Both the position numbers and the translations under genes were made by a program. This document shows, in pieces, positions 1 to 64,000 of a stretch of DNA of 64,000 nucleotides. The first letter of the stretch is position 1, and the number at the start of each line of letters is the position of its first letter. The notes under the pieces were generated by a model. It was not told the origin of the DNA and made no database searches. It saw only the letters and a list, made by a program, of their open reading frames with translations. The DNA is from an uncultured Sulfolobales archaeon (lineage in GTDB: Archaea > Thermoproteota > Thermoprotei_A > Sulfolobales > NBVN01), in assembly GCA_938073905.1 (NCBI GenBank), contig CALJEN010000005.1, forward strand, positions 244,088-308,087, written 5' to 3'.

Positions 1-1866
1 CTTGACCAGGTCGTCGAAGGTCAGCCTCCCGGAAACGTAGTCGTTGATTATCTCCTCAGAGAGCCTCGGCTTTCCGCCCTCCACGACTACGAGGGGTCTG
101 AGTATCCTGCCCTCGTCCGTGTTTATGTAGATCTCGCTGAGGTAGTCGGTGTTAAGATACTTGACGTTGACCTCCGGGTGGAGCTTGCCCTTTCTCCTCA
201 GGTAGACCAAGGCCTTGGCCAGAGACTCCGCACTCCCCGGGTAGTAGCCCACCATGGTCCCGTTTACGAAGACCTTGGCACACGCGCGTATCTTCTCCAA
301 GGTCTCCGGGTCTTGATCTACGAGCTTCCTGAAGACCTCCTCGACCGGGATCAGGCCGAACCTCCTGAGCAGCGACAGCACTTCCTCGGAGCTAGCGCCG
401 GACGATATCTTCACGTAGAGGGCTAGGTTCTTCACTAGGCCGCAGTTGGGGCCCTCCGGGGTCTCGAATAGACATATCCTGCCGAACTGGGTTCCGTGGA
501 CGTCGCGCGCCTCGAAGTGCGGCTGCCCCCTGCTGAGGGGCGAGACGCTCCTCCTGAGGTGGCTGAGGGAGGAGATCCAGTTCGTCCTGTCCAGCATCTG
601 GCTGACCCCGGTCTTCCCTCCCACCCAGTTTCCGGTGGCGAGGGCGTGGCGCAGCCTCTCCGTGACTATGTCGGACCTGGCGAAGGCCTTGATGTTCACG
701 CGACCGAACCTTATCGTCACCCTCTCCAGGGTGCTCTTCAGCTCCTCGACGTACTGCCTGAAGGCTACCCTGAACAGCTGGGCCAACAGGTCTCCGGCCA
801 GCCTGAGCCTCCTGCTCCCGTAGTGGTCTCTGTCGTCCGGCTCCCTCTTCCCCAGCACGAGCTCTATCAGCCTGCAGACCATCTGGCCGAGGTAGAGGGC
901 CTTCCTTAGCCTCGTGGACGGAGAATCGTCGGTGCCTATGTGCGGGAACAGGTACCTGTCCAAGACCTCCTCCGCTCTCTTCCTCCTGGCCTCTGCGACC
1001 TGTCCGGCGGCTATCCTGGCACCTATGTAGTCCAGGGCCTCCTCGCGAGTCCTTATCTCCTGCGCCTGGAGTAGGGACGGCAGGAGCTCCTGCTGGACCT
1101 CGGGGTCGTGGGATACCGCGAAGACTATCTCCTTGTCCGCTGTCAGTCCCAGGGCCTTCATCACGATGACTACGGGCACTTTGGCGAGGAGGGGTGGGAA
1201 GTTTATCACGAGAGTCCCGTCCCTGAGCCTGTCGACTATAGTCGGTACCCGGAGGCCCGCCGAGACCGATATCGCCTTGGCCGAGTGGGTTATGTTGGCG
1301 CTCGCCTCCGCCTTCTCGACGAACACCCTGTTGGGAGCTAAGTCCTCCTGGGCCACTATAACTCTCTCTGAACCGTTTATTATGAAGTAGCCTCCGGGGT
1401 CTCCCCAGTCCTCGCCCAAATCGACGAGCTCCTTCCTGCTCATTCTAGAAACAGGGTCTATCTTCGACTTCACCATCACCGGGAGGTGACAGATGGGCAC
1501 CTCGTCCTCGTACAGCACGCTGGAGTCCCTCTTGACTACCACTTTGGCCGTAACCGGAGCGCTGTACGTCAGGTTTCTCAGGCGGGCCATCATCGGCGTC
1601 ATGTCTACTACGTTGCCCTCGACCTCGTAGAACTTCGGCATCCCGATGCTGACGTCGGTAAACTCTATCGTCAGCCCACCTAGAGAGGGCTCCCTCGCGG
1701 GTACCTCTATCACTCCCAGGTTCGCTACGATCTCCCTTAGCCCCCTGTCCACGAAATTGTTGAACGAGTCTATGTGGTGCCTCACCAGTCCGGTCTTTTG
1801 AAGGAAGTCCTTGAACAGCTTCCACCTGACCTCAGGAGTCAGGTAGCCGTCGCTCACCGCGCCCAT
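1..1866 (-). CDS. rpoB: DNA-directed RNA polymerase subunit B (Rpo2), N-terminal ~620 codons; continues beyond window start
   Basis: Not in the ORF track because it has no in-window stop. Hand translation of the minus strand from ATG at 1866 gives MGAVSDGYLTPEVRWKLFKDFLQKTGLVRHHIDSFNNFV...GGYFIINGSERVIVAQEDLAPNRV...FGRICLFETPEGPNCGLVKNLAL, open to position 1. It lies directly downstream of rpoH. Confidence 0.9.
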   Translation of the reverse strand, partial: MGAVSDGYLTPEVRWKLFKDFLQKTGLVRHHIDSFNNFVDRGLREIVANLGVIEVPAREPSLGGLTIEFTDVSIGMPKFYEVEGNVVDMTPMMARLRNLTYSAPVTAKVVVKRDSSVLYEDEVPICHLPVMVKSKIDPVSRMSRKELVDLGEDWGDPGGYFIINGSERVIVAQEDLAPNRVFVEKAEASANITHSAKAISVSAGLRVPTIVDRLRDGTLVINFPPLLAKVPVVIVMKALGLTADKEIVFAVSHDPEVQQELLPSLLQAQEIRTREEALDYIGARIAAGQVAEARRKRAEEVLDRYLFPHIGTDDSPSTRLRKALYLGQMVCRLIELVLGKREPDDRDHYGSRRLRLAGDLLAQLFRVAFRQYVEELKSTLERVTIRFGRVNIKAFARSDIVTERLRHALATGNWVGGKTGVSQMLDRTNWISSLSHLRRSVSPLSRGQPHFEARDVHGTQFGRICLFETPEGPNCGLVKNLALYVKISSGASSEEVLSLLRRFGLIPVEEVFRKLVDQDPETLEKIRACAKVFVNGTMVGYYPGSAESLAKALVYLRRKGKLHPEVNVKYLNTDYLSEIYINTDEGRILRPLVVVEGGKPRLSEEIINDYVSGRLTFDDLVK

Positions 1867-1870
1867 CCCC

Positions 1871-2128
1871 CTAGCCCACCACTACAAACCTATAAGCTAC
1901 CGAGACCCCCGCCGTGGAAGACTTCCTCTCCACCCTTATTATATCGCCGGGCTTGGCTCCCAGCAGCTTTGCGATGGGATCGGATGCCCGGATCCAGGGA
2001 AGCTGCTCCGGGCGCACGCCTAGCTCTCTGAGCACCCTGAGAGCCTCCTCCTTCGTTAAGAGCTCATGTCTGGGAACCAGCTCGTGCTCCAGTACCTTCT
2101 CCCTCACACTCCTCTTCTCGCTACTCAA
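1871..2128 (-). CDS. rpoH: DNA-directed RNA polymerase subunit H (Rpo5)
   Basis: 85-aa ORF. It contains [24 protein letters not shown]...[26 protein letters not shown], typical of RpoH, and sits immediately upstream of rpoB. Confidence 0.9.
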
Positions 2129-2312
2129 GTTCCACCCCGACTACTCTGAGGGTTCTCTAGAGCAGGTTATAAGTATTCGCCTCCCGAGAGCGATGGAGCT
2201 CTCGGGGCAGATGAGCGGGCGCGCCTTGTCCGCTCTCCTTTCGGCGGAGGCTTCACCTGTCCGCGCTCCCAGGTTCTCCCACCCTTACGCACCGGACACG
2301 GTCTCGGGAGCT

Positions 2313-3983
2313 TCAGCAGGGCTGACACCTGGGGGACGCGGCTCCAAGAAGCTCGGCGATGCCGTTAACCGAGACCTCGAAGACCGTGACGGGAGAGGAT
2401 AGCCTGAGGTGCTTCAGGTACCTGGGGTGGACCTCGCCTACGATACCTGCTACGACCCCGTCCACCTCCACGGCAGCGCTTCTCTCCTCGATGGTGAGCG
2501 GGACTCCCCCAGTCCTCCTGAACCGCGCTCTTAGACCGAGCACCTCGAGGAGCGTCCTGAGTGCGGCAAGCCCGTCGGTCAGGGTGGTCCCGGCTCCGTA
2601 TATCGCGCCCGAGGCCATCCTCACGGTGGCTAGGGACTTCGGGTCGACGACGTCTCCGATCTCGAAGATCCTGAGGCTCCGGAGCTCGTACTTCCTCACG
2701 TTGTTAGACAGGCTCTTCAGGATTCCGGGCAACAGCGAGGGCCTGAGAGCCGAGTACGTCCTCATCTTGGGGTTCTCGACCTCGACGAACTCCGCGTATC
2801 CCAGAGCCCTGAGGTAGTCGGGATCCGTTAGCATGAAGTTGAGGACCTCCATGAAGCCCAAGCCGACGAGCGCGTCCCGCAAGCGTCTGGACGTTCTCTC
2901 TAGGGGGTGCTCCACGCCGCGGCTTCTCGGGGGCTCGATGAGCCCGGATATCCTGTTGTAGTCCATGGAAATGGCTACGTCTTCGATGATGTCGTCTTCA
3001 TCGATCACGTCTACCCTGTACGGCGGCACCCAGACGACGGCCCTCTCCTCGGTCGAGGACTCGACCACGTATCCGTGCTTCCGGAGATCGCTCAGCGCTC
3101 TCGCGAAGTCTAGGTCCACCCCTATGAGTCCGATCGCCCTTTCAGCCGTAACGAGGATCTTCTTCCCCAGCAGAGCGTCGGCCAGAGGCTCCTCGGTCAC
3201 CGCTCCCCCGACCACCGGGACCACCTCTATCGTCTTGGCACCCCTCTCGTACACGGACGTGGTCACGACGGCGAGTATCGATGCCATAAGGTAGGGCTCC
3301 GTCCCCGTGACGTCGATCAGCACGTTCCTAGTCTTCTCCGTCACCCTGGTGTCCTCGGAGTTTACGATCGGTGGAAGGGAGAGAACGGTGCCCCTCGAGT
3401 CTACGAGAAGCGGGTAGCGACCCTCCTCGACCAGGTGACCGTACTCCCGGCCCTTCTCGGTCTCTCTCAGCACCTCGCGCGCCTCCATGACCCTATCGTA
3501 CCCCAAGGGCCTAAACGCCGCGGTGTCGACCTCCCTGTAGTACAGGGGCGGGCTCAGCGTGTCCAGGTCGTACAGGCCTATCGAGACTAGCTCCCGGTTG
3601 CCGCAGTGGGTTACGTGGAGCTTCTCCTGGAGCTGGAAGAGCTGGGAGATGGCCTCGTCGTCGAGCTCCACCCCCCTTACGACCGTCATCAGCACGTGGG
3701 GTCTGTATCTCGGGGCAGCACCGGAGTCCACGTAGAAGCCGCTCCTCGCAACGGGGTACTTCGCGGGCCTCCTGGTGCCGAGCTGGTAGGCCAGCGCCCT
3801 CGCGAGCCCCTCGGCCGAGTAGAGGTCTGGCCTATCGTGCGGCGCGTCGTAGGTGAGGGTGCCGCCCTCTAGGCTGTCCACCTCGAGCTTCAGTCCCTCG
3901 AGGAGGCGCGAGAGGGAGCCCTCTTCGAGCTGGGCCCCCATCAAGCGAAACAAGTCCCACAGCCTAACCGAGACCACGGGCAC
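2313..3983 (-). CDS. pheT: phenylalanine--tRNA ligase beta subunit
   Basis: 556-aa ORF of archaeal PheT size. It has a PPYRVDVIDEDDIIEDVAI (B3_4/B5-type) segment and overlaps the pheS stop by 20 nt. Confidence 0.88.
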   Translation of the reverse strand: MPVVSVRLWDLFRLMGAQLEEGSLSRLLEGLKLEVDSLEGGTLTYDAPHDRPDLYSAEGLARALAYQLGTRRPAKYPVARSGFYVDSGAAPRYRPHVLMTVVRGVELDDEAISQLFQLQEKLHVTHCGNRELVSIGLYDLDTLSPPLYYREVDTAAFRPLGYDRVMEAREVLRETEKGREYGHLVEEGRYPLLVDSRGTVLSLPPIVNSEDTRVTEKTRNVLIDVTGTEPYLMASILAVVTTSVYERGAKTIEVVPVVGGAVTEEPLADALLGKKILVTAERAIGLIGVDLDFARALSDLRKHGYVVESSTEERAVVWVPPYRVDVIDEDDIIEDVAISMDYNRISGLIEPPRSRGVEHPLERTSRRLRDALVGLGFMEVLNFMLTDPDYLRALGYAEFVEVENPKMRTYSALRPSLLPGILKSLSNNVRKYELRSLRIFEIGDVVDPKSLATVRMASGAIYGAGTTLTDGLAALRTLLEVLGLRARFRRTGGVPLTIEERSAAVEVDGVVAGIVGEVHPRYLKHLRLSSPVTVFEVSVNGIAELLGAASPRCQPC

Positions 3984-5484
3984 CGAGCACCACCCTCGGA
4001 AGAGGCGCCCTCTCCACCTCCCTCACGTCGTCGGTGTAGAGGTCTCTTATATCGCTGATCCCGAGGAGCACCATGGCTATCCTGTCCACCCCTATGCCCC
4101 AGGCGGCCACGTTGTACCCCCGGAGACCCAGGGGCTCCAGCACCTGCCTCCTGAACATCCCGCCGGGCAGCACCTCTATCCAGCCGAGCCTCGGGTGCTT
4201 GACGTAGCCCTCCACGCTGGGCTCCGTGAACGGGAAGTATGCCGGCCTGAACCTGGGCTCCCCGAGCCCCAGTCCGCGCGCGAACTCCCTGAAGAACTCG
4301 AGCAGGTCCTTGAAGGAGACCCTGGTGCCGACTATGATGCCGTCGAGCTGGTGGAACTCCATCAGGTGCGTCGGGTCCGGGGTGTCCGGCCTGAATACCC
4401 TGTCTATAGTGAACACTCTGTACTCGCCGGGGCCGCGCTCCCAGAGAGTCCTAGCGGATACCGAGGTGCAGTGAGTCCGGAGGACCAGCTCTAGGGCCCT
4501 GGACTGGTCCCACCGGTACCTCCTGTACTCCCTGTGGTAGCTGCCGACGAGCTCGAGGAGCTTCTCTACCCTGGGCTCCCCCTTCGCCGACTTGCCCAGC
4601 AGGTACACGTCGGTCGGTCTACGAGAGGGGTGGTGCTGCTGGACGAAGAGCGCGTCGAAGTTCCACAGCCCCAGCTCGACGTGGGGCCCCTTGACCTCCT
4701 CGAATCCCAGGGAGAGCATGAGCTCCCTCATGTAGTCCAAGACCTCGACGAAGAAGTGCTTCCTGAAGATCGGGGCCCTGGGCGGCTCTACGGAGAGGTC
4801 GAAGGGCTTGAACTCTATCGAGTCCCAGCTGTCGAGGTTTATTATCTCGGGAGTGATGACGGTCACGACTTCGCCGGGCACCAGCCTGTCCGAGCACTCG
4901 AGCAGGATGTCCGTCGCCTCCACCAGGATCTCCTTGCGTTGGCGCACCGAGACGAGGCCCCTCCTCCTGGCCTCCTTCAGGGATTCAGGTAGCTCCAGCA
5001 GGGTCTTCGGCGAGCTGTAGGCCTCCAGCACGCTCTTGACCTCCCTCACGTAATCCAGCAGCCTCTGGGTCCTGGTCTCGTCGAGGCTCAGGTAGCCCTC
5101 GTGTATCCTGAGGACGCCGAAGGTCTTGAGAGTTCCCAAGGCGGCCTCGACCTCGTCCTCCTCGAGACCGAGCTCGCTCAGGTCGCTAGTCCTCGCACGT
5201 CCAACCTCGGTGAGCCTCTCTAGCAGCTTCTCCTCGGGCAGGCCTCTCTCTAGGTACTTCCTGCCGCGCTCGCTGAGCTCTACTATGTGGTAGACCCTTC
5301 TCGAAGTTGTGATGAGCCCGCGGCTCCCCAGCTCCGCTAGGTCTCGCATTATGTCCTGCTCGCGCCTGCCGACCAGCCCAGCGAGCTCGGCCGCGGTCAC
5401 TCTCTTGAGGCTTGCGACGTGCTTTGCGATGAGGTACAGCCTAGGGGGCAGCTTCAGTTCTCTCGGGATCTCCATACGCAGCAT
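3964..5484 (-). CDS. pheS: phenylalanine--tRNA ligase alpha subunit
   Basis: 506-aa ORF with class II motifs FRPDTPDPTHLMEFHQLDG, FPFTEPSVEGYV and GIGVDRIAMVLLG. The N-terminal region looks winged-helix-like. Confidence 0.92.
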   Translation of the reverse strand: MLRMEIPRELKLPPRLYLIAKHVASLKRVTAAELAGLVGRREQDIMRDLAELGSRGLITTSRRVYHIVELSERGRKYLERGLPEEKLLERLTEVGRARTSDLSELGLEEDEVEAALGTLKTFGVLRIHEGYLSLDETRTQRLLDYVREVKSVLEAYSSPKTLLELPESLKEARRRGLVSVRQRKEILVEATDILLECSDRLVPGEVVTVITPEIINLDSWDSIEFKPFDLSVEPPRAPIFRKHFFVEVLDYMRELMLSLGFEEVKGPHVELGLWNFDALFVQQHHPSRRPTDVYLLGKSAKGEPRVEKLLELVGSYHREYRRYRWDQSRALELVLRTHCTSVSARTLWERGPGEYRVFTIDRVFRPDTPDPTHLMEFHQLDGIIVGTRVSFKDLLEFFREFARGLGLGEPRFRPAYFPFTEPSVEGYVKHPRLGWIEVLPGGMFRRQVLEPLGLRGYNVAAWGIGVDRIAMVLLGISDIRDLYTDDVREVERAPLPRVVLGARGLG

Positions 5485-5687
5485 CCTACCAGTATCCTAC
5501 GATATAGGACTTAAAGAGGCCTGCATCGGGTAAGCAGGCCTCCGAGGGCCTACCGCGGCTCCGCCGTGCCCCACTGAGGCTACCGGAGGTGCGGAGTCCG
5601 GCCGCGTCATCGAGGAGGGTCCGGCCTCGTTCTCCGCGGGCTCTTGGAGATAGATACGCGGCTTGAACCAGGGTGAGAAGCGTGGAC

Positions 5688-5948
5688 CTAAAACACTGGC
5701 TTGGACTTGCTTGCGCCGCTCCTCGTCCACTTCGCAGGAATCCCTGTAGAGCCGATAACCTTTACCCTGAGCCCGTCCTCAGACCTGGTCACCAGCACTT
5801 CCTGGAGGACCGTGCGGTGTCCGCACGAAGCGCACTTCAAGATGTGCCGGATCCTCGTGCTACCGTCAGCCATCGACTTCTCCGTCACCACTGTTGCCCT
5901 GTTGTCGCACTCCGGGCACTTCACCCCTCCGTCGTACCTCCACGGCAT
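5688..5948 (-). CDS. small zinc-ribbon protein (two CxxC pairs), function unknown
   Basis: 86-aa ORF with CPEC...CASC. Codon usage is genome-typical. I recognise no family. Confidence 0.5.
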   Translation of the reverse strand: MPWRYDGGVKCPECDNRATVVTEKSMADGSTRIRHILKCASCGHRTVLQEVLVTRSEDGLRVKVIGSTGIPAKWTRSGASKSKPVF

Positions 5949-6183
5949 TCTCTGACACCTCGCTCGAGGTCCTCTGCCGCTCGATCGTGTAGCAAGTGCC
6001 TGGAAGTTTTTAACGTCACACTACTCTTTCCATCCCGGAACTCGGTCGGGTGGGGCGTGGCGGTGTCAGAGACGCGAGGCTGCTTCTTGTAGGGCTTCTG
6101 ACCCTTACTCTCGGAACACCCTCTCGCCATCGCGGTTGCTCGCCGTAGCCGCTTAATACTCCCCCCGGCGTACCACTAGAGAG

Positions 6184-6261
<78 letters not shown>

Positions 6262-6276
6262 GCCAACGTCCGGGGT

Positions 6277-6711
6277 CTAAACGGCACGGTCGTGGACGTC
6301 GCAGCTGGGGTCGAAGGCTATCCCCGCTTCGTACTTGGCCCTCTCCTCGCTGTCGGCGGCGTGGACGATGTTCTCCAGTACCGAGGTCGAGTAGTCCCCC
6401 CTTATGGTACCCGGAGGCGCCCTCCTACCGTCCGTCGGTCCTATCATCGTCCTAACCACCTCCACGGCCCCGTCCCCCTCGACCAGCACCGCGACTACGG
6501 GGCCCGAGCTCATGAACTCCACGAGCCCCTCGTAGAAGCTTTTCCCCCTGTGCACGTCGTACAGCCTCTCGGCGCACTCGCGCGTCAGCCGGAGCATCTT
6601 GAGCCCTACGATCCTCAAGCCCTTCGCTTCGAGCCTCCGTATGACCTCCCCTATCAAGCCCCTCCTAACTCCGTCGGGCTTGATGAGCAGGAACTCCAGC
6701 TCCCGGACCAA
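6277..6711 (-). CDS. ndk: nucleoside diphosphate kinase
   Basis: 144-aa ORF with [23 protein letters not shown] and the NIVHAADS active-site His region. Confidence 0.92.
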
Positions 6712-6717
6712 CTCGGC

Positions 6718-6900
6718 TCACTTGGCCTTCACGTAGTAGGCGCTCCACGGAGTCTTCTTGGGGTCTCTGCCCAGCCTGAAGTTCTTGTAGCACTTGCCGG
6801 AGCAGAAGTGGAGGATGGTTCCATCCCTAAGTACGTAGGCGAGCCCGGAGCCGGGCTCCACCCTCCTGCCGCAGAAGCTACACGAGCGCTCCCTCGGCAT
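6718..6900 (-). CDS. rpl24e: 50S ribosomal protein L24e
   Basis: 60-aa ORF with [13 protein letters not shown]...[11 protein letters not shown], a typical L24e zinc motif. It lies upstream of ndk, as in many archaea. Confidence 0.92.
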
Positions 6901-6970
6901 ACGCTATCCCCCCGTTACCGCCGGGCTCCGCTTTAAAGCTTTAAAGCGGAGGCGTGGTTTCTCGGACGAG

Positions 6971-7237
6971 GTGCCGGAGGTGAGCGATGTCAGGAAGGTG
7001 GACGTGACCCAGCCCGAGGTCAACGTGCTGGAGGAGTTCGGATTCCCGGCCGAGGTGCTTCAGATAGTCGGGAGGACGGGGGTCACCGGGGAGATAACGC
7101 AGGTCAGAGTGAGAGTCCTCGACGGCAGGGACAAGGGGAGAGTGATAACGAGGAACGTCAAGGGTCCCGTGAGGGTGGGCGATATACTGATACTCCGGGA
7201 GACGGAGAGGGAAGCCAGGAAGCTGACCGCCAGGTAG
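6971..7237 (+). CDS. rps28e: 30S ribosomal protein S28e (start uncertain; in-frame GTG at 7025 would give a typical ~70 aa)
   Basis: Contains [61 protein letters not shown]. Confidence 0.88.
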
Positions 7238-7316
7238 AGGGCGGACAACTCGTCCTGTCCACAACCCCCGGGGGTCCGCAGAGCACCTGCTGGGGTTCGA
7301 AAGGAGTTGAAAGGCG

Positions 7317-7865
7317 ATGTTCGTCGACGTCTCTAGGGCTAAGCTCCCGAAGGGGCTCAGCTACCTGTGGATACCGCACATGCTAGTGAGGCCGTCGTGT
7401 CGGAACAGGAGAGTCCTCCTGGACTGCTTCTTCTCCTCTGCGCTGAGCAAGGACGCACTGGTGCTCCTGCTTTCGAGGAGCGTCGGAGACCTGAGGGTGG
7501 AAGCCCTGGCCTCGGTGGACTGCCCCGTGCTCCACTCCGGGGGATGCAATCCCCTCCACTACCAGAAAGCGTTGAACAGCGTCAGCGAATCCATTATGGT
7601 CGGCAGGGTCGATGACCTTGTCCTCAGGCCGCAGGACGCTAGGGTTAAGGACTTGATCGCAGACCTCTATAAAACGGTCCTCAGACAGCTCTGCTTCCCC
7701 GATCCACCGGCGGAGTTCGACCAGGTGTACGTCCTGCTCGGGCTGGACGTTCAGAAGAGGAGGGCCTACATAGCCTTGGGCAACAAGCTGGTTGAGTCGA
7801 GGATACTGGAGGAGGTGCTCTACGGGCACCTGGGCGGCCTTGGTGCCCTGAAGCGGTACATCTAG
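7317..7865 (+). CDS. hypothetical protein (182 aa)
   Basis: ATG ORF with genome-typical GC3-rich codons. No motif recognised. The overlapping 148-aa antisense ORF looks like a GC artefact. Confidence 0.45.
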   Translation: MFVDVSRAKLPKGLSYLWIPHMLVRPSCRNRRVLLDCFFSSALSKDALVLLLSRSVGDLRVEALASVDCPVLHSGGCNPLHYQKALNSVSESIMVGRVDDLVLRPQDARVKDLIADLYKTVLRQLCFPDPPAEFDQVYVLLGLDVQKRRAYIALGNKLVESRILEEVLYGHLGGLGALKRYI

Positions 7866-8114
7866 TGCCGTGAGCAGTGAGTGCGCTGCTTAAACAGCCC
7901 GCGGTCTCGCTACCGGTTCCCGCAGGGTCCGCACGCTCCTTCACGGGCTAGGCACCGGTGCCCAGTCCCCGAGCATCACCGCTCTCGGCTCCCTGTGCCG
8001 TGCACCGGGAGCGCAGAGCTCCTGCTCGAAGAGCTCGACCGCTGTCCCCCCGGAAGCTCTCGCGAGGCGACAAGTGACCCGCTCCCTAGCTAGAAATCGG
8101 GAGTTTAGAGCTCT

Positions 8115-8981
8115 CTACGATAGCTGCACCCGTATGGACGCGTAACCTACCACCCAGTCCCTCTCGCCGGTCACATCGCCCGAGGTAGCGTACTTCAGGA
8201 GTTGCGCCCCCTTGGCGTTCAGCTCTTTGGCCATGTAGATGAGAGTCATAGAGCTCCCCGGACCGCACATGCTGATGTCCTTCTCTACGACGACCTTGAA
8301 CAGCCCCTCTGGGTCTAGCCGAACGATCCTCTCTATCACGAGCTGGTCCTTTCTGAACGCCACGTCGTGAGGCTCGTAGTGCGTCAAGTCCGTGGTGGCT
8401 ATCACCACGAAGTCCGAGGGGTCTCGCCCGGACGCCCGGACCGCCGACAGGATGGCCTTGGCCAGGTCCTCGGCCACCCTGGGGGTCTGGTTCAGGATAG
8501 CTACCGGGACTATGCTGAAGCCGTCCTTGAGGACGTACTGGAGGAACGGTATCTGCACCTCGAGAGAGTGCTCGTACTCGTGCGCTGCCGTGTCTAGCCT
8601 GGCGAACCTGCTGTTGCTAGCGACGAGCTTCGCCAGCTCGGAGTCCACGGGGACTCTCCCCAGAGGCGTCTCCCAGAAGCCCTCGGGGTACACCGAGACG
8701 GAGGGCCCCATCCCCGTGTGGTTGGGCCCCAGCAGCACGACCGTCGCGGGCCTCCTCTCGAGGGACAGGGAGTAGTAGGCGTGCGCCGCGACCGGGCCGC
8801 TGTACATGTAGCCGGCGTGGGGCACTACGAACCCGAGACTGGTCCTCTCGGGAGAGGGCTCTGCCTTGGGGAGGGCCCCGGGACCGAGCCTGTGTAGGAA
8901 GCACTGCTCTATCTGTTTAACCAGGCGGTCTGGAGAGCCTTCGTAGAACTGCCCGGCGACCACCGCCCTCCTAACGCTCAA
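8115..8981 (-). CDS. MEMO1-family protein (AmmeMemoRadiSam system protein B-like)
   Basis: 288-aa ORF with [36 protein letters not shown] and DLTHYEP. It is the last gene of the r-protein operon. Confidence 0.88.
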
Positions 8982-9624
8982 CAGTTGACACCTTAGTCTC
9001 GAAGGCCTCGTAGCTTACCGGCAGGTCTCCGTCCGGCTGCAGAACGCTCCTAGTCCTGAGCACTTGTCTGGCGAGCAGCCAGTAGATGAGGGCCAGAGAC
9101 TTCCTCCCCTTGTTGTTCCCGGGGATCACGAGGTCGACGTTGCTGAGCTTGGCGTCCGTGCTCGCTATCGCGACGACCGGGATGCCGACCTTGGACGCCT
9201 CCTCGATAGCCTGCTCGTCGACCCTGGGGTCGGAGGCTATGAGCACCTCGGCGTCTATGTGGGTGCCCAGGTACGGGTTCGTTATAGTCCCCGGGACGAA
9301 CCTGCCGGCGACGGCCCTGGCCCCGGTGAACTCCGCGAACTTCTGAACCGGGGTGAACCCGTAGGGTCTCGAGGAGACTGCTAGCACGGTGCGAGGCTCG
9401 AAGGACGCTATGAACTTCGCGGCTATCCTGATCCTCTCGTCGACCTTCCTGACGTCGAGTATGTAGGGACCGTCGGGCCTGGCCTTGTAGACGAACTTCC
9501 TCATGCTCTTGGCACAGACGTACGTCCCTATGTGCACTCCCGCCTCGAGGTACACCTCGGCGGGCACGAGGAGCTCGGCCACGACCTTCGGGGCCTCGTC
9601 CGCGTAGCGCTTCTGCGTGCTCAC
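8971..9624 (-). CDS. rps2: 30S ribosomal protein S2 (uS2)
   Basis: 217-aa ORF in the operon position after rpoN. It has S2-type segments, for example GVHIGT and [10 protein letters not shown]. Confidence 0.9.
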
Positions 9625-9627
9625 GGC

Positions 9628-9834
9628 TCACACCTTCCTCTCGTAAGCTATTATTTCACCCATTAAGTCTACGTGAGATAGGAGCATCCTCCTGCAGCAG
9701 TACCTCTTCACACCCAGGTCGTCCAGCACCCTTCCCGGCTCCTCGCCGCTCGAGACCCTCCTGGCGAACTCTTCCCAGAGATGCCCGATGACCTTGCCGC
9801 AGGTGAAGCACCTAACCGGGAGTATCAAGGCCAT
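9628..9834 (-). CDS. rpoN: DNA-directed RNA polymerase subunit N (Rpo10)
   Basis: 68 aa, with [12 protein letters not shown]...[14 protein letters not shown]. Confidence 0.93.
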
Positions 9835-10284
9835 CTACCTGTAGGACTTCTGCCTCCACCTCCTAGCGCTGTACCTCATCCACTTCTCCGGCTCCGTCTG
9901 CCTCGGGTCTCCAGACAGCATGTACCTCGAGTACTCTCTGAACAGCTGCTTGAGCTCCTCGCTGTCGGTGAACCTGGCCAGTCCCCTGGCTATGGCCGTC
10001 CTGACGGCCTCCGCCTGAGCCATGTAGCCCCCTCCGGAGACACTCACCCTTATGTCGACCGAGTTCCTCAGGCTCTCGCCGGCTAGGAGCAGAGGCTCCA
10101 TCATCTTGATCCTGGCCAGCTCGACTGGGTAGAGCTCTATCGGAGTGCCGTTCACCCACACCCTACCCTTTCCGGGAGTTACGACGGCTCTCGCCACAGC
10201 GGTCTTCCTCTTCCCTACCTCTATGACCACCCTCAGTCTCTTCTCCTTTACCTGACTCTCCCTGGCTGCGGCTCTCGAGCTCAT
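9835..10284 (-). CDS. rps9: 30S ribosomal protein S9 (uS9)
   Basis: 149 aa with GGGYMAQAEAVRTAIARGL and C-terminal RRWRQKSYR. Confidence 0.92.
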   Translation of the reverse strand: MSSRAAARESQVKEKRLRVVIEVGKRKTAVARAVVTPGKGRVWVNGTPIELYPVELARIKMMEPLLLAGESLRNSVDIRVSVSGGGYMAQAEAVRTAIARGLARFTDSEELKQLFREYSRYMLSGDPRQTEPEKWMRYSARRWRQKSYR

Positions 10285-10736
10285 CTCCTACCCCTCCAGC
10301 CCATGTACTCGGCCACCTCGCCCACCGTGACGTACTCGTGTCGGAGCCTGGCGGCTCTGGCCTCCGGGATGTCGATCCTCCACAACTTCATGCTCTTCAC
10401 CTCGTCTGGGTAGCCCACGTAGACCCTCAGCCTCCTGAGCAGGACGAGCTTCCGGAAGGGGTCTTTCGGGAGCATCCCGCGAACCGCGTACTTCACTATA
10501 GTCACGGGGTTCCTCGGTCTATGGGGTGACTGCTCGCTCGGGTTCCTCAGGGTCTTGATCTCGAACCACAGGGCGTACGACTCCTTCACCGCACGGGGCT
10601 CTCCGCTTATCACGGCCTTCTCCGCGTTGACTATGTATACCCTGTAGCCGCACTTAAGCAGTTTGGCCACCGCGGTTGCGAGCCTCCCCAGGACCAGGCC
10701 ATCGGCATCTATCAGGACTTCCCTACTCGAGCTCAT
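10281..10736 (-). CDS. rpl13: 50S ribosomal protein L13 (uL13)
   Basis: 151 aa with IDADGLVLGRLATAVAKLL. It shows 4-nt overlaps with both neighbours, and the operon context fits. Confidence 0.9.
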   Translation of the reverse strand: MSSSREVLIDADGLVLGRLATAVAKLLKCGYRVYIVNAEKAVISGEPRAVKESYALWFEIKTLRNPSEQSPHRPRNPVTIVKYAVRGMLPKDPFRKLVLLRRLRVYVGYPDEVKSMKLWRIDIPEARAARLRHEYVTVGEVAEYMGWRGRR

Positions 10737-11095
10737 GCTATCACCCTAACGTTAGACCCGTGAGGGTTGAGCCGCACGAGCTCCCGTATGGAGAGAGCTG
10801 TGCCGCCCGCGCTGCCGATCTTCTCCAAGGCTTTCCTCGAAAAGGAGAGGGCGGCCACGACCACCGGCTTCTCGAGCACACCGGAGCCGAGCACCTTTCC
10901 GGGCACGACGACGTACTCGCTCTGGCTAGCGTACCTGTTTATCTTGCTTAGGTTGACCGCCACGCGCCTCCTGGCCGGTCTCTCAAGCATCTCCGCTACG
11001 TAGTCCCAGATCTCGACCCCCTGCTGGCTAGAGGCTTTCCTCAGCTCTCTGATGAGCTTCCTCAGGACTACGTTGGTCGGTCCGGTCCTCCTCAT
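10733..11095 (-). CDS. rpl18e: 50S ribosomal protein L18e (eL18)
   Basis: The track ORF extends to 11305, but that extension overlaps rpoD. The internal ATG at 11095 (ATGA overlap with the rpoD stop) gives MRRTGPTNVVLRKLIRELRK..., a typical L18e of 120 aa. Confidence 0.88.
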   Translation of the reverse strand: MRRTGPTNVVLRKLIRELRKASSQQGVEIWDYVAEMLERPARRRVAVNLSKINRYASQSEYVVVPGKVLGSGVLEKPVVVAALSFSRKALEKIGSAGGTALSIRELVRLNPHGSNVRVIA

Positions 11096-11925
11096 GCGCT
11101 TACACCCACGCTCGAGAAAACTCTGTCGAGCTCGCGGCGGAGCTCTAGCAGCTTCCTCTTGGTCTGGGCCACGGACTCGAGGACTATCCTCTCCGGTCTC
11201 AGGGCACCGGAGGACTCCACGCGCAGCTTGTACTCGTCCCTGCGCCAGTCGAGCTCTATGGCCTCTGGCTCGCAGACCTTGACGCACTGCCTGCAGAGAG
11301 TGCACCTATCCTCGTCGACGCGAAGCCTCCCGCTCTCGATGACTAACGCCTTGGACGGACAGTTCTCGGCACAGAGACCGCAGAGAGTGCACCTCTCGGC
11401 GAGTACCTTAATCTTCGGGATGTATGAGAGTACGGAGACCACTGCGGGTGACCACTTGATGTGTTCCCTCCCCCTACCTAGCCTGGCTCGCGCCTCGAGG
11501 GATACCCTCTGCCGGGGCCCCAGCTTGAGGATCGGGATGTCGCTGTAGACCGGGACTACCTCGGGGTCCTCCTGGGGTCTCAGGTCTCCGGAGTAGACGG
11601 TCACCTCCCTTCCCGGCTCTCCATCGGCCTCGAGGTACAGGCTCGCGTAGCACCCGTCCGGTGGGCTATCGCCCCTGCAGTCCTCGGGTTGCCTGTAGCG
11701 CTCGAGAGCGCTGTCGGACTTCAGAGGAACCATGGCTAGGCGGTGGGCTATGATCTCGTCGCTCAGAGCCGACGTGTTTTCGTAGAAGACCACGTAGTCT
11801 ATAGCGATCGTGGGCACCTCCTCCATCGCTGCCCTCCTTATCGCGTTCGCGTACTCTAGCGGGACTCCGCGTAGGACCAAGGTTATTTCGAGGTCACCCC
11901 TCTCCGCTACCTCCACGCTGACCAT
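11092..11925 (-). CDS. rpoD: DNA-directed RNA polymerase subunit D (Rpo3) with ferredoxin-like 4Fe-4S domain
   Basis: 277 aa. It has Cys clusters CTLCGLCAENCP and CTLCRQCVKVCEP, as in crenarchaeal RpoD. Operon context fits. Confidence 0.9.
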   Translation of the reverse strand: MVSVEVAERGDLEITLVLRGVPLEYANAIRRAAMEEVPTIAIDYVVFYENTSALSDEIIAHRLAMVPLKSDSALERYRQPEDCRGDSPPDGCYASLYLEADGEPGREVTVYSGDLRPQEDPEVVPVYSDIPILKLGPRQRVSLEARARLGRGREHIKWSPAVVSVLSYIPKIKVLAERCTLCGLCAENCPSKALVIESGRLRVDEDRCTLCRQCVKVCEPEAIELDWRRDEYKLRVESSGALRPERIVLESVAQTKRKLLELRRELDRVFSSVGVSA

Positions 11926-11934
11926 GTGGCATCC

Positions 11935-12336
11935 CTACACTCTCCTACCGCGGCGGCCTCCGGGCCTCCTAGTGGTATCGTGGGGTATGGGGGTCACGTC
12001 CTCGATCCTCCCTATTATGAGTCCCGACCTAGCGATGGCCCTTATGGCCGCCTGGGCACCGGGGCCTGGGATCTTGGGTCCGTGTCCGCCGACTCCCCTG
12101 ACCTTGATGTGAACGGCCGAAACCCCCTTATCCATGGCGTCCTGGGAAGCTCTGTACGCTATCATCATCGCGGTGTAGGGGGAGGGCTTCTCTCTGTCGG
12201 CCTTCACGACCATGCCCCCAGACCACCTCGAGATCGTCTCAGCACCGCTGAGGTCTGTCACGTGCACTATCGTGTTGTTGAACGAGCTGAATACGTGGAC
12301 GACGCCCCACTTGAGCTCTCTCAGCGACATTCCCAC
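11935..12336 (-). CDS. rps11: 30S ribosomal protein S11 (uS11)
   Basis: 133 aa with [18 protein letters not shown] and the C-terminal [17 protein letters not shown]. Confidence 0.92.
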
Positions 12337-12346
12337 GCGCGCTCAC

Positions 12347-12877
12347 CTACCGGGCTGCCTGGGCTACCGACGCCCGCCTCTCGTAGTAAGGAGAGGTGGG
12401 AGCGTAGTCTACCATGCTCTCCTCGCGCCTCGTCACCAGCCTGCCGGGAGTCCTCACCCTGCGCCCCGCTATCGCCACGTGCCCGTGCGCCACCAGCTGC
12501 CTAGCCTCGTGTATGGTCTTAGCCAACCCCTTCCTGTAGACTATGGTCTGCAACCGCCTCTCCAAGACGCTCCTGACGGACAGCCCGAGTATGTCGTCGA
12601 TAGTGCTCTTCTCGCTCTCCAGCAGGCCCATCTCGTAGAGCTTCTTCACCAGGGCCCTCTCCTTAGCCATCCTCTCGGCCTCCGGGAGCGAGAGGAGGGC
12701 CTTTGCCCTGTCCCTGATCGTCCTCAGCACGGTCTGAGCCTTCCACAGCTCCCTCTTGTTCCTAAGGCCGTACTGTCCCACGAGCTCCATCTCCTCCGCT
12801 AGCCTCTCCTTTATCCAGGGGTGACCGGGCCTCTCCCACGTCTTCCTAGGCTTCTTGGGGTCTCCCATGCTGTCCAC
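12347..12877 (-). CDS. rps4: 30S ribosomal protein S4 (uS4)
   Basis: 176 aa with GDPKKPRKTWERP and the S4 domain LERRLQTIVYRKGLAKTIHEARQLVAHGHVAI. Confidence 0.92.
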   Translation of the reverse strand: MDSMGDPKKPRKTWERPGHPWIKERLAEEMELVGQYGLRNKRELWKAQTVLRTIRDRAKALLSLPEAERMAKERALVKKLYEMGLLESEKSTIDDILGLSVRSVLERRLQTIVYRKGLAKTIHEARQLVAHGHVAIAGRRVRTPGRLVTRREESMVDYAPTSPYYERRASVAQAAR

Positions 12878-13330
12878 CTATTTCTGTTTCGACTTGCCCT
12901 TGGTGACCCCCACCACCGGGCCTATCCTGCCGGTGGTGTGAGTGCGCTGGCCCCGGACCTTGAGGCCCAGGGAGTGCCTCACCCCCCTCCACGACCTGAT
13001 CCTTATCTCCCTCTCTATGTCCTGCTTGACGGCGAGGATCAGGTCCGAGCCCAGCAGGTGCTTGTCCGTGCCCGCCTCGTAGTCCTTCCTCCTGTTGACC
13101 ATCCATGGCGGAACCCCGTACCTCACCGGGTCTCTCAGAAAGCTCTCGATGCTCTCGACGCTCCTCTCGTCGAGGTACCCTACCTTCATCCGGGGGTCCA
13201 GCCCCAGCCTCGTTGCACAGGCCCTCGCTATCCTCGGTCCGACTCCCTTGATTTTCGTCAGTCCGTACTCCAGAGGCAAGTCTCCTTCTACGTCCACACC
13301 GGCTATCCTCACTATGTGTCTGAACGACAC
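12878..13330 (-). CDS. rps13: 30S ribosomal protein S13 (uS13)
   Basis: 150 aa with IVRIAGVDVEGDLPLEYGLTKIKGVG and RGQRTHTTGR. It is the first gene of the operon. A CTTAAATATC box lies upstream on the minus strand (~13352-13365). Confidence 0.92.
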   Translation of the reverse strand: MSFRHIVRIAGVDVEGDLPLEYGLTKIKGVGPRIARACATRLGLDPRMKVGYLDERSVESIESFLRDPVRYGVPPWMVNRRKDYEAGTDKHLLGSDLILAVKQDIEREIRIRSWRGVRHSLGLKVRGQRTHTTGRIGPVVGVTKGKSKQK

Positions 13331-13553
13331 CTCCCGCTACCTAAACCAGGGGGTATGTGAAGATATTTAAGTTTTAGCCGAGACCCGGAGACCGCCGGCA
13401 GCGGCCCGCCTCCGCTCTCCGGCCCAGCCCACCGCTCCGCACCGAGGGAGAGGGGGTGAGTTTCCCCTCGCCGGCTCTCGTCTACACCCGCTGGCGACGG
13501 GGAGCTTATAACGTCCTGCCGACAGCTCCTCCCGGTGAACAGCCACGGTAAGG

Positions 13554-14255
13554 GTGGTGTCGTTCGACCTCTGGTTCACCCTGATCTGGGAAAAGCAGCC
13601 CGAGGACGAGGAGCTATACGACAGCATGAGGATAAGGGCCGTCTCCGAGTCTCTCAGGTCTAGAGGCTACGAGGTCGGCATCGACGACGTGCGCAGGCTC
13701 TACGAGAGCCTCAAGGCCGTCAAGACCCTCGTGAGCAGCAGGGAGCTGGTATCGATGATGCTGGCGGGCCTGAAGCTGGGGGGAGGCGACGAGCTTATCG
13801 ACTACCTAGCGGAGGCGTACGAGACCTCGACGGACGGCTTTAGACCCAGGGGGAACCCGGAGGCTCTGGACGTGCTGCCGAAGCTCAAGGACATGGGGCT
13901 GAGGGTGGCCGTGGTCAGCAACACGAGCTTTAGCGCTAGGGGGGTCGTGGCGCTCCTGAAGAGCGTCGGTCTCGCGGACTACGTCGATGCCGTGGTCTCC
14001 TCGTCCGACCTGGGGCGCGTCAAGCCGCAGAGAGCGATATTCCGGGAGCTGCTGAGGCTGGTCGGAGCGGAGCCGGCCGAGGTAGTGCACGTGGGAGACG
14101 CCTGCGTCGAGGACGTGCTGGGAGCCCTCGGCAGCGGCCTGCGCGCGGTCTACTACACGGGTCTCCTCCACCTGAGGGGAGCGAAGCCCAGCACCCTCTG
14201 CGAGGGCCTCGTGCCGACCATTAGGAGTCTGAGAGAGCTGCCGACACTGCTGTGA
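13554..14255 (+). CDS. HAD-superfamily hydrolase
   Basis: 233 aa with motif I SFDLWFTL, motif II VVSNTS, and motifs III/IV K...HVGD. Confidence 0.75.
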   Translation: MVSFDLWFTLIWEKQPEDEELYDSMRIRAVSESLRSRGYEVGIDDVRRLYESLKAVKTLVSSRELVSMMLAGLKLGGGDELIDYLAEAYETSTDGFRPRGNPEALDVLPKLKDMGLRVAVVSNTSFSARGVVALLKSVGLADYVDAVVSSSDLGRVKPQRAIFRELLRLVGAEPAEVVHVGDACVEDVLGALGSGLRAVYYTGLLHLRGAKPSTLCEGLVPTIRSLRELPTLL

Positions 14256-14418
14256 GCAGCGCGGGCACCGCGCTCGGCCGAGAGGTCTTCGCTCTCACCG
14301 TCCGGCGCGTCGCCCACACCTCTTCTCGCTCGAAGACGCCGTCCCCCGTTGACGACCTTTTCAGGAACCGACCTCGCGCACCGGGCCACGGGGTCTGGGC
14401 TGAAGAGCCGGCCGGTGC

Positions 14419-15963
14419 TCAAATCCTCGGGATCACCAGCTCCTTCTCCGCGAAGTCTCCGAGCTTGCGGTACACGTCGTTGGCCTTCCACCGGATCATT
14501 GCCATGAAGTACCTCAACAGAAGCCTCAGAGCCGCTCTGTCCCTCAAGTAGAACTCGGCCATTATCCTCTCGGCCCACATGAGGCTGTGGTCTAGGGCCA
14601 CCTTCATCGCCTCTACGTGCTCTCGGGTTATCCTGACCCTGGCTATCACGTCCCGCTGCCCCCTCAGCCTCCCCATCGGGACGAAGATCATCGGGACTAT
14701 TATCGACCTGTAGCTCCTCAGCCTCTCTATGAGCTCGATGGTCTTGACCACGTCCTCGGGGGTCTCCCCGGGCATGTTGAGTATGAACGTGGCCGCCGGG
14801 AGTATCCTGAGCTCGTGCATTATGGAGAACGCCTCCTCCACCACCTCCGGGTACCTCTCGGGGGGAAACGGTGCGGACTTGCCGGGCATCACTATCTTCG
14901 CGAGCCTCGGGGAGCCGGTCTCGATGCCCACTTCGACGCCTATGTAGTCCTGTTCCATCTTCGAGTAGACCGTCTCAGTTATCTTGCTGAGCAGCCTGCC
15001 CTGCCGCTGCGCGACGACAGCAGCGGCAAGCGATATGTGGGACCACGCGATGCTCTTGAGGTGCTTGGCGGCGAGCTCGTGCAGCTTCATCAACGGCTCC
15101 TCGTTCGGTACGACTCCGGTCGACCCGTAGAGGAGGACGTCCTCCGAGTGGAGCACGCCCCCGGTTATACCGCTCGAGAGGTTTACCAGGATCTCCTTCT
15201 CTACGAGCTCCAAGGGGATGTGGCGCAGGGGCCTCAGCGTCACGCTGCAGAAGGAGCAGCCCCTGGGACAGCCCCTCATTACCTCGACGAGCCCGTTGAT
15301 GCTCGCACCCCTTATCGCCGGTATCTGCTCGATCCCCGGGACGTAGTTCGAGCCCACCTGGATGTACCTGGGCAGGGGCTCGCCGTCTAGAATCCTCTGC
15401 GCTATCTCCTTAACGGCGAGCTCCGCCTCCCCCTCGATCACCGTGTCGACCCCCCACTCGTCGATCTTGTCCTCCTCCCACTGCCACTGCCAGGCCGCGG
15501 GTCCCCCGACCACTATCCTGAAGCCGTACCTCTTCTTGTAGCCGGAGAGCTTGCCCATGAACCTGGTGAACAGTCTCCTGTTGATGGGCACCCTCCCGGT
15601 GATGAGCCACCACTCCGACGACGGGGGACCGTAGGCGAAGAAGTCGTGGTGCCCCACGAGGACAGCCTTCGCTGTCCTCACGTACCTGGGGACGTAGTCC
15701 GGGTCTACTATCGAGGCCTTGAAGCCGGACTCCACTAGGGCGGCCTCTATCTTCCTGAGTCCGTAGGGAGCCTCTGTGGGCCTCCCCTCCCTGTCCACCC
15801 TGGGCTTGGGGCAGCAGATGAAGCGCCAGAGGGTCTCGGGTAGGAACACGGGAGGACCCGTGGCGACGAAGCCCAGGAACTCGCGCCCGTGGTGGTTGGA
15901 CATCATGCTCCTGTCGGTAGTGATCACGAAGTCGACCTCCATGGGCCCTCCGCTCTCCTTCAC
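14419..15963 (-). CDS. radical SAM protein with N-terminal B12-binding-like domain
   Basis: 514 aa. CX3CX2C cluster in VMRGCPRGCSFCSV; the N-terminal ~200 aa is Rossmann-like. Confidence 0.8.
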   Translation of the reverse strand: MKESGGPMEVDFVITTDRSMMSNHHGREFLGFVATGPPVFLPETLWRFICCPKPRVDREGRPTEAPYGLRKIEAALVESGFKASIVDPDYVPRYVRTAKAVLVGHHDFFAYGPPSSEWWLITGRVPINRRLFTRFMGKLSGYKKRYGFRIVVGGPAAWQWQWEEDKIDEWGVDTVIEGEAELAVKEIAQRILDGEPLPRYIQVGSNYVPGIEQIPAIRGASINGLVEVMRGCPRGCSFCSVTLRPLRHIPLELVEKEILVNLSSGITGGVLHSEDVLLYGSTGVVPNEEPLMKLHELAAKHLKSIAWSHISLAAAVVAQRQGRLLSKITETVYSKMEQDYIGVEVGIETGSPRLAKIVMPGKSAPFPPERYPEVVEEAFSIMHELRILPAATFILNMPGETPEDVVKTIELIERLRSYRSIIVPMIFVPMGRLRGQRDVIARVRITREHVEAMKVALDHSLMWAERIMAEFYLRDRAALRLLLRYFMAMIRWKANDVYRKLGDFAEKELVIPRI

Positions 15964-15996
15964 TCTCTAGAATAAAAGCCCCGGTAACGCGGTACG

Positions 15997-16761
15997 ATGT
16001 GGTTGCCGATAGTGGCGGAAACGCCCCTCAAGCGCGCGAGGCTCAGAGCGTACGTCAACACCATAGCCGACATGATTGCGGAAGTGGAAGCTGGCAACAG
16101 TATAAGCCGGCAGTGGGTCGTGGAGAAGCTCAGAAGGTCTCTCGAGGAGGCTCGAGTCGAGCCGTTCAGAGGGATCCGGCACTCAGAGGACGTGTACGAG
16201 AAGGAGCTCACGAGCGTCTACATCGTGGCAACGCGGATAATGAGGTTGCCCTTCGGGAGGCTCTCGGGCATATTCGAAGAGGTGTTCTCGAGCGAGATCA
16301 ACCTGGACAGGGTGACCACCGTAGTCAAGAGGCGCGGAGAGCCCGGAGAGACGCGGTCCGCCGTCGAGAGCTACCTGGGCAGGGCGGACGAGGCCAACCT
16401 GAGCAGGATCATCAGGTTCCTGACCACCGAGTACTACCTAGACCTCATCGGGGAGGACGAGGCGGTGAGGTCCGTGAGGAACCTCGTACGAGCCTACCCG
16501 GAACTCTCGGACAAGTTCGGGAGGATGACCAAGTTCTTCGTGGCCGTGGTCGTCGGTAGCAAGATAGCGACCGATGAGATAAGAGCTGCGATCGACATGG
16601 AGGCTCGGAAGAAAGCCATCGCGATAAGCCTTGGACTGAGCCGCGGAGCTCCCAGCGATGAGTACCTCGTCGACGTCGCTAAGATAGTGTACGGGAACGG
16701 CGGGAGCATCAGGAGGCTTGCTGAGGTGCTAAAGAACCGGTCAACGAGGTTCGGGCGGTAG
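15997..16761 (+). CDS. hypothetical protein (254 aa, predicted alpha-helical, cytoplasmic)
   Basis: ATG ORF with genome-typical codons, divergent from the radical SAM gene across a 33-bp gap that contains AATAAAAG. No motif recognised. Confidence 0.6.
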   Translation: MWLPIVAETPLKRARLRAYVNTIADMIAEVEAGNSISRQWVVEKLRRSLEEARVEPFRGIRHSEDVYEKELTSVYIVATRIMRLPFGRLSGIFEEVFSSEINLDRVTTVVKRRGEPGETRSAVESYLGRADEANLSRIIRFLTTEYYLDLIGEDEAVRSVRNLVRAYPELSDKFGRMTKFFVAVVVGSKIATDEIRAAIDMEARKKAIAISLGLSRGAPSDEYLVDVAKIVYGNGGSIRRLAEVLKNRSTRFGR

Positions 16762-17006
16762 GGCCAGCGCGTTCCCGCGCTACAGAAATCCGGGCGTGCC
16801 TCGCGCGTAACGAAGGGGCCTCGGACTAAAGGCAAAGGTTCCTGAAGAGTCCGAGGGAGACGGCTGCTCCCGTCTCTAGAGGGCGGCGCGAGCGCCGTAG
16901 TGAAACGCTGTGGTGCTTGTTGCCGCTCTCCAGAGGAATCTACCCGAGTCTTGCCAGAAACGTTTCCGCGAAGCGGTACGGGACTCTTACTCCAGGAGCT
17001 CTCGCT

Positions 17007-17261
17007 CTACGGCAGCAGTACAGCTATGGCTATCAGGGCTACTCCGAGTATGGTCAGCGCCAGCGTGAGCCTCTTTATCTTGAGGTTCCACACGAGCCTC
17101 CCGAGCTTCACCAGCCCGTAGGCGGCGTAGACTGCGGCCATGAAGAGCAGTAGCATCAGCCCGGCGGTGGCAACGACCCTCGCCGGGTCGCTTCCCGAGA
17201 ACAGCCTAGCGAAGGGCTCGAGAATGCTCCTGGAGGCCTCTATTACGGTCTCGACGCCCAT
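17007..17261 (-). CDS. small membrane protein (2 predicted TM helices)
   Basis: 84 aa with hydrophobic stretches GLMLLLFMAAVYAAYGLV and LALTILGVALIAIAVLL. Confidence 0.45.
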   Translation of the reverse strand: MGVETVIEASRSILEPFARLFSGSDPARVVATAGLMLLLFMAAVYAAYGLVKLGRLVWNLKIKRLTLALTILGVALIAIAVLLP

Positions 17262-17323
17262 AGTACCCCGTTCGTTTCTGGGCCCGGCATTGCTTATAAA
17301 GCAGCGGGCACAACGTGTCCCGG

Positions 17324-18616
17324 TTACGATCTTCCGAGGGCTCCCCTGCCAGCGTACCTCGAGTCTCCCGAGAGGTAGTCCTCGATCCTGAGCAGCTCGT
17401 TGTACTTGGACGTCCTCTCGCCCCTAGCCGGGGCACCGGTCTTTATCAGACCGGTGCCGTAGGCCACCGCTATGTGCGCTATCGAGGCGTCCTCAGTCTC
17501 GCCACTCCTGTGGCTCACGATGGCCCTGCCCCCCAGCCTCTTGAGGAGCTCTATCGACTCCTCGGCCTCGACGAGCGTCCCGACCTGGTTGATCTTTACT
17601 ATCGCACCGTCTATAGCTCCCTCGGAGAAGTGCCTGGAGACGAGCTCCGCTCTCGTCACCGTCAGGTCGTCGCCTATGACCAGAGCCCTGCCCCCGAGGG
17701 CCGACCTCAGCTCCCGGAAGTAGTGGGGCTGGTCCTCGGCGAACGGGTCCTCGATGCTGACCACGGGGAACTCGGAGACTATGCTCGCGTAGAGCTCCAG
17801 CAGACCGTCGCTCTCGAGCCTCCTGCCGTCTACTAGGTAGGCCCCGTCGCGGTAGGAGTGGGACGCGGCCGCATCTATGGCTAGTACGAAGTCCTCGCCG
17901 ACCTCGTAGCCAGCCTCCGAGACGGCCCTCGCTATAGCCTCCAGGGCCTCCCTAGTCTCCCTCATCGGTGGAGCGAAGCCCCCCTCGTCCCCCACGTTGA
18001 TGGCCTGCGGTCCGTAGGTCTTCTTGAGGAGCTCCTTCAGGGTCTTGTAGACCTCCACGGCCATCCTGAGGGCTTCGGAGAACGTCGAGGCCCCCACGGG
18101 AGCGACCATGAACTCCTGGAACGAGAGCTCGTTGCCCGCGTGAGCCCCGCCGTTGATTATGTTCATGAGGGGCACCGGGAGAGTCCTCGCGAGCCTCCCC
18201 CCGAGGAACTCGAATAGGGGGAGCCCCGCCGTGTCCGCGGCAGCGTTGACCACGGCCAGAGAGGTGGCGGTCGTGGCGTTGGCGCCCAGCCTGGACTTGT
18301 TCGGCGTCCCGTCGACCTCTATGATCCTCCTGTCGACCTCCCTGAACCTGTGGGAGCTCATCCCGACTATCGCCGGCGCTATGTACCTGTTCACCGCCGC
18401 CACGGCGCTCTCGACGCCCCTGCCGAGGTACCTCCTGCCCCCGTCCCTGAGCTCCACGGCCTCCCTGAGGCCCCGCGATGCTCCGGCGGGGGCCGTGCCC
18501 CTTCCGCAGCCTCCCCCCTTCGTCACCACGACGACCTCGACCGTGGGGTCCCCCCTCGAGTCGAGCACCTGCAGGGCTCTCACGTGCTCTATCGCGAACT
18601 CGGACACCCGCTCCAC
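17324..18616 (-). CDS. eno: enolase (phosphopyruvate hydratase)
   Basis: Contains VLDSRGDPTVEV, SHRSGETED and KTGAPARGERTSKYNELLRIE. The track start at 18682 overlaps the upstream gene. The GTG at 18616 is preceded by GGAGG and gives 430 aa. Confidence 0.92.
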   Translation of the reverse strand: MERVSEFAIEHVRALQVLDSRGDPTVEVVVVTKGGGCGRGTAPAGASRGLREAVELRDGGRRYLGRGVESAVAAVNRYIAPAIVGMSSHRFREVDRRIIEVDGTPNKSRLGANATTATSLAVVNAAADTAGLPLFEFLGGRLARTLPVPLMNIINGGAHAGNELSFQEFMVAPVGASTFSEALRMAVEVYKTLKELLKKTYGPQAINVGDEGGFAPPMRETREALEAIARAVSEAGYEVGEDFVLAIDAAASHSYRDGAYLVDGRRLESDGLLELYASIVSEFPVVSIEDPFAEDQPHYFRELRSALGGRALVIGDDLTVTRAELVSRHFSEGAIDGAIVKINQVGTLVEAEESIELLKRLGGRAIVSHRSGETEDASIAHIAVAYGTGLIKTGAPARGERTSKYNELLRIEDYLSGDSRYAGRGALGRS

Positions 18617-18639
18617 CCGCCTCCTGGTCTCGGTCTCCA

Positions 18640-19275
18640 CTATAAAGACCCCGACCCGAGCAGCCTCTCGGCCTGCCTGCACGCTCTCTCGAGCTTCACC
18701 CTCGACTCGATGTCTATCAGGAGGACTCTCCAGTCGTCGATGACCTTCCGGTAGACGTCGAGCCTCCTCCTGAGCCCGGGGACCACGGGCTCGGCGAAGT
18801 CCAGCTCCGAGAGCCTCTCGTATACCTCCTCGGCTAGCTCGAAGTACCTGAAGCTCTCGGAGTACTCCCCGCTCCTCAGGAGCTCCAGCGAGAGCCTCTT
18901 CAGCTCCCCTATGAGCTCCGCGGTGCCCAGAACGTAGGGTGCGGGGTGGACGCGGAGCTCCTCGGGATCCCCGAGCCTCCCCCTGAAGACAGCGTAGAAG
19001 AGCTGCTGGGCCTCGACGTACTCGGCGGCCACCGAGTAGAAGAGACCGGAGTAGTAGAGCTCGGGGTAGGGGGAGACCCTCTCGACCAGGGACTCGAAGG
19101 CCCTGCTCAGCTCCCGGGCCGCCTCCTCGGCACCCGCCGGGTCTCTCCTGAGGACTCTCGAGACTAGCCTCTTGGAGAGGCGGGATATCTCCCTCCCGCT
19201 CTCGACGAGAGCCTCGCGGGTGGCGTCTAGGTTCGCCAGCCTCTCCTTGAGGGCCTCCAGGCGTAGACCCTCCAA
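18640..19275 (-). CDS. translin-family protein (predicted nucleic-acid binding)
   Basis: 211 aa, all-helical. YVLGTAELIGELKRLSLELLR resembles the archaeal translin-like (COG2178) signature. This rests on recall only. Confidence 0.5.
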   Translation of the reverse strand: MEGLRLEALKERLANLDATREALVESGREISRLSKRLVSRVLRRDPAGAEEAARELSRAFESLVERVSPYPELYYSGLFYSVAAEYVEAQQLFYAVFRGRLGDPEELRVHPAPYVLGTAELIGELKRLSLELLRSGEYSESFRYFELAEEVYERLSELDFAEPVVPGLRRRLDVYRKVIDDWRVLLIDIESRVKLERACRQAERLLGSGSL

Positions 19276-19381
19276 GCCACCACCGACCCTCAGATCGCGG
19301 ACAGCCTAATTTTGCGCTCGGTCGGAGCCTTCGCGGCGCGCCGGGACAGCGTTTTTATGCCTTGAACACTCGAGAATCTAG

Positions 19382-19460
19382 GCGGCGGTCGTCCAGCCTG
19401 GTCTAGGACGCCGGCCTTCCACGCCGGAGATCCCGGGTTCAAATCCCGGCCGCCGCACCA
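19382..19460 (+). tRNA. tRNA-Gly (anticodon UCC), CCA encoded
   Basis: Acceptor GCGGCGG/CCGCCGC, D stem GTCC/GGAC, anticodon stem CCGGC/GCCGG, loop CTTCCAC, T arm CCGGG-TTCAAAT-CCCGG, then A-CCA. A TTTTTATG box lies ~35 nt upstream. Confidence 0.9.
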
Positions 19461-19466
19461 CTTTCC

Positions 19467-20564
19467 TCAGAGTCTCAGGCTTTCGATAGTACTGAACAGC
19501 GCTCCTATGCTCTTGCTACCGGGTTTCAGATCGTCAATAACTTTTATCCCCCGACGCTCTAGGTCTCTCTTTACGATGTCCGGGACGCGCTCCAAAGACG
19601 CGATTATGAAGTTGTTGGGCTTGAATTTCTCTAGGTACGGTAAAATCTGTGATCGAATCTCTTTCTCCCACTTATCAAACGGGTCTTCTTTGCACTCCAC
19701 GATCAGGTCTATAGGCTTCCCGGAGCGGATGAAATTGCTGGTCCCCTCAAAATGACCCTTTACTACGACGATATCTGGTCTGATTGGGACTCGTTTCCCT
19801 GAAAACATGCTCATTACATGTGCGGTCCTGCTCGGTTGAAATTCGAGCCAAAAGGTTAAATCGCCAAAAGGGGTCTCAGCGATACACGTACTGAACCCCG
19901 ATCCTTGCTCGATCCACCAATACGCTCTTCCTTCAAATAAGTGCTCTTTGAACTTAGAAACTTTGAAAGCGTCGCACAACAGTTTAAGCACCCAGAGCTG
20001 GTATATCCGCTTTCGTGTATTTTTCAGACCCGTTATTCTCCTCCTATCGTCCGGCAGACTCATGAATGTGAAGTAGTACACCTCAGGGTCTTCGAACGCG
20101 TCCCACAACCTTGCTCCCCCTAACCTAATTTCAACGTCTCGCGCTCTCCCGTACTCCTTAACTTCACGGATCATTGGAACAAACACCCGCTCAAACTGCG
20201 TTAGAAGGGACAGCAACGTGGGATCTTTAACGCGAAATCTCAGACCACGTATCTCGTGGATGCGTTTCCTAATTGGTTCATAGTATTCCCACTTTTTAGG
20301 AACTCCCCGTTCGAAATCTTCAATTCTACATTTACATAGAAACCCCACGCCACTCCCTGAGAAGTCAAAGCAGTGTAGTACCTTCCCCGCGACTTTGTCC
20401 ACGGGGATTTCATAAACGACCTCATCCTTGTACTCGCCCGGTAGCTCCCTAACAGCGTAATCGCCTATGTGCACGAGCTCTCTTCCTTCCACAACATAGA
20501 TGTAAGATCCGCCTCTCGTACCCCTGCCCTTGATTTCTCTGACCGTTACTGTCCTCGATTCCAC
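19467..20564 (-). CDS. orphan protein with C-terminal PD-(D/E)xK (restriction-endonuclease-like) motif, on a low-GC island
   Basis: 365-aa GTG-start ORF. RPDIVVVKGH...(~20 aa)...IDLIVECKED fits D-(D/E)xK spacing. Local GC is 37-48% against 62-68% in the flanks, and it uses AAA/GAA/ATT-type codons. Confidence 0.7.
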   Translation of the reverse strand: MESRTVTVREIKGRGTRGGSYIYVVEGRELVHIGDYAVRELPGEYKDEVVYEIPVDKVAGKVLHCFDFSGSGVGFLCKCRIEDFERGVPKKWEYYEPIRKRIHEIRGLRFRVKDPTLLSLLTQFERVFVPMIREVKEYGRARDVEIRLGGARLWDAFEDPEVYYFTFMSLPDDRRRITGLKNTRKRIYQLWVLKLLCDAFKVSKFKEHLFEGRAYWWIEQGSGFSTCIAETPFGDLTFWLEFQPSRTAHVMSMFSGKRVPIRPDIVVVKGHFEGTSNFIRSGKPIDLIVECKEDPFDKWEKEIRSQILPYLEKFKPNNFIIASLERVPDIVKRDLERRGIKVIDDLKPGSKSIGALFSTIESLRL

Positions 20565-20627
20565 AGCTAATCCTTCGAGCTTTCCGGATTTAAGCCTACA
20601 CGCACTGTCCGCTACTGCCTGCGGGAG

Positions 20628-21992
20628 ATGAAGGAGCCCTACAGGCTCGACTGGAGGGACGTGGCGGCGCTGATCGAGGCCGTGCTGAGAGCGGAGTCTG
20701 TCAAGCCCTCCCAGCAGGCCAAGAGGGACGCGTTCAGGAAGTTCGGGGTGCTGGGGACTAGGAGGGACCCGCCGCTGACGGCCATCTTCTACGACATCAT
20801 GCTCAGGCTGGGAGTGATAGACAGAGTAGTAGAGGACTTGACGGGCTCCAGGAGCCCCCTGCTCCTCGACCCGAGGCTCAGGGCGGCACTCAGGGTCTTC
20901 GCCTACCTGGAGCTATTCGCCAGGGGCGGGGTGGAGTACACCAGGAAGCTCGAGTGCCTGAAGAGAACGGCCGCCTGGCTCTCCTCCAGGTCTCACCCCT
21001 ACACGGGCATGTGGTTCGTCGACGCGGTCAAGGGGCTATCCGGCTACGAGCTCGCCCCCAGGTCGCCGGACGACGAGCTGATGTTCAGGTACCTGCTCCC
21101 GCCGTGGTACGTCAGGAAGGTCTTCGAGCTCGTGGGTCCCGGCGAGGCCGAGAGGCTGCTCGAGTCCTTCGCCGAGAGGCCCAAGATAAGCGTGAGGGTG
21201 AACGTGCTCAAGGCCACGGTCCGGGAGGTCGCGGAGAAGCTGAGGGCAGAGGGGAAGGAGCCCGAGGTCTCGGCGGTAGTCCCGACGGTCCTGAAGTTCG
21301 ACGGTCCCTACAACTTCGACAAGTCCGAGCTCTTCAGGAGCGGGAAGATAGTTATCCAGGAGGAGCCGGCCGCCCTGGCCTCCCTGATACTAGACCCGAA
21401 GCCGGGCGAGACCGTCGTAGACCTAGCGGCGGCGCCCGGGGGCAAGACAGAGCACATGGGGGAGCTCATGGGGAACCGGGGCACCATCTACGCGTTCGAC
21501 GTCGACGAGACCAGGATGAGGAGGCTCGAGGAGCTGGTGAGGAGAGCGGGGATAACAATCGTGAAGACGTTCGTCCGCGACGGCAGGGAGGCGCCGAGGG
21601 TGCTCGGTGAGGAGGTGGCGGACAGGGTGCTGGTCGACGCACCGTGCTCCTCCGACGGCACTATAGCCAGGAACCCCGACCTGAGGTGGAGGCTGATGGA
21701 GGGAGAGGTGGCGAAGCTGGCCCAGCTCCAGTACGAGCTGCTGAAGGCCGCGCTCAGGCTCGTGAAGCCGGGCGGGCGCATACTCTACACCACCTGCACT
21801 CTGCTCAGGGAGGAGAACGAGGACGTGGTCGGGAGGCTCCTCGAGAAGGAGGGCAGGAGGGTCAGGCTGATCTCCCTCGAGGGCCCCTACTCCCCCGGCC
21901 TCCTGCCAGGCACCATGAGGGCGTGGCCGCACGTCCACAAGACCATAGGCTTCTTCTTCGCACTGCTGGAGAAGGCCCGGAGCGGGAGCTGA
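20628..21992 (+). CDS. RNA cytosine-C5 methyltransferase, NOL1/NOP2/Sun (RsmB) family
   Basis: 454 aa with the SAM motif VVDLAAAPGGKT and catalytic motifs DAPCSSDGT and YTTCTL. Confidence 0.9.
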   Translation: MKEPYRLDWRDVAALIEAVLRAESVKPSQQAKRDAFRKFGVLGTRRDPPLTAIFYDIMLRLGVIDRVVEDLTGSRSPLLLDPRLRAALRVFAYLELFARGGVEYTRKLECLKRTAAWLSSRSHPYTGMWFVDAVKGLSGYELAPRSPDDELMFRYLLPPWYVRKVFELVGPGEAERLLESFAERPKISVRVNVLKATVREVAEKLRAEGKEPEVSAVVPTVLKFDGPYNFDKSELFRSGKIVIQEEPAALASLILDPKPGETVVDLAAAPGGKTEHMGELMGNRGTIYAFDVDETRMRRLEELVRRAGITIVKTFVRDGREAPRVLGEEVADRVLVDAPCSSDGTIARNPDLRWRLMEGEVAKLAQLQYELLKAALRLVKPGGRILYTTCTLLREENEDVVGRLLEKEGRRVRLISLEGPYSPGLLPGTMRAWPHVHKTIGFFFALLEKARSGS

Positions 21993-22321
21993 CCTCTTCG
22001 GAGCAGCGAAGGACTGAGACCTGAGCTGAGGGCTGTAACGGGAGGCAGGAGCCCGCGCCGGGCGCTTCTCCAACCACTAGGGGCACGGCGGACAGAGGGT
22101 CTCATCCTGCTAGGAGAGCATCCCAGCCGACGACCCTCTGCGGGAAGGGGTGGCGGACGGTCGAATGCTCCAAGAGCTGCCAGTCGCCGCTCGCATTCGG
22201 ACTTGCCCGGCCACTCCTTTTCAGGAAACAGGAAAAGCGAGACCGCGCTCCGGGTGAAGCCTAATCCAGAGAGCCGACTAGCTGGACGCTCCCGCCCAGC
22301 GGGAGCTGCCGGTTGCCTAGA

Positions 22322-24394
22322 CTACCGCCCCTCCTCTCCGCTCTCGCGCGGCTCCCCTATCACGACCACGTACCTCGCTACTAGGGGCCTGTTACCCAGA
22401 GCTCGGTAGGCCGGGCTCAGGTACTCCTCGACCTTCGTCACCTTGAACATGGCCACCCTGACTTCACGGTTCCGAAGGTCTTCCCACTCAAAGCGTAAAG
22501 ATGTCCCGGATCTAAAGGTGGTTTCCGCGCACTCTAGGAGGCCCAGGAGCTTGTCGAACGGCGGAGGGGCGTGGCCGGAGAAGAGGCCCAGCAACAGGTC
22601 TCTCGGGATCCCGGAGAGCACGGCCCCCAGAGACTCTACGTACCTCGACCCGTTCGCTTCGAACTCGATGGGCAGCCTATCGAGCGTCTCGCTGCGGAAG
22701 AGGCGCACATCCCCGGCTTCCCTGAGGAGGTAGTGCTCTGTCGGGATGGTCTCCGTTAGCCGGTCGACTAGGTCGTTTATGTTCCAGGCGTGCGGAGGGC
22801 AACCGTGCCAGCAGTTGCCCTCCGTGTCGTATCTGAACCCCCAGCGGTACCCGTCCAGAGCCGGAGCCTGTCCCACCTCCCTGTAGTACGGCGCGACTAT
22901 GGGGACCGGCTCGGCGAGCCAGTACTCGCGGCCTCCGTAGCTGTACGTCCTCACGTTCCAGGTGAAGACTATGGCGTCGTACTCGTACGTCATGTTCGTG
23001 GGGACTATGAGAGCTATGTGGCGAATCCCCAGGTTGTTCCAGTAGTCGCGGTGGAATGTGAGGCGGCTAATTGTCGGACCCACGGAGTATCCCTCCTCGC
23101 TCCACAGCAGCGCGCCCGTAAGTGAGAAGCCGAAGCGCTGCTCGGCCCTCATGTAGGTCAGACGGATACGCATCGGGGGCATGTCGCCCGCGTGCGAGAC
23201 TACGGATATCACGAGCGGCTTGTAGACCGTGAACAGCGCTCCCCTGGTCACCGAGTGCTCCCAGTCCACGTAGCCTCCCGGAACGTGGTCGGGGCGGAGG
23301 CACTCCCTCACCACGTAGCCCATGTCCGTCGGGACTCCGGCTCCGCCGCGGCACGGGTTGGGAGCGGCCGTCAGGTAGGCCCAAGCGTCACCCGCGGTCT
23401 GGAACCTGGACTTGTCCAGGAGGTACGCTGTCGTGAAGGTATTCAAGAACCTCGTCCACATGTCCTGGATCACCATGTCCCTGTCGAGGGAGGAGTGCAC
23501 CCACACCCTCTTGGCGAACCATTCCTGCGACGCCTCGGGAAGGCCCCAGTAGTTCTCCCTGTAGCAGACCCCGGTCTCGTAGTAGTGGTAGCCCGGTGGG
23601 CACGTGGACGGAGTAGGCGCAGCCCGTTCAGGCTCGGGGTCCTCCAGACCCAGCTCCCTCCTGGCGGCCTCGAGGGCCCTGGTCAGGTCGACGGGGACCA
23701 GCCTCCCGGCCAGATCCCCGAGCCTTATCACTATCGGTGGGTGCCCCCTCACCACCGCCAGGGGGTCCTCCAGAACCCTCCGGCGCGCGCTGAAGTAGTC
23801 GTGACCTCTCGATGCGTAGTAGTGGAACGATGTGTAGACGTAGCTAGCGATGTAGTGGGCTCCGTCGCCGACGAGCCAGAGGGTAACGGAGACGCTAGGC
23901 ATGGTCACCACACCAAGGCCTTTTTCCTCTAGCGACTTCTCGACCTCGCCAGCGCTCATCCCCCTCCTCACTCCCAGCCACTCCAACCTCCTCAGCCAGT
24001 CCCTGACGCCTTCGTCGAAGTCTATCCTGACCCCGATTTCCCCGCCGAAGCCCGCCCTGAGGGCCCTCCTCTCCCCCCTCCTCAGGAGCCCGCAGAGGTC
24101 CATCGAGTGGAACTCTCCCCCGAACGACACCACGACGATGCCGGCCAGGTCTCTGCAGAGGAGCTGGCCGTCTATCTCGAAGGGCTCCCCTTCGATCAGC
24201 AGTGTCACGCCGTAGCCCTGGGGGAGAGCACCGAGGAGCGCGAGCGGGAGGGCGAAGACGATCATGGACACTGCGAGGGCGAGCCCCAGCTTCCCGAGGT
24301 TCACCCGGTTCCCCGATAGAAGCCGTTCGCGGACATTTATTCCCCCTCGCGGCAGAGGAGGATATAACTTGGTCGGGCGCTCCTCCGCTCGCAC
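22322..24394 (-). CDS. orphan membrane-anchored protein (690 aa), N-terminal TM then large Trp/Tyr/Cys-rich ectodomain
   Basis: Long ORF with genome-typical codons. TM segment LGLALAVSMIVFALPLALLGAL. Paired Cys segments occur, for example STCPPGYHYYETGVC and GNCWHGCPPH. No family recognised. Confidence 0.7.
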   Translation of the reverse strand: MRAEERPTKLYPPLPRGGINVRERLLSGNRVNLGKLGLALAVSMIVFALPLALLGALPQGYGVTLLIEGEPFEIDGQLLCRDLAGIVVVSFGGEFHSMDLCGLLRRGERRALRAGFGGEIGVRIDFDEGVRDWLRRLEWLGVRRGMSAGEVEKSLEEKGLGVVTMPSVSVTLWLVGDGAHYIASYVYTSFHYYASRGHDYFSARRRVLEDPLAVVRGHPPIVIRLGDLAGRLVPVDLTRALEAARRELGLEDPEPERAAPTPSTCPPGYHYYETGVCYRENYWGLPEASQEWFAKRVWVHSSLDRDMVIQDMWTRFLNTFTTAYLLDKSRFQTAGDAWAYLTAAPNPCRGGAGVPTDMGYVVRECLRPDHVPGGYVDWEHSVTRGALFTVYKPLVISVVSHAGDMPPMRIRLTYMRAEQRFGFSLTGALLWSEEGYSVGPTISRLTFHRDYWNNLGIRHIALIVPTNMTYEYDAIVFTWNVRTYSYGGREYWLAEPVPIVAPYYREVGQAPALDGYRWGFRYDTEGNCWHGCPPHAWNINDLVDRLTETIPTEHYLLREAGDVRLFRSETLDRLPIEFEANGSRYVESLGAVLSGIPRDLLLGLFSGHAPPPFDKLLGLLECAETTFRSGTSLRFEWEDLRNREVRVAMFKVTKVEEYLSPAYRALGNRPLVARYVVVIGEPRESGEEGR

Positions 24395-25334
24395 GGGAGA
24401 CCCGAGTAGCAGGCTAGAGGCTCTTCACGAGAACGGGACAAGGCCTACGGGTCCGACTAGGCGCTCCCAGATAGGCAGTGCCGACCGTTGACCGGGCGCG
24501 CCCGCCTCTTAGTAGAGCGGGGCCGAGCCTGGAACCACTAACGAACCTGCGAAGCCAAGTGCAGAAGCTGGCGTATTGGGCGACGAGATAGCAGGCTGTT
24601 GCGAGAAACAGGCAGGTGTAAGCGCGTACGGCGCGTTCCTGGTCTGAGTCTATGCGATTCCCCGACAAGACGAGCTTCCTTTTGCGTCGGCAACGGATAC
24701 TCTCGGGATTCCGAGTCGTGCGGAGGTCTGAAGCCGCTAAGGCTCTAGCCCTGCGTGCTCTCGTAGCTTTCCGTTCCTCTCTTCCACAGCGTTGGCAGCC
24801 GCGGTGTACGCGCTCGTAATTGCCCGGCGGTCTTCAGGGTTTACAGCGCGACCGAGGAGTACCTAAGCCCGACGTGCGGGGAGCCGGATGCTAGGTTCTT
24901 CATAGTTAGGCGCGCGGTTGTGGCAGGTGGGAGGAACGGGGAGAGGCCCCCGAGACTACCATCGGCTGACCGATGGGGATCGCCGCTCCAGCGGAGCAGC
25001 GGGAATGTCTTGAGCACTCTCCGCATCCGCGGTGCACATCCGCAGTGAGAAGCCTTCCCGATCCCCGGCTTCAGTAGGCGACCTATGCTGTCAACTGGAG
25101 GTCTGGCGATCGGGCGGCGACAGGTATCTCTCAGAGTAGGAATGTCCGGCTATGCGGATTCCCTAGAATGGGGTGAAGCTGTCTGCTCACCGGCATCTCC
25201 TAGAGGGTCCGACGGACGCGCGTCCCCCATGTCCCCTAGCCGAGCCCGCGTTCGGCACCGAGATCGCGGACCGGGCACCGCACTCCGTTCCCGGCTTATA
25301 AGTTTCCTTTCCGAACTCTCTACCGGGCGAGGCC

Positions 25335-26783
25335 TTGCTGAGGGGCCTCAAGAGCACGACCGCTGCCCTAGTCCTGGCCTTCCTGGTTGCCCTCGCGGGC
25401 GCCTCCGCGGTTCTCCTCCTCCAAGACCACCTGGCCACAGCGTTGAGCAGCTGGATCGGCGGGGAGCCCAAGTCCGTGGTCAGGCTCGAGGTGAGGATAC
25501 CGAAGGTCGAGGCGGGCCGCTGCTACGTCGTCGTGGAGAGGTTCCCGAGCCCCTCGAGGCCCACCGGGGACGACCTGCCGGAGGTAGTCCACTTCGGTGA
25601 GCACTCTCCCGGTGAGACGGTCGTCGTCAGGGAGAGCCTCCGCGCGACTGTCAGGACCGGCCTAGACCGCGGGACCGGCGGGCGCGCGGACGAGCTCTAC
25701 GAACCCGCCGAGTACCTTGTCATGGTCATGTGCGCCGGCGCGGGCGGCACCTACTACAAGTACGGGGGGATACACGAGGTCTACCCGAGGTCCGCCGAGT
25801 GGACTCACGAGGTGGAAGTGGAGTTCGTGAAGGAGAGGCCGACCAGGTGGGTGTTCGAGAGGCCCTGGTCCGCGGACTCCGCGGCCCAGTCCACGTGCAG
25901 CCTGGGCGTGCTCTCCGGGGGGATATCGAGCAGCTCGAGGTACGTACGTATAGGCATCTTCGAGGTCTACAGGAGCGACGAGGCGTGGAGCCGCGCAACC
26001 GGTGTGTGCCACATCTACGTCAAGGGTCCGATGCTCTACTCCCTCGAGGGCCTCTCCGTTAGCTTCGGGCTGACCGGCGGCCCCCGGCCTTCGGCAGTCT
26101 ACCTCGAGGCCTACTACGACATAAGTCCGCTAGAGGACTGCCGGAGCTATGAATCGAGCTGCCCCGGCTGGAAGAGCGCCGGGAGGAAGCTGGTGGTTGC
26201 CGAGAGGGACGCCGAGACGTCCCCCCTCACCGGCAACCTGAGGGACAGGGTCTACTTCGGGGTCACCTACGGGTGTCTGCAGCGGTGCTACCTTGGCCAG
26301 TTCCAGCTCTGCTGGTGGACTCTGTACCCCAGAGCGATCGGCGAGGTCAGGACGAGCTGGGAGCTCGTCGCGAGGGGGGTGCTCCCGCCGGCGTGGAGCG
26401 AGCGGGACAGCTACCACCCGCCGCCCGCACCGCCCCACGCTTCGAGGGCTTCGGACTACGGCTTGAGGATATTCTTCGGAGAGCACGGCACGGGAGAGGC
26501 GGGCGGAGTGCTCGCGAGCACCGTAGTGCGCTTCACGGTGGCCAGCTCGATCCCGTCTATGCGGGTCCACCGGGAGCTCACGAGAACTACGGTAACGTAC
26601 GTGACGGTCAGCGGGGGGTTCACGGAGCGGGACCGCGCGGTGAACTTCTACGGAGTCGGCAGACACGACTCCTCGTATACGACGCCGTACGTGAAGGTGG
26701 TGAACCCGGCGGGGAGGGCCTACCAGTTCTGGTTCAGGGACGGCAACCCCATGACCTACGAGATCCTACTCAGGTGGCACTAG
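25335..26783 (+). CDS. orphan membrane-anchored/secreted protein (482 aa)
   Basis: TTG-start ORF with a CTTATAAG box ~45 nt upstream. N-terminal TM or signal segment TTAALVLAFLVALAGASAVLLL. It is Trp/Tyr/Cys-rich. No family recognised. Confidence 0.65.
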   Translation: MLRGLKSTTAALVLAFLVALAGASAVLLLQDHLATALSSWIGGEPKSVVRLEVRIPKVEAGRCYVVVERFPSPSRPTGDDLPEVVHFGEHSPGETVVVRESLRATVRTGLDRGTGGRADELYEPAEYLVMVMCAGAGGTYYKYGGIHEVYPRSAEWTHEVEVEFVKERPTRWVFERPWSADSAAQSTCSLGVLSGGISSSSRYVRIGIFEVYRSDEAWSRATGVCHIYVKGPMLYSLEGLSVSFGLTGGPRPSAVYLEAYYDISPLEDCRSYESSCPGWKSAGRKLVVAERDAETSPLTGNLRDRVYFGVTYGCLQRCYLGQFQLCWWTLYPRAIGEVRTSWELVARGVLPPAWSERDSYHPPPAPPHASRASDYGLRIFFGEHGTGEAGGVLASTVVRFTVASSIPSMRVHRELTRTTVTYVTVSGGFTERDRAVNFYGVGRHDSSYTTPYVKVVNPAGRAYQFWFRDGNPMTYEILLRWH

Positions 26784-26901
26784 AGGTAGGAGTCCGGACG
26801 GGGCTGGCTTTTTCCGTAAGCCGCCGACCTCGTGCGAAGGGCTTCTCCGCCCTCCCTCCGAAGACACTCCCGGGGTGGCGGGCTCCGAAAACGCGCGATC
26901 C

Positions 26902-27108
26902 CTAGCCTGGTGCCGCCCTAGCCTTCCTGGGGACGGACGACGGGGGCACTACCGTCGGTACGGGCAGACCGCCCTCCTTCCTCTTCCTGATCCAGTACTC
27001 CCTCTTGTTCCTCTGCCTTGGGGGGAGGTTCCTCTTGGGTCTCGGAGGTATCTTCGGTGTGGAGCTCCTCACCTTACCGGCCTTCGTCATGGACCCGTGC
27101 GTGGGCAC
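26902..27108 (-). CDS. rps30e: 30S ribosomal protein S30e (eS30)
   Basis: 68 aa, GTG start, with HGSMTKAGKVRSSTPKIPPRPK. Confidence 0.85.
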   Translation of the reverse strand: MPTHGSMTKAGKVRSSTPKIPPRPKRNLPPRQRNKREYWIRKRKEGGLPVPTVVPPSSVPRKARAAPG

Positions 27109-27110
27109 CT

Positions 27111-27347
27111 CTACTCACCGGAGTCTGCTCGCCGCTGAGAGTTATAAGCTGAGCGGTCTCCCGGCGTCGGTCCCCGACCCGAGCCCTCCTCGGTCTCGGC
27201 CGGGACTTCCCCTCTGGCCCTCACTCTGTACTTGACGTACCTGTCCACGGGGGAGAACCTTGGCGGACTGGCCACCACCGTGCCGCTCCCACACCTGGGG
27301 CATACCTCCCTCAGGGTGTATGCCCCGCACCTGGGGCACTTCCTTAT
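27111..27347 (-). CDS. nop10: H/ACA RNP protein Nop10 (start codon unresolved)
   Basis: Hand translation in a different frame from track ORF 27142..27339 gives (SSVRFR)IRKCPRCGAYTLREVCPRCGSGTVVASPPRFSPVDRYVKYRV...*, stopping at TAG 27111-27113. The frame opens after TGA at 27366-27368 and holds no ATG/GTG/TTG before the zinc ribbon. ATA at 27347 or GTT at 27359 are the only candidate starts. Confidence 0.8.
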   Translation of the reverse strand: MRKCPRCGAYTLREVCPRCGSGTVVASPPRFSPVDRYVKYRVRARGEVPAETEEGSGRGPTPGDRSAYNSQRRADSGE

Positions 27348-27354
27348 GCGGAAC

Positions 27355-28149
27355 CTAACCGAGCTTCACCCTCTCGAAGCCGAAGCTTACGTTGAGCTTC
27401 CTGCTCATGCTCTCGGCCTTCCTCACTATCTCCGCCAGCCTGCTCTCCAGCACCTTGTAGTCCGTGCCCGCGAGCTCGATCCTGTACCTCGGTGCCCCCT
27501 CGGTGTAGACCCTCACCCTGACGTCGTCTCCGGCGTCCGCGCTCACGGAGCTCAGCAGCTCCCTGATCCTGTAGACTCCGTCCGGCTCGTAGGTGGTCAG
27601 GGTGAGCGCGCCCGCGATCTTGACCTGCTTGAGCTTCTTCACGTGCTTCGGTATCTCGGCCAAGAGCTCCGGGACCCACTCCTCGGGAACTCCCGCTCTC
27701 CTGAAGACCTCCTCTCCCGAGACCAGGGCGTCCTCGAAGGCCGCTAGGACGTCTCCGTACGCGTCCTCCAGCCTCCGCCAAACGTCAGAGTACGCCTCCT
27801 CGAGGCTCCTGCCCAGCCTCTTGGCAACGAGCTCCAGGACTTTCTCCGCCTTCTTCGCCCGCTTCCACTCCTTCAGCTTCCTCTTGCGCTCCGTCTCGGC
27901 GACCCTCTTCAGCGACACGTCGACCTGCCCCTTCCGCCTGTCCACCCTCACGACCTTCACGACGACCTTCTCCCCCTCCTTGATGACCTCCCTTATGTTC
28001 TTGACCCACTTGCTGCTCACCTCGTTCCACGGGAGGTACGCCTCGATCCCGTACTCGTCCAGCTTGACGTAGGCTCCCAGGTCGAATATCCTGTCCACCG
28101 TCGCCACGCAGAGCTCGTTTATCGACGGGAGGCCCTCCCTCCTGACCAA
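27355..28149 (-). CDS. eif2a: translation initiation factor aIF-2 alpha subunit
   Basis: 264 aa with an N-terminal S1 domain (GAYVKLDEYGIEAYLPWNEVSSKWVKNIREV). It sits in the conserved cluster with S27e, L44e and Nop10. Confidence 0.9.
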   Translation of the reverse strand: MVRREGLPSINELCVATVDRIFDLGAYVKLDEYGIEAYLPWNEVSSKWVKNIREVIKEGEKVVVKVVRVDRRKGQVDVSLKRVAETERKRKLKEWKRAKKAEKVLELVAKRLGRSLEEAYSDVWRRLEDAYGDVLAAFEDALVSGEEVFRRAGVPEEWVPELLAEIPKHVKKLKQVKIAGALTLTTYEPDGVYRIRELLSSVSADAGDDVRVRVYTEGAPRYRIELAGTDYKVLESRLAEIVRKAESMSRKLNVSFGFERVKLG

Positions 28150-28155
28150 GGCTCC

Positions 28156-28350
28156 CTACCCCAGGACCCTGACGAGCTCGCCGAGGATCTTGGCCTTGCC
28201 CCCGGTGGGGACGGCCAGCAGGGAGCCGCAGATGAAGCACTTGACCGGGAAGGTGGCGCGGTCGAAGACTATCTGCTCGTTGCCGCACGAGGGGCACTTG
28301 ACCCTCAGGAAGGAGCTTCTCGGCATCGGGATGAGTATCTTCCTCCTCAC
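28156..28350 (-). CDS. rps27e: 30S ribosomal protein S27e (eS27)
   Basis: [43 protein letters not shown] at 28350 forms a GTGA overlap with the L44e stop. The track's longer 86-aa form overlaps L44e. Confidence 0.88.
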
Positions 28351-28634
28351 TTGACCACCTCGACCAAGTCGACCTTCTTGAGCCTCACGCCCTCCCTGTG
28401 CAGCATGTAGCCGCACTTACCGCACTTCAGCCTCAGCACGACCTTCTTGGTCACCTTGGCGAACCTCTTCTGCTCCGGCTTGCGCTTGCTCCCGTAGCCC
28501 TCCTGCTTGCGCCTGTACCTGCGCTCGCCCTCCGCTAGGGTCCTCCTCCTGCCGTGCTTGTATATGGATACGCTATGCTCCGTGTGGACTCCGCACCTGG
28601 GGCAGTACGTCTTGACTACCTTGGGCACCCTCAA
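28347..28634 (-). CDS. rpl44e: 50S ribosomal protein L44e (eL42)
   Basis: 95 aa with [13 protein letters not shown]...KCGKCG. A CTTTAAAAAC box lies upstream on the minus strand. Confidence 0.92.
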
Positions 28635-28834
28635 CGCCGCTCCTCCAACTAGTGGATAAGGCGGTTTTTAAAGCTGATGACTGGTCGCGGTCAGCCGGTA
28701 GAGGCTCGGCCGGTACTGGGCACCTCGGCGCAGACCCCCACTGTACGAAGACCCGCGCTCGCCTCTCTTGAGACGTTCCGCGAAGTCCGCACTCTTTTAA
28801 GTCGACCGGAGTCGAGTACCCGGGAGAGAGGCTC

Positions 28835-29884
28835 TTGGAAGTAGCTATGCTGCTGGGTTTCGCACTGATGCTGTACATAGCGTGGTGCATAGGTGCCAAC
28901 GACGCGTCCAACCCCACCGAGTGCGCCGTCGGTGCGGGAGCTCTGAACCTCAGGAAGGCGCTGATCCTCTTCTCGGCCTTCGTCGCGGTGGGCTCCGTAG
29001 CCCAGGGCTGGATGGTGATGAAGACGTTCGGCGGCGGCGTGAGCGAGCTGAGGAGCATCTACGACGCTCTGGCCGCCTCTCTGTCGACCGGGGCCTGGAT
29101 AACTGCGGCGAGCCTCCTCGGTATGCCCATATCGACCACCCACAGCGCTGTCGGGAGCGTGCTGGGGGTGGGCCTGGCGCACCTCCTCGTCTACGGGCGT
29201 GCGAGCATCAGGTACGACGTGGTCCTCAGGGTGGTGGTCAGCTGGATCACGTCGCCGCTGGGCTCCATAGCCCTCGCCGCCCTGCTCTACCTGGCCCTGA
29301 GAAAGCTGTACACCTTCAGCACGACCAGGATGGGGGTGCCCCCCGACAGAGTGGACAGGTTGCTCAGGTACGCGCTGATAGCCGCGCTGGCCTTCTCGGC
29401 CTACAGCTTCGGGGCCAACGACGTGGGCAACGCCACCGGAGTATACCTCGCGTTCCTAAGGCTCGGCGGGGGAGCTCCGTCGGAGGGCGTAGACGTGGCG
29501 GCTGCGGTAACGCTCGCCAGCGTCGGAGCTCTGGGGATAGCTCTAGGAGGCCTCACCGTGGGCAAGAGGGTCGTCGCCACCGTGGCGTACAGGATAACCA
29601 AGCTGGATCTCGTTAGCGGAGTCGCCGGGGAGCTCGCCAACGCGCTGGTAGTCTGGCTGTTCACCACGCTGCCCTACATGATGTTTGGGTACGGTATGCC
29701 CGTATCGACGACCCACGCGAGCGTCTCGGCGGTGATAGGGGTCGGCCTAGCCAAGGGGGGCTCGAGGATGATCGATGCGCCGACGGTCTTGAAGATCGTC
29801 GCGTCGTGGCTACTGACGGTACCCCTCTGCGCCGGCATGGCGTTAGGCTTGAGGATCTTGGTGCACGCCCTGTTCCACGTCTAG
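28835..29884 (+). CDS. pit: inorganic phosphate transporter, PiT family
   Basis: 349 aa, polytopic, with duplicated signature GANDASN / GANDVGNA. The start could instead be ATG at 28847. Confidence 0.9.
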   Translation: MEVAMLLGFALMLYIAWCIGANDASNPTECAVGAGALNLRKALILFSAFVAVGSVAQGWMVMKTFGGGVSELRSIYDALAASLSTGAWITAASLLGMPISTTHSAVGSVLGVGLAHLLVYGRASIRYDVVLRVVVSWITSPLGSIALAALLYLALRKLYTFSTTRMGVPPDRVDRLLRYALIAALAFSAYSFGANDVGNATGVYLAFLRLGGGAPSEGVDVAAAVTLASVGALGIALGGLTVGKRVVATVAYRITKLDLVSGVAGELANALVVWLFTTLPYMMFGYGMPVSTTHASVSAVIGVGLAKGGSRMIDAPTVLKIVASWLLTVPLCAGMALGLRILVHALFHV

Positions 29885-30145
29885 CGCTATGGTCCTGGAC
29901 TAAGCACCGATGCCTAGCCCTCGAGCCTCACGGCCTCGACCTCCTCTGGGGAGGAGTCCGCGGCTCCCCGCATTCGGAGCGGCTCCCCTCGCTTTTTGCT
30001 TACGGCAGGTGGCCCCGTTCGCGCGCTCCGCAGCTAGCCTAGCTGTGCGACAGGCCGAGGCTCTGAGGGAACCGAGAGGTGTAGCGGGAGGCGGAGAGCG
30101 TCGTGTGCTTAACGCTTTTAAGCCGTAAGCCCATATGAGTGCGAG

Positions 30146-30236
30146 AGGGCCCGTAGCTCAGCCAGGTGGAGCGGCGGACGGCAGGCCGAGGCTCTTAACC
30201 CGTAGGTCCCGGGTTCAAATCCCGGCGGGCCCGCCA
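30146..30236 (+). tRNA. tRNA-Lys (anticodon CUU) with a 14-nt intron in the anticodon stem (non-canonical position), CCA encoded
   Basis: Very similar to tRNA-Lys(UUU) at 6184-6260 (a few substitutions besides the anticodon). The exception is an insertion ACGGGCAGGCCGAG after GGCGG (stem position ~29/30-30/31). Removing it restores stem GCGGG/CCCGT and loop CTCTTAA. A GCTTTTAAG box lies ~30 nt upstream. Confidence 0.85.
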
Positions 30237-30275
30237 CGCGTTAACTCAGGCGCTCCCTCCTCTAAGAGCGATCCA

Positions 30276-31787
30276 CTAGGGTAGAGCCAGGGCTATTCCC
30301 TCGCTCCTGGGATCCGCAGCCACCTCCACCAGGCGCCTAGCGGGCTCCACGGAGACCGCGTGGACCAGGCCGGTGGATCCGTACGCCCCGACGAGCTCGA
30401 CGCTCACACTGCCGGGCCGGAGGCTCCCGTACCTGGACTCCACGACCGCGCTCTTCCTACCAGCGTACTCCGTGAAGATGAACCTCGGGGCGTCGAGAGC
30501 GCGCGGCAAGTCGAGGCCGTAGACGAAGAGGTTCTCGTAGATCCTCGCGTGGATCTGGGGCCTCATGTCTCCCCCGGCGCACCCCACGACGTACCTCCTA
30601 GTCCCGCTCTCGATGCCCAGTATCGAGAGTGTGTGCAGAGGCCTCTTCCTGGGAGCCGGGCTGTTGGGAAGGCCCTCCCTCTTCGCGAACCCGTAGCCCC
30701 TGTTCTGAACCGGGAACCCCAGTGCCACCAGTCCGGACCCGAACGGGTGGAAGAGGCTCTGTATGAGCCCCACGGTAGCCTCCGAGTCCGAGACCGCGAG
30801 GAACGTGGTGTCACCGCCTCCGTAGCCCGGACCGCTCGCGCCCCGCCCGGCCAGGAGAAGTTCTCGGGCTTTCCCGTACTCCAGGTAGGAGGACACGTCA
30901 ACGCCCATATAGTCCGGGTCTCCCACGAAGGAGTCGCGGAACCCGTAGGCCACCTCCACCACCTCGGACCATGCCTCCACCCTTCTGGGGTCGCCGAAGG
31001 GGATGCGGTCGAGCCCCAGCTCGTGGATAGCTGAGATCATGTGGAGCGCGGTGATCCCCTGGGTGTTCGGGGGCAGCTCGTAGAGCACCCTGTCACCCGC
31101 GACGGTCTTCAGAGGCCTCGCCTCGTAGCCCTCGTGCTCCATCATGTCCTCGAGCCCCATCTCAACCCCCTGCTCGCTCAGCTCCTCGACGAACCTCTCG
31201 GCGAGCTTCCCGTAGTAGAACTCGTCCCAGCCGCGCGTAGCGATCGTCCTCAGCGTCCTCGCCATCTCCTTGTTGGACACGTGGGTCCCGGGCCTCACGC
31301 CCCTGTAGTACTTCGACCATCTGTACCCCTCGAGCTCTCCCTCGGAGAGCTCGGCAGCCCTCGCCAGGTAGTAGCCGGCATTGAAGCCGCTGTAGGCGAG
31401 GGAGATGGCCGGGCGGAACAGCCTCTCGAGGGGCAGCCTGCAGAGCTCCTCGCTTACGAACCCCCACAGGTGGACTAGGCCGGGCACCGTCACGGTGAGG
31501 GGACCCCTCTTGGGTGCCCGCCTCAGGTACTCCTCGGTCTTGAAGCCAGACGGAGACCTCCCGCTGGACATGTAGGTCAAGACCTCGTCGCCCACGAACG
31601 CCAGCATGAAGCCGTCTCCGCCCGGTCCACCAGTCTGGGGCAGCACTACGGACAGGACGGCGCTGGCGGCCAGGGCAGCGTCGAAGGCGTTGCCCCCCTC
31701 CTCCAGGACTTCCAGCGCGGCCTTGGTTGCGAGGTAGGAGTCCGAGGAAGCGCCCTTGGTCCCGAACGCGGACTTGACTACGACCAC
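30276..31787 (-). CDS. ggt: gamma-glutamyltranspeptidase family protein
   Basis: 503 aa with an autoprocessing/catalytic Thr region GGGDTTFLAVSD. Length and overall pattern fit GGT. Confidence 0.82.
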   Translation of the reverse strand: MVVVKSAFGTKGASSDSYLATKAALEVLEEGGNAFDAALAASAVLSVVLPQTGGPGGDGFMLAFVGDEVLTYMSSGRSPSGFKTEEYLRRAPKRGPLTVTVPGLVHLWGFVSEELCRLPLERLFRPAISLAYSGFNAGYYLARAAELSEGELEGYRWSKYYRGVRPGTHVSNKEMARTLRTIATRGWDEFYYGKLAERFVEELSEQGVEMGLEDMMEHEGYEARPLKTVAGDRVLYELPPNTQGITALHMISAIHELGLDRIPFGDPRRVEAWSEVVEVAYGFRDSFVGDPDYMGVDVSSYLEYGKARELLLAGRGASGPGYGGGDTTFLAVSDSEATVGLIQSLFHPFGSGLVALGFPVQNRGYGFAKREGLPNSPAPRKRPLHTLSILGIESGTRRYVVGCAGGDMRPQIHARIYENLFVYGLDLPRALDAPRFIFTEYAGRKSAVVESRYGSLRPGSVSVELVGAYGSTGLVHAVSVEPARRLVEVAADPRSEGIALALP

Positions 31788-32046
31788 GAACCTCGCCGAG
31801 CGGGACCCGCCCGCGACAATATAACCGTGCTGCCGGCTCCCGCTCCGTCTTCGACAGCGGGGCGTGCGGCCGCCCCAGACCTCCGCGGTTCCCGCGCCCG
31901 CGGGGGTCCCCAGTGAAGTCTAGAGTTCCGCCGATCCCCGACGGAGACTCGGTGGTGTTCCCGAAAGCTCTTGCCGATTTATACAGCTTTCGGCCTACTA
32001 GGTTAGGTGAGGGCGGATCGGCCGGGAGGAAAGGGTCTGGATCGAC

Positions 32047-33111
32047 GTGCTGACGTCGAAGCAGGGAGTGCTCCTGGGAACACTCGCCAGGGAGCTCGCC
32101 TCGAAGGGCTACGAAGTCCTGGCCACCTGCCGGGAGTACGAGTACGCGTGTAGAGTCCTCGAGACCCTGGGGGTCCCTCACGTGTCCGTGGGCAGGTACG
32201 TCGAGGGCGACTCCTTCTCCAAGGTCCGCGAGGACGGCTGGAGGGTCTCCGCTCTCGCGGACGCAGTTCGGGAGTTCTCGCCTGGGTACCTGGTGGCCTA
32301 CCCCGACCCCTCCGCAGCCAGAGTGGCCTTCGGCACCGGCGTCAAGTACATCGCTCTGACGGACTCACCGCACGCGACACTCCCCAGCAGGCTCTCCCTC
32401 CCTCTGGCCGACTTCGTGGTGTTCTCGGAGTGCATCCCGGTGGAGGAGATCAGGCACTACGCCAGCGAGAGGTTCGCGAAGCTCCTGACCTATCGCGGCG
32501 TGGACGAGGTCGGGTGGATAAAGAGGCTCGAGCCCAGGGAGGAGGACGTGAGGGCTCTGGGGCTCAAGCCGTGGAGCTACGTGGTCTTCAGACCGGCCGA
32601 GGAGATGGCTACGTACTACAGGGGTCTGAACCTCGTGCCGGCCGGAGACGTCCTCCGGGTCCTCGTCGAGCTGGGCTACGACGTCGTCCTCCTCCCCCGC
32701 TACTCCAAGCACAGAGAGCTGGAGAGGGAGAGGGTGGTGGTCCTGGAGAGGGGGTTCGTTGGGCCCTCGCTGGCCTACTACGCAAGGCTAGTGGTGACCG
32801 GAGGGGCCTCGATGGCCAGGGAGGCGGCCCTGCTCGGCACGCCCTCCATAACGTACACCCCACTCGACCTCTACGTCAACTCGTGCGTCGAGAGGTGGGG
32901 GTACCCCCTCGCGAGAGCGAGGTCACTGGCGGAGATAGAGAGGCTAGCCAGGGAGCTCGTCGAGAGCCCTCAGTGGGACAGGAGACCATACGTCGATAGG
33001 ACTATGTCCATGGAAGATCCCCTCACCGTAGTGGAGAGGGTGCTCGAGGGGCACGCCGCTGGCAGGCGCGGTGGCGGGAGCCCGCGCCGGACGCCGGGGG
33101 TCAGCGGTTGA
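32047..33111 (+). CDS. DUF354-like protein (glycosyltransferase/epimerase-like fold), start uncertain
   Basis: 354 aa from GTG. The in-frame upstream codons read ..RVWIDVLTSKQG.., resembling the usual M(K/R)(I/V)W(I/F)D N-terminus of the family as I recall it. Confidence 0.5.
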   Translation: MLTSKQGVLLGTLARELASKGYEVLATCREYEYACRVLETLGVPHVSVGRYVEGDSFSKVREDGWRVSALADAVREFSPGYLVAYPDPSAARVAFGTGVKYIALTDSPHATLPSRLSLPLADFVVFSECIPVEEIRHYASERFAKLLTYRGVDEVGWIKRLEPREEDVRALGLKPWSYVVFRPAEEMATYYRGLNLVPAGDVLRVLVELGYDVVLLPRYSKHRELERERVVVLERGFVGPSLAYYARLVVTGGASMAREAALLGTPSITYTPLDLYVNSCVERWGYPLARARSLAEIERLARELVESPQWDRRPYVDRTMSMEDPLTVVERVLEGHAAGRRGGGSPRRTPGVSG

Positions 33112-33953
33112 AGATCCACGTGACGCTCTGGTACAAGGACTTCAGGAGGAGTAGCCTGGTGAGAGAGGTCGCTGAGGGAGGCTTCGACGGCTTCGAGCTG
33201 AGCCTGGACTACCCGCTCTGCGGCGGCCCCGCGAAGCTGGAGGAGCTCGCGCAGATCAGAGACCTCTTGGGGCTCGGCCTCGGGGCGGCCGTCCACCTGC
33301 CGTGGCGCGAGATATACCTAGCCTCTCCGGTAGAGGAGATCAGGAGGGTCTCGCTAGACTACACTGTCAGGTGTCTGGAGGATGTGGGGAGGCTCGAGCC
33401 CGCCTACGCCGTCCTGCACCTGACGGCGGACCAGGCCGTGTGCTTCGATAGCGTGGAGAGGTGCGTCTCGGCGGCCGCAGAGTCGCTCGGGGTCCTCGCT
33501 CGGGTCGCCGAGGAGACGGGGACGCAGCTCTACGTCGAGACGACCAGGAACTACTGCTGCGGAGGCCTGGAGCAGTCCGTGAGCTACCTCGAGCTGGGCG
33601 CTAGGCTGTGCCTCGACGTTCCCCACGCTATCGAGAGGCACAGCAGGCTGCGCAAGACCCCCCTGGGGCTCAGCGACGTGCTTCTCGAGGCTCCGCCCAG
33701 GGCCATCGAGGCCGTGGAGTGCGTCCACCTCCACGGGTACTCCATGAGCGGGTACCACGTCGTCGAGTCCCACCTCGAGCCGGACAGGGAGCTGCTGAGC
33801 GAGTACCTGAAGGCCTTGAGGAGGGGTGCCCTGAAGCCCAGGTACACGGTCCTGGAGGCCTTCTACTCCGCAACCGGGAGGAGGCAGCTGCGGTTCGACG
33901 AGCTGAGGTGGTGCGTCGATGAGCTCAAGAAGGCTCGTCCTGGGGATAGATGA
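33108..33953 (+). CDS. sugar phosphate isomerase/epimerase-like TIM-barrel protein (xylose isomerase-like fold)
   Basis: 281 aa with GFDGFELSLDYP, VHLPW, LYVETT and VHLHGY, a pattern of metal-binding His/Glu on beta-strand ends. It shows a 4-nt overlap with the upstream gene. Confidence 0.5.
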   Translation: MKIHVTLWYKDFRRSSLVREVAEGGFDGFELSLDYPLCGGPAKLEELAQIRDLLGLGLGAAVHLPWREIYLASPVEEIRRVSLDYTVRCLEDVGRLEPAYAVLHLTADQAVCFDSVERCVSAAAESLGVLARVAEETGTQLYVETTRNYCCGGLEQSVSYLELGARLCLDVPHAIERHSRLRKTPLGLSDVLLEAPPRAIEAVECVHLHGYSMSGYHVVESHLEPDRELLSEYLKALRRGALKPRYTVLEAFYSATGRRQLRFDELRWCVDELKKARPGDR

Positions 33954-34578
33954 GGCTGGAAGGGGCTCGCTAGTCGGGGACATGTTCGTCGCAGGAGTGG
34001 CTCTGGCGGAGGGTCTAGAGGAGGCCCTGCTGAGGGCCGGGGTCAGGGACAGCAAGTCCCTCGGGAGGTCGAGGAGGCGCGAGCTGCTCCTGGACGTGAT
34101 AAGGTACTCGGACATGATAGTCGTCTCCCGCGTCGCACCGGAGGACATAGACAGGGGGAACCTCAACGACCTGGAGGTCGGGGCCGTGGAGAGGATACTG
34201 AGGCACGCCAGGTCGAGGGGCATCTCTCCCTCCAGGATAGTGCTGGACGAGATCGCGGGACGTAGGGAGGCCGTGGAGAGGATAGCCAGGAGCCTCTTCC
34301 CCGACGCCGAGGTGCTCATGAGTCCCGGGGCCGACAAGACGTTCGTGCAGGTGTCGGCAGCTTCCATAGCGGCCAAGTGCCTGAGGGACGAGTCCATCAG
34401 GATCCTGAGCTCTCGGTACGGGGATCTCGGGAGCGGCTATCCGTCCGACCCGAGGACTGTGAGGTGGCTCTCGGCTATGGCGTCCACCGGGTCTCTTCCG
34501 GACTGCGTCAGGAGGTCTTGGGGGACCCTCAGGAGGATCAAGACCAGGACACTAGACGAGTTTGCGAGGAAGAGGTAG
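33919..34578 (+). CDS. rnhB: ribonuclease HII
   Basis: 219 aa with LGIDEAGRGSLVGDMFVAG, VLDEIAG, AASIAAK and GSGYPSD. Confidence 0.9.
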   Translation: MSSRRLVLGIDEAGRGSLVGDMFVAGVALAEGLEEALLRAGVRDSKSLGRSRRRELLLDVIRYSDMIVVSRVAPEDIDRGNLNDLEVGAVERILRHARSRGISPSRIVLDEIAGRREAVERIARSLFPDAEVLMSPGADKTFVQVSAASIAAKCLRDESIRILSSRYGDLGSGYPSDPRTVRWLSAMASTGSLPDCVRRSWGTLRRIKTRTLDEFARKR

Positions 34579-34851
34579 CCAAGTCATCCCGACCGTTGCC
34601 GCATAGTCATCAACACTTCGTGTTGACCACGCGCTACACCTCGACCGTGGAGGCCTCGGTGGCCTTCGGGGCAACGGTAGATAGAGCGCCCCACGTCCCG
34701 GGCTCCCCCTCGCGTGCCCGTTCGGTGCTATTCTCTCCTCCGCCACATATCGGACACGCTCGTCCCGCCGTTATGAGCCTCGGTTAGGCTGAGGGCAGTC
34801 TCGAGCATCCGCGGGCAGCCGATATTTGGAACCGCAGCGAGAGTCTCACCG

Positions 34852-35721
34852 GTGGGAGCGGTGCCGGTTTCCCGGGACTACGCTAGGAAGATGTGCAGAT
34901 CCGAGTACGTCGCGCACAAGGTCTACCTATACGCCGGCAGATACCTCGCGAAGGGAAAGCTGCGAGAGACCCTGTTCAAGGCCTCGAGCGACGAGCTCAG
35001 ACACTACGAGCTCTGGAAGAGTGTGAGTGGGGAGTGCCGGGGGCTATCGGCGTTCCTCGAGATCCTGGCCTTCCTCGCGTTCTCAGCCCTCTTCGGCGCC
35101 ACGGTCTTGGCCAAGACCCTGGAGCGCGTGGAGGGGGACGCCAGCAGAGCCTACGAGGAGCTCTCCGGGAGCGTGCCCGAGCTAGACCTCAGGTCGATGG
35201 TCGAGGAGGAGAAGGCCCACGAGGCGGAGTTCGCGAGCAGCATCGACGAGGCGAGGGTCAGGTACCTCGGCTCCATAGTCCTCGGCGTCTCGGACGCGAT
35301 AGTCGAGCTCACCGGGATATACGCCGGTGCCCTCGGAGCCCTCGAGTCTGCGAGGACGGCCGGGATCGTGGGGCTCCTGGCCGGGGCCTCCGCCTCCATA
35401 TCCATGGCTGCCGCGTCCTACGCCCAGGCGAAGCACGAAGCGGGCAGGAGGCCCGGCGCCGCCGCTCTCTACACCGGCGTGTCGTACTTGGCCGCGGTAC
35501 TCGCTCTAGCGGCACCCTACTTCCTCGTGGAGGCCCTGCTGCTGGCTTTCGCCTTCATGGTGGTAAACGCCGTACTGATCGTCGCATACATCTCCGTGTA
35601 CAGCTCGGTTCTGCGGGGGAAGAGCTACCTCAGGGAGGTCGTCACGAACGCCGCGCTCCTCCTCGGCGTCTCGGCATCTCTCTACGCTCTGGGCAGAGCT
35701 CTGGGGCTGCTCGCGGTCTAG
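34852..35721 (+). CDS. VIT1/CCC1-family iron/manganese transporter with N-terminal ferritin-like domain
   Basis: 289 aa. ELRHYELW...EEEKAHEAEF (ferritin-like) is followed by LGVSDAIVELTGIYAGALGA and C-terminal TM helices. Confidence 0.72.
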   Translation: MGAVPVSRDYARKMCRSEYVAHKVYLYAGRYLAKGKLRETLFKASSDELRHYELWKSVSGECRGLSAFLEILAFLAFSALFGATVLAKTLERVEGDASRAYEELSGSVPELDLRSMVEEEKAHEAEFASSIDEARVRYLGSIVLGVSDAIVELTGIYAGALGALESARTAGIVGLLAGASASISMAAASYAQAKHEAGRRPGAAALYTGVSYLAAVLALAAPYFLVEALLLAFAFMVVNAVLIVAYISVYSSVLRGKSYLREVVTNAALLLGVSASLYALGRALGLLAV

Positions 35722-35730
35722 AGACCGGCC

Positions 35731-36714
35731 TCAGTAGGGCAGCGGCGGGAAGCCCTCGCCCAGGGGGTCGTCGGGCTCCAGGATCGCCGTCGAGTACCCC
35801 GTTACGTAGCACGCTCGGGTCACGGTGGACACCTCCGGGACTATCGCCCTGCGGCCCTCGAGCACCGTCTCCCCGACAACCCTACCCACGAACACCGTCC
35901 CTATAGCGCTCACGAACTCCACGTCCTCGCGAACTCCGGCCTCGCCCAGGTGGTGAAGGTAGGCTAGGTGGGCCGAGGAGCCGGTGCCGGAGGGGGATCT
36001 GTCGAGGAGGGGCCTCCCCTGGTTGCCGAAGACCAGTATGCCGTAGTACCTCGGAGGGCTTCGCGAGATCCTCTTCGAGAACCTGAACCCGTAGAGCTCG
36101 TAGGCAGCAACCCTCTTGGCCTCCTCGGAGACGCCGCTCCAGAGCTCCTTCGAGAGCTCGAAGAGTTCGGGCAGCAGCTCGGGGCTCCAATCGACCCCCA
36201 GCTCGTCCAGGTCTACGAGACCGTAGAGGTTCCCCCCGAACGCCAGGTGTACTGTCAGGCCCCCGAACTTTGTGGTCCTCGTCCTGATGTCGCCTAGGAC
36301 GAAGGACGGCACATTGACCATGGACACCCTGCCCTCCCGGTCCACCACCAGTCTCACGAGACCGGCCGGGGTGTCCTGGATGACCTCGGTGCGGTCTGCT
36401 GCAGGCAGTAGGCCACTCCTGACCAGGTAGCACGCCAGGCCCATGGAAGCGTGACCGCACATGTCGTGCCACCCGGTGGGGTCGAAGAACAGGGCTCCGT
36501 AGTGGGCTCTGCCATCGGGCGGGTTGGTGACGAGAGCTCCGTAGGAGCTGCCAGACCCCCTGGGCTCGTGAGTGAGCAGCTTGCGGATCCAGTCGAGGTT
36601 CCTCTCGCAGTACGCCTTCTTCTCCCTCATGTCGCTGCCCGGGATCCCAGGGACGAACACTATCCTGACCGGCATTCCGGCGTTGTGAACCTCGATAAGG
36701 CTTAGGACCTTCAA
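35731..36714 (-). CDS. proline racemase-family enzyme (Cys/Ser catalytic pair variant)
   Basis: 327 aa, TTG start. First catalytic motif DMCGHASMG retains Cys. The second reads DRSPSGTGSSA (TCC = Ser, checked in the DNA) where racemases/epimerases have SPCGTG. Confidence 0.8.
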   Translation of the reverse strand: MKVLSLIEVHNAGMPVRIVFVPGIPGSDMREKKAYCERNLDWIRKLLTHEPRGSGSSYGALVTNPPDGRAHYGALFFDPTGWHDMCGHASMGLACYLVRSGLLPAADRTEVIQDTPAGLVRLVVDREGRVSMVNVPSFVLGDIRTRTTKFGGLTVHLAFGGNLYGLVDLDELGVDWSPELLPELFELSKELWSGVSEEAKRVAAYELYGFRFSKRISRSPPRYYGILVFGNQGRPLLDRSPSGTGSSAHLAYLHHLGEAGVREDVEFVSAIGTVFVGRVVGETVLEGRRAIVPEVSTVTRACYVTGYSTAILEPDDPLGEGFPPLPY

Positions 36715-36785
36715 AGCCCATCTAGCAGACTGTCGACTATGGGTTAAATAAGCGCCGACGAGCGTAGACCAGGAGTACGGTATCG

Positions 36786-36815
36786 GAAAAAAAAGAACTA
36801 AACAAAGAAAGTTTG
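36786..36815 (-). terminator. T-rich archaeal terminator candidate after the NSS operon
   Basis: The minus strand reads ...CTTTCTTTGTTTAGTTCTTTTTTTTCC immediately after the last micro-ORF stop. It is the lowest-GC patch in this region. Confidence 0.45.
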
Positions 36816-36821
36816 CTCTCG

Positions 36822-36944
36822 CTATGAGGTGGGTCGGCGCTCCGCGCCCTTAGACGCTGCGTAGTATACCGATGCTAGCCATAGCACTGTCGTTACTAGC
36901 GCTATGATCAGTACAAGCCAGTCGTGGAACGGGAAGGGGGGCAC
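36822..36944 (-). CDS. micro-ORF, single-TM protein (40 aa), unlisted in track
   Basis: Hand translation: (V/M)PPFPFHDWLVLIIALVTTVLWLASVYYAASKGAERRPTS*. GC3 is less typical than in neighbouring genes. Confidence 0.3.
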   Translation of the reverse strand: MPPFPFHDWLVLIIALVTTVLWLASVYYAASKGAERRPTS

Positions 36945-36948
36945 GGTC

Positions 36949-37062
36949 TCACCTCTTCTCCAGCTCCCTCATCCTCTTCTCGTTCTCGACGGCCCTGTAC
37001 CACGTGTAGAACGACGCTATGACGAAGAGCCAGGCGATTATGAAGAACAGCACCCAGGCCAC
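36949..37062 (-). CDS. micro-ORF, single-TM protein (37 aa), unlisted in track; candidate small subunit of the NSS transporter
   Basis: Hand translation: (V/M)AWVLFFIIAWLFVIASFYTWYRAVENEKRMRELEKR*. It starts 5 nt after the NSS stop and uses strongly genome-typical codons (ATA, AGG, GC3). Confidence 0.45.
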   Translation of the reverse strand: MAWVLFFIIAWLFVIASFYTWYRAVENEKRMRELEKR

Positions 37063-37066
37063 GCTC

Positions 37067-38554
37067 TCACCCGGATTTCTCGACCTGCTTCTCGATGGAC
37101 TTGCTCACGATGTAGTACATCACTAGACCCCCGACGACCAGTATCACCATCCCCGGATAGGTGTAGAAGGTGTGAAGTCCCTGATCCCACCCCCTGATCC
37201 ACTCGCAGTAGGCTATCCACCAGACGAAGAATATTATCGGGATGACTATGTTCACCCTCACCAGCACGTCCCACCACCTCCCGAGCCTCACGAAGGGCTT
37301 TATGTCCATGTCCATCAGTCCCCTCCTCACCTTGGCCGCGTCGGTGAAGAACGACGCGATCAGGGCTATGAACACCAGGCCCACGCTGAGGCCCACGATG
37401 CCCCAGACGGTGTCGTAGTAGTCGAGCCAGGTGCCGCTGAGCGCCGGCGGGATGCCGCAGACAAGCGCGAGCACACCGGTTATCAGGGCAGCGTGGGGGG
37501 TCTTGAGCCCGAAGTCCTTCAGAGGCCTCATGGCGACCTCGTGGATCGTGACGAGGCTGGTGAGCGCCGCGAACCAGAACGCTATGAAGAAGAGCGCCGC
37601 GTACGCGTGTCCGGCGGGGCCCATCCTCCTGAAGAGCTGCGGCAGAACTATGAAGGCCAGCTTCTCCCCTGCTGCCTTTATGTCTGCGTAGGGCGTTGCG
37701 GAGATCGCGAATATCAGGGGTATTATCGCGGTCCCTGCCATCCAGGCCACGGCCGTGTCGTTGACCACGTTACCGAAGGCGGTGAGGGTCGGGTCGTCGT
37801 TCCTCCGCATCCACGCGCCAGCGCATATGAGGAAGCCCCAGGCTATGCCTATGCTCCATATGACCTGGGACAGCGACTGCATCCAGGTCGCGGGGTCCGC
37901 CAGGGCCTCGAGCCTGGGCACCATGTAGAACTCCAGCCCCTTCTCGGCTCCCGGCAGGGTCAGGGTGAACACGGCTAGGCCCACGGTGAAGACGAAGAGC
38001 AGCGGGAACATGAACCTGGCCACCTGCCCTATCCCCTTGATCCCGAGTGCGGTGATCGCTATGCTCAGCACCATCATGAAGGCCCCTACGCCTAGGGAGG
38101 CCCACGTGTACCCGAAGCCGTCCCAGAAGGCGCTAGCGTTGAAGTCGGGAGCGAAGAACGTCCCGGCTATCGCGTGGAGCATGTAGTAGAATATCCACCC
38201 AGTGACGACCCAGTAGTAGCACATGATCATGAAGTCCGCCCACGCCATCCACATGCCTCCGAAGGCGGCTAGCTTCTTATGTCTCTCGGCCAGGTTGTAG
38301 GGGCCGTGTATGGGGCCCCCGCGCCCGAGCTTCCCGATAGCGTACTCAGCCACGGCAAGCGGGAACCCGACTATCACCAACCACACTAGGTACGTGAAGA
38401 GGAAGCTGCCACCCCCGTTGTTGGCGGCCCTCCAGGAGAACCTCCAGTAGTTCCCGGCGCCTACAGACCACCCAACCGCGGTCATTAGTAGCGCGAAGCT
38501 GCTCCATGCACGTTCGAGGTACCTCGACACCAAGGACTGCGGAGATCTCGACAT
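37067..38554 (-). CDS. sodium-dependent transporter, NSS (neurotransmitter:sodium symporter) family
   Basis: GAGNYWRFSWRAANNGGGSFLFTYL signature and 11-12 TM helices. The true start is ATG at 38554 (MSRSPQSLVSRYLERAW...), behind strong TATA boxes. The first 251 codons of the track's 746-aa ORF are an artefact overlapping the opposite-strand gene. Confidence 0.9.
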   Translation of the reverse strand: MSRSPQSLVSRYLERAWSSFALLMTAVGWSVGAGNYWRFSWRAANNGGGSFLFTYLVWLVIVGFPLAVAEYAIGKLGRGGPIHGPYNLAERHKKLAAFGGMWMAWADFMIMCYYWVVTGWIFYYMLHAIAGTFFAPDFNASAFWDGFGYTWASLGVGAFMMVLSIAITALGIKGIGQVARFMFPLLFVFTVGLAVFTLTLPGAEKGLEFYMVPRLEALADPATWMQSLSQVIWSIGIAWGFLICAGAWMRRNDDPTLTAFGNVVNDTAVAWMAGTAIIPLIFAISATPYADIKAAGEKLAFIVLPQLFRRMGPAGHAYAALFFIAFWFAALTSLVTIHEVAMRPLKDFGLKTPHAALITGVLALVCGIPPALSGTWLDYYDTVWGIVGLSVGLVFIALIASFFTDAAKVRRGLMDMDIKPFVRLGRWWDVLVRVNIVIPIIFFVWWIAYCEWIRGWDQGLHTFYTYPGMVILVVGGLVMYYIVSKSIEKQVEKSG

Positions 38555-38686
38555 CGAGATACCTCGTGTATATAATGCACGAAGGGTATATAAAATTTTT
38601 CCCATGAAGCTTTTTATACTATCCGGTGGTAGGGGACACGGTGATCTAGTTCGCCGCCGGACAGAAGAATCTGGGAGCACCCCATA
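38555..38686. promoter_or_regulatory. AT-rich divergent promoter region between the NSS transporter and the dehydrogenase operon
   Basis: Three TATA-like boxes: GTATATAATG (38567-38576), GGTATATAAAATTTTT (38585-38600) and CTTTTTATACTA (38610-38621). Confidence 0.55.
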
Positions 38687-40141
38687 TTGACGTTCCGCAG
38701 GGGTAGGAGGCTGACCTTCACGTTCGAGGGTAGCCCCCTCGAGGCATACGAGGGAGAGACCGTCGCCGTAGCCCTGTACGCTGCGGGGGTAAGCGTTCTG
38801 TCCTGGAGTTCCGGCCTCGGTAGACCGAGGGGCCTCTTCTGCATGATAGGCAAGTGCAGCAGCTGCTTCATGGTCGTCAACGGGGTCCCGAACGTCAAGA
38901 CCTGTAGGGAGCCCGTCAGGGAGGGCCTCGCGGTAGAGAGGCAGAGGGGGTGGGTCCCCCCGGCGGACGCCGCGGAGCTCGGAGAGGTCGAGACGCGCGA
39001 GCTCGAGACCGACCTCCTCGTGGTCGGCGGCGGCCCGGCGGGGCTCTCGGCGGCCCTCGAGGCGGCCCAGCAGGGGCTCGACGTTCTGGTCGTCGACGAG
39101 CACCTCAGGCTGGGAGGCCAGCTCCTGAAGCAGACCCACAAGTTCTTCGGCAGCGTCGAGCTCTTCGGGGGCCTCAGGGGCTTTCAGATAGCCGGTGAGT
39201 ACCTCAAGAAGCTGGAGTCGAACGGAAGGGTCAGGGTCTTGACCCAGTCCGCGGTCTACGGAGCGTTCAGGGGAGGGCTGGTCGGGGTCGTCGGCAGGGA
39301 CGCGCACTACGTGGTGAAGCCGAGGGCCGTGGTGGGGACTCCCGGAGCCTCCGAGAGGTACCTGGACTTCGCCAACAACGACCTGCCGGGCGTCGTGGGG
39401 GCGGGCGGAGTCCAGACGGTGATGAACGAGTTAGGTGTCAAGCCGGGCGAGAGGGCCCTAGTGGTGGGCTCCGGCAACGTGGGCCTGATAATCTCCTACC
39501 AGCTGCTGCAGGCCGGCGTGGCCGTCGAGGCCGTGGTGGAGATACTGCCCGAGGTGGGCGGCTGGTTCGTCCACGCCGCGAAGGTGAGGAGGTACGGGAT
39601 CCCGATCCTCCTGAGGCACACCCTGAAGGCGGTCTACGGGACCGAGAAGGTCGAGGAGGCCGAGGTGGTCGAGGTGGACGAGGGGTTCAACCCCGTGCCC
39701 GGGTCCGAGAAGAGGTTCAAGGTGGACTTGGTCTTGCTGGCAGTGGGTCTGGAGCCGGACGCCAGGCTGTTCGCCCAGTGCGGTGCGGTGATGAGGTGGT
39801 CTCCGGACCTCGGCGGCCTAGTCCCCCTCAGGACGCCGGGTCTCGAGACCTCGGTGAGGAACCTGTACGTGGCGGGGGACGCCTCCGGGATAGAGGAGGC
39901 GACCACGGCCATCATCGAGGGCCGGGTGGCCGCTCTATCCGCCGTCTCCAAGCTGACCGAGGGGTCCAGAGCCGGCAGAGCCGCGGAGGAGGCGGAGAGG
40001 CTGAACAGGTTCCTGTGGGAGGAGTACAGGGCCTCACCCCTGCTCGCTAGAGCGAGGCGTGGGAAGCAGTCCGTCACCGTGAGCGAGGAGGAGATGGAGA
40101 AGGTGAGGGCCCTCAGCCCGCCACCGGTTTCGTTCGGGTGA
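38687..40141 (+). CDS. FAD/NAD(P)-binding oxidoreductase with N-terminal 2Fe-2S-type domain (alpha-like subunit of archaeal L-proline dehydrogenase / opine oxidase type complexes)
   Basis: 484 aa, TTG start. N-terminus FTFEGSPLEAYEGETVAVAL...GLFCMIGKCSSCFMVVNGVPNVKTC. Dinucleotide folds VVGGGPAGLSAALEA and VVGSGNVGL. Confidence 0.7.
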   Translation: MTFRRGRRLTFTFEGSPLEAYEGETVAVALYAAGVSVLSWSSGLGRPRGLFCMIGKCSSCFMVVNGVPNVKTCREPVREGLAVERQRGWVPPADAAELGEVETRELETDLLVVGGGPAGLSAALEAAQQGLDVLVVDEHLRLGGQLLKQTHKFFGSVELFGGLRGFQIAGEYLKKLESNGRVRVLTQSAVYGAFRGGLVGVVGRDAHYVVKPRAVVGTPGASERYLDFANNDLPGVVGAGGVQTVMNELGVKPGERALVVGSGNVGLIISYQLLQAGVAVEAVVEILPEVGGWFVHAAKVRRYGIPILLRHTLKAVYGTEKVEEAEVVEVDEGFNPVPGSEKRFKVDLVLLAVGLEPDARLFAQCGAVMRWSPDLGGLVPLRTPGLETSVRNLYVAGDASGIEEATTAIIEGRVAALSAVSKLTEGSRAGRAAEEAERLNRFLWEEYRASPLLARARRGKQSVTVSEEEMEKVRALSPPPVSFG

Positions 40142-40148
40142 GAAAGCC

Positions 40149-40640
40149 GTGGAGGTCCCTCCCTACAGGAGGACGGGCATCGTGGAGCTCGGGGAGCTGG
40201 CCAGGCTGGGCCTCCTGCCACCGGAGAGGAGGCTAAGGAGAGGCCCGGTGGCGGTCCTCGAGTGCCCTGAGATGATACCCTGCAACATATGCGTGCCCTA
40301 CTGCCCCACGAAGTCTATAAGGATGGAGAGGCTCATAGACCTCCCCGCGGTCGACTGGGAGACCTGCACCGGCTGCGGGATGTGCGTAGCGGTCTGCCCC
40401 GGCCTGGCTGCCTTCGTCGTCGACCTGTCCAAAGAGGACTACGACTACGTCACGGTGCCGCACGAGTTCCTCCCGGTGCCCAGGGTGGGTGACGAGGTCG
40501 TCCTCCTGAGCAGACGCGGCGAGAGGGTGGGCAGGGGAACCGTTATCAGGGTCTGGGAGAGGAACAGGACGCACGTGGTCACGGTCAGGGTGCCCAAGGG
40601 GTTGGGGATGGAGGTGAGGGCCGTATGGGTGGAGAGGTGA
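40149..40640 (+). CDS. 4Fe-4S ferredoxin-domain subunit (gamma-like)
   Basis: 163 aa with CNICVPYCP and CTGCGMCVAVCP. Confidence 0.7.
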   Translation: MEVPPYRRTGIVELGELARLGLLPPERRLRRGPVAVLECPEMIPCNICVPYCPTKSIRMERLIDLPAVDWETCTGCGMCVAVCPGLAAFVVDLSKEDYDYVTVPHEFLPVPRVGDEVVLLSRRGERVGRGTVIRVWERNRTHVVTVRVPKGLGMEVRAVWVER

Positions 40641-40915
40641 GGAGGGAGGTGACGGTGGTCTGCAGGTGCAACGACGTAACCCGGGAGGACATACTGAAGG
40701 CCATAGAGATGGGCATAGACGACTTCGAGCTCCTGAGGAAGTACCTCAGGCTCGGGTTCGGGCCTTGCCAGGGCAGGAGCTGCGTAATGATAGCAGCGAG
40801 GATATTCGCGAGGGCGAAGGGCAAGAGCGTGGAGGAGGTCCTGTCGAACTACAGGGTGAGGCCGCCGATAGTGCCGGTTCCGGCAAAGTACTTCGCGAGG
40901 GGTCTGAAGCCATGA
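40625..40915 (+). CDS. BFD-like [2Fe-2S]-binding small subunit (delta-like)
   Basis: 96 aa with VVCRCNDVTREDILKAI...GPCQGRSC. Confidence 0.7.
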   Translation: MGGEVRREVTVVCRCNDVTREDILKAIEMGIDDFELLRKYLRLGFGPCQGRSCVMIAARIFARAKGKSVEEVLSNYRVRPPIVPVPAKYFARGLKP

Positions 40916-42051
40916 GGGTCCTGGTAGTCGGAGCGGGGATCAGCGGCCTCTTCGTAGCCCGGGAGCTCGCCCTCCGGGGAGTCAAGGACGTGACGGTGGT
41001 GGACTCCGGGTACCCGGGAGGGGGCGCTACGCTGAGGAACCTCGGGTGCTTCAGGAGCTCGTTCACGTCGCCGGAGCACGTCGTCCTGATCAAGGAGAGC
41101 ATACGCGAGTGGCTGAGGCTGAGGGACGAGATGGGTCTCAGCCTCGAGCAGCGGGGCTACCTCTGGGTGGCCCGGAAGCCCGAGACCCTGGAGGGCTTCA
41201 GAAAGCTGACGGAGTTCCACCACCAGTTCGGCGTCCCGACGCGCCTGGTCGACGCGGACGAGGTCAGGCTCCTGGAGCCGAGGCTCAACGCGAGAGTGGT
41301 GGTGGGAGCTATGTTCGACCCGACCGCCGGGAGGATGCCGATCATAGAGAACTTCGTCAAGCTGTACCTCGAGGTGAAGAGGCTCGGGGTCAGGGTCGTT
41401 CCGTACACCAGGGTGACCAGGCTCGTCCCCCGCGGTAGCAGGGTGACCGCGGCCGAGACCTCCCGAGGCCCCGTCGAGGCGGACGCCTTCGTCGTGGCGG
41501 CCGGTGGTGACAGCCGGGACATCCTGGCCACGGTGGGAGTGGACGTGCCCATAACGGACGTCCCGAGGCACCCCTACGTAACCGAGCCCTACGCGGAGAC
41601 TCTGAGGCCCGCGCTCATCATCGACTGGGACACACCAGGCTCGCCCCACGTGAGCCAGAACGAGCACGGGAGCTTCGTGCTGGCCAGAGACCTCGAGGAC
41701 GCTCCGCGGGTCTCCATATACTCGCACAGGGCCGATGCGATACCGCACATACTGAAGCCCCTCCGCGAGCTACTGCCGCTCCTGAGTGGAGTCAACGTCC
41801 TCAGGTACTGGATGGGCTACTACGACATGACCCCCGACCACCACCCCATCTACGGTCCCGTGGAGCCCTACGAGAACCTCTACGTAGCGGCCGGCTTCAG
41901 CGGCCACGGCATGATGATGGGCCCGGTCACGGGGAAGCTCATAGCCTCCTGGATCCTGGACGGGAGACCGCACATCGACGTAGCCCGCAACCTAACGCTG
42001 GAGAGGTTCAAGACCGGCAGGCTGGTGAAGGAGCTGGCCGTCATAGGCTAG
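40912..42051 (+). CDS. FAD-dependent oxidoreductase, DAO/sarcosine oxidase beta family (beta-like, candidate proline dehydrogenase subunit)
   Basis: ATG at 40912 (ATGA overlap with the delta stop) gives MRVLVVGAGISGLFVARELALRG... (379 aa). The track's 461-aa form is an upstream off-target extension. Confidence 0.75.
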   Translation: MRVLVVGAGISGLFVARELALRGVKDVTVVDSGYPGGGATLRNLGCFRSSFTSPEHVVLIKESIREWLRLRDEMGLSLEQRGYLWVARKPETLEGFRKLTEFHHQFGVPTRLVDADEVRLLEPRLNARVVVGAMFDPTAGRMPIIENFVKLYLEVKRLGVRVVPYTRVTRLVPRGSRVTAAETSRGPVEADAFVVAAGGDSRDILATVGVDVPITDVPRHPYVTEPYAETLRPALIIDWDTPGSPHVSQNEHGSFVLARDLEDAPRVSIYSHRADAIPHILKPLRELLPLLSGVNVLRYWMGYYDMTPDHHPIYGPVEPYENLYVAAGFSGHGMMMGPVTGKLIASWILDGRPHIDVARNLTLERFKTGRLVKELAVIG

Positions 42052-42167
42052 GAGCCCTGGAAGAAGGCCCGCGCTTTTCGGAAGACCCTTCCACGAGGCC
42101 TCCCGGGCTCGAGGCGTCTCCCGGCGACCGCGAGCGTTGGACGGGAATAGAGAGTCCTCACCCGCCG

Positions 42168-43169
42168 CTACTTCAAGTCTAGGACTATCAGCTCGTACTC
42201 CTCTAGCCTCACTCCCACCGCGGCGATGCCATCCCTCCTCTCTATCGGGAACACCCTGTTGGTTAGCGGAGACCGCGCCCTGACGGGCTCGAAGCCTCTC
42301 ATCTCGATCTCTACTTCGATCGGTACCGCGCGGCGGGGAGGCATCACGGTCTCCGCGGTGGAGTGCCACATCAGCGGATCGTCGACGTTGCCCCGATCGA
42401 TGAGGCGCCTGTCGTAGGTGTGGTTCAGCAGGCGCGCGATGAGCTGGCCGTTCCTTTCGTACGCTTCGAGCAGGAAGAGCCCGCTCGAGCGCCCCCTGAG
42501 GGGCGGGTGTCCTCCGGACCAGAGGACTGAGCCGAGGATGAGCTGCTCGTGGTGCTGAAGACCTAGCCTCCAGTAGAGCCTTCCCAGCTGCCCGCTGAAG
42601 TACACAGTCTTGGGCTCCTTGACCACCACCGCTGGGCTCTTCGTCAGAGAGCCTAGCAGCGGTGGTGCCCTGCCGTTCTCGTACTCGAACCAGTAGTCGC
42701 TCGCGGGCTCACCCACGAAGCCCAGAACCCTCGCTCCTTCTAGGGGCTCGACCCTCGCGTGCCACGCTATCGACGGCGGAGTCCTCCTCTCCCTGAAGAC
42801 TCTGTCGAAGTCTCCCCAGAAGACTATCTCGTCCGGGGCTCCGCACGTGACGGGATGGTCTCGGTTCACTACGACGTAGCTCCACGAGCACCTCACCAAC
42901 CCTCTATACGAGACCCCCATTTCCTCCGAGAGCTGGAAGTCTTCGAGTACCTCACCGTCCTCGTTCATGATGGACGTCAGGCACGTTGCTACGATGCCGT
43001 GCTCGGTCGCGTACCTCTTGACGTTCTCGACGCCCCTGCTTGAGAGGGAGGCCGCGTACGGCAGCACCAGCGCACCGTAGCCGACAGTGAAGACCTCCCT
43101 CCGGTGCGGCACGCGCAGGGCTCTCCCGGAGGCTATTATGCTTTGCCGGGGCTCCCGGAGGCCTAGCAC
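42168..43169 (-). CDS. hypothetical protein (333 aa)
   Basis: Long ORF with typical codons. It bears only a vague resemblance to GATase1-like/GH42 middle-domain proteins, which is not supportable from sequence alone. Confidence 0.55.
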   Translation of the reverse strand: MLGLREPRQSIIASGRALRVPHRREVFTVGYGALVLPYAASLSSRGVENVKRYATEHGIVATCLTSIMNEDGEVLEDFQLSEEMGVSYRGLVRCSWSYVVVNRDHPVTCGAPDEIVFWGDFDRVFRERRTPPSIAWHARVEPLEGARVLGFVGEPASDYWFEYENGRAPPLLGSLTKSPAVVVKEPKTVYFSGQLGRLYWRLGLQHHEQLILGSVLWSGGHPPLRGRSSGLFLLEAYERNGQLIARLLNHTYDRRLIDRGNVDDPLMWHSTAETVMPPRRAVPIEVEIEMRGFEPVRARSPLTNRVFPIERRDGIAAVGVRLEEYELIVLDLK

Positions 43170-43220
43170 CGGTCGAAGGCCTTTTAGCCACCGCCGACCT
43201 AGCTGGCGGGTGCGGAGTCC

Positions 43221-44438
43221 GTGGGGAAGAGGGAAGACGGTGCGCTGCGCCTCCCGCTGGCCGCCCTCTACGCGGTGTACTTCCTAGCGTACTTCCACAG
43301 GACTGTCACCGGAGTCCTCCAGGACAGGCTCCACGAGCTCGCCGGGCGGTCCGGCTGGGACCCGACCCTCTTCGCCTCCCTCGCCTCCTCCGCCTACTTC
43401 TACGCGTACGCCGCGGCCCAGCTCCCCTCGGGAGTCCTCGCCGACGCCCTCGGTGCGGGGAGGTACGCGGCCCTGGGCTCGACCCTCATGGCGCTGGGCT
43501 CCGCGCTCTCGGCTCTCGAAGTCCCGGAGCTCTTCATCGCCGGGAGGCTCCTCGTCGGTCTCGGGGCGGCGTCCGCGTGGGTGTGCGTCCAGAGGCTGAT
43601 CGGGACTAGGGCAGCGAGGAGCAGAGGGGGAGTGCTCACGGGTCTGGGCCTCGCGGTCGGCGGACTGGGGGGTCTGGCCGCTACCCTACCGGCCAGGGCT
43701 CTGGCGGACTCCGCCGGACTGAGCGGCCTCCTCCTGCTCCTCGCCGCCGCCGCGCCGATCCCCGGAGCGGTGGCCCTCGCCACGGTCGACGACAGGGGTG
43801 CTGGCTCCGGGGACCTGCGGCGGGGGCTCCGGATGGCGGTGGGTCAGGTCAAGACCGTGGTGGGGTCGGCCCACTTCGCGGCTCTGTCCACCGCGGCGCT
43901 CGGAACGTACGCCGCGCTGCTGGCCTACCAGTCCTACTGGGGCCAGCACCTCCTAACGGGGTGCCTCGGGCTGGAGCACGGGGAGGCCGCGCGGCTCCTC
44001 CTGCTCACCTCGGTAGCCTTTGTGCTCACCGTCCCCGCGGTGGGCTACGTCAGCGACTCGGTCCTGCGGCGCCGGAGGCCCGTGCTCGCGGTGAGCTGCG
44101 CTCTCCACGCGCTCCTCTGGGCGTGGAGCGCCTCCCTGGCCCTCGGCCGCGGCGCGGAGCTGGCCCCGGTCTACGCGGTGGCGGTGGGGGCTGTCGGCGC
44201 GACGCACTCGGTCCTCGCTCCCCTGGCCAGGGAGGCCTACGACCCAGCGTTCTCGGGCACGAGCATCTCCCTCATGAACGTGGTCATCTTCGCCGGCGTC
44301 GCCCTCTACCAGCTCACCGGGTACGCCGTGCGCGACCCGGTGACCGCGATGGCTCTCTTCGCCTCGGTGGCCGCCACCGCCGTCCCGCTCTCGCGGTGGC
44401 TCCGGGAGACCCTGGGTCCGGGGAAGAGCGAGCACTAG
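43221..44438 (+). CDS. MFS transporter
   Basis: 405 aa, 12 predicted TM helices, with a loop 2-3 motif-like GVLADALGAGRY. Confidence 0.75.
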   Translation: MGKREDGALRLPLAALYAVYFLAYFHRTVTGVLQDRLHELAGRSGWDPTLFASLASSAYFYAYAAAQLPSGVLADALGAGRYAALGSTLMALGSALSALEVPELFIAGRLLVGLGAASAWVCVQRLIGTRAARSRGGVLTGLGLAVGGLGGLAATLPARALADSAGLSGLLLLLAAAAPIPGAVALATVDDRGAGSGDLRRGLRMAVGQVKTVVGSAHFAALSTAALGTYAALLAYQSYWGQHLLTGCLGLEHGEAARLLLLTSVAFVLTVPAVGYVSDSVLRRRRPVLAVSCALHALLWAWSASLALGRGAELAPVYAVAVGAVGATHSVLAPLAREAYDPAFSGTSISLMNVVIFAGVALYQLTGYAVRDPVTAMALFASVAATAVPLSRWLRETLGPGKSEH

Positions 44439-44498
44439 GGCGTGGGGGTTCCGGCTTATTTCCGCTCCAGCTAGGACACCGGGGGGATCCGGGAGCTG

Positions 44499-44771
44499 AT
44501 GCAGGTGCTCCAGCTCGCCCTGGTCATGATGGTCTTGGCCTCCGCTCTCATGTTGGTCGGCGCGCTTCTGATGATCCTATCGGTCCCCCCTCGGGGGCGA
44601 GAGGCCGGGGAGGAGCGGGTAGAGGGAGGTGCGGTGATCGTGGTGGGACCCGTGCCGATAGTCTTCGGGACGAGCGAGAGGATCGCCAAGACCGTCATGC
44701 TGCTGGCCATAGCGCTGCTGGTCGCCTCCGTAGTGGCGTTCCTCGTGCTCTCGGGGGTGGCGTGGAGGTGA
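44499..44771 (+). CDS. small membrane protein, DUF131/TIGR00304-like
   Basis: 90 aa with two TM helices flanking GGAVIVVGPVPIVFGTS. Confidence 0.5.
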   Translation: MQVLQLALVMMVLASALMLVGALLMILSVPPRGREAGEERVEGGAVIVVGPVPIVFGTSERIAKTVMLLAIALLVASVVAFLVLSGVAWR

Positions 44772-45034
44772 GGAGAGACCTATTCAGGCTCGGGCTCTAC
44801 CTGCTCCTCGCGGGGTTCGCCCTGGCATTCGCGGCGGCCCTGCTGATCCCGCTGGCGGCGGCCCTCGGTGGCCAGCCGGCGGGGGTCTCCGGGGCAGGCT
44901 GCGTCCTGGTGGTGTTCGTGCCGATATGCTTCGGGATAGGGGAGGCGGCCCTCCCGCTGATGGTCGCTGCCCTCGCCGCGGTGGCCCTTCTGGCAGTTCT
45001 GAGCTTCGTCGTCCTGAAGCTCAAGCCCTTATAG
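44768..45034 (+). CDS. small membrane protein, paralog of the preceding DUF131-like gene
   Basis: GTG at 44768 (GTGA overlap) gives 88 aa with the same TM - GCVLVVFVPICFGIG - TM layout. The last 17 nt, including the TAG stop, lie inside the degenerate terminal CRISPR repeat. Confidence 0.45.
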   Translation: MRRDLFRLGLYLLLAGFALAFAAALLIPLAAALGGQPAGVSGAGCVLVVFVPICFGIGEAALPLMVAALAAVALLAVLSFVVLKLKPL

Positions 45035-45326
45035 GTACTCTAGCGACATCCTGGCATCGCTGCAGGGAGCCGGGACGTCGGACTGGGTTTCGTTTGTTTC
45101 AAACCCTTGTAGGTAGTCTAGCGACTGCCCGGAATCGGGAAGGGAAGCCTTGGTGTAATCCTCGTTTCAAACCCTTGTAGGTAGTCTAGCGACTGGGCTT
45201 GGGCGAGATTGCGCATCAACACGCATAGCCGTTTCAAACCCTTGTAGGTAGTCTAGCGACACGTCACAATATGAGAGAGTTCCTTAGCGATTTGACGTTT
45301 CAAACCCTTGTAGGTAGTCTAGCGAC
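45018..45326 (-). CRISPR. CRISPR array 1: 4 intact 30-nt repeats plus 1 degenerate terminal repeat, 4 spacers
   Basis: Repeats GTTTCAAACCCTTGTAGGTAGTCTAGCGAC at 45096, 45164, 45231 and 45297. A degenerate copy AGCTCAAGCCCTTATAGGTACTCTAGCGAC sits at 45018-45047. Spacers are 48, 38, 37 and 36 nt. The leader is on the high-coordinate side, so transcription is on the minus strand and the crRNA-sense repeat ends ...GGGTTTGAAAC. Confidence 0.95.
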
Positions 45327-45416
45327 CCCAGGGAGAGTTCCTTGCCAGAGCTTATAAACCCTCCAGTCGACCCCCGATCGCCCACCCCTCTCCCAGGGGT
45401 CGACGGAAAGAGAGCT
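45327..45416 (-). promoter_or_regulatory. CRISPR leader of array 1 (TATA box plus conserved inverted repeat)
   Basis: About 90 nt, near-identical to the sequences flanking arrays 2 and 3. It contains GCTTATAAACC and GTCGACCCC(45366-45374)...GGGGTCGAC(45396-45404). Confidence 0.85.
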
Positions 45417-45498
45417 TCGAATAGGTACTCCGCAATTCGCCGCCGAGGTGGATGCCTGCACTATTAGCCCGCTAGAACACGACGAGCGGAGGCTCGCG

Positions 45499-45512
45499 TT
45501 TTTCCAAAAAAG
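45499..45512 (-). terminator. T-tract terminator candidate after the 403-aa gene
   Basis: The minus strand reads CTTTTTTGGAAAAA about 20 nt after the stop at 45533. The plus strand also shows T5. Confidence 0.4.
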
Positions 45513-45532
45513 ATGGGTGCCGGTAGACGGAT

Positions 45533-46744
45533 TCAGCTGTCGCTGCGGCGGGACCCTCCTACGAACGTAGGCGCCCTGTATCTATCCCTCAAAACCTCCA
45601 TGACCCTATCGTAGTTGGCGAGCAGTCTCCGTGCGGACTCCAGGGCTATGTCTGCGAGCAGCTCCGCGTCGTCGCGCGTCGCGTACGGTATTCCGTTGAG
45701 ACGGATGTAGTCGCTCCCGACGACCATGGAGACCACGGCACCCGTCCCCGGGGCGATGCCGCAGGCCCCCACTAGCTCGCAGAGATCCTCATCCATGAAG
45801 GTCACCCCGCCGATGTCCTCGCACACGATTTTCGCCAGACTGGCTGCGGCGGCCACCTTCTCCCGAGCTCCCGGAGACCTCTCGAACTTCAGCAGCTCCT
45901 CCTTCAAGGACTCGGTCAGCGCGCGCTTGGTCTTCTCCATGCTCCCGGCGAACCTCGGGAACGCGGTGTCGACTTCGACGTACTCTAGCTTTCTCTCTTC
46001 GAGCACGCTCCTGACGACCTCTGCGACCGCAACGTTATCGTAGTCTCTGTTGTACCTCAGGAGGAGGGAGGTCTGCCGGACCCTTTCGGAGAGCCCGGGA
46101 ATGAAGGCCTTGCCCTCGAGGACTACCGTGGGCTTGGCGAGAGAGTCTAGCTCCTTCATGACCTCGCCCTTGATGCCGAGGGGGACGTTCCCCTCCAGGT
46201 TCTCGTTGGGCCCTATCCCGTAGCCGGAGCCGTTCACGGTGATCGCGACAGCGAGGGCTCCCCCCTCGACGTCCACCCTCACGCCCCCGACCGCGTCGCC
46301 GAGGGCCTCCTCTCTCCTGAGGATGAAGCCGCGAACCCTCCTGACCAGAGTATCGAGCACAGCCACGGACAGAGCGTACTCGACCGCTACCGGGACCTCG
46401 AGGCAGCCGTTGCCGTACATCCTCCCGAAGATCCTCAGGGTCTCTAGGTGCGGCAGAGACGCGTCTGCCCCCTCGAGGCGCCTCAGCATCTCAGCCTCAA
46501 AGACCGTCAGGCCCCTCCTCGGCGAAGCGCACCCAGACCCCCCGTCTCCGGTCTCCACGCAAACCTTCTCCAAGGAATCTACTGTGATCCTCCTCACGGT
46601 CGTGTCGAAGTCGAAGAACTTCCGGAGCAGGCTCACGGCCGAAGCGAACCCGAGGGAGTCGTCCTGGAAAAAGCCGCTGTGACTGTATACGTGTCCGACG
46701 CCTACGTGCCCAGCCACTAAGACGACCTTGCTGGGCTCGGCCAC
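45533..46744 (-). CDS. orphan cytoplasmic protein (403 aa), co-operonic with the DAACS transporter, located between two CRISPR arrays
   Basis: ATG ORF 10 nt downstream of the transporter stop, with typical codons. No motif recognised. Confidence 0.7.
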   Translation of the reverse strand: MAEPSKVVLVAGHVGVGHVYSHSGFFQDDSLGFASAVSLLRKFFDFDTTVRRITVDSLEKVCVETGDGGSGCASPRRGLTVFEAEMLRRLEGADASLPHLETLRIFGRMYGNGCLEVPVAVEYALSVAVLDTLVRRVRGFILRREEALGDAVGGVRVDVEGGALAVAITVNGSGYGIGPNENLEGNVPLGIKGEVMKELDSLAKPTVVLEGKAFIPGLSERVRQTSLLLRYNRDYDNVAVAEVVRSVLEERKLEYVEVDTAFPRFAGSMEKTKRALTESLKEELLKFERSPGAREKVAAAASLAKIVCEDIGGVTFMDEDLCELVGACGIAPGTGAVVSMVVGSDYIRLNGIPYATRDDAELLADIALESARRLLANYDRVMEVLRDRYRAPTFVGGSRRSDS

Positions 46745-46754
46745 GGCATCTTCC

Positions 46755-47954
46755 TCAGCGCGAGTAGTACTTCCTCTCGTCGAAGTCCCTGAGGACTAGC
46801 TTGCTCACGACTAGGACGCCGAGGGGGTCTCCAGTGACGTTGAGCATGGTGTTCGGCATGTCTATGAGCGTGTACACTCCGGCGATCCACCCGACGGGCT
46901 CCATGGGTAGACCCAGGGTGGTCATGGTCACGGCGGCTATCATTATGCCCCCGCCGGGAACCCCCGCACAGGCGGCCGACCCGAGGACTCCCATCAGTAG
47001 CGCTATGAATGTCCCAGGGGCGCCCAGCGAGACCCCGTACATCTGGGACACCCAGACAGCGTAGATGGACATCTCGGCAGCTACCGCCTGCATGTTTATG
47101 GTCGCCGCGATCGGCAGGATCAGGCTGGTCGCGTCCGCGGGGACTCCTAGATCCCTCGTGACCCTCATGGTCACCGGGAGAGTAGCCGAGCTGCTGCATG
47201 TGGTGAACGCCGTCAACATGGCTGGGTAGATCTTCCTCCAGTACTGCAGTGGGTTGAGTCTGAGCACACCCATGAGCACTATTGGGTGGTAGACGAAGAG
47301 CACTATAGCGTAGCTGACCCACTGGGTTACGATCATCATCGCGACGGCCGTCAGGCCCATGGCTCCGACGGTCGCGACGAGGTTGGCCATTAGAGCGAAC
47401 ACTCCGATCGGCGCGTACCACAGGACGAGGTCGACTATCTTGTAGATCACCGTCAGCGTGGCACTCAGCAGCTTCTCGAGGAACTCCCTGCTCTCCGGCG
47501 CGAACTTGCCTATCAGGGACACGGCGAAGCCCACGAACAGAGCCATCACTATTATCTGCAGCATGTTGAGCTCTAGGAACGGCTGGACCGCGTTCCTCGG
47601 GATTATTCCCAGCAGCACGTCTACGGCCGAGGCCGGTGCCGGAGCGACCCACCCGGGCGGCGCAGGAAGCTGCAGACCGATGCCCGGCCGTATCGTGCTC
47701 GCCATCACAAAGCCGGTAGCGGCGGCCAGGAAGCCCATCACGAGCCAGTAGGCGAAGAACCCCCCGAATATCCTGCCGAGCCTCGCGTACACCTTGACGG
47801 TGGTGACGGCCCACGCGATGGACACGAAGACCAGAGGTCCTACGATGAACTTTAGCAGGTAGATGAATATGTCCCCCAGGAACTTTATGCTAGTGACGGG
47901 CTCACCGACGGCCCAGCCAATTAGGAGGCCCAACAGCGTCGCCACGAGCATCAT
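46755..47954 (-). CDS. dicarboxylate/amino acid:cation symporter (DAACS/GltP family)
   Basis: SSSATLPVTMRVT and IAATINMQAVAAE motifs. The start was reassigned to ATGATG at 47954 (399 aa). The track's extra 58 codons have low GC3 and contain the TATA box GGATTTATAAACC (~48058-48070). Confidence 0.85.
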   Translation of the reverse strand: MMLVATLLGLLIGWAVGEPVTSIKFLGDIFIYLLKFIVGPLVFVSIAWAVTTVKVYARLGRIFGGFFAYWLVMGFLAAATGFVMASTIRPGIGLQLPAPPGWVAPAPASAVDVLLGIIPRNAVQPFLELNMLQIIVMALFVGFAVSLIGKFAPESREFLEKLLSATLTVIYKIVDLVLWYAPIGVFALMANLVATVGAMGLTAVAMMIVTQWVSYAIVLFVYHPIVLMGVLRLNPLQYWRKIYPAMLTAFTTCSSSATLPVTMRVTRDLGVPADATSLILPIAATINMQAVAAEMSIYAVWVSQMYGVSLGAPGTFIALLMGVLGSAACAGVPGGGIMIAAVTMTTLGLPMEPVGWIAGVYTLIDMPNTMLNVTGDPLGVLVVSKLVLRDFDERKYYSR

Positions 47955-48388
47955 TAGGGGCCTTCTACCGGGCCTCAAGGCAAGCTCGAACCCGGCTCCG
48001 GTTTCCCTAGGTGCGGAGGCCTGGGCCGTAAAGTACCACCGAGCGTGTCTGCCCCCATGGTTTATAAATCCTATGGTTACGTAATACCCGAAGGGCGCGA
48101 AACGGGCAAAGATCCTCGCGGAGCCCAAAGAGCTCGCTTTCAGCCGGAGGAGCGCCCTCGAGAGGACCCAGGCTGAACCGGCTTTCCCCGTACTCGCGGA
48201 CCACGTCTCCTAGGCGTCCTGACCTTGGCTGGAGAGAGCTCTGGCCTGAGGCTCCGGGACGTGAAACCCTGAGCTCTGCGGTTCCTTACCCTACCTTCCA
48301 CGACGGCAGCTGTGCTCCGGGCCGAAAGGGGCACAGATATTTACAGGTACGTGACCTTTCCCCTGGCTTAGCCCATGTGGAAGTTCTG

Positions 48389-48815
48389 GTTTCAAACCCT
48401 TGTAGGTAGTCTAGCGACTTTTAATACCCGTAAATGCTTATGTCCCAGCAATAGTTGTTTCAAACCCTTGTAGGTACTCTAGCGACCTCCCCGCCCCCGC
48501 CGAGCCGGTCAGGGGCTACGAGTTTCAAACCCTTGTAGGTACTCTAGGGACCGGCTTCAGCGAGGTCGAGGTTGAGCTGAGGCTACGGTTTCAAACCCTT
48601 GTAGGTACTCTAGGGACGATAAGTGTGGGGCTATATACTATATGGGGTTTGTAGTTTCAAACCCTTGTAGGTACTCTAGGGACGCTGAGGGCCATAATGA
48701 GATCGGCTCACGAGCACTGGTTTCAAACCCTTGTAGGTACTCTAGGGACCAGGTCTATCTTAGCGAGAGCATCGTAGTAGGGAGCGTTTCAAACCCTTGT
48801 AGGTACTCTAGGGAC
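48389..48815 (-). CRISPR. CRISPR array 2: 7 repeats, 6 spacers (35-38 nt), adjacent to cas2
   Basis: Repeats at 48389, 48457, 48522, 48588, 48654, 48720 and 48786. Three variants occur: ...GGTAGTCTAGCGAC (1x, distal), ...GGTACTCTAGCGAC (1x) and ...GGTACTCTAGGGAC (5x, leader-proximal). Confidence 0.95.
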
Positions 48816-48903
48816 CCTAGGGAGAACTCCTTGCCAGAGCTTATAAACCCTCCAGTCGACCCCCGATCGCCCACCCCCCTCCCAGGGATCGACTGAAGAG
48901 AGC
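48816..48903 (-). promoter_or_regulatory. CRISPR leader of array 2
   Basis: Homologous to the leaders of arrays 1 and 3. It contains GCTTATAAACC and GTCGACCCC...GGGATCGAC, and abuts the cas2 stop. Confidence 0.85.
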
Positions 48904-49167
48904 TCACAGCACTATCGATCTCTCGCCCTTCACGACCCCCAAGTGTTCCTTCCTCATGTACGCTGTGGTCCGGAGGATGTAGAACACTACCGAGTCTTCC
49001 TCCTTATTAATCACTCGCAACACTTCGCTCTTCAACCTTACGAAGTCGGCCTCGGTGATCTCCCCCTCGAGGACGGAGTTCTGAATCCACGTAAGGTATT
49101 TCCTCGCTATGCTGAGAACCTTGGAGACCCTGTCGACACCGACATCGTAGACCATTATCACGGACAC
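48904..49167 (-). CDS. cas2: CRISPR-associated endoribonuclease Cas2
   Basis: 87 aa, MSVIMVYDVGVDRVSKV...NSVLEGEIT...VVFYIL. The ferredoxin-like Cas2 pattern fits, and it follows cas1. Confidence 0.92.
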   Translation of the reverse strand: MSVIMVYDVGVDRVSKVLSIARKYLTWIQNSVLEGEITEADFVRLKSEVLRVINKEEDSVVFYILRTTAYMRKEHLGVVKGERSIVL

Positions 49168-49171
49168 TCTC

Positions 49172-50212
49172 TCACCACGGCGCGACGAAGGGGGTATACT
49201 CCTTCTCTCCCATGAGGTGCTTCTCCAGCTTGTACAGCTCGATCCTTATGAGCCTCCTGTACGACGCCCGCGCTCCCTTCCTGTAGGTGATCGTCTGCCT
49301 GAGCTTGTTCTCGTACTGCTCCACGAAGATCCTCCTCCCCTGCTCGCTGAGGTACACACCGCCCAGCTCCTCCATGAAGTGCGTGCGGTCCAGCATCCGC
49401 TTGTTCACCAGCGCGAATATGAGCCTATCCACTATCACGGGCTTGAAGACCTCGGCAACATCCAAGTTTAGCGAGAACCGCCTGAGGCTCGCCGAGTGCA
49501 GGTAACCTATCCTCGGGTCCAGGTGCGTCTTGTATATCTCGCTCAGCACCGTTGCGTAGAGGAGGCTGTTCCCGAAGCTCAGCAGAGCATCCAGCCGGCT
49601 TCCGGGCGGCCTCCTCTCCCTTCCCCGGTAGTGGAAGTCCGGGTCGCTAATGATCGCGTTGAACGAGGTGTAGTATCGCTCCCTGGCCTGCCCCTCGATG
49701 GCCATGGCCTCCTCCACCGTGGAAGCGGAGCCTAGGCGCGAGAGGGCCCTCTCGAGGAACTCGACCGTCTCGCCCAGCTTCTCCCTCCCGTACTCCAGCG
49801 CGCTCTCGGACGTTTCCCTGTTCCGGCTCCGGCTGACGTAGTAGGCGACGTTCTTCAGCATGTTCTTCACACTGCCCTCGACGAATTTGCGGGCCAGGAG
49901 CAGTCTCTTCGAGTAGTCTAGGTAGTGCTCGCACTGCTTCAGAGTCATGAACCCGGAGCTGTAGAACACCCGCGGGTAGTAGCTTCCCACGTAGTAACCG
50001 TAGCGGTTGAAGAAGTGCAGCGTGATCCTCTTGGCCGCGAGAAACTCCAGCAACCTCTTGTTGATGGTCACCTCGCCGAGTATGTACAGGGAGGAGACCT
50101 CGGCGACCGGTACGTACTTCTTCTCGCCGTCGGGCTTTACGAGGCACAGGGTGTTCGCCTCCCGCTTTAACCTCCCGGAGCTGAAGATGTAGAGGGCCTT
50201 CTTCACGTTCAC
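49172..50212 (-). CDS. cas1: CRISPR-associated integrase Cas1
   Basis: About 346 aa from GTG at 50212 (GTGA overlap with the cas4 stop). Cas1 signatures include ALLSFGNSLLY, GYLHS and VFKPVIVDR. Confidence 0.92.
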   Translation of the reverse strand: MNVKKALYIFSSGRLKREANTLCLVKPDGEKKYVPVAEVSSLYILGEVTINKRLLEFLAAKRITLHFFNRYGYYVGSYYPRVFYSSGFMTLKQCEHYLDYSKRLLLARKFVEGSVKNMLKNVAYYVSRSRNRETSESALEYGREKLGETVEFLERALSRLGSASTVEEAMAIEGQARERYYTSFNAIISDPDFHYRGRERRPPGSRLDALLSFGNSLLYATVLSEIYKTHLDPRIGYLHSASLRRFSLNLDVAEVFKPVIVDRLIFALVNKRMLDRTHFMEELGGVYLSEQGRRIFVEQYENKLRQTITYRKGARASYRRLIRIELYKLEKHLMGEKEYTPFVAPW

Positions 50213-50736
50213 GCCCAGCAGAAATCCCTGTACGCGCACCTCCTGCAGTATGGAGTTCTGGCGGGCGGCGGAGGACGCTCCAGCCGCACGATCTCCCTTA
50301 TGTCGTCGAGGACCCCGAGAAGGGTGCTCTCGCTATCCTCGTCGAGCCTCACGCGTATCCTCCTCTTCTCTCTGGGCACCAAGATCTCTCCGACCATGTC
50401 CACACCGTACTCCTTGAGCCTGTAGAGGTAGTAGAGAAGCTGAAACCGTGTCGCTTGGAGGTACCTCGACGAGGTTTTGACCTCGCACACGACCCTCCTC
50501 CCCCTTCTGAACACGTCGATCTTCATGCCCTCCAGAGACACCTCTCTTAGCGCATCGCGGTAGAACACCTCGTGGATGGCTCTACCCATCTCTAGAGCTC
50601 GGTCCTCCTCGTCGGGGGCTATCCCGCGGCTCATGAGCCACACTTCGCGCTTGCAGATGAAGTAGTACCAGACCATAGTCCCCGTAATCGGTCTGCCGGA
50701 GGGAAGCATGTACGGTGGCGTTTCGCCGTGCGACAT
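50209..50736 (-). CDS. cas4: CRISPR-associated exonuclease Cas4 (RecB-like, 4-Cys)
   Basis: YYFICKREVWL (N-terminal Cys), EVKTSSR (nuclease Lys) and the C-terminal CRRCAYRDFC. ATG at 50736 avoids overlap with cas3; the track start at 50817 overlaps it. Confidence 0.88.
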   Translation of the reverse strand: MSHGETPPYMLPSGRPITGTMVWYYFICKREVWLMSRGIAPDEEDRALEMGRAIHEVFYRDALREVSLEGMKIDVFRRGRRVVCEVKTSSRYLQATRFQLLYYLYRLKEYGVDMVGEILVPREKRRIRVRLDEDSESTLLGVLDDIREIVRLERPPPPARTPYCRRCAYRDFCWA

Positions 50737-50746
50737 GGGATCACGG

Positions 50747-53188
50747 CTAGAGTATGGTGGGCTCCAGCTCTCCATCTCTTGCGTCCCTGAACCCCGTTTC
50801 CGGGTCGTAAAACGCACGCACCTCGCTGCGAGGCACGTACAGTATCCCGAGTCTTCGGTGAGGCTCGAGACTTCTTAGCGACTCGTCGCTCTTGTACACC
50901 TCCACCGTGTAGTTCTCCAGCTCAGCCCGCAGCCTCCTCAGCTCCGCCCTCAGCCCGAAGACCTTCTCCAAGTCCTCTTCCTCCCTCAGGTCTTCTAGGA
51001 GCTCGGACGCTCTCTCCAGGATCTCGCTTGCGCGCTCATCGTACTCTACGTAGACCGGAACCTTCGGCTCTTCCTCTATGAGCGAGAAGTCGGCCAGCCC
51101 CTCGAACTCCAAGCCCGTTATCTTGTCTATCCAGCGCCTGCTTCCCTCACTCGCCCTCACGTTTATCCTATAGGAGATATCCTCGTAGTACTTGTCGATT
51201 AGTCCGGCAAGCTCGCTCTCCTTCACCGCTCCCTTGCCTCTCAAGAGCTCAAGAGTCCTCGGAGGGAGCACCTTGCCGTATATCCTCACGGAATCCTCGA
51301 CCCCCTTCTCGCCCGCGACCCTGACTACGTAGACTCTACCCTCCGGAAGCCTGCCGTTCCTGTTGCACCTACCGGACGTCTGGACGATAGAGTCCAGGGG
51401 GCCCAGGTCCCTGAACGCGATGTCGAAGTCTAAGTCGACGCCGGCCTCCACTACCTGCGTCGACACCAGTATCACGCTCCGCCCCTCCCTCAGCAGTCTC
51501 TTCACCAGCTCGATCCTCCTCTTCCTCTCGAGAGGGAGGACGCTCGTGGACAAGTACGCGAGCACTACCTTCGGCGAGCCGAGCACCTCCTCGTCCGAAG
51601 AGCGCCCTACCCTGACTGCTCTGTCTCCCAGCCTCTCCGCCAGCATTCTGTACACTCTCTTGGATGTCCTCACGGTGTTGAGGACGACGAGGGCTGACGA
51701 GCCCTCCCTCCATTTGGAGAGGAAGAACTCTACGAGCTCCTCGGCGCTCATTTCCCTGTCGAGGTGGGGGTAGATGACCATCCTGTTCAGCTGACCGAAG
51801 TACCTATCTCTGTTGGCTACTAGCTCGACCGCGCTCCTTTTACTACCGAAGCTCTCCCTAAATATAGCCGGCATCGTGGCCGTCATTAGTATTATCTTGA
51901 CGCCGAGGTGCTCCGCCAGGTATAGCAGCGCGTCCCTCACGAGCCTCCAGTACTCGTAGGGGATAGCCTGGACCTCGTCCAGTATGAGAATGGAGTCGGC
52001 TATGTTGTGAAACTTCTTCAGCAGAGAGTTCCTCGACCCGATGATAGACCTCAGGAGCTGCTCGAACGTCGTGACGACGAGCTGCGAATCCCATGCATCG
52101 ACTAGGAGCAGCAGCTCGTCGAGAGGCCTCTCGTGGTTTTCCCCGGATGCTGGGAAGGCCTGGTGGTGGTGCTTCAGGAGAGTAAACGCGTCGGGCCTCT
52201 TCCCGTAGTAGGTCATCAGAACGTCCTCGAAGACCGAGTGCGTCTGCTCTATGATATTTATGTAAGGTAGGGAGTACACTATCCTCGAGTGCTTGGTGCG
52301 CTCCATGAGCCTCAGCGCAACGTATAGGCCCAGCAAGGTCTTTCCGGAGCCCGTCGGTGCGGTGATCGTGATCACGCTGGGGAGGTCGCCTCTCAGCAGC
52401 TCCTCGAGGCTCCTCTCGACCTCCGAGAACAGGCTCCTCCTGAGGGCGTGCATCCCCCGGGGGTCTTCCTGGGTGAACTTTTCTCGTATGTACCTCGTAA
52501 CGATGTCCGGTCGTAGAACCTCGGTGCGCTCCACGCGTCCGACCCTTCCCGCATCCTTCTTGTCCGCATCGATGAGAGCCGAGAAAACCAGCAGTGTGTA
52601 GTAGTACAGCCGCCAGAGCTCACTCTCGTCCATATATGTCATGGCTCTGAACGCTTCCTCCAACCGGGCGCTCACATCCTTCAGGGAGGCGTCGAGATCG
52701 TCTATGAAGTCCACGGCCTCCGATATGCCTATCTCAGCGAGCTCTCGAGAGACTGTGCCCAGGTTCTTCTTGAGAGAGTCTACCTGCTTTTCTAAGAAGG
52801 TCTTGTCTCGGTTGATTGCTCTAATCCTCTCGGGCAGCGCACTAAAACCAGTGAGGTTTCCATGGTGAGAGCGCACGCAGACGAACCCCATAGCGCTCAG
52901 GAGGGGGTTTTTGAGCCTCCTTGCCGCGAGCCAGGACGCGATGATGGAGGAGAGGTGGGAGTGCTTGTGGAGCTCTCCCTCCGCTTTTCCGTACTTCAAA
53001 TAATCTTGGAAGTAGGTCGTATACTTAGCCACATCGTGGCTCTTGCCGACGAGCTCGGCTAGCTCGGCTATCTTCGGGTCTCTCTCCTCGACTACCTTTA
53101 GGACGTACTCCTTGCTGAGCTCCCCTACTCCCCTGAGGTGGTCCTTCAGCAGTACCCATTTATGCGAGTAAAACTCGCTGAACGTCAC
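50747..53188 (-). CDS. cas3: Cas3 HD-nuclease/helicase fusion
   Basis: 813 aa. N-terminal HD domain (GKSHDVAKY, HSHLSS, VRSHHGNL) followed by helicase motifs APTGSGKT, ILDEVQ and QVVEAGVDLDFD. Confidence 0.92.
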   Translation of the reverse strand: MTFSEFYSHKWVLLKDHLRGVGELSKEYVLKVVEERDPKIAELAELVGKSHDVAKYTTYFQDYLKYGKAEGELHKHSHLSSIIASWLAARRLKNPLLSAMGFVCVRSHHGNLTGFSALPERIRAINRDKTFLEKQVDSLKKNLGTVSRELAEIGISEAVDFIDDLDASLKDVSARLEEAFRAMTYMDESELWRLYYYTLLVFSALIDADKKDAGRVGRVERTEVLRPDIVTRYIREKFTQEDPRGMHALRRSLFSEVERSLEELLRGDLPSVITITAPTGSGKTLLGLYVALRLMERTKHSRIVYSLPYINIIEQTHSVFEDVLMTYYGKRPDAFTLLKHHHQAFPASGENHERPLDELLLLVDAWDSQLVVTTFEQLLRSIIGSRNSLLKKFHNIADSILILDEVQAIPYEYWRLVRDALLYLAEHLGVKIILMTATMPAIFRESFGSKRSAVELVANRDRYFGQLNRMVIYPHLDREMSAEELVEFFLSKWREGSSALVVLNTVRTSKRVYRMLAERLGDRAVRVGRSSDEEVLGSPKVVLAYLSTSVLPLERKRRIELVKRLLREGRSVILVSTQVVEAGVDLDFDIAFRDLGPLDSIVQTSGRCNRNGRLPEGRVYVVRVAGEKGVEDSVRIYGKVLPPRTLELLRGKGAVKESELAGLIDKYYEDISYRINVRASEGSRRWIDKITGLEFEGLADFSLIEEEPKVPVYVEYDERASEILERASELLEDLREEEDLEKVFGLRAELRRLRAELENYTVEVYKSDESLRSLEPHRRLGILYVPRSEVRAFYDPETGFRDARDGELEPTIL

Positions 53189-53925
53189 ATGAAAACTCCC
53201 ACGACTTTTCCTCCATCAACAGCGCACTCGAACACTTCGCCGTCTATCAAGACCTTCAGGGGCCTCCCTCTACCCTCGTATACGTAGGTTTCTAGCCTCT
53301 TCGGCTTTCGATTTTCGTCGAACTCCGCGGGCACCGATTCCTCTCTGAATATCTCTCGGTCCTCCTGGGGGTATATCTTTTTAACCATCGAGAGGGGTAT
53401 CACCGTGCTCACCTCGACTTCACCGTCGGGTCTGTAGAGCTTAGCGTCCACGTAATCTACGAACTCCACCTCCGCTAGATTGTTGGCAGTGCCGAGAGAC
53501 GGGGGATAGGCGAACTTATGCCTCCTCGCTCTATCCGTGAGCTCCTCTAACAGTCTCCCATCCACGTGGTTGAAGAAGATTCTGTACACCAGCTGCTCGA
53601 GCCGGCTTTCTCCCGAGAGGAGCGTGTCGACGCGTATGATGGCACGTACCTCCATCCCCCGGAGCTTCTTCAGCGTGAGCGGCCTGTCCGTCATCAAGTA
53701 GTTCAGGGTGTTTGTAGAGCGCCTCACCGGCGACCTGATCTGCAGAGCTATCCTGCTTCTGTCTGACGAGAAGAGAGAATAGTAAGAGTCCCTGCCGTAA
53801 CCGAGCATAGCTGCTATCATTCCAGCAATCGTAGTCCTCGGCGGAAACGCGTAACTGAGGGAGCTCGTCGTGGAGTAGTGCTTCCTGAAGTGTCCAAAAA
53901 AGCCTTTAACGTCAAAGATCAGCAA
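53185..53925 (-). CDS. cas5: Cas5 (type I-B class)
   Basis: 246 aa with N-terminus FDVKGFFGHFRKHYSTTSSLSYAFPPRTTIAGMIAAMLG, typical of Cas5. Confidence 0.88.
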   Translation of the reverse strand: MLIFDVKGFFGHFRKHYSTTSSLSYAFPPRTTIAGMIAAMLGYGRDSYYSLFSSDRSRIALQIRSPVRRSTNTLNYLMTDRPLTLKKLRGMEVRAIIRVDTLLSGESRLEQLVYRIFFNHVDGRLLEELTDRARRHKFAYPPSLGTANNLAEVEFVDYVDAKLYRPDGEVEVSTVIPLSMVKKIYPQEDREIFREESVPAEFDENRKPKRLETYVYEGRGRPLKVLIDGEVFECAVDGGKVVGVFM

Positions 53926-53933
53926 TCTTGCAC

Positions 53934-54947
53934 TCAGATCAGGCCCCCCCTCCTCTCGAATGGCCCGATTATGGCAGCCCTAATCTCCTCCTCTCTTAGT
54001 TCGTGCGGGAGCAGTCCTACAAGCTGCGCGCCGAGCCCCTTTTTGATCGACTCTACCAGGTACTCCAGCTCTTTGCTCGTTCTGACGTATACTCTGGATA
54101 TGAGGTCCTTGTTGCTCTTCAGGTGGTCCAATAGCTTGTCGAACTTTATGTCCAAGTCCTTGAAGTCTCTTATCGCCTTGCCCTCTTTCGGGTTGACCTC
54201 GACGAACTTGCGCAGATCTCCGAGGACCGTGTCGGCGTCCCTATACTCGACCCTGAGGTAGAGGTGCGGCATCTCGCCGATCTTGCTCCGCGTCGTCGGC
54301 TGAACCTGGAGGGCCGTCCACATGAAGTTGTCGAATATCTTGAGGTCCGTCTCCGTCATCCCCGTCACCCTCGCCCTCCTGCCGCTCACGACCCCGTAGA
54401 ACGCTATCAGCGAGTAGTATACACGCCAGTCCTTGCCCATCGTGCCGTACCTCTCCGCGAGCTCCCTGCCTGCGAACACCGAGGTTATCGTCGAAGACTC
54501 CACAAGCTCAACTTCATGGAGGGAGAACCCCCACGTGAACTGCACTGGACCCACGAGCGATACAGACTCGCCCCTCTCCTCACCGCCAATCGGTAGAACG
54601 GCTCCGAAGAGACGCGCATCTATCAGCTGCCTAAGCACCTCGAGGGCTCGCGTAACTCTCTCTTCCTTACTCTTGAAGCCTACGCCGAGCTTCTTCGCCA
54701 GCTCCTCGAATCTTTTGTCAGCTCTAACGCTTACGCCGCCGAGCTTCGTCACGTAGACGTAGTCCTCGCCGTACCTCTCGACGAGGTAGTCTCTGAAGAA
54801 CCTCTTCAGCCTGACGTCCGAGACCAGGTTTATGTTAGTCTTCGGATCTATCCTCGGCCTGTTCTCCGCGTCCGGGTCGCCGTTGGGATTGCACATCTTT
54901 GCCTCGTAGATGAGCAGGATTTCGCTGTTGGGAAGACCCTCTTTCAA
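53934..54947 (-). CDS. cas7: Cas7 backbone subunit (Csh2/Csd2-like)
   Basis: 337 aa with YEAKMCNPNGDPDAENRPRIDP...VSDVRLKRFFRDY, a typical Cas7 I-B/I-C N-terminus. Confidence 0.88.
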   Translation of the reverse strand: MKEGLPNSEILLIYEAKMCNPNGDPDAENRPRIDPKTNINLVSDVRLKRFFRDYLVERYGEDYVYVTKLGGVSVRADKRFEELAKKLGVGFKSKEERVTRALEVLRQLIDARLFGAVLPIGGEERGESVSLVGPVQFTWGFSLHEVELVESSTITSVFAGRELAERYGTMGKDWRVYYSLIAFYGVVSGRRARVTGMTETDLKIFDNFMWTALQVQPTTRSKIGEMPHLYLRVEYRDADTVLGDLRKFVEVNPKEGKAIRDFKDLDIKFDKLLDHLKSNKDLISRVYVRTSKELEYLVESIKKGLGAQLVGLLPHELREEEIRAAIIGPFERRGGLI

Positions 54948-56866
54948 CTCCTCTCACCCCGCTCACTCTGCTGCGAAGCGCGCCCGCGTGTAATGTGTCG
55001 GAGGGTTATATAGGCGTAGCCGGAAAGTATGTAGAACACGTTGTCCACCGGATCGCCGGGCACCTTAAGGCTCTCGTCGAGCAACCTCTTCATGTTAGCG
55101 TATATAGCTTCGGTGTATCTGTCGAGTATTCTGTAGTTCCTCAGACCCTCGAGCACGTAGTTAGCGAGCATCTTCACTCTCTCGTCCGACATTCCATCAA
55201 AGTTTATCTTGTTGAGCACCGACTTCTTCTCATCGCCCTTATTGTACTGCTCTATCCCTATTCTACCGACAAGGACTCCCAGCAGGAAGAGCGCCGTCTG
55301 GCGCTTTGTGTACCCCATCACGGAGACGAAGTGCTCGATGTCTTCGGGAAGTCCCGACCCTGAGAGATCCGGCTTCTCGCCTCTCTCCGGCTCTATAATG
55401 CCCATCTGCTCTCCCAACCTCAACAGCACGCTGTACTTTAAAATGTTCCTACATAGACCCGCTTCTCCGTCCTTCGGCGGCCTTACGCTGTACCCTTCGT
55501 ACGTACCGTATCTGATTATCCTTGCGAAGAGGACGGCCTTGGAGACGACGGTCTTCCTTGGATACTTGGTGCCCATGATCATGGAATTGTATAGCTCGAC
55601 CAGAGGCTTCCACTCCACTGCCTGTCCCCTTACGGTTCTCAAGGGGAACATGTTGTAGATGTCCTCGAAACCGATCGACCATCTTTCAGCAGACTCGTGG
55701 AAGATGTCAGCGACCTCGCTTGAAACGTTGCTGAGAGTGTCGGCCAGCTCGACCAGTCTCATTATGGGGACGTCCTGTATGTAGTACTGGTAAGCGAAAT
55801 CCGAGCGTCCCGGAGACCCGAAAACTATGTCCAGGAAGTAGAGACCTCCTGCTTTCCTTGCAAGGTCGTCTAAGAGGATCTTCAGGACGTCTTCCGCTTT
55901 CCTTAAGTTCTCCAGGGTCTTGACAGCGTCGAACACGCTCCCCACCTCCTTTTTGACCTTGTCTAGAGTGCGGTAAGAGAGCTCGAGCCCTACGACCCTG
56001 GGTATCAAGTAGACCGTAAGTTTACCGATCTTCGAACTCAGGTTTCTCTCGACATAATTGTAGCCGAGGACAACTTTCTTCTTGCAGTCCGGGCACACCG
56101 CGTGCGCCCTGAGCAAGTTCTCGGGCTCCTCGCTCAGATTGGGCATGAAGCCGGCCTTATCGGTGTTATAGATCTTTAGTAGCGTCCCCTCCGGGTAGGC
56201 TGGATCCGCCAGTACGAGCCCCTCCCTGCCACAAACGTGACATCTCCCCGTCCTTCTGAGACCAGACTCATAGTCCCTCTTCTCCCTCCTCTTGGAACCG
56301 GACTCGTACAGCACGTGACGGAGGAACTCCCTGTAGCCCGGTAGCCTGGTTAGGTCGACTACCTCCCCCCTCCGCCTTACGGATACCGTGTAGAGAACCA
56401 ATTGCTGAGGATCGCACCCCCTCCTACGGAGAAGCTCCTCGAACTCCTGGAGCAACGATTCTCTCTTACTGAAGAACTTCTCACTAATTTTAGCGAGGAG
56501 GTCGTAGAGTTCTCTAATGTGCGGCCTTCTGTGAAGCTCCTTTCTCTCTATCTCCTCCACTATCGCCCCGATGGCCCATTTGTGGGGCGTGAACCTCTCT
56601 AGTAGGTACTCCCGTCTATCGGTAGTGAGCATCAGTTGAGGCTTATTCCCTCTAGCGTTTCCAACCCAGAGGAATTCCCTGGCCCTCTCCTCGTCGCATC
56701 TGATGAGGCAGTCGCAATCCAGCTCCCCGGCATCGATGTCGAAGATGATCTTGGCGAGCAGGGGCTCCTCTACATCCTCTTCTTTAGGAACCCTCCTAAT
56801 AGGGAACTCTACCTCGCCCTCGCGGCTGGTCAGAACTTCGCCGATCTCCTTTAGAGCTTCGAGCAT
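54944..56866 (-). CDS. cas8b: Cas8b-like large subunit (TM1802/Csh1-like)
   Basis: 640 aa in the position between cas6 and cas7. Zn-ribbon-like CHVCGREG...CPDCKKK. The family call is from recall plus gene order. Confidence 0.7.
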   Translation of the reverse strand: MLEALKEIGEVLTSREGEVEFPIRRVPKEEDVEEPLLAKIIFDIDAGELDCDCLIRCDEERAREFLWVGNARGNKPQLMLTTDRREYLLERFTPHKWAIGAIVEEIERKELHRRPHIRELYDLLAKISEKFFSKRESLLQEFEELLRRRGCDPQQLVLYTVSVRRRGEVVDLTRLPGYREFLRHVLYESGSKRREKRDYESGLRRTGRCHVCGREGLVLADPAYPEGTLLKIYNTDKAGFMPNLSEEPENLLRAHAVCPDCKKKVVLGYNYVERNLSSKIGKLTVYLIPRVVGLELSYRTLDKVKKEVGSVFDAVKTLENLRKAEDVLKILLDDLARKAGGLYFLDIVFGSPGRSDFAYQYYIQDVPIMRLVELADTLSNVSSEVADIFHESAERWSIGFEDIYNMFPLRTVRGQAVEWKPLVELYNSMIMGTKYPRKTVVSKAVLFARIIRYGTYEGYSVRPPKDGEAGLCRNILKYSVLLRLGEQMGIIEPERGEKPDLSGSGLPEDIEHFVSVMGYTKRQTALFLLGVLVGRIGIEQYNKGDEKKSVLNKINFDGMSDERVKMLANYVLEGLRNYRILDRYTEAIYANMKRLLDESLKVPGDPVDNVFYILSGYAYITLRHITRGRASQQSERGERS

Positions 56867-56914
56867 AACGCCACCTCGAGACGTCCTTGCCGCTATTTAT
56901 TTGCCAGCCACTTT

Positions 56915-57652
56915 TTAAGTGCGCTGCACCACCTCCAGCATGCCGAAGCCCTGGGAGTTCTTCGCTCCCAGGCCGGCTTCGTAGACCGTCAGTATGAGGG
57001 ACTTGGGGCCCCTCAGGACGAAGCTGCCCGTCCAGCCCCTCACTATCGTGCCCTTGTAGGACACGAAGACCTCCCTCACTTTCAGGGGCTCCACCTCGAT
57101 GTCCGACTTGATGCTCCTGCCGGTGAGGACGTAGTGCTTCTTCTTAGCGTTGGAGCTCGCGAGCTTCGAGAACTCCCTCTCGTACGGCGAGTAGTAGTAG
57201 GTCTTCCTCCTCCCGTCTGGGGTGTAGAGGGTGCTGTACACTGTGACCGGGGACAGGGTGCGCACCTCCACCTCGCTCCCGATCGGCGGCGTAGGGGGGA
57301 AGGAAACCCCGACAACGTCCAGCCTGTTCCCGATGACGAGGTAGCCTCTCCTCAGGATGGTGCCCGCGAGCTCCTCGACGAGCCTCTCTACCGGGGACGA
57401 GACGTAGAGAGTCACGTCGCCCTCGTAGACGAGCCGCCCGGCCCCCCTGTCGAGCGCGAAGCGCCCCAGGAGCCTCGAGAACGTGAACATCTTGAACCTC
57501 CTCTTGCCGTAGGGGAAGCCCCTGTCGTGCAGGAAGGACGAGAGGCTCTCCGAGAGGCTGTTGTATATTGCCGCCTGGACTAGGTGGTTGTAGCTCACGG
57601 GGACGACGGCTCTGCCTCCCTCGGGGCTCCTCAGTGTTATCCGCATCCTCAA
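56915..57652 (-). CDS. cas6: Cas6 crRNA endoribonuclease
   Basis: 245 aa with the C-terminal glycine-rich loop GLGAKNSQGFGMLEV. A GCTTAATATAGC box lies ~40 nt upstream on the minus strand. Confidence 0.9.
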   Translation of the reverse strand: MRMRITLRSPEGGRAVVPVSYNHLVQAAIYNSLSESLSSFLHDRGFPYGKRRFKMFTFSRLLGRFALDRGAGRLVYEGDVTLYVSSPVERLVEELAGTILRRGYLVIGNRLDVVGVSFPPTPPIGSEVEVRTLSPVTVYSTLYTPDGRRKTYYYSPYEREFSKLASSNAKKKHYVLTGRSIKSDIEVEPLKVREVFVSYKGTIVRGWTGSFVLRGPKSLILTVYEAGLGAKNSQGFGMLEVVQRT

Positions 57653-57727
57653 GAGCTCGCAGCCTCCGTGGGGAAACCCGCATCGCTATATTAAGCGCTG
57701 CGGTCCCCGGCTGGAGTCCTTCCGCCG

Positions 57728-57811
57728 TCTTCAGTCGATCCCTGGGAGGGGGGTGGGCGATCGGGGGTCGACTGGAGGGTTTATAAGCTCTGGCAAGGAG
57801 CTCTCCCGGGG
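57728..57811 (+). promoter_or_regulatory. CRISPR leader of array 3 (divergent from the cas6 promoter)
   Basis: Reverse-complement homolog of leaders 1 and 2. GGTTTATAAGC sits ~25-30 nt before the first repeat, with the GTCGATCCC...GGGGTCGAC inverted repeat. Confidence 0.85.
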
Positions 57812-58164
57812 GTCGCTAGAGTACCTACAAGGGTTTGAAACCACTAACCCCAGGATACCCCCGATAGCCTCGGGTCGTCGCTAGAGTACCTACAAGGGTT
57901 TGAAACAAGCCGATAGTCAGGACTCTCGCGGAGCTGATGGCGGGTCGCTAGAGTACCTACAAGGGTTTGAAACGGTTAAGGGGCGGCTAGGGGTTAGGGA
58001 GGAAAAAGCTGGTCGCTAGAGTACCTACAAGGGTTTGAAACCGTCCTCCCCCGAGGAGGGGGCAGGTAATACCTGGCGTCGCTAGAGTACCTACAAGGGT
58101 TTGAAACATGCCGGTTTAAGGCTATAAAATGGAAGGTCGCTAGAGTACCTACAAGGGTTTAAAC
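57812..58164 (+). CRISPR. CRISPR array 3: 5 intact repeats plus 1 degenerate terminal repeat, 5 spacers
   Basis: GTCGCTAGAGTACCTACAAGGGTTTGAAAC at 57812, 57877, 57944, 58012 and 58078. The terminal 29-nt copy at 58136 reads ...GGGTTTAAAC. Spacers are 35, 37, 38, 36 and 28 nt. Confidence 0.95.
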
Positions 58165-58413
58165 GGTGGAGGCCTCCCTCTTCCTCAGCAGGGCCTCGTA
58201 GTGCGCCTCCTCGAACCTCACCTCGACCACCTCGTATCCGCTCCTGGAGGCGACCATCCTCAGGACGCCCACCGGCATGTCCTCCCTCCTGGCCACGACC
58301 ACCAGCTCGGCGTCCTCGCCCCTGTTCAGGACGTTCAGGAACCTCACCATCGGGTGGTCCGTGCAGGACGTGGAGCCGGGCCTGAGGTCAAGAACCCTGG
58401 TCACCGCTCCCAC
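58159..58413 (-). CDS. TusA/SirA-like small protein with divergent Cys motif
   Basis: 84 aa. LDLRPGSTSCTDHPMVRF... followed by GEDAELVVVARRED...GYEVVEV matches TusA topology, but CTDHP replaces CPxP. It lies downstream of IscU/IscS. Confidence 0.45.
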   Translation of the reverse strand: MGAVTRVLDLRPGSTSCTDHPMVRFLNVLNRGEDAELVVVARREDMPVGVLRMVASRSGYEVVEVRFEEAHYEALLRKREASTV

Positions 58414-58936
58414 CCCTCGGGAACGCTACCGTGATCCTGAAGCCGCGGCCGGAGTACAGCATCTCGATCATCTTCTCCTCCTCCAGGGTCTGCCTCTCCT
58501 CGATTGTGAGGGACTCGGGGAGCCAGTCGGGCCTCCTGCCCACCCTCCCGTAGTACGACCTTATCGCCCTCTTGAGGGCCCCTACGGCCAGTATGCTGCA
58601 GTGGTACTTTATCGGCGGGAGACCGCCAAGCTCGTCGGCCAGCTCCCTCCACGAGACCGCCCAGGCCTCCCTCATGCTCTTCCCGGTCACGACCTCGGTC
58701 AGTATGCTGGCGGCCGCTATGTTCGCGGCGCACCCGTAGCTCTCGAAGGTCGCTCTCTCGATGAACTCCTCCCCGTTTCTCTCGGAGACCTTCAGGTAGA
58801 GCCTTATCATGTCTCCGCAGGCGGGGCTCCCGGCCGACTCGACCACGTCCGCGTCCTCCATGGGACCGGCGTTCTTCGGGTTCCTGAAGAGCTCCAGGAC
58901 TCTCGGCGTGTAGGGAAGCGGTATCCGCGTGCTCAC
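58388..58936 (-). CDS. iscU: IscU/NifU-like Fe-S cluster scaffold
   Basis: 182 aa with FRNPKNAGPMEDADV, GSPACGDMIRLYL, YGCAANIAA and IKYHCSILAV. Confidence 0.85.
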   Translation of the reverse strand: MSTRIPLPYTPRVLELFRNPKNAGPMEDADVVESAGSPACGDMIRLYLKVSERNGEEFIERATFESYGCAANIAAASILTEVVTGKSMREAWAVSWRELADELGGLPPIKYHCSILAVGALKRAIRSYYGRVGRRPDWLPESLTIEERQTLEEEKMIEMLYSGRGFRITVAFPRGGSGDQGS

Positions 58937-58986
58937 CCTCCTCCCCGAGACCTATGCCCTGACTGGGTAATATACCTTTAACGCGG

Positions 58987-60264
58987 TTATAGTGGGGAGC
59001 CGGGCCTCGCGGCGCTTATGCTCCTCAGCCTCGCGACGGCCTTCGGGAAGACCTCCAGCGCGTACTCCACGTCCTCGACCGCGTGGTACCTGGAGGTCTT
59101 GAGGAGCACGCTGCCGTGGGCCTCCTCGTGTTTCCTGCCTATTGCCAGGAGCACGTGGCTCGGCTCGAGGATCCTCGAGGTGCACGCGCTCCCGCTGGCG
59201 ACGTAGACCCCGTGGAGGCTTAGCTCCACCGTGAGGGCCTCTCCCTCTACGTAGAGAAAGCTGAGGTTGGCGTTGTCTGGAGCCCTCCTGCCGAAGTCCG
59301 AGGGCCCGTTCAGCAGGACGTCGGGCACCCTCTCCACCAGACCGCGGACTAGGGCGTCCCTCAGTCCCCTCATCCTCGACACGTGCTCCTCGAACCCGTC
59401 GAAGGCTAGCTCGACGGCCTTCCTGAACCCGGCTATCAGCGGGACGTTCTCGACCCCGGGCCACAGCCTCTCCGAGCTCAGCTGGCCCCTGAGCACGGGC
59501 TCCAGCTCGACCCCCTCCCTCACGAAGAGGACTCCCACGCCCCTCGGTCCGTGCACCTTGTGGCTGCTGATCGTGAGCATGTCGACCCCCTCGAGCCTCC
59601 GGAGGTCTAGGGGCATCCTCCCGAAGGCGTCCGCCGCGTCCGTGTGGAACACGGCCGAGGGGTTGACCTCCTTTACTATCCTCGAGAGCTCGCGGACGTC
59701 CTGGACCGTCCCGATCTCGTGGTTCACGGTCTGGACGCTGACGAGCGAGGTCTCCCTGTCGACGAGCTCCTGGAGGACTCCCGGGTCTACGAAGCCCTCG
59801 CCGTCCACTGGGATCCTGACGACCCTGAACCCGAAGAGCTTCTCGGCCAGCTCGGCCGGCTGGATGACGCTGAGGTGCTCTATCGCGGAGACCAGGATCT
59901 TGCCCCTCCTCTCCCTGCGGGCAAGAGCGTGTCCGAGGATTGCCAGGTTGTTCGCCTCGGTGCCGCTGTGGACTATGGTGAACTCCCCCAGGCCGCCCGC
60001 ACCGAGGACTCTCGAGAGGAGCTCCTTGGTCTCGTGTATGACCTCGTAGGCCTCCCACCCGGGTCTGTGGGTGATCGAGGGGTGTCCGTAGCCCACCGAG
60101 TTGAAGTAGGGAACCATGGCCTCCACGACCTCCCTCGGGACGTAGCCGGAGTTCTCGAGGTCGAAGTACACCTCCCTGGGAGGCCTCCCGTGGGCCTCGA
60201 GCAGCTCTCTGACCGACACTCCCTCCACCGGCTCTCCGAGCCCGCGCGACGTAATAAACCGCAC
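58987..60264 (-). CDS. iscS: cysteine desulfurase (class V aminotransferase, IscS/NifS-like)
   Basis: 425 aa with the PLP-Lys region ISSHKVHGPRGVG and catalytic Cys loop SGSACTS. Confidence 0.9.
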   Translation of the reverse strand: MRFITSRGLGEPVEGVSVRELLEAHGRPPREVYFDLENSGYVPREVVEAMVPYFNSVGYGHPSITHRPGWEAYEVIHETKELLSRVLGAGGLGEFTIVHSGTEANNLAILGHALARRERRGKILVSAIEHLSVIQPAELAEKLFGFRVVRIPVDGEGFVDPGVLQELVDRETSLVSVQTVNHEIGTVQDVRELSRIVKEVNPSAVFHTDAADAFGRMPLDLRRLEGVDMLTISSHKVHGPRGVGVLFVREGVELEPVLRGQLSSERLWPGVENVPLIAGFRKAVELAFDGFEEHVSRMRGLRDALVRGLVERVPDVLLNGPSDFGRRAPDNANLSFLYVEGEALTVELSLHGVYVASGSACTSRILEPSHVLLAIGRKHEEAHGSVLLKTSRYHAVEDVEYALEVFPKAVARLRSISAARPGSPL

Positions 60265-60294
60265 CGAGCGGCCCCCGGCTCCGCCGGCCCCCGG

Positions 60295-60780
60295 CTAGGC
60301 TCGGGGCCAGCCCGAGAGCAGGTAGACCGCCGCGGCGAGTATCGAGACCGCCAGCAGCAGCCCGTTGGCCGCCTCGTAAGACCTCCCCCTGGGGCTCGCC
60401 AGGCGGACCCTCCTGAACGAGGTGCCCTCCCTCACGTACACGCCTCCCGAGACCAGGTCCAGCAGCAGGTGGAGTTGGTGGGACATCCCGCACGCCACGA
60501 AAGTGGCCAGGTAGAGCCTGGGGTCGTGTAGGAAGAGGGCCCCGAGGACAGTGGCGAGCAGCGTCGAGAGGAGGGACGCCCTGAGGGGCTCGTGTGTCGC
60601 CGGCGACCTGCGCCCGCGGCTGTGCCCGAGGGAGTCCATGAGCCAGTTCAGGCAGAGGGAGGCCACGAACGCGACGTTGAGCAGCTCCACCCCTCTGCCG
60701 AGCCCGGCGAGCCTGAGGACCCACGCGGACGCGGCTGCCGACAGCAGGACGTGAACGAGCAGTCTTATCAGTTTCACCAA
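60295..60780 (-). CDS. membrane-bound metal-dependent hydrolase-like protein (DUF457/YdjM-like)
   Basis: 161 aa, 4 TM helices, conserved His residues (DSLGHS, MSHQLH). A TATAAGC box lies ~30 nt upstream of the start. Confidence 0.4.
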   Translation of the reverse strand: MVKLIRLLVHVLLSAAASAWVLRLAGLGRGVELLNVAFVASLCLNWLMDSLGHSRGRRSPATHEPLRASLLSTLLATVLGALFLHDPRLYLATFVACGMSHQLHLLLDLVSGGVYVREGTSFRRVRLASPRGRSYEAANGLLLAVSILAAAVYLLSGWPRA

Positions 60781-60929
60781 GCCCTCCGGGTAACCGAGCT
60801 TATAAAATTACATTCATAGAGCATGGAGGATTGACGTTAGATCCCGCTAGCCGGGGAAGGGGATTCCGGAACAGCGCGGGAGCGCGGTGACACGAGGGGC
60901 ACCCGCTCCCCGGGCTAGGCCGAAAGTAT

Positions 60930-62066
60930 TCACGAGGTGAGGACTAGGTAAACCCCGGCGGCCACCAGAGCGATGCCGCCAGCGAGCTCCACCAGGGACG
61001 CCCTGCTGGCCAGCCTCTCCACGGCTCCGAGGAGCCTGCCCGAGAGCAGGGAGAAGGCGAGGTAGGGCGCCACGAAAGCTCCCAGGTACGCCGCGACCAG
61101 CGCGCTCGCCAGGGTCTCGGAGCCGGCGGTGGCCCGGAGCAGGACGAAGTAGCCGGCGCTGCAGGGAGCAGCGCTCAGGGAGGCCGCCAGGCCCAGGAGG
61201 AGCGGGAAGAACCCTCCTAGGAGGGGAGCGGGCAGCCTGCTCGGCGGGGCCCCGAGGTCTCGGCAGGCCCGACCCCCGACTGGGCAGCCTAGAACCCCCC
61301 TGGAGTGCAGGACCATGTAGACCCCGAAGGCTACGAAGAGAGTCCAGGCGTAGGGCCTGAGCAGCGAGAGGAGGCCGTGGAGCCCGGCGACGACCAGAAG
61401 GTAGCCGAGGCCCAGCCCCAGCACGAAGGAGAGAAGCCTGGTCGTAGACCCCCTAGTGGAGGTGGCGTACGAGAGCAGGAGACCCGTGTAGAGGTAGAGG
61501 ACGCAGGGGCTCAGCGCGGAGGCCGTGCCCAGAGCGAGTGCCCAGGCGACGAGCGCCACCGGGCTCCCAGCGGGCCTCTCGAGTGGTCTGACCTGGCACC
61601 TCTCCGCGCGCTCGCCGGACACCACCGACCTCCAGTACTCGTCGTCGCGGAAGAGCCCTATCGAGACTAGGACGATAGACCCTCCGCGCTGGACGAGGAC
61701 CACGGGGACCTCTGCCAGGTACCTCTCCTCGACGAAGCCCTCGAGAGAGGACAGCAGCCTCTCGAACAGCTCCTTCCGCTCGACGACGTCCACGTAGGCG
61801 ACACTCTCTCCCGACAGGAGGTCTCCGAGGTACCGTTCCATCTCTGCGCACTCTGGACAGCCCCTGATCCCGAAGAGGTAGACCGCTCTGTTCCCGTAGA
61901 GCCCGACCAGCTCGGCGACCAGGTTCCCGGGCTCCTCGGCGCAGCCAACCGCGGACCCCCTGTAGAGGACTGGCACTCCATACGCCCCGTCTCCGCGGGC
62001 GTGGACCGCCGGGAGGGCTAGCGACGCCAGGAGCAGGAGGACTAGTGGGGCCCAGCGCCCCATCAC
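60930..62066 (-). CDS. thioredoxin-fold domain fused to a CcdA/DsbD-type transmembrane electron-transfer domain
   Basis: 378 aa. Signal/TM, then GCPEC (CxxC), then a polytopic domain with ALSPCVLYLY and AAPCSAGY (the two DsbD-type Cys). Confidence 0.6.
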   Translation of the reverse strand: MMGRWAPLVLLLLASLALPAVHARGDGAYGVPVLYRGSAVGCAEEPGNLVAELVGLYGNRAVYLFGIRGCPECAEMERYLGDLLSGESVAYVDVVERKELFERLLSSLEGFVEERYLAEVPVVLVQRGGSIVLVSIGLFRDDEYWRSVVSGERAERCQVRPLERPAGSPVALVAWALALGTASALSPCVLYLYTGLLLSYATSTRGSTTRLLSFVLGLGLGYLLVVAGLHGLLSLLRPYAWTLFVAFGVYMVLHSRGVLGCPVGGRACRDLGAPPSRLPAPLLGGFFPLLLGLAASLSAAPCSAGYFVLLRATAGSETLASALVAAYLGAFVAPYLAFSLLSGRLLGAVERLASRASLVELAGGIALVAAGVYLVLTS

Positions 62067-62674
62067 TTCCTCCCTCTAATGAAGGCGTACGCTACCAGGG
62101 CTCCCCCGGCAGCGACCAGCGCGGCCGGGACGAGGATCTGCGGACCCAGCTCCCATCCCCGGCTCGGCCGGGTGCTGGCCCCGTTCACCAGGATGTACTT
62201 CGATACCAGGTCGCTCTGCTCCGAGAAGCTCATGGGTATCTCGTACACGTTCGGCGGGACCACCAGCAAGACCCTCTCCCGGGGCTCCATCGCCGTGACG
62301 TTTCTCCAGAAGCGCTCGTCCGTTACCGCTCCCACCACTATCGCTACGATGTACTTACCGTCCCTCACGACGTAGGTCTGGGGTATGGAGCCCAGGTACT
62401 CCCGATACTCAGGCGGGACTCTGGTCCCGAGGACACCCCTGAGGGAATCGAAGGCCCTCCTGCACTCCTCGGACAGGTCTATCTTGCAGAAGAGGTAGCT
62501 GTCGGTATACCTCTTGCTGAGGAACGCGTCGAGGTCTCTGCAGTGGGGACACCACGTGGCGCCGTAGAGGTAGAGGAAAGTGCTGCTGCCGAAAGCTATC
62601 CAGAGGTGTGCCAGGTACACCGCAAGCAAGGCGAGCGCCAGCCACCGGACTGCTCCGAGGTAGCGGTATGCCAC
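62063..62674 (-). CDS. membrane-anchored thioredoxin-like protein (WCPHC)
   Basis: 203 aa with an N-terminal TM, the WCPHC active site, and a C-terminal TM. It shows a 4-nt overlap with the DsbD-like gene. Confidence 0.6.
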   Translation of the reverse strand: MAYRYLGAVRWLALALLAVYLAHLWIAFGSSTFLYLYGATWCPHCRDLDAFLSKRYTDSYLFCKIDLSEECRRAFDSLRGVLGTRVPPEYREYLGSIPQTYVVRDGKYIVAIVVGAVTDERFWRNVTAMEPRERVLLVVPPNVYEIPMSFSEQSDLVSKYILVNGASTRPSRGWELGPQILVPAALVAAGGALVAYAFIRGRK

Positions 62675-62750
62675 GGACTGCCCGGGATCGCACTGCTGGG
62701 GAGCCTAAAAACCTTGCCGCCGTCCGGTCGCATAGGGCGGACTCGAGAGG

Positions 62751-63299
62751 CTACGCGGAGCCCTTCCGCAGGAGGTGCCTGAACGCCCTGAGGTTCACGT
62801 CGACCCACTCCCTGGCTACTACCTCCCTGATCGCGCTCTCGATTGCTTCGGGCGGCACTACGGAGGTCACCCCGACGAGGTGTCCCAGGGCAACCATGTT
62901 CGCCACCCTGCTGGTGCCCACCTCCCTCTCGGCTATGTCCGTGTAGGGCTCGGCGTATACCCTCCAGCTCCTCTGCGGGACGTCGGTCACGTTGGAGCTG
63001 TCCAGGAACACCACCGCGCCGTCCCTGACCAGGTCTTTGTAGGCGTCGAGCTGGAGCTGGTGCATGAACAGGGCTATGTCGGCCCTCATGACCTTTATGA
63101 AGTCGGCCTCCTCCTCCCTATCGGCTACCACCAGGTCGACCCTCGAGTCGCCGCCGCGCGTCTCGGCCGCGTAGGTCTCGCTGCCCAGCACGTGCAGGCT
63201 CGTGTGCTCGGCTATGGCCTTGCCCAGGACATGCCCCAGGAACAGTATCCCCTGCCCGCCCCGACCCGCGATCAGTATCTCCAGCCTCACGCTCCTCAC
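62751..63299 (-). CDS. 2-oxoacid:ferredoxin oxidoreductase gamma subunit
   Basis: 182 aa with ILIAGRGGQGILFLGHVLGKA, typical of Por/Kor gamma. It overlaps the beta subunit by 4 nt. Confidence 0.8.
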   Translation of the reverse strand: MRSVRLEILIAGRGGQGILFLGHVLGKAIAEHTSLHVLGSETYAAETRGGDSRVDLVVADREEEADFIKVMRADIALFMHQLQLDAYKDLVRDGAVVFLDSSNVTDVPQRSWRVYAEPYTDIAEREVGTSRVANMVALGHLVGVTSVVPPEAIESAIREVVAREWVDVNLRAFRHLLRKGSA

Positions 63300-64000
63300 C
63301 CACCGCTGCCGAGGACTCTGGAGAGGTACTCGCTATATACGTCTATGTAGCCGGGCTCGTCTCTGTCCACGTACTCCCCCAAGACGAAGCCCTTCTCCCA
63401 GCTGTAGTCGCTCTCCTCTACGGAGGGTCTCGCCTTGACTACGACCCTCTTCCTGAGCTCCAAGTAGAGGTCCGCGGGGTTCCTGAAGCCTATGTGCCTC
63501 CCGAAGATCTCGGGACACGTCGACAGGACCTCGACGAACGCCATCCCCCTCTTGGCCAGCGCCTTGTAGAACATCTGCTCGAGGAGCTGCGGGTGCGTCG
63601 TTGATCCCCTCGCTACGTAGTTCGCACCCAGGGCCGCCGCGAGCCTCACCATGTTGATCTCCTTTTCCGGGTTCCCGTAGGGCGTCGTGGTCGTGTAGAG
63701 CCCTCTGGGGGTGGTGGGCGCGAGCTGGCCCCCGGTCATGCCGTACACCATGTTGTTCACCATCACGACGAGGAGGTCGGCGTTGCGCCTCAGAGCGTGG
63801 AGGACGTGGTTTCCGCCTATGGCAGCTATGTCCCCGTCCCCACCGACCACGATCATCTTCATCTCGGGCTTCACTATCTTCACACCGAGGGCGAACGGGA
63901 TGGCCCTTCCGTGGGCAACGTGGGCGGAGTCGAAGAGGGGGTAGAGGGACATCCTGGCGGTGCAGCCTATCCCGCCGACGAAGGCCACGTTCTCCCTCTT
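63296..64000 (-). CDS. 2-oxoacid:ferredoxin oxidoreductase beta (TPP-binding) subunit, partial; continues past the window end
   Basis: VVGGDGDIAAIGGNH and NNMVYGMTGGQ TPP motifs. The frame stays open upstream of the track's Met (..KRENVAFVGG..). Confidence 0.85.
   Translation of the reverse strand, partial: KRENVAFVGGIGCTARMSLYPLFDSAHVAHGRAIPFALGVKIVKPEMKMIVVGGDGDIAAIGGNHVLHALRRNADLLVVMVNNMVYGMTGGQLAPTTPRGLYTTTTPYGNPEKEINMVRLAAALGANYVARGSTTHPQLLEQMFYKALAKRGMAFVEVLSTCPEIFGRHIGFRNPADLYLELRKRVVVKARPSVEESDYSWEKGFVLGEYVDRDEPGYIDVYSEYLSRVLGSGG

Follow-up and report, generated by a model that had tools for sequence, protein, structure and literature searches.

We report here that one intact gene was recently gained by horizontal transfer in the window (the whole 64-kb stretch of DNA analysed), where it occupies the spacer, variable among related genomes, that separates tRNA-Gly(UCC) from an NSUN-type RNA methyltransferase gene. 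Its product is best explained as a self-contained, mobile, defence-type endonuclease, a reading to which we assign a probability of about 50%. As the first-pass annotation of this DNA had described, a single gene lies in a compositionally foreign segment 3' of the tRNA gene; according to the ORF list, it is the sole long ORF between tRNA-Gly(UCC) and NSUN (Table 1).

Comparison of the tRNA-Gly/NSUN junction in related genomes had been proposed as a check, and it found the gene absent from this position in three relatives (L024-L026), in which the order enolase, translin-like gene, tRNA-Gly(UCC) and NSUN is kept. Their spacers between tRNA-Gly and NSUN measure 109-574 nt and contain neither the island gene nor a remnant of it by tblastn, and their tRNA-Gly, at the same syntenic place, is without an encoded CCA. 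Because these relatives keep the gene order but are without the gene, it represents a lineage-specific insertion. Homology to the closest relative, L024 (blastn, 83-84% identity), stops at position 19458 and restarts at 20619; the left edge of the insertion is probably 19467, since the trailer CTTTCC (19461-19466) also occurs in L025 and L026. An independent Logan read assembly (ERR9287632, L001) is 100% identical to window positions 19431-21524 and spans both junctions, which excludes a chimeric assembly as the source of the insertion. An IS element was considered and rejected, given that the flanks of 6 nt and 63 nt leave no space for terminal repeats.

Table 1. Positions of the insertion, its borders and the parts of the encoded protein in the window.
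Feature	Position	Strand	Remarks
Enolase gene	17324-18682		Synteny anchor alongside the translin-like gene
Translin-like gene	18640-19275	-	Native; upstream of tRNA-Gly; synteny anchor
tRNA-Gly(UCC)	19382-19460	+	Native; left border of the insertion (ARAGORN)
tRNA-Gly body; encoded CCA	19382-19457; 19458-19460		CCA genomically encoded; Rfam RF00005, 66.3 bits
Foreign segment	19459-20618		1160 nt without homology to the closest relative L024 (blastn)
Island gene	19467-20564	-	365 aa; GTG start, TGA stop (ORF list)
Predicted PD-(D/E)xK nuclease domain	19470-19952	-	Residues 205-365 (model, Foldseek)
Putative catalytic core	19635-19844	-	Residues 241-310: E241, R262-P263-D264, E290-C291-K292, Q306...Y310 (QxxxY)
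Helical region	19953-20228	-	Residues 113-204; long helices 115-141 and 173-199
Beta-rich N-terminal domain	20229-20564	-	Residues 1-112; 9 strands (DSSP of models)
Divergent intergenic region, island gene/NSUN	20565-20627		63 nt
RsmB/NOP (NSUN-type) RNA m5C methyltransferase gene	20628-21992	+	Native; right border

The foreign origin is also evident from composition. The GC content of the island is 0.488 versus 0.627 in the whole window; in 300-nt windows it amounts to 0.47-0.49 over 19500-20550 and to 0.63-0.67 on either flank, and in 1-kb windows the island has the lowest GC in all 64 kb, approximately 3.8 standard deviations under the mean. Recounting the GC drop after tRNA-Gly reproduced the first-pass counts of 22/60, 37/60 and 41/60 exactly and gave 30/60 instead of 29/60 for 19501-19560. 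At the third codon position, the GC content is 0.55 in the island gene and 0.83-0.91 in four neighbouring genes. The codon switch to AAA, GAA and ATT that had been noted is real when the three nearest genes are taken for comparison: AAA accounts for 15 of 28 Lys codons (versus 0/39), GAA for 15/33 (versus 1/113) and ATT for 6/28 (versus 0). This mismatch in codon usage might restrict expression of the gene in its host.

Integrase-mediated islands at tRNA genes likewise consist of low-GC foreign DNA from the tRNA 3' end onward, and homologues of the island gene ride on integrase-bearing elements elsewhere. In contrast to such islands, the one described here is a single gene, accompanied neither by an integrase nor by a directly repeated tRNA end or further cargo. 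A second copy of the 26-nt tRNA end is absent from the 64 kb with up to 3 mismatches allowed, the repeats within the island region look like chance and an att-site search yielded no att repeat, and the integrase of the homologue locus L022 has no homologue in the window (tblastn). A corresponding search around the homologue in L009 returned no repeat of the tRNA end. The first-pass suggestion that the gene is the remnant of an integrated element is thus unsupported here, as no att repeat or integrase documents such a route.

Neither a methyltransferase nor an integrase or partner gene is present in the island, in agreement with the earlier description, and the recurrent neighbours of its homologues have no homologue anywhere in the window. 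The NSUN gene, homologues of which carry Pfam PF01189/PF22458, is not the partner of the nuclease; it is conserved in L024-L026, which are without the island gene. Between the two divergent genes, the A/T-rich box ATTTAAG (20588-20594), about 25-35 nt from either start codon, may serve as a shared TATA-like element; in the relatives, TATA-like boxes can be read at comparable distance upstream of NSUN. A CRISPR locus of the Cas3-based type I is located in the window 30 kb from the island.

The AF2 model of the 365-aa protein (pLDDT 92.2, pTM 0.91) divides into three parts. The N-terminal domain carries the conserved motif RGTRGG.Y.YVVEG..L.H and the conserved residues G15, T16, G18, Y21, Y23, E26, H32, Y36, K61, F66 and F68, and R176 and W191 of the helical region are invariant in an alignment of 46 sequences. 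The motifs RPDIVVVKGH and IDLIVECKED, on which a PD-(D/E)xK fold had been proposed, are present as residues 262-271 and 285-294. In the model, P263-D264 (D264 codon 19773-19775) stands just before strand 265-269, E290-x-K292 (E290-C291-K292 codons 19689-19697) lies inside strand 287-292, and Q306 and Y310 fall within helix 302-314, which comes after the ExK strand. This order of strands and helices would fit the alpha-beta-beta-beta-alpha-beta core. The best Foldseek matches in the PDB are all PD-(D/E)xK nucleases (Cdn1, PspGI, VC1899, Can2, BbvCI, NucS and EcoO109I), with probabilities as high as 0.99-1.0, no E-value reaching 1e-3 and whole-model TM scores of only about 0.3; weak matches in BFVD are Mrr or restriction endonucleases. 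These fold matches and the conserved catalytic residues support the proposed domain type, so that the last third of the protein is probably a domain of the PD-(D/E)xK type with predicted nuclease activity. The N-terminal region is as unrecognisable as first described: a separate model of residues 1-205 (pLDDT 94.7) matched no solved fold in a Foldseek search against the PDB (best E 0.04, generic beta-sandwiches only), and the modified-base readers SRA, PUA/EVE/ASCH, YTH, Mrr-N winged helix and DUF262 were not found in the N-terminal half by Foldseek or Pfam.

The protein is no orphan, contrary to the first-pass annotation. It has 82 homologues at 35-68% identity, and the family comprises 173 clusters at 50% identity. 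A full-length alignment with 45 homologues has a common start position, and 19 of its columns do not vary, among them those of E241, D264, E290, K292 and Q306, with Y310; R262, P263 and C291 of the putative catalytic core are likewise the same in all 46 sequences. Across 69 distant members, R176, P263, D264, K292 and Y310 are at least 90% conserved. The family is almost exclusively archaeal and was found in 11 of 185,579 species genomes, which are scattered over Thermoprotei, Thermoplasmata, Korarchaeota, Nitrososphaerales, Methanomethylicia and Nanopusillaceae. Its identity of 54-62% between these phyla equals or exceeds what the housekeeping NSUN reaches between orders. Judged from the alignments, the family is conserved under selection, with a strongly conserved architecture that includes the N-terminal domain, and its scattered distribution points to horizontal transfer. 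The island protein has no Pfam or NCBIfam match even at E<=10 and matches 0 families of PADLOC-DB v2.0.0 at E<=10. Searches of Pfam, NCBIfam, PADLOC and PHROGs with it and 46-69 family members gave nothing over threshold; the sole recurrent Pfam signal is HSDR_N_2 (PF13588), below threshold in P0074 (19.7 bits, cut-off 25) and in 8 of the 69 distant members. PDB sequence searches with a single sequence and two profiles produced chance LOV-domain matches or none, and a profile from a diverse alignment found no named relatives in a set of 5.8 billion proteins. A precomputed match to Pfam PF27477 (Y4bO_3rd) is merely 'faint' and was rejected; no publication on PF27477 was found.

The best structural matches are the CARF-nuclease effectors Can2/Card1/Cdn1 of type III CRISPR (PDB 8z4i, 9u49, 7bdv and 1xmx; Foldseek E 1.9e-3 to 6e-3, probability 0.85-1.0, whole-model TM only about 0.25-0.3), which also consist of two modules, with a sensor at the N-terminus and a PD-(D/E)xK domain of similar size at the C-terminus. 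The sensor of these effectors is a Rossmann-fold CARF domain that binds the activating cyclic oligoadenylates (PMC12825302). Unlike this arrangement, the N-terminal part of the island protein has 9 beta-strands and long helices without CARF similarity, and a CARF effector was rejected for the wrong N-terminal fold. Cas10/Csm/Cmr families and cyclases are not among the top neighbour families of the homologues. NucS/EndoMS and the RecB/Cas4 family share with the island protein the D...ExK followed by a QxxxY helix (Q306, Y310). Cas4 itself was rejected, as neither a Cas_Cas4 nor a PDDEXK_1 match was obtained and the four-cysteine Fe-S cluster of the Cas4/AddB type is absent, C197 and C291 being the only conserved cysteines.

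The first-pass idea that the gene is defence or mobile-element cargo agrees with the contexts of its homologues, which include defence islands and integrase-bearing elements. Homologues adjoin pAgo (L038-40), an Orf5/HEC-06/SspE-like gene (L037) or Eco57I/MmeI-type methylases (L008/L053 and L075), and are found near a DpdJ/DrmA-like helicase with a Cas4-like gene (L016) or near PLD, DUF1998/MZB and helicase genes (L003); matches to DrmA (E=0) and DrmB (4e-198) in the pooled neighbour scan probably belong to the L003 proteins. P0028 is surrounded by a PglX-like methylase, BrxL, PLD, MazE, a helicase and Piwi. GmrSD-like genes also occur in such islands, and Avs2, type IIG, TdeIII-type and type I R-M components were found in 116 pooled neighbours. 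This possible link to defence is guilt by association, drawn from neighbouring genes. All-against-all clustering of 469 neighbour ORFs did not reveal a universal partner gene. Small divergent upstream ORFs are conserved solely between near-identical loci, and in L038 and L064 the upstream genes of like orientation, which could be operon partners, have no PDB matches.

It is rather unlikely that the protein acts within a defence system of several genes (Argonaute-, BREX-like- or helicase-based) as its accessory or effector nuclease, of which the window would hold an orphaned, partner-less copy. Four core-clade lineages with 54-62% mutual identity do lie 0.1-7 kb from pAgo or from the C4-type gene accompanying it, PglX-like Eco57I methylases recur beside homologues down to 32% identity, and large helicases that are homologous to each other flank the family gene in L016 and L090. 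However, these modules have neither a fixed distance nor a fixed orientation relative to the family gene (tail-to-tail, or 3.6-4.8 kb off with intervening genes), no neighbour family occurs in more than a minority of contexts, and the identical protein P0038 is found both with and without the DISARM-like trio. The copies in L009, L011 and the window stand alone between housekeeping genes, with no defence neighbours. A conventional type II restriction endonuclease, the cognate methyltransferase of which is encoded elsewhere in the genome or lost, is in our view quite improbable. The protein has the restriction-endonuclease-like catalytic fold in common with PspGI/EcoRII-C-type enzymes and BbvCI/EcoO109I, of which PspGI, BbvCI and EcoO109I are among the fold matches, and PspGI is likewise hyperthermophilic archaeal (Foldseek E 4.6e-3, probability 0.97, identity 10%, target-normalised TM 0.39); DNA methylases adjoin some homologues as well. 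Those methylases, however, are either type I subunits or 1050-1247-aa proteins of the Eco57I/MmeI/PglX type, and as such form part of self-contained systems, and most contexts, the window included, are without an adjacent DNA methylase. Moreover, type II enzymes diverge rapidly, whereas the whole architecture of this family is strongly conserved, and they have no counterpart of the roughly 200 conserved residues at its N-terminus.

A selfish or mobile-element nuclease, either homing-like or serving recombination or maintenance of an element, would be the relic of a decayed tRNA-integrated element without benefit for the host; we consider this improbable too. The island immediately follows the 3' end of a tRNA gene, where elements classically integrate, and a second such case is the homologue in L009, 0.5 kb 3' of tRNA-Gly(CCC). 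Homologues in L019 and L022 lie 3-7 kb from large tyrosine integrases, amid unannotated small ORFs, and several genomes show clean one-gene insertions. Against this stand the missing integrase and second tRNA 3' end in the window, the presence of a tRNA near only 1 of 46 other loci, and the absence of homologues from viral contigs, phage and plasmid records and PHROGs. Site-specific homing was rejected because the single-gene insertion sites (tRNA/NSUN, EF-2/ATPase and peptidase/racemase) are mutually unrelated. A housekeeping DNA repair or recombination nuclease of the NucS or Hjc type is scarcely credible. In NucS, as in the island protein, a beta-rich domain at the N-terminus is joined to a RecB-like PD-(D/E)xK domain with QxxxY, and NucS is among the weak fold matches, although that match is poor (E 0.09, TM 0.17-0.25). 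The distribution of the family in so few species genomes and the gene's absence from the syntenic site in three close relatives effectively refute such a role, and the foreign composition (third-position GC 0.55 versus about 0.87) argues in the same direction.

Given that the family is usually found amid antiviral defence genes, the island gene probably encodes a new stand-alone defence nuclease. Nuclease activity, substrate, defence phenotype and the part played by the N-terminal domain are inferred. In the mechanism that we propose, selection or sensing of the target would fall to the 200 conserved N-terminal residues, and the target would be either an infection signal or some feature by which foreign nucleic acid stands out. 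The C-terminal PD-(D/E)xK domain, with an active site presumably formed by E241, D264, E290-x-K292 and the RecB-like QxxxY, would then cut the target in a metal-dependent manner and without a cognate methyltransferase. This mode would resemble that of a type IV or solitary restriction nuclease. Solitary and type IV PD-(D/E)xK enzymes (Mrr, MspJI-type) also join a non-catalytic N-terminal domain to a C-terminal D...(D/E)xK nuclease, are also without a cognate methyltransferase and show a patchy horizontal distribution and a location in defence islands. In contrast to them, Foldseek identifies the N-terminal domain of the family neither as a winged helix nor as an SRA or PUA/EVE-like reader. A type IV-like mode, one of the first-pass suggestions, is plausible only as a hypothesis, because the N-terminal half is unlike known DNA-modification readers or sensors. 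More tentatively, and with less confidence than in the reading as a self-contained defence-type endonuclease, the family may by itself make up an archaeal immune system of one gene that has not been described before, in which the 200 conserved N-terminal residues would form a new fold for sensing or recognition that gates a RecB-like nuclease, and the window would show a one-gene 'knock-in' by tRNA-Gly.

If the gene were only a passenger left over from a decayed element, its discovery would be an ordinary one. Antiviral immunity has been charted far less in archaea than in bacteria, and the strongly conserved family of about 170 clusters, which recurs with Argonaute, BREX-like, DISARM-like and R-M genes, is missing from Pfam, NCBIfam, PADLOC and the PDB, with half of the protein forming an unmatched fold. 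The window amounts to a natural experiment, in which close relatives have no such gene at this locus and the insertion borders are known to a few nt. A thermostable enzyme of this kind might serve as a reagent, and if the family acts as a stand-alone defence nuclease, it would constitute a new single-gene system together with a new target-recognition module.

The GC drop beside tRNA-Gly(UCC) claimed in the first-pass annotation was borne out, its hand counts being right to within one base. In 300-nt windows, GC is 0.47-0.49 over 19500-20550 and 0.63-0.67 on either side, and the island is the GC minimum of the 64-kb window, approximately 3.8 sd under the mean of 0.627 (1-kb windows). Third-codon-position GC is 0.55 in the island gene versus 0.83-0.91 in four neighbouring genes. 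The proposed codon switch was also recovered: the island has AAA at 15/28, GAA at 15/33 and ATT at 6/28, and the corresponding figures for the three nearest genes are 0/39, 1/113 and 0. The gene is the sole substantial ORF from the tRNA to the next gene, with its stop codon 6 nt off the tRNA end. The read assembly L001 from Logan matches window 19431-21524 at 100% identity across both junctions; the island arrangement is therefore not a chimera.

Three related genomes (NSUN identity 85%, 77% and 77%) share the order enolase, translin-like gene, tRNA-Gly(UCC) and NSUN, the RNA methyltransferase gene (RsmB/NOP) bordering the island. The protein encoded by NSUN marks the host as an uncultured archaeon of the Sulfolobales/Desulfurococcaceae type. 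The tRNA-to-NSUN spacers of the three relatives, of 574, 168 and 109 nt compared with 1167 nt in the window, contain no ORF, and tblastn found no remnant of the island gene in any of the three. Against the closest relative (83-84% nt identity), homology ends at window 19458 and restarts at 20619. Since the trailer CTTTCC 3' of tRNA-Gly is common to the window and two relatives, the foreign DNA probably starts at the stop codon (19467), in which case the foreign piece would be just the ORF and about 54 nt upstream of it. Neither a second copy of the tRNA-Gly end nor an integrase was found within the 64-kb window, and there was no convincing flanking repeat at the island.

Features of the window and domains of the island protein
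Feature	Position	Strand	Basis or remark
tRNA-Gly(UCC)	19382-19460		ARAGORN
Island gene, 365 aa, GTG start	19467..20564	minus	ORF list
Beta-rich domain, nine strands	residues 1-112		AlphaFold2
Helical	residues 113-204		AlphaFold2
Strand/helix order of PD-(D/E)xK core	residues 205-365		AlphaFold2
'tRNA-???', 90 nt, two-base anticodon call	30147-30236		ARAGORN
Type I CRISPR-Cas operon	49172-57652	minus	GC slightly lowered (0.54-0.60)
ORF resembling Cas1	49172-50239		by eye only
ORF matching Cas3 structures	50747-53188		8g9u_P, E 6.9e-43
ORF resembling Cas5	53185-53925		by eye only
ORF resembling Cas7	53934-54947		by eye only
640-aa ORF, may be Cas8	54944-56866		no PDB match
ORF resembling Cas6	56915-57652		by eye only
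Tandem repeat, 68-nt period, 2.5 copies	57942-58107		adjoins cas operon

According to Rfam, the tRNA-Gly body spans 19382-19457 and is followed by an encoded CCA. This CCA (19458-19460) is absent from the orthologous tRNA of the three relatives, whose ends (slash) read ...GCA/CTG, ...GCA/CTT and ...GCA/TTT, and the 3-nt difference coincides exactly with the insertion junction. In the closest relative (L024, 4427-4991) the spacer is 565 nt of GC-rich, ORF-free DNA that matches nothing in Rfam and resembles neither the window nor the other relatives, so that the DNA 3' of tRNA-Gly is a hotspot of variation in this lineage. A second variable site nearby lies just downstream of NSUN in a further relative (L026, 6823-9062), where an insertion of about 2.5 kb, made up of small ORFs without annotation (96, 260, 61, 59 and 43 aa), separates ribosomal S30 from Nop10. 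Elsewhere in the window, the CRISPR-Cas operon is located about 30 kb from the island and is unlinked to it; the adjoining tandem repeat may mark where a CRISPR array begins (repeat + spacer unit). The 'tRNA-???' call, with similar calls in the relatives (L024 9501-9588, L026 10758-10847), is probably an intron-containing archaeal tRNA mis-parsed by the bacterial-mode scan.

The encoded protein had been described as an orphan, which did not hold: a search of 5.8 billion proteins returned 82 homologues, most of them 50-68% identical over the full length with a second tier at 35-46%, and HMMER, run exhaustively over 1.84 billion cluster representatives, returned 173 clusters. All family members, profile search included, are unnamed or 'hypothetical protein', and the family is not covered by a curated model in any library. 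In a set of 185,579 species-representative genomes the gene occurs at only 11 loci, all archaeal (Thermoprotei, Thermoplasmata, Desulfurococcaceae, Methanodesulfokora, Nitrososphaerales, Methanomethylicia, Nanopusillaceae and Methanolliviera); homologues were also found on two short contigs labelled bacterial MAGs, and searches of IMG/VR contigs, GenBank phages, PLSDB plasmids and PHROGs gave none. The 54-62% identity across phyla together with this patchy distribution indicates that the family spreads horizontally. Given that homologues elsewhere, mostly of 30-46% GC, lie near or slightly under their hosts, the 15-point GC mismatch here suggests a recent arrival from a lower-GC donor.

An alignment of 46 sequences revealed 19 invariant columns (R176, W191, W216, Q220, G221, W239, E241, Q243, H249, R262, P263, D264, E290, C291, K292, W299, Q306, Y310 and S323) and a conserved N-terminal RGTRGG.Y.YVVEG..L.H motif; R176, P263, D264, K292 and Y310 are at least 90% conserved in 69 distant members. 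In the AlphaFold2 model built with this alignment (pLDDT 92.2, pTM 0.91), D264 starts one strand, E290-x-K292 lies in the next, and the following helix carries Q306...Y310, a RecB-type QxxxY. With the whole model, Foldseek gave nothing under E 1e-3 in the PDB; the top matches are nearly all PD-(D/E)xK nucleases, namely Cdn1 (E 1.9e-3, probability 0.99), PspGI, VC1899, Can2, BbvCI, NucS and EcoO109I. Weak BFVD matches are Mrr/restriction endonucleases, and the sole recurrent Pfam signal in the family, HSDR_N_2, is below threshold and aligns precisely with the motif region. By fold and motif, the catalytic domain belongs to the PD-(D/E)xK superfamily with a RecB-type QxxxY; nearest to it in structure are PspGI-type restriction enzymes and the nuclease domains of Can2/Card1/Cdn1. 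The island protein nevertheless lacks the Rossmann-fold CARF that serves the Can2 family as its sensor domain (PMC12825302). Residues 1-205, modelled separately (pLDDT 94.7), had no match in the PDB (best E 0.04, generic beta-sandwiches). Four distant members (P0085, P0212, P0348 and P0349) possess a further helical domain at the N-terminus, about 150-180 aa long, in which the motif NPRF(R/K)..(K/R).Y.D.IA.AF is conserved and which has no match in Pfam.

Approximately 22 non-redundant contexts were compiled, drawing on 11 genome loci, 60 metagenome loci and lookups of encoding contigs. None of the neighbour families occurs in all of them, and in many, recognised defence genes are found within a few kb. 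At L003, a trio of PLD, DUF1998/MZB and large helicase proteins lies near the homologue, and the DrmA (E=0) and DrmB (4e-198) matches in the pooled neighbour scan are, we infer, from this trio. L016 has a 1291-aa DpdJ/DrmA-like helicase and a Cas4-like nuclease; at L008/L053 and L075, whose homologues share only 29% identity, the adjacent genes encode Eco57I/MmeI-type methylases (1050-1247 aa). A prokaryotic Argonaute is directly downstream at L038-40, and an Orf5/HEC-06/SspE-like (GmrSD-type) protein directly upstream at L037. The loci of homologue P0028 form a fluid island with a PglX-like methylase, BrxL, PLD, MazE, a 985-aa helicase and a Piwi protein, and the 116 pooled neighbours include Avs2 and a type IIG enzyme (both E=0), as well as a TdeIII-type enzyme and subunits of type I R-M. 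L019 and L022 are integrase-bearing elements packed with unannotated small ORFs. The identical 366-aa P0038 occurs with the DISARM-like trio (L003) and without it (L002/L004); the same two small ORFs lie upstream, while housekeeping genes replace the trio downstream in L002/L004, which places recombination breakpoints right at the gene. Two further homologues are single-gene insertions among housekeeping genes. L009, with lowered GC, is flanked by EF-2 and a P-type ATPase and sits 0.5 kb 3' of a tRNA-Gly(CCC); L011 has an M24 peptidase on one side and a racemase on the other. No homologue of any recurrent neighbour was found in the window.

A 169-329-aa protein with, by eye, a proteasome-beta/Ntn-hydrolase-like N-terminus (TL..GVVVA(A/S)D(T/S)R) lies 0.1-2.5 kb, in varying orientation, from homologues only 26-56% identical to the query (L013/L082, L047, L062, L081, L083/L084). 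Within the defence island of L087-L092, a 125-aa ORF that matches TBP (TATA-binding protein) in Pfam is located about 0.5-0.9 kb upstream of the homologue; L087 carries small ORFs in place of the PglX-like methylase of L088/L089. The unannotated 343-383-aa family 'C4' was found in three lineages (L010/L057, L038-40, L047), adjoining either an Argonaute accompanied by a 578-aa protein or 'C20', an unannotated protein of 634-658 aa; in two of these lineages it and the homologue end tail-to-tail. Its module proteins have no Pfam or PADLOC matches, and the set may be an undescribed Argonaute-type module.

The evidence shows that the island is a single-gene insertion of foreign DNA, and that the family is conserved and under selection, has a catalytic domain of the nuclease type, is mobile and resides in defence islands. 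We infer from this that the island protein is a self-contained defence-type endonuclease. Target choice or the sensing of infection would fall to the conserved N-terminal 200 residues, and the PD-(D/E)xK domain would then cut. Given that there is no cognate methyltransferase, it would work like a type IV or solitary restriction enzyme; this is a likeness in mode, and membership of that class is putative, since no known modified-base reader fold was found in the protein.

The strongest competitor is an accessory nuclease that has been orphaned from an Argonaute-, BREX-like- or helicase-based system: such neighbours do recur, but they vary in distance and orientation. Next in confidence comes a selfish or element-maintenance nuclease, left as a relic of a decayed tRNA-integrated element. 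A type II enzyme parted from its methylase is disfavoured by both the contexts and the conserved architecture, and the distribution of the family effectively excludes a housekeeping repair nuclease.

The family is rated as a solitary defence-island nuclease with an unmatched N-terminal module. Uncharacterised defence-island nucleases are common; this archaeal example is well defined, highly conserved and half novel in structure, and the island gives a clean natural presence/absence comparison.

Follow-up and report, generated by a model that had tools for sequence, protein, structure and literature searches.

The two open reading frames (ORFs) that make up the island between an RsmB/NSUN-type methyltransferase gene and the S30e-Nop10-aIF2alpha cluster, in the 64-kb stretch of DNA analyzed here (hereafter, the window), are real native genes, and, judged from the loci of their homologs, the two-gene module that an earlier note on this DNA had proposed is not a conserved unit. 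Taken together, we hypothesize that they are independent single-gene units encoding lineage-specific proteins inserted through the Sec pathway, one of 660 aa with a non-enzymatic scaffold or binding role and one of 482 aa cut by the prepilin peptidase PibD, and we give this combined reading a somewhat better than even chance.

Gene Models and Intergenic Spacer

The longest ORFs lie where the earlier note had placed them, at 22322-24394 on the minus strand (690 aa) and 25335-26783 on the plus strand (482 aa), and the flanking genes are also as it described (Table 1). Both ORFs are real because they combine a housekeeping-like GC3 (0.84 and 0.89, compared with 0.91 in the NSUN gene and 0.62–0.64 in all frames of the spacer) with conserved homologs at 28–54% identity. 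The minus-strand gene was, however, taken at its full ORF length; translation most likely starts at the GTG at 24304, giving 660 rather than 690 aa, because the database version of the protein (P0001) and its paralog (P0002) start there, and because a conserved TATA box is located 31 nt upstream. The N-termini of P0001 and P0002 read MNLGK/MSPGK, the DNA similarity between the gene and the paralog locus (L001) stops at this start, and a counterpart of the TATA box, ATAAATA, is present 5′ of the paralog. The alternative start at 24394 is upstream of the TATA box, and the thirty codons of the N-terminal extension are probably not translated. Beyond close relatives, no conserved 5′ element was found upstream of 660-aa family genes. 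The L002 homolog has a conserved counterpart of the 482-aa gene's TATA box in its upstream region, degenerate forms are present in L003 and L006, and an oligo-T tract follows shortly 3′ of the stop codon in both genes.

Table 1. Features of the two genes, the spacer and the flanks, in window positions; the arrow marks a cleavage site.
Feature	Position	Strand	Basis or remark
RsmB/NSUN-type methyltransferase	20628-21992		flank
Terminator-like stem and T-rich tail	22224..22251	-	~70 nt past the stop codon of the 660-aa gene
660-aa protein gene (P0001)	22322..24304	-	ORF, GC3 0.84, paralog P0002, family of 44 representative clusters
N-terminal hydrophobic helix of the 660-aa protein (residues 3-24)	24233..24298	-	Kyte-Doolittle scan, AF2 helix
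Thirty-codon N-terminal extension of the longest ORF	24305..24394	-	conserved TATA box inside
TATA box AATAAAT	24335..24341	-	31 nt upstream of GTG 24304
Spacer, ~950 bp, non-coding	24342..25295		no codon periodicity in any frame
TATA box TTATAA within CTTATAAGTTTCC	25296..25301	+	482-aa gene starts (TTG) 34 nt downstream
482-aa protein gene (P0003)	25335..26783	+	ORF, GC3 0.89, homologs at 31-47% tblastn identity
Candidate PibD site R3-G4↓L5, then hydrophobic H-domain	25341..25427	+	family conservation and FlaFind-like match
Short stem then T5 tract, terminator-like	26791..26815	+	directly 3′ of the stop codon of the 482-aa gene
S30e	26902-27108		flank
Nop10	27111-~27350		flank
aIF2alpha	27355-28149		flank; S27e and L44e also in the cluster

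Several candidate functions of the spacer were rejected. A structured RNA is contradicted by the absence of an Rfam match, apart from a single spurious HCV element (E 0.25), and by folding z-scores that stay within ±2.5; a C/D sRNA by the absence of a TGATGA C box; a small gene by the lack of Pfam matches for the small ORFs and of codon periodicity; and a replication origin by the absence of an AT-rich segment and of repeated ORB-like boxes. A palindrome, CTCCAGCGGAG, is present at ~24985, and presumably differs from the ORB consensus. Compared with the upstream regions of homologs, the spacer showed no similarity.

Probable Independence of the Two Genes

The earlier note had read the locus as two envelope components that function as a pair, co-regulated from a divergent control region that they share. 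The genes are indeed divergent, their start codons ~1,030 bp apart, and a membrane anchor is predicted for both proteins, but the two families are unrelated (BLASTP; hhalign probability 0.07%), each gene has its own TATA box beside its start codon and its own oligo-T tract past its stop codon, the two TATA boxes are ~955 bp apart, and the spacer lacks a conserved element. Failure of the two genes to co-occur, which the note itself had named as a point against the pair, is what we observed: the families differ in taxonomic distribution, and they are never adjacent in ~17 other loci (~12 of the 660-aa family and five of the 482-aa family). We regard such a pair as very unlikely, and prefer two unrelated transcription units of one gene each, which would be independent and neighbors in this genome by happenstance.

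Other apparent connections were also dismissed. An excess of reverse-complement matches between the genes at an offset of ~3290 comes from the tetrapeptides VLSG and SRYV, encoded by shared preferred codons in swapped order, and is attributed to chance. A 681-aa ORF adjoining the 482-aa homolog in L007, whose sequence suggests a topoisomerase, has no similarity to either family and was ruled out as a member of the 660-aa family.

Family Searches and Composition

Neither protein, nor any of the 28 sequences of the 660-aa family or the six of the 482-aa family, has a significant match in Pfam, NCBIfam, PHROGs or the PDB sequences; the statement that no family is recognizable thus holds against these collections, and no S-layer, pilin or glycosidase family was matched. 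A homologous-protein search with chimeras fused from both families returned only P0001 and P0002. A Kyte-Doolittle scan bears out a single N-terminal hydrophobic segment per protein. The other compositional descriptions need qualification. The proteins were called Trp/Tyr-rich, and they are enriched, but only modestly (W 2.5% and Y 5.1–5.6%, against window means of 1.4 ± 0.9 and 3.6 ± 1.6). All four quoted cysteine motifs are found in the ORFs, but the cysteines are only partly conserved: in the 660-aa family, C318 is present in 12 of 28 sequences and C335 likewise in 12, and three cysteines (C63, C133, and C225) are invariant in 6/6 sequences of the 482-aa family.

The 660-aa Protein Family

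Profile searches place the 660-aa protein in a small Desulfurococcales family without a name, to which Tagg_0763 of Thermosphaera aggregans DSM 11486 (ADG91036.1, UniProt D5U1N6) also belongs. The family comprises 44 clusters among 1.84 billion representatives, covering several genera plus Pyrodictiaceae, with named members in Thermosphaera aggregans, Thermogladius, Zestosphaera, Ignisphaera, and Pyrofollis, all annotated as "hypothetical". Tagg_0763 and its relatives were found by a profile search (P0021, the representative of the Tagg_0763 cluster, at E 3e-33), and share with the 660-aa protein full-length profile similarity, an N-terminal transmembrane (TM) helix, a length of ~600–700 aa and a stand-alone gene; identity of Tagg_0763 to the 660-aa protein, however, is only ~22%, compared with 54% between the latter and its paralog P0002. 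We found no literature on Tagg_0763 or any of its unnamed relatives. The homologs are embedded in housekeeping genes: in L018, for instance, the gene is flanked by the Spt5-L11-L1-L10 and S13-S4-S11 clusters, and in L021 it is next to RadA. The homolog in L021 also adjoins a PibD gene, an arrangement seen once and in no other locus.

The AF2 model of the 660-aa protein, whose alignment was built from the matches of the representative search, is confident (pLDDT 85.8, pTM 0.85). It comprises a TM helix (residues 3–24), an alpha/beta domain (31–218), a linker (219–239), an alpha+beta region (240–350), five very long beta-strands of 14–28 residues each that form a large sheet (357–479), and a mixed C-terminal region to residue 650. 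The helix would serve as a signal anchor or else be a Sec signal that is cleaved off, with G-Y-G↓V as a possible cleavage site; GYGVTL is unchanged between P0001 and P0002. Foldseek found no significant match for the model in the PDB or among viral models. Across the 28 family sequences, W348, G392, G397, D443, and W462 are invariant; conserved positions are almost entirely Trp, Gly, Pro, and Tyr, D443 is the sole invariant acidic residue, and conserved Ser, His, Cys or Glu residues are absent.

Candidate Class III Signal of the 482-aa Protein

The 482-aa family is much narrower, with members in three GTDB species plus this sample. The layout of the protein consists of a class III-like signal (M-L-R-G↓L-K-S-T), a hydrophobic helix (residues 8–31), a beta-sandwich (~46–165) and an aromatic-rich C-terminal region. 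Its AF2 model, built from three sequences, is poor: it shows a helix at 8–41 followed by the beta-sandwich, with pLDDT block means of ~50–87 for residues 46–165, pLDDT <50 for residues 20–45 and 43.7 overall, too poor for a call of the pilin fold, in which a long N-terminal helix packs on a beta domain. In Foldseek, the beta-sandwich weakly resembles starch-binding (CBM20-type) domains, with non-significant E of 0.1–0.3.

Class III signals, which are recognized by prepilin peptidases, have G, A or S at −1 and a charged residue at −2, preceding a hydrophobic domain (PMC4371748). The N-terminus of the 482-aa protein has R at −2 and G at −1, and the site is followed, not preceded, by the hydrophobic domain (Kyte-Doolittle segment at residues 4–31, peak 2.7; ~20 hydrophobic residues are expected). 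The RGL motif is invariant in P0003–P0005 and also occurs in L006, hence in 4/6 of the family, and is missing from the remaining two (W-G in L005 and N-G in L007). The 482-aa ORF is also the sole match in the window to a FlaFind-like regular expression. Therefore, the conserved M-x-R-G↓L and hydrophobic stretch fit an archaeal class III signal, although Lys or Gln at +2 is unusual for such proteins, and we infer that the protein is most likely cut by PibD. Archaeal proteins with such signals that PibD processes comprise type IV pilins, archaellins, the sugar-binding proteins of the Sulfolobus bindosome and other FlaFind-positive proteins, and the 482-aa protein resembles the bindosome proteins in its large size.

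No sequence or fold similarity of the 482-aa protein to any pilin or binding protein was detected, no PibD gene is present in the window, and no neighboring gene is conserved around any family member. PilB/PilC-type assembly genes are likewise absent from family loci with Pfam-annotated neighbors, but association with such genes is not obligatory for archaeal pilins. Many archaeal genes for class III signal proteins are located away from assembly genes (PMC4371748).

Envelope Location and Possible Roles

Of the proposal that the two proteins are extracellular or envelope components acting as a co-regulated pair, the location is plausible for both, and the paired co-regulation is the part that fails. 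One N-terminal hydrophobic helix is present in all full-length members of the two families, and in both window proteins it is preceded by basic and followed by acidic residues, suggesting an N-in/C-out topology as far as hydropathy and charge, the sole basis of location and topology, can indicate. Some cysteines are conserved, but this is no proof of export, because cysteines able to form disulfides are frequent in the cytoplasm of hyperthermophilic crenarchaea as well. Few N-glycosylation sequons are present (two in the 660-aa protein and none in the 482-aa protein).

In our preferred model, both proteins, lineage-specific to hyperthermophilic archaea of the Desulfurococcales type, would be inserted by Sec through their N-terminal helix, with the bulk predicted to lie outside the cytoplasmic membrane. 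The 660-aa protein, from a small and vertically inherited family, may have a scaffold or binding role between membrane and S-layer. A non-enzymatic role is suggested because its conserved positions are mostly Trp, Gly, Pro, and Tyr with one invariant acidic residue, an argument from missing conservation and thus weak evidence. The 482-aa protein, after the PibD cut, might stay attached by its hydrophobic N-terminal helix or use it for assembly, as do the Sulfolobus bindosome proteins and many FlaFind-positive proteins.

Alternatively, one or both proteins might be a secreted or anchored hydrolase (glycosidase or protease) with a fold new to databases that feeds the host; archaea of the host type ferment peptides and sugars. 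Both proteins are probably exported and aromatic-rich, aromatic residues are common in carbohydrate-binding sites, and the weak CBM20-type likeness of the 482-aa beta-sandwich points the same way, but there are no enzyme-family matches, the 660-aa family has D443 as its only invariant acidic residue with Ser, His, Cys, and Glu unconserved, and sugar or peptide transporters are not consistently near the family loci, leaving the hydrolase improbable. The long strands of the 660-aa model could also be taken for those of a membrane-active beta-sheet pore former or fusogen that rearranges to insert, since its top Foldseek matches include proaerolysin, cholesterol-dependent cytolysins, and viral spikes, and a hydrophobic hairpin is found close to the C-terminus in distant members of the family. 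However, all such matches are non-significant (E ≥ 0.045, probability ≤ 0.03, TM-score ~0.05), and no structural similarity to the pore-forming module of aerolysin or cholesterol-dependent cytolysins was detected by Foldseek. The corresponding C-terminal helices are amphipathic here, and their high model confidence (10-residue block mean pLDDT 91–94) leads us to read them as packed in the folded core. The likeness to aerolysin, cholesterol-dependent cytolysins, and Gram-positive pilins, all among the top matches, is superficial and limited to very long antiparallel beta-strands; neither beta-pore-forming toxins nor Gram-positive pilins have the N-terminal TM anchor or the alpha/beta domain of the 660-aa protein. 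The gene is, moreover, part of a stably inherited housekeeping context and does not travel with toxin or mobile genes, and we give a pore former or fusogen very little credence.

A remnant of a virus or mobile element, with the proteins as viral glycoproteins or receptor-binding proteins, might be suspected from orphan genes set between conserved housekeeping blocks beside a long non-coding stretch. This origin is largely refuted: GC content and GC3 agree with the host genome, flanking direct repeats are absent, IMG/VR contains no relatives of either family, PHROGs gave a single non-significant match (paralog P0002, E 0.035), BFVD structures gave none, and the 660-aa homologs are located in core-gene contexts; we consider it the least credible of the readings weighed here. 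A more ambitious version of our preferred model, in which the 660-aa family has a new fold and belongs to the vertically inherited core of the Desulfurococcales envelope, and the 482-aa protein is a large PibD-processed subunit of an undescribed surface assembly, seems rather unlikely. If true, the 660-aa family could, for example, be a membrane anchor or spacer of the poorly known Desulfurococcales S-layers.

The locus is an ordinary one, encoding hypothetical, probably surface-exposed proteins of hot-spring archaea that are lineage-specific and of modest structural novelty; apart from these two families, it is typical of the archaeal "hypothetical protein" fraction. To our knowledge, the cell envelopes of Desulfurococcales are poorly characterized at the molecular level, and the 660-aa family, being conserved, confidently modeled, membrane-anchored and unmatched by any PDB structure, makes a reasonable structural and cell-surface target, with Tagg_0763 carried by a cultured species, T. 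aggregans. The 482-aa family enlarges the big pool of predicted prepilin-peptidase substrates without an assigned role.

Gene Content and Boundaries of the Island

The 4.9-kb island is bounded on both sides by conserved blocks and holds two divergent ORFs at the coordinates at which the earlier note had placed them (table below); the four cysteine motifs quoted there were likewise all found in the sequence. Both ORFs are genuine native genes. Their GC3 values are 0.84 (660-aa gene) and 0.89 (482-aa gene) vs. 0.91 for the NSUN gene, GC3 in the spacer between the two TATA boxes is 0.62–0.64 in every frame, and GC across the region is 62–68%, with no direct repeats found flanking the island.

Features of the island and its surroundings (window coordinates)
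Feature	Position	Strand	Details
tRNA-Gly(TCC)	19382-19460		
365-aa ORF	19467-20564	-	Directly beside tRNA-Gly
RsmB/NSUN-type methyltransferase	20628-21992		Pfam PF01189, E 2e-54
Minus-strand gene, longest ORF	22322-24394	-	690 aa
TATA box AATAAAT	24335-24341	-	31 nt upstream of GTG 24304
Spacer between TATA boxes	24342-25295		About 950 bp, 63% GC
TATA box TTATAA, within CTTATAAGTTTCC	25296-25301	+	34 nt upstream of TTG 25335
482-aa ORF	25335-26783	+	Start codon TTG
S30e - Nop10 - aIF2alpha - S27e - L44e cluster	26902-28634	-	
tRNA	30147-30236	+	90 nt; Rfam, 50 bits
746-aa ORF	37067-39307	-	

The minus-strand gene most likely starts at GTG 24304, giving a protein of 660 aa (MNLGKLGL...) rather than 690 aa. 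The database version of the protein (P0001) begins at the same codon, its paralog P0002 begins at the equivalent MSPGKLGL, and the alternative start at 24394 lies upstream of the TATA box, which is kept as ATAAATA upstream of the paralog. The TATA box of the 482-aa gene is also kept upstream of a homolog at another locus (L002). The two promoters are ~955 bp apart, and since each gene has its own promoter and is followed by a terminator-like T tract, the two are separate transcription units.

The spacer, which is long for an otherwise compact genome, is non-coding by codon periodicity. It had no match in Rfam, no excess folding energy, no C box and no notable repeats; its small ORFs had no match in Pfam, and it showed no similarity to the regions upstream of homologs. 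Upstream intergenic regions are unusually long (466–1,200 bp) for the 660-aa family genes in the window and at four other loci (L001, L015, L016, and L018), with no conserved sequence common to them, and only 90–190 bp for other genes of the family.

Two Independent Genes

It had been proposed that the two genes form a co-regulated pair. This is not supported, because the two families are unrelated (no similarity by BLASTP; hhalign probability 0.07%), are not adjacent elsewhere and differ in taxonomic spread. They were side by side in none of about 12 other loci with 660-aa family genes and in none of five other loci with 482-aa family genes. What surrounds the 660-aa family genes varies from locus to locus and consists mostly of core genes; for example, one homolog lies between the Spt5-L11-L1-L10 and S13-S4-S11-RpoD clusters, and elsewhere the gene is next to RadA. 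Neither family was present in the viral contigs searched.

The tetrapeptides VLSG and SRYV occur in both genes (22610-22656 and 25904-25946), with the same codons and in swapped order, and give rise to clustered reverse-complement matches whose offset stays at about 3290 nt; we judged this sharing to be coincidental.

Features Common to Both Proteins

Each protein carries, as described, a single hydrophobic helix at its N-terminal end, at residues 3–24 (660-aa protein) and about 8–31 (482-aa protein). In both, basic residues precede this helix and acidic residues follow it, so that an N-in/C-out topology is predicted from the positive-inside rule. The description of both as Trp/Tyr-rich holds in kind but not in degree, the enrichment being only about 1.2 SD over the window mean; the highest Trp content among window ORFs longer than 300 aa (3.4%) belongs to the 746-aa ORF. 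The paired cysteines are present but only partly conserved: in the 660-aa family, C318 and C335 are each found in 12 of the 28 sequences, whereas every one of the six 482-aa family sequences has C63, C133, and C225. Cysteines alone are no proof of export, because hyperthermophilic crenarchaea also have disulfides in their cytoplasmic proteins.

The 660-aa Family

A word-indexed protein search with the 660-aa protein matched only itself and P0002 (54% identical), which is probably encoded on the same contig, given that the longest contig recorded for it is equally long (432,288 bp). Seven further loci, at 28–32% identity, were found in a metagenome scan. When 1.84 billion representatives were searched with a full HMMER profile, 44 clusters matched at E <= 1e-3, including 17 at E <= 1e-30. 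Full-length members are 595–704 aa long and all have the N-terminal TM helix. Named members come from Thermosphaera aggregans (Tagg_0763), Thermogladius sp., Zestosphaera MAGs, Ignisphaera aggregans, and Pyrofollis japonicus; every one is annotated as a hypothetical protein, and we found no mention of Tagg_0763 in the literature. Searches with 28 aligned members gave no Pfam match at a meaningful level; NCBIfam and, with the family profile, PDB gave none, and PHROGs gave nothing significant, the sole match being for P0002 (E 0.035).

AlphaFold2, using the 28-sequence alignment, produced a confident model (mean pLDDT 85.8, pTM 0.85), in which the TM helix is followed by an alpha/beta domain (31–218), a linker, an alpha+beta region (240–350), a sheet with five very long strands of 14–28 residues (357–479), and a mixed C-terminal region. 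This confident model has no PDB relative by Foldseek, indicating some structural novelty. In the 28 aligned sequences W348, G392, G397, D443, and W462 are invariant, and W283, P363, Y440, P466, P472, and P640 nearly so, a pattern that appears structural rather than catalytic.

On a Thermosphaera-like contig (L021:10001-12962), a gene of this family and one for a PibD/FlaK prepilin peptidase (Peptidase_A24 and Arc_PepC_II domains) converge with just 38 bp between them, an arrangement seen in no other locus.

The 482-aa Family

By comparison, this is a far narrower family. Apart from the 482-aa protein itself, the protein database contains only two homologs (45–47% identity), and scanning the GTDB species genomes turned up four loci from three species: two copies in an uncultured 'Sulfolobales' MAG, one in a Desulfurococcaceae MAG and one in Ca. 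Zestomicrobium tamdykulense, itself a member of the Desulfurococcaceae (PMC11467010). Pfam, NCBIfam, PHROGs, and PDB searches gave no matches. The AlphaFold2 model, built from three sequences, is poor (pLDDT 43.7), with moderate confidence only for a beta-sandwich at about residues 46–165; Foldseek matches to generic beta-sandwiches were not significant. Metagenomes contain further homologs, L005-L007 among them.

Four of six members conserve the N-terminal sequence M-x-R-G-L-(K/Q)-(S/N)-T, which leads into a hydrophobic stretch of about 22 residues. By published criteria, an archaeal prepilin-peptidase substrate has its cleavage site ahead of the hydrophobic domain, with G, A, or S at -1 and a charge at -2; PibD is rather tolerant at +1 and +3 (PMC4371748). 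The N-terminus of the 482-aa protein conforms to these criteria, and its ORF is the sole match to a FlaFind-like pattern among high-GC3 ORFs of the window; residue -2 is uncharged in the L005 and L007 homologs.

Two independent homologs, one from the uncultured Sulfolobales MAG (L006:9879-10070) and one from Ca. Zestomicrobium (L007:2521-2700), lack one base relative to intact members. In alignment A7 the gaps lie at columns 156 and 161, no more than 5 nt apart and right at the boundary between the N-terminal hydrophobic helix and the first beta domain, and the downstream ORF restarts at Met (MVRLEI/MIKLEI). They could be assembly errors, pseudogenes, or a recurrent frameshift site.

Possible Roles

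Taken together, we suggest that the locus comprises two independent genes for envelope proteins, N-terminally anchored or secreted. The 660-aa protein would be a non-enzymatic scaffold or binding protein in the space between membrane and S-layer of Desulfurococcales. The 482-aa protein would probably be processed by PibD and then held or assembled via its hydrophobic N-terminus, as happens with the bindosome proteins and with further FlaFind-positive proteins of undefined role. The earlier description of the island is thus largely retained, without its co-regulated pair, and the locus is a fairly ordinary case of lineage-specific hypothetical surface proteins.

Other Features of the Window

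The 365-aa ORF lies within a sharply defined island of low GC (48% vs. about 65%) and has no match in Pfam, NCBIfam, or PHROGs. It contains a PD...(D/E)xK-like motif (RPDIVVV ... DLIVECK), and the region resembles DNA gained by horizontal transfer through integration at a tRNA gene. The tRNA at 30147-30236, to which ARAGORN assigns no anticodon, is probably an intron-containing archaeal tRNA.
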